From: an uncultured Eubacteriales bacterium
Lineage (GTDB): Bacteria; Bacillota; Clostridia; Christensenellales; Aristaeellaceae
DNA: 32,000 nt
Direction of reading: 5' to 3'
Assembly (NCBI GenBank): GCA_902781945.1
Contig: CACZLE010000029.1
Coordinates: forward strand, 26,395-58,394
The notes under the pieces were generated by a model. The model saw only the letters and a list, made by a program, of their open reading frames with translations. It had not been told where the DNA came from and did not search any database. Made by a program: the position numbers and the translations under genes. Below are positions 1 through 32,000 of the stretch, in pieces (within the stretch, counting starts at the first letter, position 1; the number at the start of each line of letters is the position of its first letter).

Positions 1-827
1 AATTCAAAAACCTGGAAGTGCAGCAGCGCGCGGCCCAGCTTTTGCGTGAGCGCGACGTGCGCGGCGTCATCGTCATCGGCGGCGACGGCAGCTTCAAGGG
101 CGCCCAGGCCCTGTGCAGGCAGGGGATCCCCTGCATCGGCATCCCCGGCACCATCGACAACGACCTGCCCTACACCTCCATGACTTTGGGCTTCGATACC
201 GCCGTCAACGTATGCGTGGACGCCGTGCGCAGCATCCGCGCCACCTCCCGCTCCCATGACCGTCCCCACGTGGTGGAGGTGATGGGCCGCCATTGCGGCG
301 ATATCGCCCTGGAAACCGCCACGGCCACAGGCGCGGAGATCGTGCTGTGCCCCGAGGCCAAGCGCTGGCATATTGAAGAGGTGGCCAACCGGCTGCAGCG
401 CCACATTGACCGCGGCGATTACCGCAGCACCATCGTGGTGGCCGAAGGCGCCTGGGACTGGATGGCGCCCTTCGACGTTTCCGCTTACCTCAACGCCCAC
501 GGCGTCAGCGTGTTCCCCGGCGAGGAAATCAACGCCCACCGCATGGCCCAGGTGCTCAGCTGCATGTGCCATATGCCCGACGGCTCCTCTCCCGAGGCCC
601 GGCACACCGTCATCGGCTACACCCAGCGCGGCGCGCGGCCCACGGCCCGCGACGCGGCCTTCGCCTTTGAGGCGGGCGTGCGCGCGGTGGACCTGCTCAA
701 CCGCGGCATCGGCAACCGCGTCATTGGCCGCAAGGCAGGCCGCGTGTTCGACGAGGACATCGACAAGGCCCTGCGCGCCCGCCGGCCCTTCAACCGCGTG
801 ATGTACAACGTGATCAACGCGCTGTAA
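1..827 (+). CDS. pfkA: ATP-dependent 6-phosphofructokinase, 5'-truncated by the window edge
   Basis: Frame is open from the window edge (phase of nt 3). Translation shows the PFK core GVIVIGGDGSFKGA, GIPGTIDNDL and EVMGRHCGDIAL. Stop TAA at 825-827. Confidence 0.9.
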   Translation, partial: FKNLEVQQRAAQLLRERDVRGVIVIGGDGSFKGAQALCRQGIPCIGIPGTIDNDLPYTSMTLGFDTAVNVCVDAVRSIRATSRSHDRPHVVEVMGRHCGDIALETATATGAEIVLCPEAKRWHIEEVANRLQRHIDRGDYRSTIVVAEGAWDWMAPFDVSAYLNAHGVSVFPGEEINAHRMAQVLSCMCHMPDGSSPEARHTVIGYTQRGARPTARDAAFAFEAGVRAVDLLNRGIGNRVIGRKAGRVFDEDIDKALRARRPFNRVMYNVINAL

Positions 828-836
828 ATTCGGGGG

Positions 837-865
837 TTGACACCGCCGCATAACTATGCTACAAT
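837..865 (+). promoter_or_regulatory. Sigma-A type promoter for the leader ORF and ABC exporter operon
   Basis: -35 TTGACA at 837-842, 17-nt spacer, extended -10 TGcTACAAT at 857-865. Sits directly after the pfkA stop. Confidence 0.6.
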
Positions 866-907
866 CCAAACGTTTCCAAAGTAAACTTTCAGAAAGGAGG
901 CTGCGCC

Positions 908-976
908 ATGACCATGATCATCAAATTTGCAATCGCACGGGTGAACTATGCCTGCGCGCAGCCGCCTGCCAGATAA
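908..976 (+). CDS. 22-codon leader peptide ORF (MTMIIKFAIARVNYACAQPPAR), below the ORF-track size cutoff
   Basis: GGAGG at 896-900 lies 7 nt before ATG 908; stop TAA 974-976. It sits between the promoter and an intrinsic terminator upstream of the ABC genes. Confidence 0.5.
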   Translation: MTMIIKFAIARVNYACAQPPAR

Positions 977-999
977 AGCCGGTTTATTGACCGGTGAAG

Positions 1000-1036
1000 A
1001 AGGCCGTCTGCGTTTTGGGCGCGGACGGCCTTTTTG
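1000..1036 (+). terminator. Intrinsic terminator / attenuator between the leader ORF and the ABC exporter
   Basis: AAGGCCGTCTGCG (1000-1012) pairs with CGCGGACGGCCTT (1020-1032). This gives about 13 bp with a 7-nt loop, followed by TTTTT (1031-1035). It lies 37 nt upstream of ATG 1073. Confidence 0.65.
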
Positions 1037-1072
1037 CGTGTCTGTTTTTAGGAAAGGAATGGGAAAATCGAT

Positions 1073-2881
1073 ATGCATTCGAGAAGACTCCGCCTGATGG
1101 GGCGGCTGATCGCCCGGAACCGGGGCTTGTTTTCCGGGGCGGCCCTGTGCACCCTGGCGGCGGTGACGGCGGATTACTGCACACCCCTGCTGCTGGCGGA
1201 AACGCTGGATCATTACCTCAGCGGTCTGCCCAGCGCCATGCCCGCCTTCGTCAACCGCTGGGTGGACGCCCTGGGCGGACCGGAATACATGGCCCGTCAT
1301 CTGTGGATCGTGGGCTTGCTGCTGGTGGCCCTGAGCTGTCTCAGCGGCCTGAGCAATTTTCTGCGGGGCCGCTGGCAAAGCCAGGCGGGCGAAAACGTGG
1401 CCCGGGATCTGCGCAGTCAGCTGTACGACCATATCCAGCGCCTGCCCTTCAGCTACCACGTGAAGGCGGAAACGGGCGATCTGGTGCAGCGCTGCACCAG
1501 CGACGTGGACACCGTGCGCAAATTTCTGATCAACCAGCTCATGTCCATCCTGAGCGCCATCCTGATGATCGCGGTGGCCCTGACGGTGCTGTTGCGGCGC
1601 AACGCCCGCCTGGCCCTGTACAGCATGATCATGGTGCCCGGGCTCTTCCTCTTCGCCTACCTGTTCTTCAAATGGGTGGTGAAGGCCTTCCAGGCATCCG
1701 ACAAGGCCGAGGGCGCCATGAGCGCCGTTTTGCAGGAAAACCTGACCGGCGTGCGGGTGGTGCGGGCCTTTGGGCGGCAGCGGTACGAGGTGGAAAAATT
1801 CAAGGAAAAGAGCCTGGATTTCAAGGAAAAGACCTATCGCCTGTGCCGGCTGCTCAATGTCTATTGGTCGGTGAGCGACGGCATGAGCATGCTGCAAAGC
1901 TGCCTCACCCTGGCCGTGTGCGTGATCTTCGCCGTTCGGGGCGAAATCACCGTGGGCACGCTGGTGGTGTTCACCAGCTTCATCGGAAAACTGCTGTGGC
2001 CCATCCGGCAGTTGGGCCGCATCCTCAGCGACGCGGGCAAGAGCTTCGTCTCCCTGGAGCGCATCGACGAGATCCTGCGCCAGCCCGTGGAGCCCGAGGA
2101 GCCGGAGGCCGTCAAGCCTCCGCTCCATGGCGACATCGTGTTCGATCACGTGTCCTTTGGTTATGACGGCCAGCGGGACGTGCTGCGCGATATGAGCTTC
2201 ACCATCCCCGCGGGCAAGACCGTGGCCATCTTAGGTGCCACCGGCAGCGGCAAGAGCAGCGTGGTGCACCTGCTGCAGCGCCTGTTCGCGCCCCGGTCCG
2301 GCAGCATCACCATTGGCGGCGTGGACATACAGACCATTGACCGCAGCTACCTGCGCAGCCACGTGGGCCTGGTGCTCCAGGAGCCCTTCCTGTACAGCAA
2401 GACCCTGCGGGACAACGTGGGCATCGCCCTGCGGGAGCCGGAGGCCGCCGCCATCGAGCAGGCCGCCCGGGACGCCGCTGCCCTGGGGTTCATCCTGGAC
2501 AGCGAAAGCGGCTGGGATACCCTGGTGGGCGAGCGGGGCGTGACCCTGAGCGGCGGTCAGAAGCAGCGCATCGCCATCGCCCGCACGCTGATGAAGGACA
2601 ACGACATTCTGATCTTTGACGATTCCCTGTCCGCCGTGGATACCGAAACCGACGCGGAGATCCGCCGTGCCCTGAAGGAGCGCGGCAAAGATACCACCAC
2701 CATCATCATCAGCCACCGCATCGTCACCCTGTCCCAGGCCGATCTGATCCTGGTGATGGAGGATGGCCGGGTGACCCAGCAGGGCACCCACCGGGAGCTG
2801 ATCGCGAAGGACGGCCTGTACAGCCGGATCTTCAACATCCAGACCGCCCTGGAAGCGGAATTCCAGGAGGAGGTGAACTGA
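1073..2881 (+). CDS. ABC exporter permease/ATPase fusion, subunit 1 (degenerate catalytic site)
   Basis: 602 aa with an N-terminal 6-TM exporter domain. Walker A GATGSGKSS, signature LSGGQKQRIAIAR. Walker B is ILIFDD, with Asp (2621-2623) where the catalytic Glu is expected. Confidence 0.9.
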   Translation: MHSRRLRLMGRLIARNRGLFSGAALCTLAAVTADYCTPLLLAETLDHYLSGLPSAMPAFVNRWVDALGGPEYMARHLWIVGLLLVALSCLSGLSNFLRGRWQSQAGENVARDLRSQLYDHIQRLPFSYHVKAETGDLVQRCTSDVDTVRKFLINQLMSILSAILMIAVALTVLLRRNARLALYSMIMVPGLFLFAYLFFKWVVKAFQASDKAEGAMSAVLQENLTGVRVVRAFGRQRYEVEKFKEKSLDFKEKTYRLCRLLNVYWSVSDGMSMLQSCLTLAVCVIFAVRGEITVGTLVVFTSFIGKLLWPIRQLGRILSDAGKSFVSLERIDEILRQPVEPEEPEAVKPPLHGDIVFDHVSFGYDGQRDVLRDMSFTIPAGKTVAILGATGSGKSSVVHLLQRLFAPRSGSITIGGVDIQTIDRSYLRSHVGLVLQEPFLYSKTLRDNVGIALREPEAAAIEQAARDAAALGFILDSESGWDTLVGERGVTLSGGQKQRIAIARTLMKDNDILIFDDSLSAVDTETDAEIRRALKERGKDTTTIIISHRIVTLSQADLILVMEDGRVTQQGTHRELIAKDGLYSRIFNIQTALEAEFQEEVN

Positions 2882-2882
2882 A

Positions 2883-4760
2883 TTGCAGCAGGAAAAGGAT
2901 TATACCCAGAAATTTGACCTGTCGCTGTGGCGAAAGCTGCTGCGCTACGCCCCGCGATACAAAAAGCACCTGGCGGCGCTGGCCTTCTTCATGGGCGTCA
3001 ACGCCCTGATCGACGTGGCCTTTCCCCTGCTTACCAGCTACGCCATCGACCACCTGATCACCGATAACGGAGCCGCCCCCACCTTCTTCATGTCCCGGGC
3101 GGTGGAGATCGCGCAAAAGCTGCTCCATTGCCCGCCGCTGACGGCCTTCATCGTGCTCTACGTGCTGCTGGTGGCGCTGTCCGTGGCCACGATTTACGTG
3201 TTCCTCTATCTGGGCAGCGTCATCGAGGTGGGCGTATGCTACGAGATCCGCAGCCAGGGCTTCCAGAAATTGCAGGAATTGCCCTTCAGCTACTATGACC
3301 GCATGCCCGTGGGCTATCTGATGAGCCGCATGACCAGCGATATCCAGCGCCTGGCCGAGACCATCGGCTGGAGCCTGCTGGACCTGTGCTGGGGCGTGGT
3401 GATGCTGCTGATGTGCTCGGCTACCATGCTGTCCATCAATTGGAAGCTGGGCCTGGCCGTGATGCTGGTGCTGCCGCCCCTGGGCGTCATTTCCGTATGG
3501 TTCGAGCGGCGCATCCTCAAGGCCTGGCGCAGCGTGCGCAAGACCAACAGCCGCATCACCGGCGCGTTCAACGAGGGCATCATGGGAGCCAAGACCACCA
3601 AGACCCTGGTGCGCGAGGAAATGAACATGGAGGAATTCAGCGGCATGGCCCAGGAAATGCGCAAGTCCTCCGTCCGCGCCGCCTCCCTCAACGCCCTGTA
3701 TCTGCCCATCGTCATCTCCCTGGGCTCCATGGCCACCGCCTGGGCCCTGTGGCAGGGCGGCAGCCAGGTTCTGACGGGCGCCATGAGCCTGGGCGTATTG
3801 CAGGTGTTTGTCAATTACACGGTGCAGTTCTTCGAGCCCGTGCGCAACATCGCGGGCGTGTTCAGCGAAATGCAGAGCGCCCAGGCCGCCGCCGAACGGG
3901 TGATGACGCTGCTGGAAACCGCCCCGGACATCGTGGACAGCCCCGAGGTGATCGCGGAATTCGGCGACGCCTTCCATCCCAAAAAAGAAAACTGGCCCGA
4001 GATCCGCGGGGATATCGATTTTGAGCACGTGGATTTCAGGTATCAGGAGGGCGAGCAGGTTTTGAAGGATTTTAACCTGCGCGTGAAGGCCGGGGAGACC
4101 ATCGCCCTGGTGGGCCCCACCGGCGCAGGCAAATCCACGGTGGTCAATCTGATGTGCCGTTTCTACGAGCCCACGGCGGGCGAAATCAAAATCGACGGGG
4201 TGGATTACCGGAAACGGAGCCAGCTGTGGCTGCAATCGAATCTGGGCTACGTGCTTCAGGAGCCGCGGCTGTTCAGCGGCACCATCCGCGACAACATCCG
4301 CTACGGCAAACTGGACGCCACCGACGAGGAGATCCGCCGCGCGGCCCAGCTGGTCAACGCCGAGCCCTTCATCCTGCGCATGGAAAAGGGCTACGATACC
4401 GACGTGGGCGAGGGCGGCAGCCGCCTGTCCACCGGCGAAAAGCAGCTGATCTCCTTCGCCCGGGCCATCCTGGCCGATCCGCGCATCTTCGTGCTGGACG
4501 AGGCCACCTCCTCCGTGGACACCGAAACCGAGGTCGTCATCCAGAACGCCATCGCCCGGGTGCTCTCGGGCCGCACCTCCTTCATCATCGCCCACCGTCT
4601 GTCCACCGTCCGCGCCGCGGACCGCATCCTGGTCATCGAGGACGGACAGATCCGCGAAATGGGCGCCCATCGTGAGCTGCTGCGGCAGAAGGGCGCTTAC
4701 TACAAGCTGTACATGAGCCAGTTCGAGGAGGAACGGGCGCAGGAGATTCTGGGAAGCTGA
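2883..4760 (+). CDS. ABC exporter permease/ATPase fusion, subunit 2 (consensus catalytic site, deviant signature)
   Basis: TTG start at 2883, 9 nt after AGGAGGAGG (2865-2873) and 1 nt after the subunit-1 stop. Walker A GPTGAGKST; Walker B FVLDE (Glu at 4500-4502); signature LSTGE (4425-4439) instead of LSGGQ. Confidence 0.9.
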   Translation: MQQEKDYTQKFDLSLWRKLLRYAPRYKKHLAALAFFMGVNALIDVAFPLLTSYAIDHLITDNGAAPTFFMSRAVEIAQKLLHCPPLTAFIVLYVLLVALSVATIYVFLYLGSVIEVGVCYEIRSQGFQKLQELPFSYYDRMPVGYLMSRMTSDIQRLAETIGWSLLDLCWGVVMLLMCSATMLSINWKLGLAVMLVLPPLGVISVWFERRILKAWRSVRKTNSRITGAFNEGIMGAKTTKTLVREEMNMEEFSGMAQEMRKSSVRAASLNALYLPIVISLGSMATAWALWQGGSQVLTGAMSLGVLQVFVNYTVQFFEPVRNIAGVFSEMQSAQAAAERVMTLLETAPDIVDSPEVIAEFGDAFHPKKENWPEIRGDIDFEHVDFRYQEGEQVLKDFNLRVKAGETIALVGPTGAGKSTVVNLMCRFYEPTAGEIKIDGVDYRKRSQLWLQSNLGYVLQEPRLFSGTIRDNIRYGKLDATDEEIRRAAQLVNAEPFILRMEKGYDTDVGEGGSRLSTGEKQLISFARAILADPRIFVLDEATSSVDTETEVVIQNAIARVLSGRTSFIIAHRLSTVRAADRILVIEDGQIREMGAHRELLRQKGAYYKLYMSQFEEERAQEILGS

Positions 4761-5162
4761 TGCTGCTTCCCGTATTAAAGCAAGAAGCTGAAAAACAGAA
4801 ATTTGACGGGGAAGGGGTACGCTTCTCTTTTGAGTCAAAAGAGAAGCAGAAAACCTGCGTTTGTCGCCGTAAAAGCAGCTAACGCAATGAGAAACAAAGT
4901 CGTAGTCCACCGCTTCCGGGCAGCCAGCTTCGCTGGCGTGCTGTGCGCAAGGCGCACAGCGAAAACCGGCGTCAGGCCGGAGAAAATGAGTAAACTCATT
5001 TTTCCGGACTGTCGCCGGTTTTCTTATGCCCGGAAGCTCTCGCTACGGCTTTCAAGTTACAGGCGCAGATTGTTTGTTGTTGTTATCAAGCCGGTTCGCC
5101 CGCTGAGGTCCAGGAGAAGAATTCTCCTGGCGCAGAGGCTTGGAGGCCGCGGAGGCCTCCAA
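4751..5162. repeat. Array of at least seven GC-rich hairpins in a convergent intergenic region
   Basis: Stems read directly from the sequence: 4751-4771, 4821-4847, 4923-4937, 4941-4959, 4962-5022, 5110-5130 and 5140-5162. Confidence 0.55.
4962..5022. terminator. Probable bidirectional intrinsic terminator (long imperfect palindrome with an A-tract and a T-tract)
   Basis: AAAACCGGCGTCAGGCCGGAGAAAATGAGT-AA-ACTCATTTTTCCGGACTGTCGCCGGTTTT. It lies between the plus-strand ABC operon and the minus-strand sigma-like gene. Confidence 0.5.
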
Positions 5163-5221
5163 CGTCTCCCCTTGCCAATTTCTGTTTGTCTGTCTCCCCA
5201 AATCAAGGCACATTCATCTTT

Positions 5222-5737
5222 TCATTCTTTGCTAACTCCCGCCGCCTGATACACCTTTTCCATGGCCCGGTTTTTGATCCGCCGCAGGCCGTCCCGGCTG
5301 GTCACCGCCGTGCCGGGATAAGCCAGGGCGAAGGCTGCCAGCACCTCGCTGTAGCTCTCCCCGCCGATGACGTGGCGATCTATCACCAGCCGTTCCCGGT
5401 CGCTGAGGGCCCCGCGCCAGGCATTGACGCTGCGGCACACCCAGTCGCATTCCCCCATTTCGTCCTTCAGCCGCCGGATGTCCCCGGCCATTTCCTGCAT
5501 ATAGGCCGGGCGATATCCGGACAGGAACCGCACTGCCATCCGGGCCGTGGGGTCCCCCGTGCCCGTGCCCCGGGGCATATCCAGGCCGCGCCCGGGCAGC
5601 ACGCTGTCCTCCACCAGATGCTCCCGGGCCCTTTCCAGCTCAGCCTCCGCCCGGGTGATCTCCACCTGCAAAAAATCCCGCCGCGCCGCGCAGCGCCTGT
5701 AATCCGTCAGCATCCGATCCACCGTATCAGCCCGCAT
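5222..5737 (-). CDS. Sigma-70 region-4-like / phage RinA-ArpU-like HTH transcription factor (171 aa)
   Basis: ATG at 5737 is preceded by GGAGGGAGG. The C-terminus LSDRERLVIDRHVIGGESYSEVLAA...SRDGLRRIKNRAMEKV looks like a region 4.2 HTH. The N-terminal half looks coiled-coil. Upstream in-frame codons of the track ORF lack an SD. Confidence 0.7.
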   Translation of the reverse strand: MRADTVDRMLTDYRRCAARRDFLQVEITRAEAELERAREHLVEDSVLPGRGLDMPRGTGTGDPTARMAVRFLSGYRPAYMQEMAGDIRRLKDEMGECDWVCRSVNAWRGALSDRERLVIDRHVIGGESYSEVLAAFALAYPGTAVTSRDGLRRIKNRAMEKVYQAAGVSKE

Positions 5738-5924
5738 TCCTGCCTCCCTCCTGCCATGCGTCGCGGCGCTGCACGCAGTTTTCGCAGCCCACGATCTCCC
5801 GCTCTTTCCAAACATACAGCCATTCGCATATCTGCCCGCACACAGGGCAGCGGGGCTCCGCCTCCGGGGCCCCTTCGCCCCATCGCTCCATCCGCCGGAT
5901 CTCCGGCGCGTCCAGCATCTCCAT
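5727..5924 (-). CDS. Small zinc-ribbon protein (65 aa; CPVC...CENC)
   Basis: MEMLDAPEIRRMERWGEGAPEAEPRCPVCGQICEWLYVWKEREIVGCENCVQRRDAWQEGGRNAG. Its 3' end overlaps the next gene's start by 11 nt and carries that gene's SD. No SD precedes ATG 5924. Confidence 0.5.
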   Translation of the reverse strand: MEMLDAPEIRRMERWGEGAPEAEPRCPVCGQICEWLYVWKEREIVGCENCVQRRDAWQEGGRNAG

Positions 5925-5930
5925 GGGCTC

Positions 5931-5960
5931 ACTATACCCCGCCCGCGCTTCCCCCGTCAA
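5931..5960 (-). promoter_or_regulatory. Candidate promoter placing the transcription start at or next to ATG 5924 (leaderless mRNA)
   Basis: On the minus strand: -35 TTGACG (5955-5960), 18-nt spacer, -10 TATAGT (5931-5936). Only 6 nt (GAGCCC) separate the -10 from the ATG. Confidence 0.4.
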
Positions 5961-6042
5961 CCAACGATTCTTGACAAATCCCTTCAAAAATTGTACCCTG
6001 TATAAAACCTTCTTTTCCAATCCGAAAAAAGGAGTTTTGAGT

Positions 6043-7125
6043 ATGTGGCGCTTGCTCACTTTCGCATTATTTTCCATCTCGCTTTTGGGCTCCGTTTACG
6101 TGGCCTTCCGCTTTCATAAGCTGGATTTCGTCAAAGCCCTGGCCCACCGGCATCCCGTGCTGGCCTGGCTGCTCAGTTTTTCGCCGCTGGTCCTTTCTGC
6201 CTGTTTCTTGACCTTCAACACCTTCACCGCCGCCACGGTCCTCATCCATTTCGTGCTCTTCTGGGCGATCTCCGATCTGGTGGGCCTGATCATCCGCAAA
6301 TGCGCCCGCCGCGCCTTCCGCCGCTATTACGCCGGTCTGGCCGCCCTCGCGTTCACAGTGATCTGGCTGTCCGTGGGCTGGTTTTGCGCCCATCATGTCT
6401 TTCTCACCCGTTACACCTTCGCCAGCGACAAGCTGTCCGCCCCCCTGCGCGTGGCCCTGGTGGCGGATTCCCATCTGGGCATCACCCAGAACGGCGTCAC
6501 CTTCGCCCGGAAAATGGCGCGGCTGGAGAAGGAAAACCCCGACGCCCTGCTGCTGGCGGGGGACTTTGTGGACGACGACACCTCCAAGGAGGACATGCTG
6601 GCCGCCTGCGACGCCCTGGGCCGCTTCTCCGCGCCGGTGTATTTCATCTACGGCAACCATGACAAGGGCTATTACAATTACCGCAATTTCACCACCCGGG
6701 AGCTGGTGGAGGCCCTGGAGCGCAACAGCGTCACCATCCTGGAGGACGCCGCCGCCCTGCTGCGGGAGGATGTGTACGTCATTGGCCGTCAGGACCGCAC
6801 CGCCTGGGGCCGCGCCTCCATGCCCGCCCTGACGGCGGCGCTGGACCCCGCCAAATACATGATCCTCCTGGATCACCAGCCCAACGATTACGCCAATGAG
6901 GCCGCGGCGGGCGTCGATCTGACGCTCTCCGGCCACACCCACGGCGGCCACCTCTTCCCCATGGGCCAGATCGGCCTGCTCATGGGGTCCAATGACCGCC
7001 GCTATGGCACCGAAAAGCGAGGCAATACTCAATTTGTCGTCACCAGCGGCATTTCCGGCTGGGCCGTCCCCTTCAAAACCGGCTGCTGGTCGGAAACCGT
7101 GATCATCGATATCATTCCCGAATAG
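6043..7125 (+). CDS. Membrane-anchored metallophosphoesterase (calcineurin-like, YkuE-type)
   Basis: AAAGGAG at 6028-6034 precedes ATG 6043. N-terminal TM helices are followed by the phosphoesterase motifs VADSHLG, GDFVDD, GNHD and GHTHGG. Confidence 0.85.
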   Translation: MWRLLTFALFSISLLGSVYVAFRFHKLDFVKALAHRHPVLAWLLSFSPLVLSACFLTFNTFTAATVLIHFVLFWAISDLVGLIIRKCARRAFRRYYAGLAALAFTVIWLSVGWFCAHHVFLTRYTFASDKLSAPLRVALVADSHLGITQNGVTFARKMARLEKENPDALLLAGDFVDDDTSKEDMLAACDALGRFSAPVYFIYGNHDKGYYNYRNFTTRELVEALERNSVTILEDAAALLREDVYVIGRQDRTAWGRASMPALTAALDPAKYMILLDHQPNDYANEAAAGVDLTLSGHTHGGHLFPMGQIGLLMGSNDRRYGTEKRGNTQFVVTSGISGWAVPFKTGCWSETVIIDIIPE

Positions 7126-7140
7126 TTTTCTATAACGATT

Positions 7141-7392
7141 GAAGATGAGAACGGACGAAGGCGTTCTCTTTCGATGCCCGAAAGGGATGTTGCGCTGATG
7201 GCGATTGTTGGGTTATCCATGCCGCATCCCGAGCGCGAAGCGTGAGGGTCAGAGCGAAAAATGGAGAACTCAACCGCTCCCGGCACACGGCAGTGTGCGT
7301 CTGCGCAGCAGACATAGGCCGATAGGCCCGGGAGCGCGCACAGGACAGCCTTCGCAAACGCTGACGCTCCGCCCCCGTTCGTTCTTCTCATC
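7141..7392. repeat. Hairpin-dense intergenic element with paired ends and an internal 4-way junction
   Basis: 7144-7163 is imperfectly complementary to 7370-7392. A closing stem (7276-7282 with 7329-7335) encloses three hairpins at 7283-7298, 7299-7313 and 7317-7328. Confidence 0.4.
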
Positions 7393-7415
7393 AGCTTAAG
7401 AAAGAAGGCGTTTTC

Positions 7416-8291
7416 ATGATTGATATGACCCCCTGGCAAACCATCGCAGCCCAGCGCATCCATGACCGGCCCGACGCCCCCGGGCGCATGCAGGGCAAGG
7501 TGGCCCTGATCACCGGCGCGGCCCAGGGCTTCGGCCTGGGCATCGCCCAGATCCTCCACCGGGAGGGGGCCGCCGTGATGCTGGCGGATTACAACCTGCC
7601 CCTGGCCCAGAAAGAAGCAGAAAAAATGGGTAATCGCGCCCAGGCCGTCTATGCGGACGTATCCCGGGAAGCCGACGTGGCCGCCATGGTGGGCCGCACG
7701 GTGGAGGCCTTTGGCGGCATCGACCTGCTGGTCAACAACGCAGGCATCGTGCGCTCCGGCTCCCTGCAAGCCCTGGAGGCGGCGGATTTCGAGCGCGTCA
7801 CCGCCGTCAACTACACCGCCTTTTTCCTGTGCGCCAAGTATGTTTCCGCCGTCATGCAGGCCCAGCACGAGGCCGATCCCGCCTGGTCGGGGGATATTGT
7901 GGCCGTCAATTCCAAGTCCGGCCTGGTGGGCTCCAACCGCAATTTCGCCTACGCGGGCTCCAAATTCGGCGGCATCGGCCTGGTGCAGTCCTTCGCCCTG
8001 GAGCTGTGCCCCGCCCGAATCAAGGTCAACGCCGTGTGCCCGGGCAACTTCCTGGACGGCCCCCTGTGGTCCGATCCCGAAAACGGCCTGTTCGTCCAGT
8101 ATCTGCGGGCGGGCAAGGTGCCCGGGGCCCAGACCGTGGCCGACGTGCGCCGCTTCTACGAGGCCAAGGTGCCCATGAACCGCGGCTGCCTGCCCGAGGA
8201 CGTGGGCCGGGCCGTGCTCTACTGCGTGGAGCAGCAATATGAAACCGGCCAGGCCATCCCCGTCACCGGCGGCCAGGTCATGCTGAGCTGA
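7416..8291 (+). CDS. Short-chain dehydrogenase/reductase, sorbitol-6-phosphate 2-dehydrogenase-like
   Basis: Cofactor motif GKVALITGAAQGFG; NNAG; catalytic YAGSKFG. The C-terminal PMNRGC...GQAIPVTGGQVM resembles SrlD-type SDRs. GAAGG lies 7 nt before the ATG. Confidence 0.8.
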   Translation: MIDMTPWQTIAAQRIHDRPDAPGRMQGKVALITGAAQGFGLGIAQILHREGAAVMLADYNLPLAQKEAEKMGNRAQAVYADVSREADVAAMVGRTVEAFGGIDLLVNNAGIVRSGSLQALEAADFERVTAVNYTAFFLCAKYVSAVMQAQHEADPAWSGDIVAVNSKSGLVGSNRNFAYAGSKFGGIGLVQSFALELCPARIKVNAVCPGNFLDGPLWSDPENGLFVQYLRAGKVPGAQTVADVRRFYEAKVPMNRGCLPEDVGRAVLYCVEQQYETGQAIPVTGGQVMLS

Positions 8292-8303
8292 TCAAGGAAG
8301 CTA

Positions 8304-8332
8304 TTCATTTTTCGCGCCATCCGTGGTATACT
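8304..8332 (+). promoter_or_regulatory. Candidate extended -10 promoter for the M16 peptidase cluster
   Basis: TGgTATACT at 8324-8332. A weak -35 TTCATT at 8304-8309 gives a 17-nt spacer. Confidence 0.35.
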
Positions 8333-8364
8333 ATCCTTATCCTGTTTCAAGAGGTATTTTTTAC

Positions 8365-9603
8365 ATGGTCCAGCAATTTACCCTGCAAAACGGCCTGCGC
8401 GTCATCGCGGAGCCCCTCCCCCACCTGCGCTCGGTGTCCATCGGCGTGTGGGTGCGGGCGGGCTCCATCCTGGAAAGCCCCGAGCAAAACGGCCTTTCCC
8501 ACTTTATCGAGCATCTGGCCTTCAAGGGCACGGCCCGGCGCAGCGCCCGGCAGATCGCCCAGGAGATGGACGCCGTGGGCGGCTATCTCAACGCCGCCAC
8601 CAGCAAGCTGTCCACCACCTATTACGCCAAGGTCATCGACGAGGACCTGGACCTGGCCGCCGACATCCTGGCGGACATCGTGATCCATCCCGCCTATGAC
8701 GAAAAAGAAATGAACAAGGAGCGCTCCGTGGTGCTGGAGGAGATCAGCATGACGGACGACAGCCCGGAGGACGTGGCCTACGATCTCATCGCCGCCGCCA
8801 TGTTTGGCGATCAGCCCCTGGGCCGCACCATCCTGGGTCCCCGGGAGATCATCGAAGGCTGCTCCCGGGAGGACATTCTGGCCTATCGCGCCCGGCATTA
8901 CAGCCCCATGAACGCCTGTGTGGCCGTGGCGGGCAATTTTGAGATGAACCAGCTCCGGGAGATCCTGGAAAAGCACTTCGGTTCCTGGCAGGGCAGCGCG
9001 GGGGAACTCTACCCCGTCAACCTGGTCAACCGCGCCCCCGGCGTCCTGACCGCCGACAAGGACACCGAGCAGGCCCACGTTTGCCTGGGCTACAACGGAA
9101 AAGAGCTGGGCAGCGACGACGTGTACGCCATGGCCGTGTTCAACAGCGTCCTGGGCGGCGGCATGAGCAGCCGGCTCTTCCAGCGCATCCGGGAGGAGAG
9201 CGCCATGGCGTACAGCGTCTATTCCGCGCCCTCCGCCTATCCCCATTGCGGCGATTTTACGGTCTACGCCGCCGTATCCCCCAAGAACGTCCGGGCCGTG
9301 GTGGCCGAAATCGACGACGAGATCGAAAAGCTGTTAAAAGACGGCATCACCGACGAGGAATTCCGCATGGCCAAGGCCCAGCTAAAGGGCGGCTTCATCC
9401 TGGGGCAGGAGAGCGCCTACAACCGCATGAACGGCATGGGCAGCAACCTGGCCCTGCTGAACCGCTACATCAGCACCGAGGAGACCATCCGCCGCATCGA
9501 AGCCGTCACCCGCGACGACGCCCAGCGCGTGGCGGAGGAAACCCTGCGCGGCCCCCGCAGCGAGGCCTATGTAGGCAAGAAAATCACCAAATACTTGAAA
9601 TAA
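8365..9603 (+). CDS. M16 family zinc peptidase (pitrilysin/insulinase-like)
   Basis: Inverted zinc motif HFIEHLAFKG near the N-terminus. AAGAGG at 8349-8354 precedes ATG 8365. 412 aa. Confidence 0.9.
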   Translation: MVQQFTLQNGLRVIAEPLPHLRSVSIGVWVRAGSILESPEQNGLSHFIEHLAFKGTARRSARQIAQEMDAVGGYLNAATSKLSTTYYAKVIDEDLDLAADILADIVIHPAYDEKEMNKERSVVLEEISMTDDSPEDVAYDLIAAAMFGDQPLGRTILGPREIIEGCSREDILAYRARHYSPMNACVAVAGNFEMNQLREILEKHFGSWQGSAGELYPVNLVNRAPGVLTADKDTEQAHVCLGYNGKELGSDDVYAMAVFNSVLGGGMSSRLFQRIREESAMAYSVYSAPSAYPHCGDFTVYAAVSPKNVRAVVAEIDDEIEKLLKDGITDEEFRMAKAQLKGGFILGQESAYNRMNGMGSNLALLNRYISTEETIRRIEAVTRDDAQRVAEETLRGPRSEAYVGKKITKYLK

Positions 9604-9615
9604 TTGGAGGCTGCC

Positions 9616-9975
9616 ATGGATCGTCTGGATGAAATTTTCCGCATGCAAAAGGCCCTGAACGACGACATCATCGCCCGCCGCCACCTGGAGGGCATCAGCG
9701 ATACCGAATGGATCCAGAAGCAAACCCTGGCCATGCTCAGCGAGATGGCCGAATTGCTTAATGAAGTCAACTTCAAATGGTGGAAGAATCCCAAGCCCGT
9801 GGACGACCACGCCGTCAAGGAAGAGCTGGTGGACATCCTGCACTTCTTCGTCAGCATGTGCCTGCGGGCGGGCATGACGCCCCAGGAGATGTATGATATT
9901 TACATGGAAAAGAACAAGGAAAACTTCAACCGCCAGCTGGGACTGAGCAGCAAAGAGGGCTATAAAGCGCCCTGA
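9616..9975 (+). CDS. All-alpha NTP pyrophosphatase, dimeric dUTPase-like (MazG superfamily)
   Basis: GGAGG at 9606-9610 precedes ATG 9616. Motifs LSEMAELLNEVNFKWWK and EELVDILHFFVS are typical of dimeric dUTPase-type proteins. Confidence 0.65.
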   Translation: MDRLDEIFRMQKALNDDIIARRHLEGISDTEWIQKQTLAMLSEMAELLNEVNFKWWKNPKPVDDHAVKEELVDILHFFVSMCLRAGMTPQEMYDIYMEKNKENFNRQLGLSSKEGYKAP

Positions 9976-9986
9976 AAGGAGCCGCC

Positions 9987-10793
9987 ATGAAGATCTTCAT
10001 TTCCGCCGACATCGAAGGCACCACGGGCATCGCCCATTGGAACGAGACCGAAAAGAACCATCCCGACTGGAAGTACTTTGCCGACCAGATGACCCGGGAG
10101 GTGGCCGCCGCCTGCCAGGGCGCCATGGACGCGGGCTGTGAGGATATCGTGGTCAAGGACGCCCACGATTCCGCCCGCAACATCGATCCCCGGGGCCTGC
10201 CGGAGTGCGCCCGTCTCCATCGCGGCTGGGCCGGTCTGCCCGGCTCCATGATGATGTGCCTGGACGGCAGCTTTGACGGCTGCGTGTTCACCGGCTATCA
10301 CAGCGGAGCCAGCTGGGACACCAGCCCTCTGTCCCACACCATGAACCTGGGCAACTACTACGTCCTCATCAACGGCCAGCGCATCTCCGAAATGACCATC
10401 AACGCCCTCCTGGCCAGCTATTACAAGGTTCCGCTGCTCTGCGTCACCGGCGACAAGGGCATCTGCGACGCCGCCAAGGCCGCCAACCCCAACATCGAAA
10501 CCGTAGCCGTCAACGAGGGCTGCGGCAACGGCGTGCTGTCCATCCATCCCGATCTGGCCGTCCGCCGTATCCGCGAGGCCGTGGCCCGCGCCCTGCAAAA
10601 GCCCGACCTCTCCGTCATGCTCTACCCCATGCCCGAGCATTTTGACGTGCAGATCTGCTACAAAAAGCACCAGTCCGCCCTCAGCGCCTGCCAGTATCCC
10701 GGCGTCCGCCGCGTGGACGACACCACCGTGGGCTTTGAGACGGACGACTACCTGGAGGTCCTGCGGGCATTCAAGTTCATTCTGAGTGATTGA
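9987..10793 (+). CDS. M55 family D-aminopeptidase (DppA-type)
   Basis: MKIFISADIEGTTGI...VKDAHDSARN is the M55 N-terminal signature. AAGGAG lies 6 nt upstream of the start. Confidence 0.85.
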   Translation: MKIFISADIEGTTGIAHWNETEKNHPDWKYFADQMTREVAAACQGAMDAGCEDIVVKDAHDSARNIDPRGLPECARLHRGWAGLPGSMMMCLDGSFDGCVFTGYHSGASWDTSPLSHTMNLGNYYVLINGQRISEMTINALLASYYKVPLLCVTGDKGICDAAKAANPNIETVAVNEGCGNGVLSIHPDLAVRRIREAVARALQKPDLSVMLYPMPEHFDVQICYKKHQSALSACQYPGVRRVDDTTVGFETDDYLEVLRAFKFILSD

Positions 10794-10835
10794 CGGGAAA
10801 AGGGATACGCGCTTTCTAAAACTGCTTATATTAAA

Positions 10836-10994
10836 AAGATCCTTCGGCTTCTCTTACGCTCCGCTCAGGATGTCATCGTTTGGTTGCGATATCCTTGCTT
10901 ATTGGCAAAAATAGCTGTAAAACAGCCAAGAAACAATGGATAAAGAACCGATTGATGTCATCCTGAGCGAAGCGCAGCGGAGTCGAAGGATCTT
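10836..10994. repeat. Two inverted copies of a ~41-bp repeat unit (GATGnCATCCTGAGCG...GAAGGATCTT) separated by 76 nt
   Basis: Left arm 10836-10877, right arm 10954-10994. Complementarity is perfect over the outer 11 bp and 15/16 over the inner block, with a diverged middle. It lies between convergent genes. Confidence 0.7.
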
Positions 10995-11048
10995 ATTCAT
11001 TCAAATGCTTGTCAAGCCGAACTTACTTTGAGCCTTCACCGCATCCCC

Positions 11049-11684
11049 TTATTTCCCCAGCAGCGGCCTGGAAATGTGCTCGTTGCACCATTCGATCACC
11101 GGGCCCATGCAGAAAGCCGTCAGGATGGTGCCCACGCCCGCGATGGCGGTGAGCTCCTGGAAGGTCTTGCCCGACAGCAGGAACAGCACGCTGCCCAGCA
11201 GCACGCAGATCACATCCGTCAGGATGCGGCAATAGCGAAAGCGCATCTTGTGCCAGGTTTCGCTGATGATCAGCGCCACGGCGTCATAGGTGGAGACGCC
11301 CAGATCGGCGGTGATGTACAGCGATCCCATGGCGGACAATCCCAGCAGGGCCACGGGCACCAGCACGACGCGCAGGGCCATGGAGGGAGCGGGGATCAGG
11401 CCGCACAGGGTCTTGTAGGTGAATTCCACCACATAGCCCAGCAGAAACATGTTGATCAGCGTGGCCAGGCCAATATAGTGCCGGTCCGCGATCAGCGCGA
11501 AGGTCAGCAGCAGGGCGTTTAATATCACGTACAGAGTCCCAAAGGAAATGGGGATCATGGCGTGGGCTCCGTTGACGAAGCACTGAAAGGGATCCACGCC
11601 AAAGGCGATAAACTGAAACAGTCCGGCAAACATGCCGCCCACCAGCACGCCCGCCACGCTCATCAAAATCCTTCTCGTTTTCAT
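11049..11684 (-). CDS. YczE/YyaS/YitT-family (DUF6198-like) integral membrane protein
   Basis: 211 aa and polytopic, with an ADLGVSTYDAV motif. GGGAGGA precedes the ATG. An ATGA overlap joins its start to the upstream gene's stop. Confidence 0.7.
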   Translation of the reverse strand: MKTRRILMSVAGVLVGGMFAGLFQFIAFGVDPFQCFVNGAHAMIPISFGTLYVILNALLLTFALIADRHYIGLATLINMFLLGYVVEFTYKTLCGLIPAPSMALRVVLVPVALLGLSAMGSLYITADLGVSTYDAVALIISETWHKMRFRYCRILTDVICVLLGSVLFLLSGKTFQELTAIAGVGTILTAFCMGPVIEWCNEHISRPLLGK

Positions 11685-12586
11685 TCCGCGATCCTCCCGG
11701 TTTTCACCGCCATCCGCTGGCCGCCCTCATTCAGCTCCTGGTCCACCAGCCAGTATTGGCCGTTGGTTTCCAGATGAATGGGACCCCAGGTGGCAAAATC
11801 ATGGGGTATGCCGTATTGCTCCAGCTGCTCCCGGGCCTCGGGCGTGTTGTAATAGCTATGGGTAAAGAAGCAGTATTCCGGATCGATGTTCTCCAGGAAT
11901 TCCCTGTACACGCTGTTCAGCCCATGATGGGGAAACTTGAACAGGTCGGCCTTCAGGTCGTGGGTCTGGGCCACATAGAGCTGGACCGAGGCGATCAGAT
12001 CGGCGCACAGCAGGGCGGAGCAATCGCCATATTTGACGCGCAGCATGGCGCTCATGGGGTTGGGGTTTTCGTACTTGGTCTGGCAGATCACTTCCATCTT
12101 CGCCCCGCCAAAGGGAAAGGTGTAGCCGTCGTGGACGATCAGCACGGGCACCCCCGCTTCCTGCAGGGCCTTGACGGTCTTTACCTGGATCACGTCCGGG
12201 CCGGTGTAATCCACCGGGAACACGGTCATGAACAGGTCCACCGGATAATCCTGCAAAATCTGGATCATGCACCCCAGATGATCGTCGTGGGGATGGGTGT
12301 TGTAGGCCAGGTCGATGCGCTCCACGCCCAGGGCCTCCAATTGCTCCTTGATGACGGGATAATCGTTGGCCTTGCCCATATCGCACAGCATGGTAAAGCC
12401 TCCGCACTGCAAAATCATGCAATCCGCGCCCAGCAGCGGACACACGTGAAGCTGAAAAGTAGGCTCGCCTTCGGCAAAATCCTCTTTTTCGCCCGCGCGA
12501 TAGACTCTTTTCACATTTTCCGCCTGACCGCCAAAGGCCGCCAGGCACAGAACCAGCAGCAGCAAAATGGCAACGGTCTTCTTCAT
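11681..12586 (-). CDS. Secreted MBL-fold metallo-hydrolase
   Basis: Signal peptide MKKTVAILLLLVLCLAAFGG; metal motif HPHDDHLG. I prefer ATG 12586 (AAGGAG 8 nt upstream) over the track's GTG at 12592. Confidence 0.85.
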   Translation of the reverse strand: MKKTVAILLLLVLCLAAFGGQAENVKRVYRAGEKEDFAEGEPTFQLHVCPLLGADCMILQCGGFTMLCDMGKANDYPVIKEQLEALGVERIDLAYNTHPHDDHLGCMIQILQDYPVDLFMTVFPVDYTGPDVIQVKTVKALQEAGVPVLIVHDGYTFPFGGAKMEVICQTKYENPNPMSAMLRVKYGDCSALLCADLIASVQLYVAQTHDLKADLFKFPHHGLNSVYREFLENIDPEYCFFTHSYYNTPEAREQLEQYGIPHDFATWGPIHLETNGQYWLVDQELNEGGQRMAVKTGRIAE

Positions 12587-12588
12587 GC

Positions 12589-13989
12589 TCACAGCTCCTT
12601 GATTTGTTTCTGATTGACGATCCTGTGCAGCAGGTACAGGGCGAACGCCGCGCCCAGCCCCTCGCCCACCGGCAGAGCGGACGCCAGGCCCACCTCGCCA
12701 AAGAGCTTATCCAGCAGGAACATCAGCGGGATGTAGAACACCAGCTCCCGCACAAAGGCGTGCAGCAGGGTGGCCTTGCCGTTGCCCATGGCCTGCATAC
12801 AATAGGAGGCGTGATAGTTGGTCATCTGCACGGGAGAGGCGACGCACCGGATGCGCAGGAACAGCGCGGCATAGGCCACAGTGACCAGGGCGGTTTCCGC
12901 GTCCCCGGTCTTGGTGCTCAGGAACAGCCGGGAGGCCGGATCGGCAAAGAGCTGGAACAGCAGGATGCACAGGCCGGACACGATCAGCCCCACCTTGCGG
13001 GTCAGGTTGATGGTCTTTTTCATGCGCTCGTGATTGCCGGCGGAATAGTTATAGGCCACAATGGGCATCATGCCCTGGCACAGGCCCACGTTGATGGCGT
13101 TGGGGATGCGCTCCACCTTCATCACGATGCCCATGCCCGCCAGCACCAGGTCGTTGTGGGCGGCGGCGATGATGTTCACGCAGATATTGGCCAGGTCAAA
13201 CAGGCCCGTCAGCAGCGCCGAGGGCACGCCCACGGAGAACACGCTCTTGACGCTCACCCGGTTCACAGCCCGGGCATGGCGAATGCCCAGGCTCAGGGGC
13301 GCTTCCCGGCCCGCCTTTTTGTAGGCCCACAGCAGATAAGCGCAGGCCGCCATGTTGGACAGGGTGGTGGCCAGGGCCGCGCCCGTCACCTCCTGACCCC
13401 GGGGCAAAAGCACAAACATGAACAGCGGGTCCAGGGCCACGTTCAGGATGCCGCCGCCGCTCAGGCCGATGCTGGCCTGGGTGGAATAGCCCGCGTTGCG
13501 CAACAGATGCGCCAGGGCCAGGGACAGGATGGAGGGCAGGCTGCCGATGACAATGACGATGAGGGCATAGCTGCGGGCATAATCGATGGTGGCGTCCGAC
13601 GCCCCCAGAAAGCGCAGCACGGGGTCCAGGAAAATGCCGATCAGCGCGGAATACACCACCGCGATGGTAACGGCCCCGTAGACGGGAAAGGCGCTGACGC
13701 GCTTGGCCTCCTCCTCGTTCCCGGCGCCCAGCAAGCGGGCCGTCAGGCTGCCGCCGCCCACGCCGAAGAGGTTGGAGAGAGCCACGTTCATCATCACCAT
13801 GGTCAGCGTCACCGAGGTGGCCGCCATCATGTAGCTGTTGCCCGTCCTGCCGATGAAGAAGGCGTCCACCATGTTATAGATCAGGTTGACCAATTGGCTG
13901 ATGATGGTGGGCACGGCCATGGTGTACAGCGCCTTGCCCACCGGGGCCGACGCGAACAGTTCACGCTTGTCTAATTTTGCCTTAGTCAC
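12589..13989 (-). CDS. MATE family efflux transporter
   Basis: 466 aa with about 12 TM segments and a typical MATE N-terminus (VGKALYTMAVPTIISQLVNLIYNMVDAFFIG). GTG start with AAAGGA 7 nt upstream. Confidence 0.9.
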   Translation of the reverse strand: MTKAKLDKRELFASAPVGKALYTMAVPTIISQLVNLIYNMVDAFFIGRTGNSYMMAATSVTLTMVMMNVALSNLFGVGGGSLTARLLGAGNEEEAKRVSAFPVYGAVTIAVVYSALIGIFLDPVLRFLGASDATIDYARSYALIVIVIGSLPSILSLALAHLLRNAGYSTQASIGLSGGGILNVALDPLFMFVLLPRGQEVTGAALATTLSNMAACAYLLWAYKKAGREAPLSLGIRHARAVNRVSVKSVFSVGVPSALLTGLFDLANICVNIIAAAHNDLVLAGMGIVMKVERIPNAINVGLCQGMMPIVAYNYSAGNHERMKKTINLTRKVGLIVSGLCILLFQLFADPASRLFLSTKTGDAETALVTVAYAALFLRIRCVASPVQMTNYHASYCMQAMGNGKATLLHAFVRELVFYIPLMFLLDKLFGEVGLASALPVGEGLGAAFALYLLHRIVNQKQIKEL

Positions 13990-14006
13990 AGGGTTGTCCT
14001 TTCTTT

Positions 14007-14269
14007 CCGGAAATCCAAGGTACTTCCGGCCTCTCCAATGCGCAAATCTCCCGGGGGATCGTCAAGGGGCGCACCCCTTGACTTTGATCCGCAGCGGCGA
14101 CCTGCGCGGCGCGAGGACAGAAAATTTCAGGAGGGAGCGCAGACGACCGGATGAAATTTTCTTTCCTTGCGGTTTTTCCGCCCGGGAGCCCTGAAAGGGC
14201 GAGAGGAAAAACCGTAACCGCGGGAGGAAAGCCTTTTCCTCCCGCGGCCATTCAGCGCCAGCTGAATGG
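14007..14269. repeat. Array of six consecutive strong hairpins between the rplT terminator and the MATE gene start
   Basis: Stems at 14007-14029, 14061-14082, 14120-14161, 14170-14214 (with an inner stem 14188-14200), 14218-14247 and 14248-14269. Confidence 0.55.
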
Positions 14270-14270
14270 A

Positions 14271-14308
14271 AACAAAAAACAAGCCCCGTCACACGAAGCG
14301 GGGCTTGT
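14271..14308 (-). terminator. Intrinsic terminator of the infC-rpmI-rplT operon
   Basis: Minus-strand ACAAGCCCCG-cttcgtgtga-CGGGGCTTGT followed by TTTTTTGTTT, 13 nt after the rplT stop. Confidence 0.8.
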
Positions 14309-14320
14309 GATGCATGCGCC

Positions 14321-14671
<351 letters not shown>

Positions 14672-14698
14672 GGTAAATCCTCCTTGCCGGAAATGGGC

Positions 14699-14899
14699 TT
14701 ATTTGTACGGGATCAGCGTGCGGATGGTGGCCGCTTCGGCCTTGTTCTGCAGCACGCCGCCCTTACGCATGTGACGGATGCGCTTGGTGGTCTTCTTGTT
14801 GAGGATATGGTTGCAGTTCATGCTCTTGTGCTTCACCTTGCCGGTCTTGGTCAAAGAGAAACGCTTGGCTGCACCACGATGGGTCTTTTGCTTGGGCAT
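14699..14899 (-). CDS. rpmI: 50S ribosomal protein L35
   Basis: MPKQKTHRGAAKRFSLTKTGKVKHK..., 66 aa, with an AAGGAGG SD. Confidence 0.97.
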   Translation of the reverse strand: MPKQKTHRGAAKRFSLTKTGKVKHKSMNCNHILNKKTTKRIRHMRKGGVLQNKAEAATIRTLIPYK

Positions 14900-14924
14900 G
14901 GGGTTTCCTCCTTCCGGAAATGAT

Positions 14925-15482
14925 TCAGCCTTCCGAATTCTGGGGTGCGTTTTTCGGGGCCTTCACAGGTTTATCCGCCTTGGGGCCCAGGATCATGATC
15001 ATGTGGCGGCCATCCAGCGCGGGGCGCTTTTCGACCACGGCCACGTCCTTGGTGCGCTCGATGAAATCCTGCATAACCTTAAGACCTATCTCGCTGTGCG
15101 TGATCTGCCGTCCGCGGAAGCGGATGCTGACCTTCACCTTGTCGCCGCCCTGCAGGAATTTGACGGCGTTCTTGGCCTTGGTCTGCACGTCGTTTTCCTC
15201 AATGGTGGCGGAAAGCTGCACTTCCTTGACGGAAATCGTCTTCTGATTTTTGCGCATTTCGCGCTCGCGCTTGGACTGCTCGTAGCGATGCTTGTCGTAG
15301 TCCATCAGCTTGCACACGGGGGGCTGGGCATTGGGCACGATCTTGACCAGGTCAAGCTCGGCCTGCTCGGCCAGCTCCATGGCGCGGGCAATGGGCAATA
15401 CGCCCAGCTGCGCGCCGTCAGCGCCGATCAGCCGGACCTCGCGGTCCCGGATTTCCTCGTTGATCATCAGTTCAGCGGCTAT
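14925..15482 (-). CDS. infC: Translation initiation factor IF-3, probable non-AUG (AUA) start
   Basis: INEEIRDREVRLIGADGAQLG... is the IF-3 N-domain. The only SD (GGAGGTG) lies 9 nt before in-frame ATA 15482 but 24 nt before the first ATG (15467). The exact start is uncertain. Confidence 0.9.
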   Translation of the reverse strand: MAAELMINEEIRDREVRLIGADGAQLGVLPIARAMELAEQAELDLVKIVPNAQPPVCKLMDYDKHRYEQSKREREMRKNQKTISVKEVQLSATIEENDVQTKAKNAVKFLQGGDKVKVSIRFRGRQITHSEIGLKVMQDFIERTKDVAVVEKRPALDGRHMIMILGPKADKPVKAPKNAPQNSEG

Positions 15483-15640
15483 GGGGATGCACCTCCATCA
15501 TGGTTCCGGTTTTTTCATGGAATAGAAAAAGCCGACGGATGAAACCACCCGCCGACATACTGATCTTGTATCATCGGATGCCTGCACCGGGCGAAACGAC
15601 ATTCGCAGGGTGAGGAGCGGGCGGCTCCTGCTTCATGCAA
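15483..15640 (-). promoter_or_regulatory. infC operon 5' leader (~160 nt), candidate L20-responsive leader
   Basis: A long untranslated leader runs from a consensus promoter to infC and contains a terminator hairpin. Position matches the L20 leader known in Bacillus; the family assignment is not verified. Confidence 0.45.
15521..15556 (-). terminator. Attenuator-type terminator inside the infC leader
   Basis: Minus-strand RNA GUCGGCGG-gugguuucau-CCGUCGGC followed by UUUUUCUAUU. Two G-U pairs mean the stem forms only in the minus-strand transcript. Confidence 0.5.
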
Positions 15641-15645
15641 CGAAT

Positions 15646-15674
15646 ATTATAACAAACAACCTCCGCCCTGTCAA
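15646..15674 (-). promoter_or_regulatory. Consensus sigma-A promoter of the infC-rpmI-rplT operon
   Basis: On the minus strand: TTGACA (15669-15674), 17 nt, TATAAT (15646-15651). Confidence 0.75.
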
Positions 15675-15692
15675 GGGGCAAACGGCATTTTT

Positions 15693-18104
15693 TTACTGTC
15701 CCATTTCCACCAGGATCACTTCCATCTCCCGGTCCATTGTCAGCGCAAAGACCGCCTGCCCGCCGCTGATCTCCATTCCCGGCAGCGCCGCCCCGGCCAG
15801 GGCCTCCGTCGGCACGCTGAACCGGATCTGTCCCCGGATATCCAGCAGCCGCCCGCCTTTCTCAAAGCCCATCAGCAGCCATTTTCCCTTTTCCGTCTCC
15901 GCCTTCACGATCACCAGGCTGCCGCCGGGCACGTCCCCCGCGGCGCTGGCCGGGGCGATCACCGTCGTCCGCGCCTCGCCCTCCGCGTATCCGCACACCG
16001 GGCATGCCCGCGCTCCGTCCAGCTCCACCAGGGTGCAGCCCACGGCGCTGCTTTCGCCGCAGCGGCGGCAGATGGCGCTGTGCGTCCCCGCCATGGCAGG
16101 CGTCCACGCCCCAAAGTCATGCCCCAGGGCGGAGGTCCTCCGCTGCTCCGTCAGCACCTCGCCGCACATACCGCAATGGCTGCCCGCGGTCAGCCCGGAC
16201 CGGGTGCAGGTGGCCGCCACGGCAGCGTCCGTCACGGGCGTATGCACGTGCGCCCATTCCACAGGCTCCGGCGCGGTCAGCCTCGGCACCACCTCCTGTG
16301 CTACCAGCACCTGGTTGCACACGCTGCAATGCTTACCCTCCGTCAGGCCCGTGCTGGTATAGGTGGCGGGCACAGCCGGGTCGATCACCTCCGTATGCCC
16401 CAGCGCTTTCTTCTCCACATAGGTGGTGTAATCGCACCGGGAGCAGGTCTGGTAGGCGTCCCAGCCGATAGCGGTACAGGTGGGAGCCTGGGCCGCGTGG
16501 TCGATCAGGTCATGACCCAAGGGTTTTCCATATTCCACGCCGCAGGTTTCGCATGTAGCCTTTTCCGTGCAAGTGGCCGTGCCACCGCTGTGGGCGGCGG
16601 TTTCCGTCTCGCCGCAGCCGCGCTTACAGCTGCGGAAATGGTTTACGCCATCCCCGGCATCCACCCAAATGTTCCAATCGTGGCCCAGGGCGCTGCGTGT
16701 GATCGCTTCGGCAGTGGTCGGGTTTTTGCCCTCGTCGTCCGTAAAGACCATGCCGCAGCCTGGCTGTTGGCAATAATAATATTCATAATTGCCATCCGCA
16801 GTACAGGTAGGCTCTATGGCGCGCACATACAGCAAGTCGTGTCTCAGGGTCTCGCCATATTCCTGTCCGCAGATTTCGCATATGGCTTTTTTCGTGCAGG
16901 TGGCCGTGCCGCCGCTGTGGGCTTCGGTTTCCATTCTGCCGCAAACGCAGCTGCGGGAATGGGTGCCGTCCCCATTGTCCTGCCAGTCGCCGTAGGTATG
17001 AGACTCCAGGAAGAAATAGGTGTCGCAATGATAGCAGTACGGCTTATGCCCGTTTTCGCCGCGATCCTCATACCACATCTCATGCTCGGGGATGCTGCCG
17101 TAATCATGGTCGCACTTTTCGCAATGGGGCTGACGCCCGCAGGTGGACGCCCACCGGTCGTAATGCGCTTCCGTGGTGGTCGCGCCGCAAGTGCATTCGC
17201 CCTTGCAGGTATTGTCGTCCACATAGGTCCAGCTGTAGCTGTGGGGTGCCTCGTCTTTCCGCTCGGTGCAGCGGGAGCAGGCGTAGTAATGGGTGGTATC
17301 GCCCTGGGTCCAGGCGGTGGCCCAGTCGTGATCCAGGGGGGCTCCGTATTCCTGGCCGCAGATCTCGCAAACCGCCTTCTCCGTGCAGGTGGCGGTGCCA
17401 CCCTTGTGCGCGGCGTATTCGCCGTATTCCGCCTTGCACTTTTCACAGACGGCTTTGGCGATGCAGGTGGCTGTACCGCCGGAGTGGTCCTCCCTGCCGA
17501 AGAGCCCATCGCAGTGATAGCAATTTATCTTGTGCTGTTCGTCAGTTTTATACTCATACCAATATTCATGATCTAAGACTTCGCCGTAATACTCTCCGCA
17601 GTCCTTGCACTTGCGGGGATAGCCGCACCAATGACTGCCGTTCCAGACGTGCTCCACTGTGGTCTCCGCGCCGCAGCCGCTGCGCCTGCAGGTGCGCTTG
17701 TGGTTTTGATCGTCTACCTTCGTCCAATTTCCCCAATCATGCAAACGTATTTCATTTCTCCAAGTACAGCCTTCGTTGGTACAGGCGAAATAATCGTAGG
17801 TTTCATCATGGGACATGGTAGTAGCCCAGTTGTGGGGGGCCCATTCGCCGTATCTACTATTGCAGCCCTCGCAAATCGCGTTATCGTAGCAGAGGGCCGT
17901 GCCGCCAAAATGATCCTCATACGTGTCATAACCACAACCCGAGCAATAAACATGATGCTGGTTATCATCATACCAGCTGCTTTCTAATTCATACTCGCTG
18001 CAATTGGGACATTGACGATAATTATCCGACGCCTTCGCCCCCTGCATGGACGTCAACACCATCACCAGCGCCACCAGCGCCAGGGCAAGAAACATTTTCT
18101 TCAT
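15693..18104 (-). CDS. Secreted Cys/His-rich repeat protein (803 aa) built from zinc-knuckle-like modules
   Basis: AAGGAGGA precedes ATG 18104. Signal peptide MKKMFLALALVALVMVLTSMQGAKA. By my count about 58 Cys lie between residues 32 and 704, mostly as CxxC pairs within three recurring module types. The last ~100 aa are Cys-free. Confidence 0.85.
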   Translation of the reverse strand: MKKMFLALALVALVMVLTSMQGAKASDNYRQCPNCSEYELESSWYDDNQHHVYCSGCGYDTYEDHFGGTALCYDNAICEGCNSRYGEWAPHNWATTMSHDETYDYFACTNEGCTWRNEIRLHDWGNWTKVDDQNHKRTCRRSGCGAETTVEHVWNGSHWCGYPRKCKDCGEYYGEVLDHEYWYEYKTDEQHKINCYHCDGLFGREDHSGGTATCIAKAVCEKCKAEYGEYAAHKGGTATCTEKAVCEICGQEYGAPLDHDWATAWTQGDTTHYYACSRCTERKDEAPHSYSWTYVDDNTCKGECTCGATTTEAHYDRWASTCGRQPHCEKCDHDYGSIPEHEMWYEDRGENGHKPYCYHCDTYFFLESHTYGDWQDNGDGTHSRSCVCGRMETEAHSGGTATCTKKAICEICGQEYGETLRHDLLYVRAIEPTCTADGNYEYYYCQQPGCGMVFTDDEGKNPTTAEAITRSALGHDWNIWVDAGDGVNHFRSCKRGCGETETAAHSGGTATCTEKATCETCGVEYGKPLGHDLIDHAAQAPTCTAIGWDAYQTCSRCDYTTYVEKKALGHTEVIDPAVPATYTSTGLTEGKHCSVCNQVLVAQEVVPRLTAPEPVEWAHVHTPVTDAAVAATCTRSGLTAGSHCGMCGEVLTEQRRTSALGHDFGAWTPAMAGTHSAICRRCGESSAVGCTLVELDGARACPVCGYAEGEARTTVIAPASAAGDVPGGSLVIVKAETEKGKWLLMGFEKGGRLLDIRGQIRFSVPTEALAGAALPGMEISGGQAVFALTMDREMEVILVEMGQ
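16527..17489. repeat. Intragenic DNA repeats encoding the HSGGTATC...C.E.CG.EYG module
   Basis: GTGCA(A/G)GTGGCCGTGCC(A/G)CCGCTGTGGGC at 16567-16595 and 16894-16922 is 27/29 identical. Related copies are at 17383-17411 and 17461-17489, with similar flanks (TATTCC..CCGCAG.T.TCGCA). Confidence 0.75.
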
Positions 18105-18180
18105 CTTTCCATCCTCCTTACCGTTTGTTCCGAGCCGGGCAGGTATAAATCGGCGTTTTCTCCGCACGTTTCTATAAACC

Positions 18181-18189
18181 AATATAGCA
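18181..18189 (-). promoter_or_regulatory. Candidate extended -10 element for the Cys-rich protein gene
   Basis: Minus-strand TGcTATATT, about 77 nt upstream of ATG 18104. No convincing -35 was found. Confidence 0.35.
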
Positions 18190-18205
18190 TAAAAAATAGG
18201 CAAAA

Positions 18206-18236
18206 CCGCGAGACTTACAGAATTGTAAGCCTGCGG
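18206..18236 (-). terminator. Probable intrinsic terminator after the response-regulator gene; contains the perfect palindrome CTTACA-N4-TGTAAG
   Basis: Minus-strand RNA CCGCAGGCUUACA-AUUC-UGUAAGUCUCGCGG (about 13 bp with one bulge) followed by UUUUGCCUAUUUUUU, 24 nt after the RR stop. Confidence 0.5.
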
Positions 18237-18259
18237 CTCTCAGTCTGTCGATTTCAGGT

Positions 18260-18931
18260 TTATATATCCTCCAGCGCGTACCCCTCGCCCCGCTGGAAAC
18301 CCACCCGAACGGGAGCCGAAGCGCCGTCCAGCTTTTTATTGAGGCGGGAAACGGTGGTGTGCAGGGCGCTGTGATCCCCCGCCGAGGATACGCCCCATAC
18401 GGCGGAAAACAGCGCATCCCGGGAAATCATTTGATGGGGATTTTGCAAAAGCGTAAGCAAAATCAAATATTCCTTTTGGGTGAGCAGCAAATCCCGGTCG
18501 GCAAAATACGCGGTCCGCTTCACCGTGTCCAGCCGCAGCCCGGCATGGGAAAGGAAGCGCTTTTTTCGTCCCGCAGCCCGCAGCCGGGCTTCGATCCGGG
18601 CCAGCAGCACCCCGATATCATAGGGCTTGGACAGGTAATCATCCCCGCCGGCGCGCAAGCCTTCGATGATCTGCTGGTTTTCCCCCAGGGCGGAGAGAAA
18701 CAGGATGGGAATATCATACTGGGCCTTGATTTGCCTGCACAGCGCCAGCCCGTCCGCGTCCGGCAGCATAATGTCCAGCACGATCAAATCAACGTCGTGG
18801 GTTTTGAGCATTTCCAGACAGCCGCGCCCTGTATCGGCCTTTAGTACGGCGTAATCCTCCATCACGAGCGCTTCGGCATTGATTTCCATAATATGAGGAT
18901 TGTCCTCCACCAGCAGGATGCAATAACTCAT
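18260..18931 (-). CDS. OmpR/PhoB-family response regulator
   Basis: Receiver domain ILLVEDNPHI...DLIVLDIMLPDADG with a C-terminal winged helix (LTQKEYLILLTLL...HTTVSRLNKKL). ATG 18931 overlaps the HK stop (ATGA). Confidence 0.9.
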   Translation of the reverse strand: MSYCILLVEDNPHIMEINAEALVMEDYAVLKADTGRGCLEMLKTHDVDLIVLDIMLPDADGLALCRQIKAQYDIPILFLSALGENQQIIEGLRAGGDDYLSKPYDIGVLLARIEARLRAAGRKKRFLSHAGLRLDTVKRTAYFADRDLLLTQKEYLILLTLLQNPHQMISRDALFSAVWGVSSAGDHSALHTTVSRLNKKLDGASAPVRVGFQRGEGYALEDI

Positions 18932-20862
18932 GATTTTACCTCCTTGGGAACGGTAAAGCGGAATATGCTTCCCTCCGGCCCGGTAGAAGCCAACGACAGT
19001 TCGCCGCCGTGCAGGCGCACGGTGTCCGCACAAATGGAAAGCCCCAGTCCCCGGCCCTCATCGGTGGAATAGCCCTTTTCAAAGATGTGGGGCGCATCCT
19101 CCGGGGCGATGCCGCTGCCGGTGTCCGAAACGGATATTTCCACCTGGCTCCCATTGTCTTTCGCGTCCACGGTGATCTGCCCGCTGTCGGTGTGGCGGCT
19201 GGCGTTGACGATCAGGTTGATAAGCACCTGCAAAAGTAATTCTGCGTTGCCGTGAAGCTGGGCCGCGCTGTCATTGTGGAAGATGAGAACATTCTGTTTT
19301 TTGTCGCAAACCGGCGTCATGATGGCAGAGGCGCTGCGAAACAGCTCGTCGATTTTCACGGCGTTCATTTCAGCGGTTTTCGCCTTCCCGTAGGTGTAAT
19401 CCATGAGCTTGGAAACCATCTCCGCCAGCCGATCCGCCTCGCTGTGGATGGTTTCCAGGCGCTCCGGCGTTTTTTCGGAAAGTTGGTCGCGCAGCATTTG
19501 CCGCTCGATCAATTGGGCGTAGCCGGAAATGACGGTGAGGGGCGTTTTCAGCTCATGAGCCACGGTGCGCAGGAAATCGTTGTTGGTGGCGTTCATCTGC
19601 AAAAGCAACTCGTTCCGCTGGCGCTCTTCCTGGAGTTGAGCCATTTGCCTGCTGATCTTTTCATTGTTCACGATGGCCAGCAGCAGGATGCACACCAGCA
19701 TGGCCAGCGGCGTGATGCCAAAGTGATTGACGGAGGAATTGCTGCCGGTGGCCATGCCCTCCCGGATAAGCATGAAGGTGAAAAAGAGGATGGCAAGAAG
19801 CGCGATGCCCTCCAGCGCGCTGGGCCTCTGCTTTCGGAAGGAAAGGAACAGGCGGAGCAGGAACCAGAGGGCGAAAGGCAAACAGGTGTAATAGCAGATA
19901 TGGCACAACAGCACCAAATCATGAGTATCCAGAATAAAATGCAGCGCTGACAGGACGAGGCACAGGCAGGCAAAAACCAGCAGCGGCTTTTTCCCCGCGG
20001 ATCGCGGGAAGAAAGCGGCCATCAGGAACACTGTCGCCATGGGAATCCAGCTCACGTCCAGAATCACCAGGCGGTATTCGATAGAAAAGCTGATGTCTGC
20101 GGGCAGCAGATGCTGCACAAAGAAGAACTGGTTCCGCAGGGCGATGATCAGGCAGCACAGCGCCAGCGCGGCGTATTCCCGGTTTCGCTGGAAAGCGGCG
20201 CAGAACAGGAAATAGCAGCACAGCATCAACAGCCCGCCGCTGATCGTCATGGCGTTCAGGCTCAAGCCCCGCTGGTATTCATCGATATTTTCCGGGGTAG
20301 AAATCAGGGTATGCTGAATAAACCCGCCGTCATTGTGCATATAATTGGCGTATTGATAGAGGATCTCCGTTTCTCCGCTGTCATCAAAATACAGCGGCAG
20401 GGTAACATACCGCCCCTTTGGGATCGCCTGGGCAGGGTCATCCGACACATAGCCGATGCTACGCACCTCTTGCCCGTTCACAAATATGCGGGTGCTGTAA
20501 TCAATGGAATAGGAACAGAGGGAAAGATAGGTATGGGGCTGTGCCTGGATACGCAGCCGCCAGGTGCCCTTTGTGGCATTCAAAGGGGCGTCGTTGTCCT
20601 TTTCCGGAGCGGAAGCGGGATCGGCAAACAGATCTGGGGAAAGGAGCTGTCCCGGATAATAATCCCAATGATTGACCAGATGATAAACGTCGGCGGAAAA
20701 ATCCACCTCCCGCGCGTCCAGCACGCCATCCTGAGGGTATAATCCGGGAAACTCCGTTTGCACCCGGCCTTCACAATACAGCAGGAATGCCACCACCAGC
20801 AGCAGTGCCAGAGCAGGCAGTAGAAAACGCCGCAGGATACTTCCTATTTTCTGCTTGTCCAT
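18928..20862 (-). CDS. Sensor histidine kinase with an extracytoplasmic domain and 7-TM receptor module (7TMR-DISM-like)
   Basis: N-terminal anchor, a ~170-aa external domain and seven predicted TM helices. H-box LRTVAHELKTPLTVISGYAQL; ATPase motifs NLIVNASRHT, DTGSGI and GLGLSI. Confidence 0.9.
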   Translation of the reverse strand: MDKQKIGSILRRFLLPALALLLVVAFLLYCEGRVQTEFPGLYPQDGVLDAREVDFSADVYHLVNHWDYYPGQLLSPDLFADPASAPEKDNDAPLNATKGTWRLRIQAQPHTYLSLCSYSIDYSTRIFVNGQEVRSIGYVSDDPAQAIPKGRYVTLPLYFDDSGETEILYQYANYMHNDGGFIQHTLISTPENIDEYQRGLSLNAMTISGGLLMLCCYFLFCAAFQRNREYAALALCCLIIALRNQFFFVQHLLPADISFSIEYRLVILDVSWIPMATVFLMAAFFPRSAGKKPLLVFACLCLVLSALHFILDTHDLVLLCHICYYTCLPFALWFLLRLFLSFRKQRPSALEGIALLAILFFTFMLIREGMATGSNSSVNHFGITPLAMLVCILLLAIVNNEKISRQMAQLQEERQRNELLLQMNATNNDFLRTVAHELKTPLTVISGYAQLIERQMLRDQLSEKTPERLETIHSEADRLAEMVSKLMDYTYGKAKTAEMNAVKIDELFRSASAIMTPVCDKKQNVLIFHNDSAAQLHGNAELLLQVLINLIVNASRHTDSGQITVDAKDNGSQVEISVSDTGSGIAPEDAPHIFEKGYSTDEGRGLGLSICADTVRLHGGELSLASTGPEGSIFRFTVPKEVKS

Positions 20863-20899
20863 GGTGCGCCCTTCCTTTTTTCAATAACTTTCTCTTTCC

Positions 20900-20946
20900 A
20901 TTATACACAAAAAAGAAGGAAATTTTGAATCTTTCAAAAATGTAAG
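20900..20946 (-). promoter_or_regulatory. Candidate promoter of the HK-RR operon with an upstream CTTACA-N4-TGAAAG site
   Basis: Minus-strand -10 TATAAT (20900-20905) and possible -35 TTCAAA with an 18-nt spacer. CTTACATTTTTGAAAG at 20931-20946 lies 25 nt upstream of the -10. Confidence 0.4.
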
Positions 20947-21004
20947 TTTCGGATCGTTTCAGGCTGTGTCACACAGGGGACGGTTCTCCGTGTGATCATC
21001 CCCC

Positions 21005-22018
21005 TCAGTATCTCCGACTCCCGGTCTGCCTTTCATCGGTCACGTCGTAGAGCCGCAGGCCCTTTTCTTCGATATACCGCCGCTGATAATGATACAGCAG
21101 GTCTCTCTGGCCGTACCAGCGGTCATTTTGCGGATCGCCGTACAGGGCGGCCAGCTCCTCCATGTCCGGCAGCGCCTCGTAATACGCCTCGTCCAGGGCT
21201 TCCATCTCGGCCATGGTTTCGTCAAAGGGCTGCCCCTCCAGCCGGGCGATGTTCTCCGGCGTCAGGGACAGCAGCAGCATGCGCTTTTCCATGGGATGAA
21301 AGCCCTTTTCGAGCCAGGACGCCTCGGACATATACGCCTGCCCATTGATCAGCCCTTGGACCGTGGCGGGCAGGACGTCAAAATCCCGCTGGGAAAACCG
21401 CACCGCCTCCAGGCTGATGCCCCGGCCCTCGCTATGCGGGACAAAGCACCGGATATTTTCCATGCCATGCTCCCGCAGCAGGCTGACCAAAGCGGCGGCA
21501 TCCTCCGCGTTCTCGTGGGTCAGCGGGATGCCTGCGCTGAGCTCAAAGCCGATTTTCAAGGCGCAGTCGATCATGCGCACCAAGTACGCGAAATCCCCCT
21601 TGCGCCCCGCGAACCGGTCATGATAGTCCTCCAGGCCGTAAAAGGTGAAGTTCAGGCGCTTCACCCCGGCCTGCCGGATCTCCCCCAGCCACGATGCCAG
21701 CGCCGCACCCTCCCGGAACCTCACGCCGTCCATTTGCAGCATCTCCGCAAACACGGAGCCGATGCGCCGCAGGAAGTCCAGGGCCTCAAAGAGCCTCGGA
21801 TGATCCATGCTGTACCCAAAGGAAAAATGGAATTGAAGCTCCGGCCTTTCCTTTTTGATCCAATCATAAAACCGCCCCGCGTAGGCCTGGCTTCGTTCAT
21901 AATCTGCGCCCACAGGGTGCCCATCCCAGCGCAGCAGGCAATAGCGGCAGCGGTTATAACAGGGGACGCACAGCGTCTGCACCAACACAGACGCTGTGCG
22001 CACATTTTGCTTACTCAT
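21005..22018 (-). CDS. Radical SAM domain protein of unknown function (337 aa)
   Basis: CX3CX2C motif CYNRCRYC at residues 20-27. ATG 22018 lies inside the last codons of glpK (ATGAGTAA). The track ORF's upstream extension overlaps glpK and lacks support. Confidence 0.8.
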   Translation of the reverse strand: MSKQNVRTASVLVQTLCVPCYNRCRYCLLRWDGHPVGADYERSQAYAGRFYDWIKKERPELQFHFSFGYSMDHPRLFEALDFLRRIGSVFAEMLQMDGVRFREGAALASWLGEIRQAGVKRLNFTFYGLEDYHDRFAGRKGDFAYLVRMIDCALKIGFELSAGIPLTHENAEDAAALVSLLREHGMENIRCFVPHSEGRGISLEAVRFSQRDFDVLPATVQGLINGQAYMSEASWLEKGFHPMEKRMLLLSLTPENIARLEGQPFDETMAEMEALDEAYYEALPDMEELAALYGDPQNDRWYGQRDLLYHYQRRYIEEKGLRLYDVTDERQTGSRRY

Positions 22019-23507
22019 CCTTGGCCCAGTAGAGCACCGCGTCCACGGCCCGCTTCCAGCCGTGCAGCAGCTGCTCCCGCCGCTCCTGATCCATGGCGGG
22101 CACGAATTTCTTTTCCACATGCCAGCCGTTGGCGGTCTGCTCCAGGCTGTTGTGGACGCCCACGGCCAGGCCCGCCAGCAGGGCCGCGCCCAGGGCGGTG
22201 GTCTCCAGCACCGCGGGGCGCTGGATGGATACGCCCGCGATGTCCGCCTGGAACTGCATCAGGAAATTGTTGGCCGTCGCGCCGCCGTCCACCCGCAGGT
22301 TTTCGGGCTTCTGGCCGATGTCCTGAGCCATGGCCTCAAACAGATCGCGGCTCTGATAGGCGATGCTCTCAAGACCCGCCCTCACGATCTGCTCCCGGCC
22401 CGTGCCGCGGGTCATGCCAAACAGGGTGCCCCGGGCGTACATGCTCCAATGGGGCGCGCCCAGGCCCGTGAAGGCGGGCACCAGGTACACGCCGTCGCTG
22501 TCGGGGATGGAGCTGGCGATGGCCTCGCTCTCGCTGGCCTTCTTGACAAATTCCATTTCGTCCCGCAGCCATTGCACCGTGGCGCCGCCCATGAACACGC
22601 TGCCCTCCAGGGCGTAGGTGGGCTTGCCGTTCAAGCGCCAGGCCATGGTGGTCAGCAGGCCGTTTTCCGACAGGCGGAATTCGTCGCCCGCGTTCATCAG
22701 CATGAAGCAGCCCGTGCCGTAGGTGTTCTTGGCCATGCCCTTTTCAAAGCAGGCCTGGCCGAACAGCGCCGCGTGCTGGTCGCCCGCCATGGCGGCCACG
22801 GGGATCTCGCACCCCAGGATGCTCTCGTCCAGCATGCCGATCACCTCGGCGTTATCGATGACCCGGGGCAGCAGCTCCCGCGGGATATCCATGATCCTCA
22901 GCAGCTCGTCGTCCCAATCCTGGGTATGGAGGTTGAAGAGCATCGTGCGCCCGGCGTTGGTGGCGTCGGTGACGTGGGGATGGCCCTTCACCAGATGCCA
23001 GGCCAGGAAGCAATCAATGGTGCCGAAGCACAGTTCGCCCTTCCGGGCCCGCTCCCGCACGTTCAGGGCGTCCAGCAGCCACTGCAGCTTGGTGCCGCTG
23101 AAATAGGCGTCCGGCACCAGGCCGGTCTTTTCGCGGATCATCTCCGCGTAGCCGTCCTTCACCAGCTTTTCCACATAGCTGGCCGTACGGCGGCACTGCC
23201 ACACAATGGCGTTATACAGCCATTTGCCCGTCTCCCGTTCCCACAGCAGGGTGGTTTCCCGCTGGTTGGTGATGCCGATGGCGGCGATCTCCTGGGGATC
23301 GATGCCGGTGTTGCGCACAGCCGTCCGCAGGGATTCGATCTGCGTGCTCAGGATGTCCGCCGGATCGTGCTCCACCCAGCCGGGATTGGGATAATGCTGC
23401 TTGAATTCCTGGGCCGCCGAGCCCACCATATGTCCCTCGGTGGTAAAGATGACCGCGCGGGAGGACGTGGTGCCCTGATCCAGGGCCACAAGATACCGCT
23501 TATTCAT
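22011..23507 (-). CDS. glpK: Glycerol kinase
   Basis: MNKRYLVALDQGTTSSRAVIF... and full-length FGGY kinase similarity (498 aa). AAGGAG lies 10 nt upstream of ATG 23507. Confidence 0.95.
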   Translation of the reverse strand: MNKRYLVALDQGTTSSRAVIFTTEGHMVGSAAQEFKQHYPNPGWVEHDPADILSTQIESLRTAVRNTGIDPQEIAAIGITNQRETTLLWERETGKWLYNAIVWQCRRTASYVEKLVKDGYAEMIREKTGLVPDAYFSGTKLQWLLDALNVRERARKGELCFGTIDCFLAWHLVKGHPHVTDATNAGRTMLFNLHTQDWDDELLRIMDIPRELLPRVIDNAEVIGMLDESILGCEIPVAAMAGDQHAALFGQACFEKGMAKNTYGTGCFMLMNAGDEFRLSENGLLTTMAWRLNGKPTYALEGSVFMGGATVQWLRDEMEFVKKASESEAIASSIPDSDGVYLVPAFTGLGAPHWSMYARGTLFGMTRGTGREQIVRAGLESIAYQSRDLFEAMAQDIGQKPENLRVDGGATANNFLMQFQADIAGVSIQRPAVLETTALGAALLAGLAVGVHNSLEQTANGWHVEKKFVPAMDQERREQLLHGWKRAVDAVLYWAKDE

Positions 23508-23550
23508 GAAAAAATACTCCTTTCGGAAAAACATTGCTTTCTTTTCCATT

Positions 23551-23579
23551 ATTGTATCACACCCTGGCCCATCTGGCAA
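23551..23579 (-). promoter_or_regulatory. glpK promoter
   Basis: On the minus strand: TTGCCA (23574-23579), 17 nt, TACAAT (23551-23556), about 45 nt upstream of the glpK ATG. Confidence 0.6.
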
Positions 23580-23591
23580 ATATTTTCCCAT

Positions 23592-23619
23592 AAAAAAGCG
23601 GAAGGCCGAAGCCTTCCGC
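23592..23619 (-). terminator. Intrinsic terminator of the beta-propeller protein gene
   Basis: Minus-strand GCGGAAGGC-UUCG-GCCUUCCGC followed by UUUUUUAU, 13 nt after the stop. Confidence 0.85.
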
Positions 23620-23632
23620 CATGGAATTTGGA

Positions 23633-26485
23633 TTACTGGATGCGAATGCCGTACATGAACGCGTTGTCCTTGCTGCAAGTACCAATGACCAACATATCAT
23701 TGTAGACCGCGGGGCTGGCCTGCACCTCGCCGCCCAACTCCAGGGTGTTGACCACCGCGCCGGTGAGGCCGTTCAGCAGATACAGCCGTCCGTTCATATC
23801 CGCCTGCACGATCCAGCCCTTGCCGTCCTTGTTGTACACGGCCACGGGGGAGGAAATGGCGGTGGCGTTCAATTCGCGCTGCCACACCACTTCGCCGGTC
23901 AGCTTATCCAGGGCCAGCACGGTGGCGTGCTTGCCGTCGCCGGTCATGTTGACGGTGAAGATGGCCAGGTCGCTCAGCTCGTTCTGGCCGATCAGGGGGC
24001 TGGCCTTCAGGCCGCTCAGCTGATCCTTGTTGTACACGCACTTGATCTCATAGCTCCACACCTCTTCGCCGGTCAGGGCGTCCAGGCGGCGCAGGGTCAC
24101 GGGCTTGTTGTTTTTCAGACGGGCATAGGCGGTGTTGCCGGTATAGAGGCCCAGATCGCCGTTTGCGTCAAAGTCCAGGGCCAGGGCGGCGTCGGTATTG
24201 TCGCCCGTGTCGATGGCCCACACGGTCTTCATGGTGTTGCTGTCCACGCAGGTCAGGATGCCATGGGTATCGGCGGAGTAGATATAGGGACCATAGGCGG
24301 CCACGCTGGTCTCCGCGCCCACGTCCTTCTCCTGCTCGCTCTTGGCCTTGACCTTGAGGAAGGACACGTTCTTGTTGATGTTCAGGCTGGGGCTGTCGGT
24401 CACGGTGCCGTCGTCGTTCAGGAACTTGAAGTCCGTGTTCATGGCCACGGTGTAGATCAGGCCGTTTTCACCGGCGATGATCAGGGAATCGCTGCTGCGG
24501 TCAAAGATCGCGCTGCCGTCGAAGGCGCCGTTGCTGGCGTACTGATCCTGCTGATTGCTCTTGCGTCCGTTCAGCAGCATGATCTCCTTGCCGTCCAGCA
24601 GGCTGAATACCCGCAGGCCTATGTCGCCGGTCTTGTTGGGCAGCTTCGATATGGCCTGGCCAACGGCCAGATAGGGATACCCCTGGGGATTGACGGCCAC
24701 GCTGGATTTCAGCGGATAGCCCACGTTGATGGCGTCGCGGGTGGGCTGGCCGTCGTTCAGATCCAGGAAGTGGATCTTGCCGTCCAGGCCGCCGAAAATG
24801 ACCTCCTTGAGCACGCTCACGTCGCGCTTTTCGTCATAAATATTCATCCACAGGGTGCGCTGTTCGGTCATCAGCTTGATGATGGAGGGCTGGCCCGTCC
24901 AGCCCACGCCGTACAGGGTGCCGCTGTCCGCGGTGCGCAGGCTGCCCAGCTCGTATTTCCATTCCACGCTCAGGCTTTCCTGCTGCACGTCCACGGTACC
25001 GTAGGCGGCGTTCTGGCGGAAGTTGCCGCCGCGGAAGGCGGTCACGCCGTTATACAGGGAATAGGTCTCCGGCGCGCCCATGCTGATGCTCTCGGTGCGG
25101 TTCAGGGTGTCCGTCACCTTCTTGCCCGCCGAATAGACGGTCTCCACCAGGCCCAGCTTCTTGGGATCGGTATTTTCGGAGCCGGTCACCTCCAGCTGCG
25201 GCATGGGAGACGGGGTGGGCGTGGGCGAGGCGGTGGGCGTCGGGGTGGGGGTGGGCGTAGGCGTCGGCGTGGGAGTCGGCGTCGGGGTAGGCGTCGGCGT
25301 CGGCGTGGCCGTGGGGATGGGCGTAAAGGTGGGCGCCAGGGTCGGCGTGGCCGTGGGCGCCTGGGTGGGCACGGCTGTGGGGACCGGCGTGGGCGCTTCG
25401 GTCACTTCCACCACCGCCGCGGGGGCCTCCGTCACGGGGACCGGGGTGTCGGTGGGGACCGGCGTGGGGGTGGCTGTGGGTTCCGCCGTAGGCGTCGCCG
25501 TGGGAACGGGCGTCGGCGTGGCCGTGGGTTCCGGCGTGGGCGCGGTGACCAGCAGGGTCAGCTTCTTGTCCGACTGCCGCCAGGTATTGCCCTCCTGCAC
25601 GGCGGCGTACACGTCGCCCACATACGCATCCTCAAAACGGATGGTCACCACCCAGGTGGTGTTGTCGTCGGGGTCCATGCACTGACGGGAGCTGGGCAGC
25701 AAATTGCCCTGCACGTCCGTGATGCCCACATCCTGCACCGCCTTGGTGGTGGTGATGCTGAACTGCATCTGACCGCCCACAGTGATGGAGGAATTGGCCG
25801 TCTGGAACAGGTGGACGTCCGCCGGGCTCGTATCGATGCCCAGCACGCCGGCCAGCTTGTCGCGCAGATCGTACACCGCGCTGATAAAGCCGCCGCCGTC
25901 CGCGGGGCGGTCCACCGCCTTGGGCAGGAACACCATGCCCGCGGCGAACAGCGCGATGACCAGCAGCAGGCACAGCAGGGCCGCCAGCCATCCATGGCCC
26001 CGGCCACCCTCGTCATCGTCGTAATAATCGTTATCCTGGGGATACAGATCCTCCCCCAGCTGGGAATCCTGGGCAGAATAGCGCGGCGGCTCGGGCGGCA
26101 GCTCTCCCGCGCCGTAAACCGGCACGTCCTCCTCCGGCAGGGTCTCAGGCTCCGGCTTGACCTCCTGCCGGGGCGGCTGGTCCGCGAAGGGATCAAAATC
26201 CAGCTCCTTGCCCGCGCCCACGGGCGGCATTTTCCGGGTGGGCTCGCTGCTCACATCCAGCTCCGCCAAAAAATCCTCCGATACCGGCACTTCCGGCCTC
26301 GCCGGGGCGGACGTTACCTCCTCCGGCTGCGCCGGGGCGGGCTCTTCTATGATTTCCGGTTCCTCTGGCATGGCAGCCGGTACGGGCGTTTTTTCCACCG
26401 GCAGGCCGCGATGGCGGTCCGAGCGGCGGCGGCGCACGTAGGGCGTCTGCTCCTGCGGGGTTTTGGGATCAAAATCATCAGCCAT
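23633..26485 (-). CDS. Single-pass membrane protein: acidic/Pro-rich cytoplasmic N-terminus, PT-rich linker, C-terminal PQQ-like beta-propeller
   Basis: 950 aa. TM WLAALLCLLLVIALFAAGMVFL. Propeller-type repeats (GKIHFLDLNDGQ, LDALTGEEVW, LDKLTGEVVWQ, GRLYLLNGLTGAVV). AAGGAG precedes ATG 26485. Confidence 0.85.
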   Translation of the reverse strand: MADDFDPKTPQEQTPYVRRRRSDRHRGLPVEKTPVPAAMPEEPEIIEEPAPAQPEEVTSAPARPEVPVSEDFLAELDVSSEPTRKMPPVGAGKELDFDPFADQPPRQEVKPEPETLPEEDVPVYGAGELPPEPPRYSAQDSQLGEDLYPQDNDYYDDDEGGRGHGWLAALLCLLLVIALFAAGMVFLPKAVDRPADGGGFISAVYDLRDKLAGVLGIDTSPADVHLFQTANSSITVGGQMQFSITTTKAVQDVGITDVQGNLLPSSRQCMDPDDNTTWVVTIRFEDAYVGDVYAAVQEGNTWRQSDKKLTLLVTAPTPEPTATPTPVPTATPTAEPTATPTPVPTDTPVPVTEAPAAVVEVTEAPTPVPTAVPTQAPTATPTLAPTFTPIPTATPTPTPTPTPTPTPTPTPTPTPTPTASPTPTPSPMPQLEVTGSENTDPKKLGLVETVYSAGKKVTDTLNRTESISMGAPETYSLYNGVTAFRGGNFRQNAAYGTVDVQQESLSVEWKYELGSLRTADSGTLYGVGWTGQPSIIKLMTEQRTLWMNIYDEKRDVSVLKEVIFGGLDGKIHFLDLNDGQPTRDAINVGYPLKSSVAVNPQGYPYLAVGQAISKLPNKTGDIGLRVFSLLDGKEIMLLNGRKSNQQDQYASNGAFDGSAIFDRSSDSLIIAGENGLIYTVAMNTDFKFLNDDGTVTDSPSLNINKNVSFLKVKAKSEQEKDVGAETSVAAYGPYIYSADTHGILTCVDSNTMKTVWAIDTGDNTDAALALDFDANGDLGLYTGNTAYARLKNNKPVTLRRLDALTGEEVWSYEIKCVYNKDQLSGLKASPLIGQNELSDLAIFTVNMTGDGKHATVLALDKLTGEVVWQRELNATAISSPVAVYNKDGKGWIVQADMNGRLYLLNGLTGAVVNTLELGGEVQASPAVYNDMLVIGTCSKDNAFMYGIRIQ
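25199..25545. repeat. Imperfect hexanucleotide (GGN-GTN on plus strand) tract encoding a ~115-aa Pro/Thr linker that includes a (TP)12-like run
   Basis: GGCGTCGGCGTGGGAGTCGGCGTCGGGGTAGGCGTCGGCGTCGGC... It translates on the minus strand as TPTPTPTPTPTP... Codon use varies between units. Confidence 0.8.
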
Positions 26486-26537
26486 GCTGTATACTCCTTG
26501 AATCGTCGAAATTGAGGGAATACGAATTCAATATAAT

Positions 26538-26566
26538 ATTATAACAGCCCTTGCGCAAAATAGCAA
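26538..26566 (-). promoter_or_regulatory. Promoter of the beta-propeller protein gene
   Basis: On the minus strand: TTGCTA (26561-26566), 17 nt, TGtTATAAT (-10 at 26538-26543). Confidence 0.6.
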
Positions 26567-26610
26567 GCTGCCCCGCTGACTTTTCGCCCGCCGATTCTTG
26601 CCGCAGCACC

Positions 26611-26639
26611 TTGTGAAAACCGCAAAAAAATGGTAAGAT
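26611..26639 (+). promoter_or_regulatory. Promoter of the GT2-GtrA / lepA transcription unit
   Basis: TTGTGA (26611-26616), 17 nt, extended -10 TGgTAAGAT (-10 at 26634-26639). Confidence 0.55.
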
Positions 26640-26697
26640 ATGATGACCGCATTTGTGTGCGGAACGATTACGGCTTAAACGAGGAGCTTCTATATTC

Positions 26698-27801
26698 ATG
26701 AAAGCAGATAAGCTATGCGTGCTGATCCCCTCCCTGGAGCCCGACGAACGGCTGCCCCGGTATGTGGATTCCCTGCTGGCGGCGGGGTTTGGCCAGGTGG
26801 TGGTGGTCAACGACGGCTCCGGCCCGGAATATCAGCCCATTTTTGATGAAATATCCGCCCGGGAGCGCTGCCGCGTGCTGGGCTATGAAGTAAACCACGG
26901 CAAGGGCTACGCCCTGCGCCACGGCATCCAATACATCAAGGACCGCACGGATTTTGACGGCGTCATCACGGCGGACGCCGACGGCCAGCACACCGCCCCG
27001 GACACCCTCAAATTGGCTGCGGAGCTGCAGGCCGACCAGAAGGAACTGCTGCTGGGCAGCCGGGATTTTTCCGGCAAGAACAAAAATATCCCCAGCCGTT
27101 CCCGCTTTGGCAACCGCATGACCAGCGGGGTGTTCAGGCTCCTGTACGGCAAATGGCTGCCCGACACCCAGACGGGCCTGCGGGCGGTGAGCCGGGCCTG
27201 CTACGGGGATCTGCTGGCCATCACCGGGGATCGCTTCGAGTATGAAATGAACATGCTCATCTATTTTGCCGTGCGCAAGATGGCCTTCAAGATCATCCCC
27301 ATCGAGACCATCTACCTGGAGGAAAACAAGAGCAGCCACTTCCATCCCCTGCGGGATTCCTGGCGCATCTACAAGCTGCTGCTGGGCTCCTTCTTCCGGT
27401 ACAGCGCCAGCAGCATCCTTTCCTTTCTGATCGATTACGCGGTGCTGAGCCTGCTGATGTTCTGGGTCTTTAAGGACAGGCCGGACATCACGCTGCTGGG
27501 CATCCCCTTCAGCTTCAAGGCCCTGGTGGCCACGCCCATCGCCCGGCTGTGCTCCGCCCCGGTCAACTTCCTGCTCAACAAAAAGTTCGTCTTCGGGGTC
27601 AAAAACAGCCGCGGGGCCGTGGGACGCTATATCGTGCTGGCCGTCCTGTGCCTGGTGATCACCACCCTGCTTTTCGGCTTCCTGGACCACTATGTGCACA
27701 CCAACGTCCTGCATATCCTGCTCAAGATCGTCATTGACACCTTCATGTATATCTTCAATTACCGCATTCAGCGCGGCTGGGTTTTCAAGGAGAATCAGTA
27801 A
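26698..27801 (+). CDS. Family 2 glycosyltransferase fused to a GtrA-like membrane domain
   Basis: GAGGAG precedes ATG 26698. GT2 motifs [12 protein letters not shown] and ITADADGQH. The C-terminal ~130 aa contain four TM segments of GtrA type. Confidence 0.85.
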
Positions 27802-29609
27802 TGGCAAACGACAGACTTTCCCACATCCGCAATTTCTGCATCATCGCCCACATCGACCACGGCAAAAGCACCCTGGCGGACCGCATTTTGGAATTGACCG
27901 GCGTGTTTGAAAAGCGCGAGATGGTGGAGCAGATCCTGGACAGCATGGAGCTGGAGCGGGAACGCGGCATCACCATCAAGAGCAAGGCCGTGCGCATGAG
28001 CTACAAGGCCAAGAACGGCCAGACCTACGAGCTGAACCTCATCGACACCCCCGGCCACGTGGACTTTACCTATGAGGTCAGCCGCGCCCTGGCGGCCTGC
28101 GAAGGGGCCCTGCTGGTGGTGGACGCCACCCAGGGCATCGAGGCCCAGACCCTGGCGAATGTGTACATGGCCCTGGAGCACGACCTGGAGACCATCCCGG
28201 TGATCAACAAGATCGATCTGCCCTCCGCCGAGCCCGAGGCCGTGCGCCAGGAGATCGAGGAGGTCATCGGCCTGGACGCCTCCATGGCTCCCCTGACCAG
28301 CGCCAAGCAGGGCATCGGCATCGAGGACGTATTGGAGGCCGTGGTCAACCACATGCCCCCGCCCGAGGGCGACGAGACCAAGCCCTTAAAGGCCCTGGTG
28401 TTCGACGCCAAATACGACAACTACCGCGGGGCCATCTGCTATGTGCGCGTCATGGAGGGCCGGGTGTACCCCGGCATGCGCATGCGCATGATGCAGACCG
28501 GCGCGGAGTTCGACGTGGTGGAGACGGGCTATCTGAGCCCCGGCTGCGTGCCCGCCCAGGAGCTGCTGGCGGGCGAGGTGGGCTACATCGCCGCCAGCAT
28601 CAAGGATCTGCGGGACACCCGGGTGGGCGACACCGTCACCGACGCCGCCCGGCCCGCCGACGAGGCCCTGCCCGGCTACCGCGAGGTGACCCCCATGGTC
28701 TACTGCGGCATCTATCCCGCCGACGGCGCGGACTACGAGAACCTCAAGGACGCTCTGGAAAAGCTGCGCATGAACGACGCGGCTCTGAGCTACGAGCCAG
28801 AAACCAGCGTGGCCCTGGGCTACGGCTTCCGCTGCGGCTTCCTGGGACTTTTGCACATGGAAATCATCCAGATGCGCCTGGAGCGGGAATTTGACCTGGA
28901 TCTGGTGACCACCGTGCCCAGCGTCATCTACGAGGTCATCAAGACCAACGGCGAAACCGTGATGATCGACAACCCCACCAGCCTGCCCCCCATCACCGAG
29001 ATCGCGGAGATGAAGGAGCCCTTCGTGCTGGTGACTATCTACACGCCCCAGGATTACGTGGGCACGCTGATGGATCTATGCCAGGACAAGCGCGGCACCT
29101 TCAAGGATATGCAGTATGAGGGAGGCCGGGTCAAATTGACCTACGATATCCCGCTCAACGAGGTCATTTTCGATTTCTTCGACGCCCTCAAGAGCCGCAG
29201 CCGGGGCTACGCCAGCATGGATTACGAGCTGAAGGGCTACATGACCAGCGACCTGGTGAAGCTGGACTTTCTGCTCAACGGCGATATCTGCGACGCCTTC
29301 ACCATGATCGTGCACCGGGATCGGGCCTACGCCCGGGGCCGCAGCATCGCGGAAAAGCTGGTGGAGGTCATTCCGCGCCAGCAGTTCGATATCCCCATCC
29401 AGGCGGCCATCGGCGGCAAGGTCATCGCCCGGGAGACCGTCAAGGCCGTGCGCAAGGACGTGCTCGCGAAATGCTACGGCGGCGATATCACCCGCAAGAA
29501 GAAGCTGCTGGAAAAGCAGAAGGAAGGCAAAAAGAAGATGCGGCAGTTCGGCACCGTGGAGGTGCCCAGCGAGGCCTTCATGAAGGTGCTCAAAATGAAC
29601 GATGATTGA
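27801..29609 (+). CDS. lepA: Elongation factor 4 (LepA)
   Basis: [33 protein letters not shown] and the LepA-specific C-terminal domain. The ATG overlaps the upstream stop (TAATG). Confidence 0.97.
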
Positions 29610-29626
29610 TGGGAGGACCCACAGAG

Positions 29627-29794
29627 ATGGACGACAGAAAATCAGTTGCCAAGCAATCCGTCAAAACCGGCATCACCTTCGGCAGCGCCCTGGCCATGGT
29701 GATCAGCTATACCACCTGGCATTCCGTGGGCTGGGCCATCATTCACGGCCTGCTCAGCTGGGTGTACGTGATCTATTTTGTGATTCGCTATTAA
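29627..29794 (+). CDS. Small two-TM membrane protein (55 aa), function unknown
   Basis: GGGAGGA at 29611-29617 precedes ATG 29627. Two hydrophobic helices (ITFGSALAMVISY and WAIIHGLLSWVYVIYFVI). Confidence 0.5.
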   Translation: MDDRKSVAKQSVKTGITFGSALAMVISYTTWHSVGWAIIHGLLSWVYVIYFVIRY

Positions 29795-29810
29795 AAAATC
29801 AGAGGGGCAC

Positions 29811-30917
29811 ATGCGCTACGAAGAAGCCGTAACCGCCATCAAAACCGCCATTCTGCAAAGCCAGTATGACGCCGCGAAATCCGTCAATGAAAAGCAGCTG
29901 ATGCTGTATTTCAGCATCGGCAAGTACATTTCCGCCAATTCTCGGGGTGGATTTTGGGGCAGCGGTGCCATTGACGCCATCAGCGAGCAGCTGGATAAGG
30001 AATTGCCCGGGCTGAGAGGCTTTTCCGCCCGCAGCCTGCGGTATATGCGCACCTTTTACGAGGAATGGGCGTATCTGGAAAACGATCATAATTCGGAATC
30101 CGCCGGTGCCAAAATAGAGCTTGCAATTTGGCACCCGCCGGTGCCAAATTACGATGCTTTTCCCTTTGACGATTTTTTCGCCATCGGCTTTTCCCATCAC
30201 CGCACCATTCTCTCCATGGTCAAGGATCCCCAGGAAAGGATCTTCTACATTCGGCGCTGCGCCGATCAGCGATACAGCCGGGAAGCCCTGAAAGCTGCAA
30301 TCGCCCGGGATGAATTTCATCATCAAGCCACGCTCCCCAACAACTTTTTAACAACCTTTTCCGCGGCGGAGCAGGCGTTTCGGGCGGTTCACACCTTCAA
30401 GGACGAGTATCTGCTGGACTTCATCAACGTAGAGGAATTGGGCGTCCGAGACAATCAGGAGCTTGATGAAAGGGTTGTGGAAAACGCCATCGTCCATCAC
30501 ATCAAGCAGTTTATTATGACCTTCGGCAAGGATTTTACCTTTGTCCGGAATCAATATCATCTTCAGGCCTTTGGAGAAGATCAATACATCGATCTCCTGT
30601 TTTTTAACCGCGCGCTCAACTGTCTTGTGGCCGTGGAGCTGAAAACCGGCAAATTCAAAACCGCCTATCTGGGTCAGCTCTCCGCCTATTTGAGCATCCT
30701 GGATGAATATGAAAAAAAGCCTCATGAGAATCCCTCCATCGGCATCATCCTTTGCAAAGACATGAACAAAGCCTTTGTGGACTTCGTCATCCGGGATTAT
30801 TCCAAGCCCATGGGCGTAGCCACCTACAAAACCTCCAAGGATATGTCCGACGAGCTGAAAAGGGCTCTGCCTGATATTGACGATCTCAAAAAGCTGCTGG
30901 ATTCGACCAATGAATAA
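29811..30917 (+). CDS. YhcG/DUF1016-family PD-(D/E)xK nuclease-like protein
   Basis: N-terminal region (LMLYFSIGKYI...LRGFSARSLRYMRTFYEEW) and C-terminal nuclease core (IDLLFFNRALNCLVAVELKTGKF...GQLSAYL). Its G+C is visibly lower than its neighbours. Confidence 0.8.
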   Translation: MRYEEAVTAIKTAILQSQYDAAKSVNEKQLMLYFSIGKYISANSRGGFWGSGAIDAISEQLDKELPGLRGFSARSLRYMRTFYEEWAYLENDHNSESAGAKIELAIWHPPVPNYDAFPFDDFFAIGFSHHRTILSMVKDPQERIFYIRRCADQRYSREALKAAIARDEFHHQATLPNNFLTTFSAAEQAFRAVHTFKDEYLLDFINVEELGVRDNQELDERVVENAIVHHIKQFIMTFGKDFTFVRNQYHLQAFGEDQYIDLLFFNRALNCLVAVELKTGKFKTAYLGQLSAYLSILDEYEKKPHENPSIGIILCKDMNKAFVDFVIRDYSKPMGVATYKTSKDMSDELKRALPDIDDLKKLLDSTNE

Positions 30918-30929
30918 GTAAAGAAGCGC

Positions 30930-32000
30930 ATGGAACCAAAATATACCGAAAAATTTGAATGGATGCAGAACCGGCTGGAGGAGCTCAGCGAAGCGGTGGG
31001 CCAGCCGGACGTGATGGCGGACGTGCCCAAGTGGCAGGCCCTTTTGCGGGAGCGCGCCCAATTGGAGCCCGCGGTGAATGCCTGGCTGGATTATCAGCGA
31101 CTGTGCGCCCATCTGGCGGAAGCCCAGGAGCTGTGCGACGATCCGGATATGGGCGAGATGGCCAAAGAGGAATGCAAGCAGCTGGCTGAGCAGGAGAAGG
31201 AAGCGGCGGAGCGGCTCAAGCTGTTTTTGCTGCCCCAGGACCCCAACGACCAGCGCAACGTCATCCTGGAGGTCCGGGCCGGCGCGGGCGGCGACGAAGC
31301 CAGCCTGTTCGCGGCGCTGCTGCTGCGCATGTACATGCGCTACGCCGAGCGCAAGGGCTGGCAGGCCAGCGTTACCAGCATCAGCGATACCGAGCTGGGC
31401 GGCGTAAAGGAGGCCGTAGTCACCATCACAGGCCGTGGCGCGTTCAGCCGACTCAAGTTTGAAAGCGGCGTCCACCGCATCCAGCGAGTGCCCGTCACCG
31501 AGGCCGGCGGGCGTATCCACACCAGCACCGCCACCGTGGCCGTGCTGCCCGAGGCCGAGACCGTGGAGGTGGATATCCGGCAGGAGGACCTGCGCATCGA
31601 CACCTACCGCGCCAGCGGCCATGGCGGCCAGTACATCAACCGCACGGACAGCGCCGTGCGCATCACCCACCTGCCCACGGGCACGGTGGTCACCTGCCAG
31701 GACGAAAAGAGCCAGCTGAAAAACAAGGAAAAGGCCATGAAGGTCCTGGCCAGCCGCCTCTACGACCTCTACCGCACCCAGGCCGACAGCGCCTATGCCG
31801 AAAACCGCCGCGCCCAGGTGGGCACCGGCGAGCGCAACGAGCGCATCCGCACCTACAACTTTCCCCAGGGCCGCGTCACCGATCACCGTGTGGGCCTCAC
31901 CCTCTACAAGATCGACGCCATCGTGGACGGCGACCTGGACGAGATCATCGACGCTCTCACCGTTGAGGATCAGGCTGAAAAGCTCAAGGCGCTGGGGTGA
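30930..32000 (+). CDS. prfA: Peptide chain release factor 1
   Basis: RF1-type tripeptide PVT in [17 protein letters not shown] and the GGQ motif [23 protein letters not shown]. Stop TGA ends exactly at 32000. Confidence 0.95.

Follow-up and report, generated by a model that had tools for sequence, protein, structure and literature searches.

The locus lies near the start of a 32,000-nt stretch of DNA from an uncultured Eubacteriales bacterium (hereafter the window, meaning the whole stretch analysed), and consists of two adjacent genes for ABC half-transporters, ABC1 and ABC2, preceded by a leader of 235 nt. The 6-phosphofructokinase gene (pfkA) ends upstream with its stop at 827, and the promoter of the leader starts directly after it at 837, with no terminator of pfkA's own in between. 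[quoted passage not shown] The features are the following.

837-865, + strand: sigma-70-type promoter, TTGACA (837-842), 17 nt, TACAAT (860-865), with TG at 857-858
892-910, + strand: region 1, the leader ribosome-binding site (RBS) GAAAGGAGGCTGCGCC and the start codon, 5' strand of the predicted anti-antiterminator
908-976, + strand: leader ORF of 22 codons, MTMIIKFAIARVNYACAQPPAR, with ATG at 908 and TAA at 974-976, spanning region 1 through region 2
952-971, + strand: region 2, the anti-Shine-Dalgarno (anti-SD) segment CTGCGCGCAGCCGCCTGCCA in the 3' end of the ORF, predicted to pair with region 1 or region 3
978-995, + strand: hairpin P2, 7 bp, adjoining the stop codon, at the apex of the predicted region 2:3 antiterminator
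1002-1017, + strand: region 3, 5' arm and loop of the terminator, GGCCGTCTGCGTTTTG, with which region 2 may pair in place of region 1
1018-1035, + strand: region 4, terminator 3' arm GGCGCGGACGGCC and the T-run at 1031-1035
1073-2881, + strand: ABC1 half-transporter, 602 aa, domains ABC_membrane and ABC_tran
2883-4760, + strand: ABC2 half-transporter, 625 aa, TTG start, domains ABC_membrane and ABC_tran

A sequence-only reading of this DNA had proposed a promoter, a Shine-Dalgarno sequence (SD), a 22-codon ORF, a small hairpin, a terminator and an asymmetric ABC pair, and all of them are present where that reading had placed them. The promoter, described as near-consensus (TTGACA-17-TGcTACAAT), matches at 11 of 12 positions and carries an extended -10 through the TG at 857-858. 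Promoters of the TTGACA...TATACT type occupy the same position in orthologous loci. The SD that had been called strong is GAAAGGAGG at 892-900, with its GGAGG (896-900) located 7 nt before the ATG at 908. The hairpin expected next to the stop codon was found as P2, and the GC-rich stem followed by a T-run was recovered as a terminator with a core at 1002-1030 (GGCCGTCTGCG/CGCGGACGGCC; about -23 kcal/mol in the window) that additional A-U pairs lengthen to 997-1035. From the end of the terminator to the ABC1 ATG at 1073 there are 37 nt, the distance that had been claimed. The stop codon of the ORF (974-976) lies 25 nt 5' of the terminator stem. Folding of the leader, one of the checks suggested at the time, was run on 872-1075 and gave -79.4 kcal/mol, with z = -4.7 against dinucleotide shuffles. 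The minimum free energy structure also pairs the 5' UTR at 873-890 with the RBS of ABC1 at 1052-1066, a pairing with no apparent conservation.

The two transporter genes are separated by 1 nt and show the asymmetry of their nucleotide-binding domains (NBD) that had been reported for them. ABC1 has a degenerate Walker B/catalytic site (ILIFDD 2606-2623, with FDD at 2615-2623) together with a canonical LSGGQ signature (2546-2560), and ABC2 has the consensus catalytic Glu (IFVLDE 4485-4502, with LDE at 4494-4502) together with the deviant signature LSTGE (4425-4439). The best bacterial PDB matches of ABC1 are TmrB (5mkk_B, 2.3e-91) and BmrC (7m33_C, 7.7e-89); those of ABC2 are TmrA (5mkk_A, 2.9e-114), TM288 and BmrD (7m33_D, 1.3e-98). 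Given the domains, the NBD motifs and these structural relatives, ABC1 and ABC2 are a heterodimeric exporter with one degenerate ATP site. Neither protein reached an NCBIfam equivalog cut-off, and orthology to BmrCD is not established, since TmrAB scores slightly better than BmrCD. It is homology that suggests drug export by the pair.

To follow the leader beyond the window, around 90 loci with orthologous ABC1 genes were gathered, of which 50 were non-redundant and had the SD motif GGAGGCYGY within 150-330 nt upstream of ABC1; unless another number is given, the counts below refer to these 50 leaders. Dozens of species-level genomes have the same layout ahead of their orthologous ABC1 genes, and a recurrence on this scale makes the arrangement more than a product of chance. 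The ABC1 proteins share 71-93% amino acid identity within the genus and 46-72% with more distant metagenome-assembled genomes (MAGs) of Clostridia, and the elements come in the same order throughout: promoter, GAAAGGAGGCYGC, start codon, variable ORF, conserved anti-SD, stop, hairpin and terminator. The closest named relatives belong to uncultured Clostridia of rumen and gut, their MAGs carrying the labels Clostridiales, Aristaeellaceae, Ca. Egerieenecus or Christensenellales. Another 41 orthologous loci lack the strict motif; in 36 of them a terminator is nevertheless located upstream of ABC1, and in 25 of those 36 an SD-preceded ORF ends 5-50 nt before it, a count in which the few automatic ORF calls above 50 aa are doubtful.

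The leader stays with the ABC genes where the genes further upstream are different, and the organism's own genome (2.9 Mb in 109 contigs) has a single copy. When 401 genomes of the order were searched with a loose pattern (AAGGAGGCYGY...GCRGCC...TTTTT) and a reversed-pattern control, all leader-like matches were directly upstream of ABC1 homologues, including one of 46% identity in another family, and matches outside the family in the 401 genomes stayed at the level of the control. A search of positions 700-1300 against Rfam (cmscan, E <= 10) returned just two snoRNA matches at chance level. The feature is real and conserved, a case not yet catalogued of a type of control that is already known.

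What is chiefly conserved, and was not included in the sequence-only reading, is the pairing of the leader SD and start codon with the 3' end of the ORF. On the 5' side, the GGAGGCYGY motif of region 1 is invariant or nearly so in the non-redundant leaders, the family SD pattern being GAAAGGAGGC(T/C)GC; on the 3' side, a conserved segment GC(A/G)GCCGCC (region 2) is found near the end of the ORF across the family, within the last third of the ORF in the window. The two are separated by a loop of 41 nt in the window. Their duplex amounts to -24.3 kcal/mol in the window and to between -15 and -26 kcal/mol across the family. In an anchored block alignment, 74.9% of the region 1:2 cells were paired, compared to 39-56% when the partners were slid against each other, and cognate duplexes averaged -22 to -23 kcal/mol versus -16 to -17 kcal/mol for cross-clade combinations. 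The comparative search for compensatory changes, which had been advised for the leader as a whole, found them in this helix, in columns 13/41 (CG:32, UA:12) and 16/38 (AU:22, GC:12, GU:10) of alignment A1. Most of this covariation traces to few evolutionary events, chiefly the separation of the window's genus from the rest. RNAalifold applied to 12 leaders of the genus independently recovered both the region 1:2 helix and the terminator.

For the alternative pairing, between region 2 and the terminator 5' arm at 1002-1014, the evidence is of another kind. The sequence-only reading had guessed that CGCAG (957-961) might pair with CTGCG (1008-1012) as an antiterminator, and these nucleotides turned out to be the core of a larger, energetically enriched helix. 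The region 2:3 duplex has a mean of -15.9 kcal/mol, compared to -7.2 kcal/mol for equally long windows of the ORF interior and -9.9 kcal/mol for shuffled region 2 segments, and in 37 of the 50 loci no more than 5 of 100 shuffles reach the energy of the native segment. The window itself, with -15.6 kcal/mol, is matched by 7 of 100 shuffles. All 12 genomes of the genus have an identical terminator 5' arm, CGTCTGC, opposite 3'-arm partners that are G in some and A in others, a pattern to be expected from a second constraint on the 5' arm. The flanks of region 2:3 showed no significant locus-specific covariation (3.56 versus 3.39 ± 0.15 pairs), and the advantage of cognate over cross-clade pairs is just 1.3-4.6 kcal/mol. 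The case for the antiterminator is built on the enrichment in pairing energy, on complementarity that is conserved and on the unchanging 5' arm, and not on compensatory changes; the predicted region 2:3 structure is thus supported, less firmly than region 1:2. When formed, the helix encloses hairpin P2, and a hairpin of variable sequence is found at the P2 position in orthologous leaders; it may act as a pause hairpin for RNA polymerase. Since the terminator is more stable than the region 2:3 helix, antitermination would have to be kinetic.

Conservation of the small ORF in orthologous loci had been named as a check, and the ORF passed it as an open frame, not as a peptide. The conserved downstream segment was located independently of frame, by its complementarity to the leader RBS, and the SD-proximal frame was then found open through region 2 in 50/50 leaders. 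The two other frames are open through the same segment in only 4/50 and 29/50 leaders, and with shuffled ORF interiors a mean of 18.5 and a maximum of 29 of 50 were open. Relatives are not independent in this count, yet it includes at least nine groups whose ORF interiors cannot be aligned with each other. The start codon is ATG in 47 leaders, and it lies 7-8 nt 3' of GGAGG in 45. Downstream, the stop codon always falls 4-42 nt past region 2 and 4-51 nt ahead of the terminal hairpin. In contrast, the length of the ORF ranges from 18 to 40 codons across the family, its interior is unalignable between clades, and each of the three frames is used over the nucleotides of region 2 (by 22, 14 and 10 leaders). 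Because the ORF is open in every leader while its sequence, length and frame vary, it is apparently the RNA pairing and the act of translation that are conserved, and not the peptide. What seems to be kept across the family is that a ribosome crosses the RNA of region 2 and stops just past it. The frame-independence of the ORF over region 2 separates constraint at the level of RNA from constraint at the level of peptide unusually clearly.

This bears on the Pro-Pro-containing tail to which attention had been drawn. The tail is indeed present in the window peptide, which ends in AQPPAR, but as a trait of the peptide it is not conserved: AQPP is encoded in the window and in most of its genus, RSRL in two genomes of that genus, and CGRL, LRPP and others in distant clades. 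Since lineages differ in the frame in which they read region 2, the Pro-Pro tail is a side effect of one of these frames, and a conserved stalling peptide at this position was ruled out for the same reason. A related proposal is that the leader senses a specific translational deficiency, either EF-P-dependent Pro-Pro stalling at QPP or amino acid starvation. The tail of the window peptide and the presence of QPP in most leaders of the genus are what would be expected from it; however, the three frames in use over region 2 are not, no amino acid is strikingly enriched in the leader peptides, stalling on QPP would place the ribosome over region 2, which would favour termination, and the regulated genes are exporters instead of biosynthetic ones. 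We consider this proposal highly unlikely.

Alternatively, the small ORF could encode a functional micropeptide, either exported or regulating the pump, with the terminator setting the ratio between peptide and pump mRNA. A small gene followed by a leaky terminator ahead of ABC exporter genes is a known layout of bacteriocin operons. Against this, the peptides (18-40 aa) are variable in sequence and have their C-terminal part in three frames, there is no double-glycine leader, the exporters have no C39 peptidase domain, and the window peptide has no Pfam match. A micropeptide or bacteriocin precursor was ruled out on the grounds of these variable peptides, the three frames, and the domain and family searches, and we give the idea next to no weight.

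As the peptide is not conserved, it could also be argued that the ORF is incidental, and that the leader is either a translation-independent structured RNA with a ligand or protein as its binding partner, or a partial terminator, constitutively active, at which the pfkA transcript would end as well. The long conserved helix followed by a terminator fits such a view, as does the missing terminator between pfkA and the promoter. Nonetheless, an incidental ORF would hardly stay open in all 50 leaders, behind a strong SD at optimal spacing and with ATG in nearly all of them, despite unalignable interiors. The leader also follows the ABC genes away from pfkA, into loci with other genes upstream, the helix interior is variable in both length and sequence, unlike what a ligand pocket would show, and Rfam has no match for it. 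A role independent of translation thus appears quite unlikely.

The behaviour of the alternative structures was explored with constrained folds on all 50 leaders, in which the ribosome was modelled as a footprint and the conditions with a ribosome were represented by a transcript cut before region 4. The number of leaders forming each structure was as follows.

Full length, no ribosome: region 1:2 in 45/50, region 2:3 in 0/50, terminator in 48/50
Cut before region 4, ribosome on the start codon: region 1:2 in 0/50, region 2:3 in 42/50, terminator not applicable
Cut before region 4, ribosome at the stop codon: region 1:2 in 23/50, region 2:3 in 1/50, terminator not applicable

When the ORF was blocked up to region 2, the region 2:3 helix formed in 47/50 folds.

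From these folds and the comparative results, we propose that the leader is a transcription attenuator with four pairing regions that depends on the ribosome and takes ribosome stalling as its signal, which we hold to be probable. The reading of the locus as a ribosome-mediated attenuator, put forward from the sequence, is supported in this way by comparative and computational evidence, through the open ORF in every leader and the enriched region 2:3 pairing. The model supposes that the leader is translated and that the terminator is used in vivo, both of which we infer, and it would work through three states. With no ribosome on the leader, region 1 would pair with region 2, the leader RBS would be closed, and the terminator (region 3:4) would form, so that transcription would stop at about 1036. 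With unhindered translation, the ribosome would reach the stop codon and mask region 2, and the terminator would form again. With a ribosome held at the start codon or shortly past it, region 1 would be unable to pair, region 2 would pair with region 3 around P2, no terminator would form, and RNA polymerase would enter the ABC genes. Considering the 41-nt loop, a ribosome anywhere in the ORF 5' of region 2 would probably also block closure of the region 1:2 helix. The operon would accordingly be off when the leader is not translated, on when the ribosome is delayed, and off again when translation is unhindered, and the switch would read the position of the ribosome and not the sequence of the peptide. 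The presumed order of these events in time would decide the outcome.

As for the signal, slowed initiation or elongation caused by ribosome-targeting compounds, for instance antibiotics, is the most likely candidate, in view of the analogy to bmrB-bmrCD and vmlR and of a switch that would be independent of the peptide. Part of the model is sensitive to how closely the ribosome follows the polymerase. Transcription and translation are often uncoupled in Bacillota, where RNA polymerase can outrun the ribosome, and the state in which efficient translation gives termination is uncertain for this reason. It would be possible to explain the leader as a translation-gated attenuator without any drug signal, in which any translating ribosome leads to read-through and the operon follows initiation capacity or growth state. 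Such a device would have the same structures, including the RBS that is sequestered in 45/50 folds without a ribosome, and the uncoupling just mentioned weakens the state on which the two explanations differ. What it hardly explains is why the stop codon lies so consistently just past region 2 and why the ORF runs across region 2 in whatever frame, and in the folds a ribosome at the stop removes region 2:3 in 49/50 cases. We regard gating by translation alone as unlikely, though not negligibly so.

Extending the stalling model to the whole family, we would speak of a cis-regulatory RNA family, hitherto undescribed and widely conserved among uncultured Clostridia of gut and rumen, in which the RBS serves as the strand of the anti-antiterminator, the ORF crosses the switch element in any frame, and a peptide-agnostic, off/on/off stalling sensor allows translation inhibitors of many classes to induce a multidrug-type ABC pump; we see the chances of this fuller description as about evenly balanced. 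If the model is true, a large group of uncultured gut and rumen Clostridia has an efflux operon induced solely by the position of a ribosome on a short leader, which would bear on the response of anaerobic gut communities to ribosome-targeting antibiotics. The leader-peptide attenuators would also gain a further RNA family, clean and comparatively well supported, for which Rfam has no model. The general picture drawn from bmrB-bmrCD, vmlR and Term-seq surveys would be unchanged.

Among known systems, the E. coli trp-type attenuator offers the classical scheme, with 1:2, 2:3 and 3:4 pairings and with termination both without translation and with unhindered translation. The present leader is similar in having four regions with mutually exclusive pairings. 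It differs in that region 1 is the RBS and not a stretch of regulatory codons, that no diagnostic codons are found, and that the stop codon lies past region 2 instead of between regions 1 and 2. The transporters, for their part, resemble the heterodimeric type IV ABC exporters TmrAB, BmrCD and TM287/288 in their adjacent half-transporter genes, in the Asp that replaces the catalytic Glu in subunit 1 and in the deviant signature of subunit 2.

The closest parallel in gene content is bmrB-bmrCD, whose induction by lincomycin, chloramphenicol and erythromycin was shown in B. subtilis (Reilman et al. 2014, PMC4191407). In both loci a short ORF, translated in bmrB and predicted to be so here, and an intrinsic terminator separate the promoter from the genes of a heterodimeric ABC exporter that has one degenerate ATP site, and in both an anti-antiterminator, an antiterminator and a terminator are predicted, with the ribosome as the sensor and an antiterminator weaker than the terminator (PMC4191407). 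The hallmarks of a bmrB-type leader are found here as well, that is, an ORF with its own SD, an intrinsic terminator and an alternative antiterminator dependent on ribosome position, the last by computation. A kinetic decision has been proposed for bmrB, in which the terminator and both alternative structures lie inside a 54-codon ORF, at nt 60-162 (PMC4191407). Here, this inside-ORF layout is absent, as the 22-codon ORF ends 25 nt before the terminator, the leader peptides are unrelated, and the anti-antiterminator has as its 5' strand the SD and start codon of the leader itself.

In the layout of the RNA, the vmlR leader is nearer. There, a ribosome held at or near the start blocks the base of the first hairpin and leads to the antiterminator (Takada et al. 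2022, PMC9226507), and a NusG-dependent pause and an SD-sequestering hairpin, SL-4, have been shown (PMC9226507). The two leaders share an anti-antiterminator that holds the start of the upstream ORF (uORF), a second hairpin at the apex of the antiterminator, and then an intrinsic terminator (PMC9226507). In vmlR, however, the uORF has 3 codons (MIN) and the SD is single-stranded ahead of the first hairpin, SL-1 (PMC9226507), whereas in the present family the ORF has 18-40 codons and spans the whole helix, with the SD inside it. The regulated products differ too, VmlR being an ABC-F ribosome-protection factor (PMC9226507) and the proteins encoded here membrane exporters. The leader described here resembles bmrB-bmrCD in its gene context and vmlR in the layout of its RNA.

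The gene for 6-phosphofructokinase, pfkA, ends at 827, and the leader promoter begins at 837 with no terminator between the two (window 825-840). Transcripts reading through from pfkA would be stopped by the leader terminator (1002-1035). The loci L005, L007, and L008 likewise have pfkA as the neighbor on the upstream side, but L002 does not. ABC2 apparently starts with TTG at 2883, 1 nt past the ABC1 stop codon (window 2879-2885), and GGAGGAGG lies within the 3' end of ABC1, ahead of this start. Given the 1-nt gap and the position of GGAGGAGG inside ABC1, translational coupling of the two subunits is suggested.

The MFE structure predicted for 872-1075 pairs two short stretches of the 5' UTR within 873-890 (UUUCC and CUUUC) to the purine-rich RBS region of ABC1 (1052-1066); on brief inspection of the other loci, this pairing is seemingly not conserved. 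In three genomes of the window's genus (L010-L012), the post-terminator spacer comprises 150-170 nt and carries a hairpin, GGACAAA...TTTGTCC, around the ABC1 SD GAAGGGAAG, ~40 nt before ABC1 begins. [quoted passage not shown] The window has no SD-enclosing spacer hairpin of this type.

While leader peptides are variable in the window's clade, one clade (L069-L091; orthologues of ~59-61% identity, including Faecalibacterium sp. CAG:74) has a truly conserved one, MFMINxxxTMTLMTAPSAFVRLR, closed by an R-L-R (+x+) motif right ahead of the stop codon. At their N-termini, the leader peptides (window 908-925; leaders in L002-L100) loosely follow a common pattern, M-[T/F]-[M/N]-[I/N]-[N/R]-R-V, and codon 3 is Met in 24 of 71 non-redundant leaders, as in MTMI (window), MTMIN, and MFMIN. 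The codons of this pattern are A/U-rich in a GC-rich genome; their role may be to leave the site of initiation free of structure, or to provide an early-stall context. The peptide of the vmlR uORF is MIN (PMC9226507).

Follow-up and report, generated by a model that had tools for sequence, protein, structure and literature searches.

The 803-aa protein encoded at 15693..18104 (minus strand) of the window, i.e., of the whole 32,000-nt stretch of DNA that was analysed, is probably a metal-stapled extracellular rod that is homologous to the stalk modules of an IgA protease and carries a C-terminal β domain. We regard this target protein as an extreme form, with neither head nor anchor, of a widespread but uncurated building block. 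The module occurs in about 25,000 clusters, has neither a Pfam or NCBIfam model nor an experimental structure, and has so far been described only in passing, in two 2025 papers that deal with one IgA protease.

Gene, export signal and neighbourhood

The coding sequence is complete (803 aa plus stop) and comprises a signal peptide, an array of Cys/His modules and the C-terminal β domain. We favour the ATG at 18104 over the TTG at 18203 as its start because a Shine-Dalgarno sequence, AAGGAGGA (18112..18119, minus strand; read directly), lies 7 nt upstream of this ATG. A promoter-like site (TCGACA-18-TACAAT; 18222..18251, minus strand; a consensus match only) falls within the 155-bp gap between the stop of the response-regulator gene and the start of the target, and is overlapped by a 9-nt inverted repeat (18211-18232). 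An Rfam scan of the whole window gave no matches.

Residues 1-26 (18027..18104, minus strand) read in translation as a Sec signal peptide, with MKK, a hydrophobic core and an AKA-S junction. That is, the N-terminus, MKKMFLALALVALVMVLTSMQGAKA followed by S, is a typical Sec/SPase I signal, which bears out the view of the first-pass annotation that the protein is secreted. The peptide contains no lipobox Cys, and AlphaFold2 (AF2) predicts a helix at residues 2-18, i.e., inside it.

Directly upstream of the target lies an OmpR-type response regulator (RR; Response_reg and Trans_reg_C; 18260..18931, minus strand), next to a sensor histidine kinase (HK; 18928..20862, minus strand) with an N-terminal extracytoplasmic region, a 7TMR-DISM-like membrane domain, HisKA and HATPase_c. 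Kinase orthologues (66% and 83% identical) adjoin the target orthologues in loci L002 and L004, where the order HK-RR-target is kept despite different flanks. No HK/RR pair is present beside the target homologues in L001 or beside more distant homologues. Thus, the co-occurrence with the two-component system, whose survey had been proposed earlier, is limited to the closest relatives, and a family-wide partnership is ruled out. It is possible that the response regulator controls the target. A RiPP-like connection with the nearby radical SAM gene (21005-22120) was rejected, since this gene lies beyond the HK/RR pair and is not conserved beside the L002/L004 orthologues, and since the target has a Sec signal.

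Module array, ligands and predicted fold

The protein holds 58 Cys, 39 His and 17 CxxC motifs. The number of Cys agrees with the earlier count, and all of them are found in residues 32-704. Within residues 27-712, Cys makes up 8.5% and His 5.7%, compared to 1.5% and 2.0% in eight neighbouring proteins. The 17 CxxC motifs have to be seen against a mean of 4.8 and a maximum of 12 in 2000 composition-preserving shuffles. None of them is a CxxCH haem motif, which rules out a multihaem c-type cytochrome.

In a manual parse, residues 27-712 resolve into consecutive His-bounded modules of 27-54 aa with four candidate Cys/His ligands each. The resulting 22 four-ligand sets (His+3Cys or 2His+2Cys) use up all 58 Cys with none left over, such that the original figure of ~25 knuckles is revised to 22. 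The array starts with an N-terminal cap module (residues 27-64; 17913..18026, minus strand; CPNC-x14-HH-x2-CSGC), parsed as a Cys4-type set of C32, C35, C54 and C57; C32, C35, H50 and C57 are invariant in an alignment of 41 family sequences. Motif search and parse then give a core array of twenty consecutive modules (residues 65-689; 16038..17912, minus strand) that start at H65, 91, 122, 152, 179, 207, 233, 259, 288, 314, 341, 369, 396, 422, 475, 505, 531, 570, 621 and 662, each consisting of a boundary His and three further Cys/His ligands. Module 570-621 is degenerate, with Tyr582 in place of a Cys. The last module (residues 690-712; 15969..16037, minus strand; C690-x10-C701-x2-C704) is followed by no His, i.e., the terminal C701/C704 set is without a His as fourth ligand, a position that Glu708 (conserved in at least 90%) might possibly take.

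The first-pass annotation had described three interleaved unit types with five, five and four copies, respectively. All five strict copies of unit (i) are at the positions given there; for unit (ii), a stricter pattern recovers 3/5 copies, while the manual parse finds all five plus further variants; unit (iii) is represented by three strict copies and a variant at 434-450. When unit (i) is searched with the looser core C-x5-C-x2-C-x3-4-YG, the copies at residues 160 and 322 are added (seven in total). The parse, however, favours flavours of one module over distinct types, i.e., units (i), (ii) and (iii) are better read as variants of a single His-bounded four-ligand module. hhalign places the three units in register but weakly (probabilities 6, 34 and 56%), such that their common ancestry is plausible from sequence, the relation of unit (i) to units (ii)/(iii) being weakly supported (6-56%). 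On the DNA level, we recomputed the reported repeat of unit (i) and obtained the same 27/29 nt identity between 16567-16595 and 16894-16922. Near-identical tandem repeats are absent; the best repeat family is a 74-nt unit whose five copies are 61-81% identical and dispersed rather than contiguous.

Next, we consider the conservation of the candidate ligands in a set of 286 proteins that together supply 3,546 distinct module instances. The most conserved columns are the ligand columns with 83-100% (H 100, H 83, C 98, C 92, C 91, C 99, C 98, H 99, C 97, C 100 and C 98%), and one boundary ligand position is H in 65% and C in 17% of the instances. Among 257 instances, the residue before unit (i) is His (151) or Cys (106) and nothing else. 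From the unit (iii) ligand regex and the knuckle classifier, both of which were misregistered, only the robust outputs are used, i.e., these boundary-residue counts, total knuckle counts, lengths of uninterrupted unit (iii) runs and motif absences. An interchange of His and Cys is what a metal ligand would show, whereas a disulfide partner would not. Together with the ligand conservation it favours metal over disulfide, in support of the earlier reading of the Cys/His clusters as putative metal sites. In the module profile, Gly, Thr and Trp/Tyr at non-ligand positions are likewise conserved, where the aromatics of units (ii)/(iii) are W (82%) in column 6, W/L/Y in column 72 and Y in column 75.

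Residues 475-570 (16395..16682, minus strand), a stretch in which each of the units (ii), (i) and (iii) is represented once, were modelled by AF2 with a mean pLDDT of 95.2 and a pTM of 0.70. The model shows short β-strands only, consistent with 2-3-stranded sheets. For this tri-module model, Foldseek reports no PDB match below E 1, and the sole match in BFVD is an SLH-domain fragment, which probably carries the same modules. For the full-length protein, AF2 reaches a mean pLDDT of just 49, and the Foldseek matches of this poor model are meaningless.

Family searches place neither the protein nor its modules. Pfam has no match for the whole protein at E<=10, and Pfam/NCBIfam give nothing above threshold for the whole protein and the isolated modules, in line with the initial failure to name a curated family for the architecture. 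The best Pfam match of the isolated modules is Zn_ribbon_PaaD (17.3 bits, cutoff 27), and PDB zinc fingers match the module profile at E 0.04-3. The suggested treble-clef or zinc-ribbon fold therefore finds sub-threshold Pfam zinc-ribbon matches only and no PDB match by Foldseek. We consider a phmmer match of the whole protein to fibronectin among PDB sequences (E 0.5) a chance match. Short queries (tri-module; C-terminal domain) to a 5.8-billion-protein index returned a handful of short fragments only.

The C-terminal domain (residues 713-803, 91 aa; 15696..15968, minus strand) is predicted to be β-rich, with AF2 strands at 712-762 of low to moderate confidence. It is free of Cys, the last one being C704, as had been observed for the final ~100 aa. 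Profile searches assign it to no Pfam or PDB family; a similarity to fatty-acid-binding proteins over 37 residues (E 0.005) was put down to a coincidental resemblance between β-hairpins. It can be aligned with the C-terminus of a distant 770-850-aa subfamily at 22-24% identity. No head domain is recognisable, given that the modules begin at residue 27 and that 713-803 is the sole non-module part. As noted before, there is no sign of an anchor either: motif search found no LPxTG in the target, and Pfam/NCBIfam found no SLH or other anchor domain in the whole protein and the isolated modules.

Kinship with an IgA protease stalk and distribution of the module

Our reference is the pair ZBD1/ZBD2 (= CTD2/CTD4) of the Thomasclavelia ramosa M64 IgA protease (IgAse/ThomasA; UniProt Q9AES2; PDB sequence 9qa6_A). 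Searched against PDB sequences, the module profile (A2) matches residues 849-882, 911-979 and 1075-1143 of 9qa6_A (E 0.0017), which correspond to ZBD1 (879-1008) and ZBD2 (1101-1171) of the UniProt entry. The family profile (A1) matches the same regions (E 0.0078). BLASTP aligns residues 422-508 of the target (16581..16841, minus strand) collinearly with ZBD1 subdomains I-II (34% identity, 96 columns, E 1e-4), with nine out of nine Cys/His ligands aligned. These alignments point to homology of the target modules with ZBD1/ZBD2, for which the support is moderate (E 1e-4 to 8e-3) because the modules are short.

The ZBD subdomains were described as three-stranded β-sheets; where two of them meet, a structural zinc site of 2His+2Cys or 3Cys+1His was proposed, zinc binding being "pending experimental validation" (PMC12237041). 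According to the same study, the three subdomains of ZBD1 span about 110 Å, its subdomain I distantly resembles the TFIIS zinc domain, and neither the experimental structures nor the predicted models of the protease contain disulfides (PMC12237041). For isolated CTD2, SAXS data fit a fully extended rod, and the fold was named "uncharacterized periscope domain fold" (PMC12415215). Both 2025 descriptions rest on AlphaFold models and SAXS (PMC12237041, PMC12415215). The target is thus no longer an unexplained protein type, as had been stated in the first-pass annotation, since homologous modules have been published as a putatively zinc-binding, rod-like stalk (PMC12237041, PMC12415215). Literature searches for further descriptions of the module returned the IgA-protease papers only.

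At E<=1e-3, the module matches 24,846 cluster representatives (50% identity clusters), among them giant surface proteins of gut and rumen Firmicutes, where a single protein can reach 7,000 aa and contain as many as 76 matched stretches. Partner domains include BspA-type LRR, Listeria-Bacteroides repeat, cohesin, dockerin, DUF1542, aBig_2 and X25. Relatives with an annotation are, for instance, a MucBP protein (Lachnospira eligens) and a protein with an adhesive domain (Vescimonas fastidiosa). The earlier remark that unit (iii)-like segments occur in large surface proteins of gut Firmicutes therefore proved right. Close full-length homologues from metagenomes are 66-81% identical and 734-1,103 aa long. 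They contain uninterrupted unit (iii) runs of 2-6 copies, compared to up to 12 in the distant subfamily. All relatives come from MAGs of strictly anaerobic gut or rumen bacteria.

Proposed architecture, rival explanations and known systems

Given these observations, we propose that the protein is exported via Sec and that residues 27-712 form a head-to-tail chain of ~22 β-hairpin or three-stranded β-sheet modules. Each module would be without a real hydrophobic core; instead, one tetrahedral Cys/His metal site, most likely occupied by structural Zn2+, would hold the module and staple it to its neighbour. The site would consist of the boundary His and three ligands inside the module, i.e., Cys-x5-Cys-x2-Cys in unit (i), His-x3-Cys-x1-4-Cys in unit (ii) and Cys-x10-Cys-x2-Cys in unit (iii). 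The outcome would be a long, thin and fairly rigid extracellular rod with the 91-residue β-rich domain at its C-terminal end. If extended, it would measure ~55-80 nm, as extrapolated from about 110 Å per three ZBD1 subdomains. We infer this shape and length, as well as the end that would face the cell. Rod length would vary between relatives via gain or loss of unit (iii) copies, and its role may be that of a spacer or projection element, like the "periscope" stalk domains of the T. ramosa IgA protease. Here, difficulties arise. Such a spacer lacks both usual ends, since there is no recognisable anchor and no recognisable functional head. In addition, a sulfidic gut habitat should offer little free Zn2+, which makes the filling of ~22 sites after Sec export a puzzle.

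The module array could itself be an adhesin or ligand-binding surface (for a glycan, a host or a plant polymer) that acts via exposed aromatics, which would be compatible with metal stapling but appears unlikely. For 7TMR-DISM kinases, to which the neighbouring kinase belongs, carbohydrate binding by the extracellular domains is generally proposed, and MucBP, BspA-LRR, cohesin/dockerin and X25 are found together with the modules. Single β-sheets without a core would also expose the conserved Trp/Tyr of units (ii)/(iii) (PMC12415215). On the other hand, these aromatics may merely stabilise the core-less sheets, and the ZBDs of the IgA protease are reported to be dispensable for, and even to hamper, substrate cleavage.

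We give a rather small chance to an extracellular metal buffer or scavenger, which would bind ~22 Zn2+ or other thiophilic ions for acquisition or detoxification, perhaps under two-component control and with the fold being secondary. It would account for the very dense Cys/His sites, for a protein without head or anchor domain that gives a stalk a task, and for the HK-RR-target cassette kept in L002 and L004. Still, the conserved non-ligand Gly, Thr and Trp/Tyr and the ordered β fragment (pLDDT 95) are typical of structural sites rather than of metallothionein-like sponges, and the same modules sit within thousands of adhesin- and enzyme-like surface proteins. Furthermore, the 7TMR-DISM-type sensor of the kinase is not known to be involved in metal sensing, the target has no metal transporter as a neighbour, and the two-component system is unlinked in L001 and distant homologues.

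It is improbable, in our estimate, that the protein, rather than being a passive stalk, acts as a free "all-stalk" rod of the HK-RR-target cassette and needs available metal to fold, to be rigid or to assemble end to end. The conserved CxxC pairs close to its two ends, C32/C35 and C701/C704, might then be half-sites that share a metal between molecules and so link them head to tail. Zinc hooks and clasps would be the known parallel, and the product would be a metal-dependent fibre or matrix outside the cells of anaerobic gut Clostridia.

Disulfide-knotted repeats without metal, in analogy to EGF-like domains, would suit an extracellular, Cys-rich and regularly spaced protein, but we consider them very improbable. 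Modules hold 3 or 2 Cys each and thus no even sets, His and Cys are conserved to the same degree and strictly replace each other at one ligand position, and 66/120 homologues have an odd Cys total. The IgA protease, free of disulfides in structures and models, needs reducing agents to stay monodisperse, and the relatives come from strict anaerobes. A redox protein or electron conduit with Fe at the Cys/His sites or haem is hardly credible, since, although Cys-rich sites can bind Fe and weak rubredoxin matches exist (E above 1), there is no CxxCH, the sets are His+3Cys or 2His+2Cys and not Cys4, genes for cytochromes or Fe-S maturation are missing from the neighbourhood, and the sites, if spaced as in ZBD1 with its three sites in about 110 Å, would be separated by ~3 nm or more, well beyond the ~14 Å up to which electrons are generally said to tunnel efficiently from one redox centre to the next.

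If the preferred reading of a metal-stapled rod holds, it would also be of general interest. Structural zinc-finger-like sites are regarded as intracellular, and extracellular proteins usually use disulfides; an anaerobe-specific extracellular rod stapled by metal would be an alternative design principle for cell-surface architecture. Being an almost pure array with all three flavours in 803 aa, the target is a convenient minimal model for the family, and a curated model derived from it would annotate long unassigned stretches in thousands of microbiome surface proteins.

Among known systems, the ZBDs of the IgA protease are closest in their His-bounded subdomains with 2His+2Cys or 3Cys+1His, of which the target has 22 such sets. 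The protease has 3 + 2 subdomains between its catalytic head and an SPQTG sortase anchor, whereas the target has ~22 modules, a signal peptide, the 91-aa C-terminal domain and nothing else; an anchor is missing, as is a head with enzyme or adhesin function. The protease contains no copy of unit (i) (H-x-GGTATC-x5-C-x2-C-x3-YG), of which the target has seven.

Periscope and stalk repeats (SasG/Aap G5-E, SHIRT, Rib; PMC12415215) are extracellular rods of tandem small β modules without conventional core, as the target would be, and their repeat number varies between relatives as it does in the target family. They show no sequence relation to the target, however, and their repeats are near-identical in DNA, compared to 61-81% identity here. 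Zinc dimerises Aap via His/acidic surface sites, whereas the Cys/His sets of the target would saturate the metal within one chain. Gram-positive stalk proteins in general combine an anchor with a functional head, neither of which is recognisable in the target.

Finally, zinc ribbons and fingers (TFIIS C-terminal ribbon, C2H2 fingers, rubredoxin knuckles) resemble the target in their CxxC knuckles, which in the target, too, would sit on β-hairpins with a tetrahedral Cys/His set. Beyond giving sub-threshold matches only, the target differs from the classical zinc fingers in its ligand order His...[Cys/His]...Cys-x-Cys, with one ligand provided by the module boundary, in its extracellular location, and in its tandem arrays of dozens.

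Gene, composition and modular layout

The Cys/His-rich secreted protein is encoded on the minus strand (15693..18104; 803 aa by ORF translation). The strong Shine-Dalgarno sequence AAGGAGGA (18112-18119, minus strand) precedes the ATG (18104) by 7 nt, which supports the start codon of the first-pass annotation rather than a TTG further upstream (18203). Residues 1-26 form a typical Sec signal without lipobox (MKK, a 16-residue hydrophobic core, AKA|S). The protein has 39 His and 58 Cys, the latter all within residues 32-704, and its 17 CxxC motifs compare with a mean of 4.8 (maximum 12) in 2000 composition-keeping shuffles. Within residues 27-712, Cys and His reach 8.5% and 5.7%, respectively; the corresponding values for eight neighbouring proteins are 1.5% and 2.0%. 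The observation of a secreted Cys/His-rich array is thus confirmed. This also holds for its DNA-level repeat, where we obtain the same 27/29 identical nt; in addition, the gene contains five 74-nt copies of 61-81% identity, one per strict unit (i).

Units (i), (ii) and (iii) are the three recurring Cys/His motifs that the first-pass annotation took for separate modules. Cutting the protein at its recurrent His results in 21 consecutive segments of 27-54 aa, each flanked by a boundary His and containing either three Cys (units i and iii) or one internal His and two Cys (unit ii). We allotted the boundary His to the following module by analogy with ZBD1, a putative zinc-binding stalk domain of the T. 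ramosa IgA protease. Therein, His968 closes subdomain II as its last residue (domain boundaries of PMC12237041), the remaining three ligands proposed for its site sit in subdomain III, and by sequence reading subdomain III has no C-terminal His. Under this assignment, we find 22 four-ligand sets, i.e., a Cys4 cap set (C32, C35, C54, C57), sets starting at H65, 91, 122, 152, 179, 207, 233, 259, 288, 314, 341, 369, 396, 422, 475, 505, 531, 570, 621 and 662, and a terminal set without His (C690/C701/C704), where Glu708, conserved to at least 90%, may act as the fourth ligand. In module 570-621, which is degenerate, Tyr582 replaces a Cys.

Since the sets use 58/58 Cys with none to spare, the three units look like flavours of one design. 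That is, the reported copies are real, but they are better read as variants of a single four-ligand scheme than as distinct module types. They align in register at their ligands, albeit weakly (hhalign probabilities 6-56%), and the sequences make common descent plausible.

At both array ends, the book-keeping is ambiguous. The N-terminal cap carries a conserved CxxC (C32, C35; window 18000-18011) besides a complete unit (ii)-like set (H50, C54, C57, H65), and the last module has three Cys but no His (C701-C704 correspond to window 15993-16004). Both ends may have a function other than that of the internal modules.

Relatives of the module and of the protein

Family databases do not cover the protein. 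Pfam returns no match for its full length even at E<=10, NCBIfam returns nothing meaningful, and isolated modules only yield sub-threshold zinc-ribbon matches in Pfam (top 17.3 bits vs. a cutoff of 27). For the full-length protein, AlphaFold2 gave a poor model (pLDDT 49), whose Foldseek matches we discarded as noise. For the 96 residues 475-570, which comprise one copy per unit, a 49-row alignment of family segments provided a model with pLDDT 95.2 and pTM 0.70 that consists of short β-strands only. Foldseek finds no PDB neighbour for it (lowest E-value 1.3).

Sequence profiles are more informative. The 475-570 profile has a sole bacterial match among PDB sequences, namely 9qa6_A ('IgA protease', E 0.0017), which is limited to chain residues 849-882, 911-979 and 1075-1143. 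When corrected for the 30-residue signal-peptide offset, these stretches are ZBD1 (879-1008) and ZBD2 (1101-1171) of the T. ramosa enzyme, also termed CTD2 and CTD4 (PMC12237041, PMC12415215). Both regions are matched by the full-length family profile as well. With BLASTP, residues 422-508 align to ZBD1 subdomains I-II with 34% identity over 96 columns (E 1e-4), superposing 9/9 Cys/His ligands; other unit (ii)/(iii) copies align more weakly to ZBD1 segments (E 0.014-1.6). The module is therefore no longer unexplained, as initially stated, given its description in one protein, the IgA protease, in 2025.

The module is widespread. Of 8,000 candidates scored in a search with the whole protein, more than 5,470 are relatives, which are without exception unnamed or 'hypothetical'. 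When 1.84 billion cluster representatives were searched exhaustively with the HMM, 24,846, 11,177 and 2,420 matched at E<=1e-3, 1e-10 and 1e-30, respectively. Giant proteins built from the module reach 7,000 aa, and up to 76 stretches are matched in one protein. Twenty of the largest combine it with BspA-type LRR, Listeria-Bacteroides repeat, cohesin, dockerin, DUF1542, aBig_2, NAGPA and X25 domains, all of which are of extracellular or surface type. The module is also found in annotated proteins, among them one with a MucBP domain in Lachnospira eligens ATCC 27750 and one with an adhesive domain in Vescimonas fastidiosa, and the top BFVD match to the module model is an SLH-domain fragment. 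No other ORF of the window carries the module. The protein's genomic relatives stem from ruminant and human gut MAGs (Christensenellaceae, Oscillospiraceae, Acutalibacteraceae, unclassified Clostridia). Module-bearing proteins also occur in a few phage records.

Close homologues (66-81% identity) range from 734 to 1,103 aa and mainly differ in how many unit (iii) copies directly follow one another (2 to 6), a number that increases to up to 12 in a subfamily of 27-29% identity. Such length variation is stalk-like. The Cys-free last 91 residues are predicted to be β-rich by AlphaFold2 (low to moderate confidence) and show 22-24% identity to the C-terminus of the distant subfamily but no Pfam or PDB family match; a third subfamily has a different C-terminus.

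Genomic neighbourhood

Upstream of the gene, the same minus strand encodes a response regulator of the OmpR type (18260-18931) and a histidine kinase of the 7TMR-DISM type (18928-20862). The order kinase-regulator-array (window 15693-20862) is kept in two loci of related MAGs, L002 (6556-11497; identities of 46% for the array protein, 66% for the kinase and 69% for the regulator) and L004 (6984-10933; 94%, 83% and 83%). Both flanks of the cassette differ, i.e., pta-ackA and recJ in L002 vs. radical SAM and infC in the window. In L002, the array protein has diverged faster than its two neighbours. Locus L001 (array homologue of 74% identity) lacks the pair and has HD-domain and PIN genes upstream, while other homologues are found in a mobile-element/prophage-like region or beside a TetR gene and a LytTR-type two-component system. 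Thus, a local regulatory cassette is plausible, but the two-component system is no partner of the family as a whole. The prophage-like contig region (L038, 1-12180), which harbours a 37%-identical homologue (P0025), encodes a holin, a PG_binding endolysin, three serine recombinases, an ECF sigma factor and a PrsW protease.

In the 155 bp between the regulator stop and the array start, a 9-nt inverted repeat (AGACTTACA / TGTAAGCCT, 4-nt spacer; 18211-18232) overlaps a promoter-like site and is a possible operator or small hairpin. The radical SAM gene upstream of the kinase (21005-22120, minus strand; no further domain assigned) is not conserved beside the L002 and L004 cassettes and is thus probably unrelated. 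Downstream, infC-rpmI-rplT has its own perfect sigma-70-type promoter (TTGACA-17-TATAAT with TG; 15646-15674, minus strand), which starts 19 nt past the array stop and is followed after about 90 nt, just upstream of infC, by a terminator-like hairpin with an 11-bp stem (15531-15556, minus strand). The combination looks like a leader or attenuator for these genes; Rfam reports neither an L20 leader nor any other family in the window. Further minus-strand ORFs comprise a 950-aa ORF (23633-26485), whose only match is a C-terminal PQQ/BamB-like β-propeller fragment (residues ~850-940), the first ~850 aa having no family and very low Cys/His content, and two ORFs of 236 and 211 aa without Pfam family (9960-10670 and 11049-11684).

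Proposed architecture and comparison with the IgA-protease stalk

The evidence best fits a metal-stapled rod exported via Sec. In this model, a tetrahedral Cys/His site, most likely binding Zn2+, would lock each of about 22 core-less β mini-modules to its successor, and the rod, tipped by a β domain without family match, would function in the manner of the IgA-protease stalk. At ~110 Å per three subdomains, its length might extrapolate to 55-80 nm, with unit (i) modules being shorter. Motif and Pfam scans find no anchor (LPxTG, SLH or other) and Pfam scans no head domain. With both usual stalk ends missing, the C-terminal domain would have to be a new anchor or head, unless the protein is released.

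Among the alternatives, a direct adhesin acting via exposed aromatics is improbable, though it would be compatible with metal-stapled modules. Slightly less probable still is a metal buffer or scavenger. We consider disulfide-linked repeats very unlikely, based on 3,546 distinct module instances that the HMM of residues 475-570 identified in 286 family proteins. Therein, the ligand columns are the most conserved ones (H 100, H 83, C 98, C 92, C 91, C 99, C 98, H 99, C 97, C 100 and C 98%). The boundary position before unit (i) is His in 151/257 and Cys in 106/257 cases and never another residue; modules have two or three Cys, and 66/120 homologues show an odd Cys total. Metal ligand sites tolerate a His/Cys swap, while disulfide partners do not. 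These patterns argue for metal ligands. The initial metal-knuckle interpretation is reasonable. In a distant subfamily of 770-850 aa, Cys systematically replaces His before unit (i). A redox conduit is the least credible option, and the lack of any CxxCH in the protein rules out a multihaem cytochrome.

The protein differs from the T. ramosa IgA protease in being all array, with three flavours and neither anchor nor head, and unit (i) is a flavour undescribed so far. It represents an extreme variant of an uncurated, very abundant extracellular module with a putative metal site. While the module itself has been described in one protein (2025), the all-array form and unit (i) are new.
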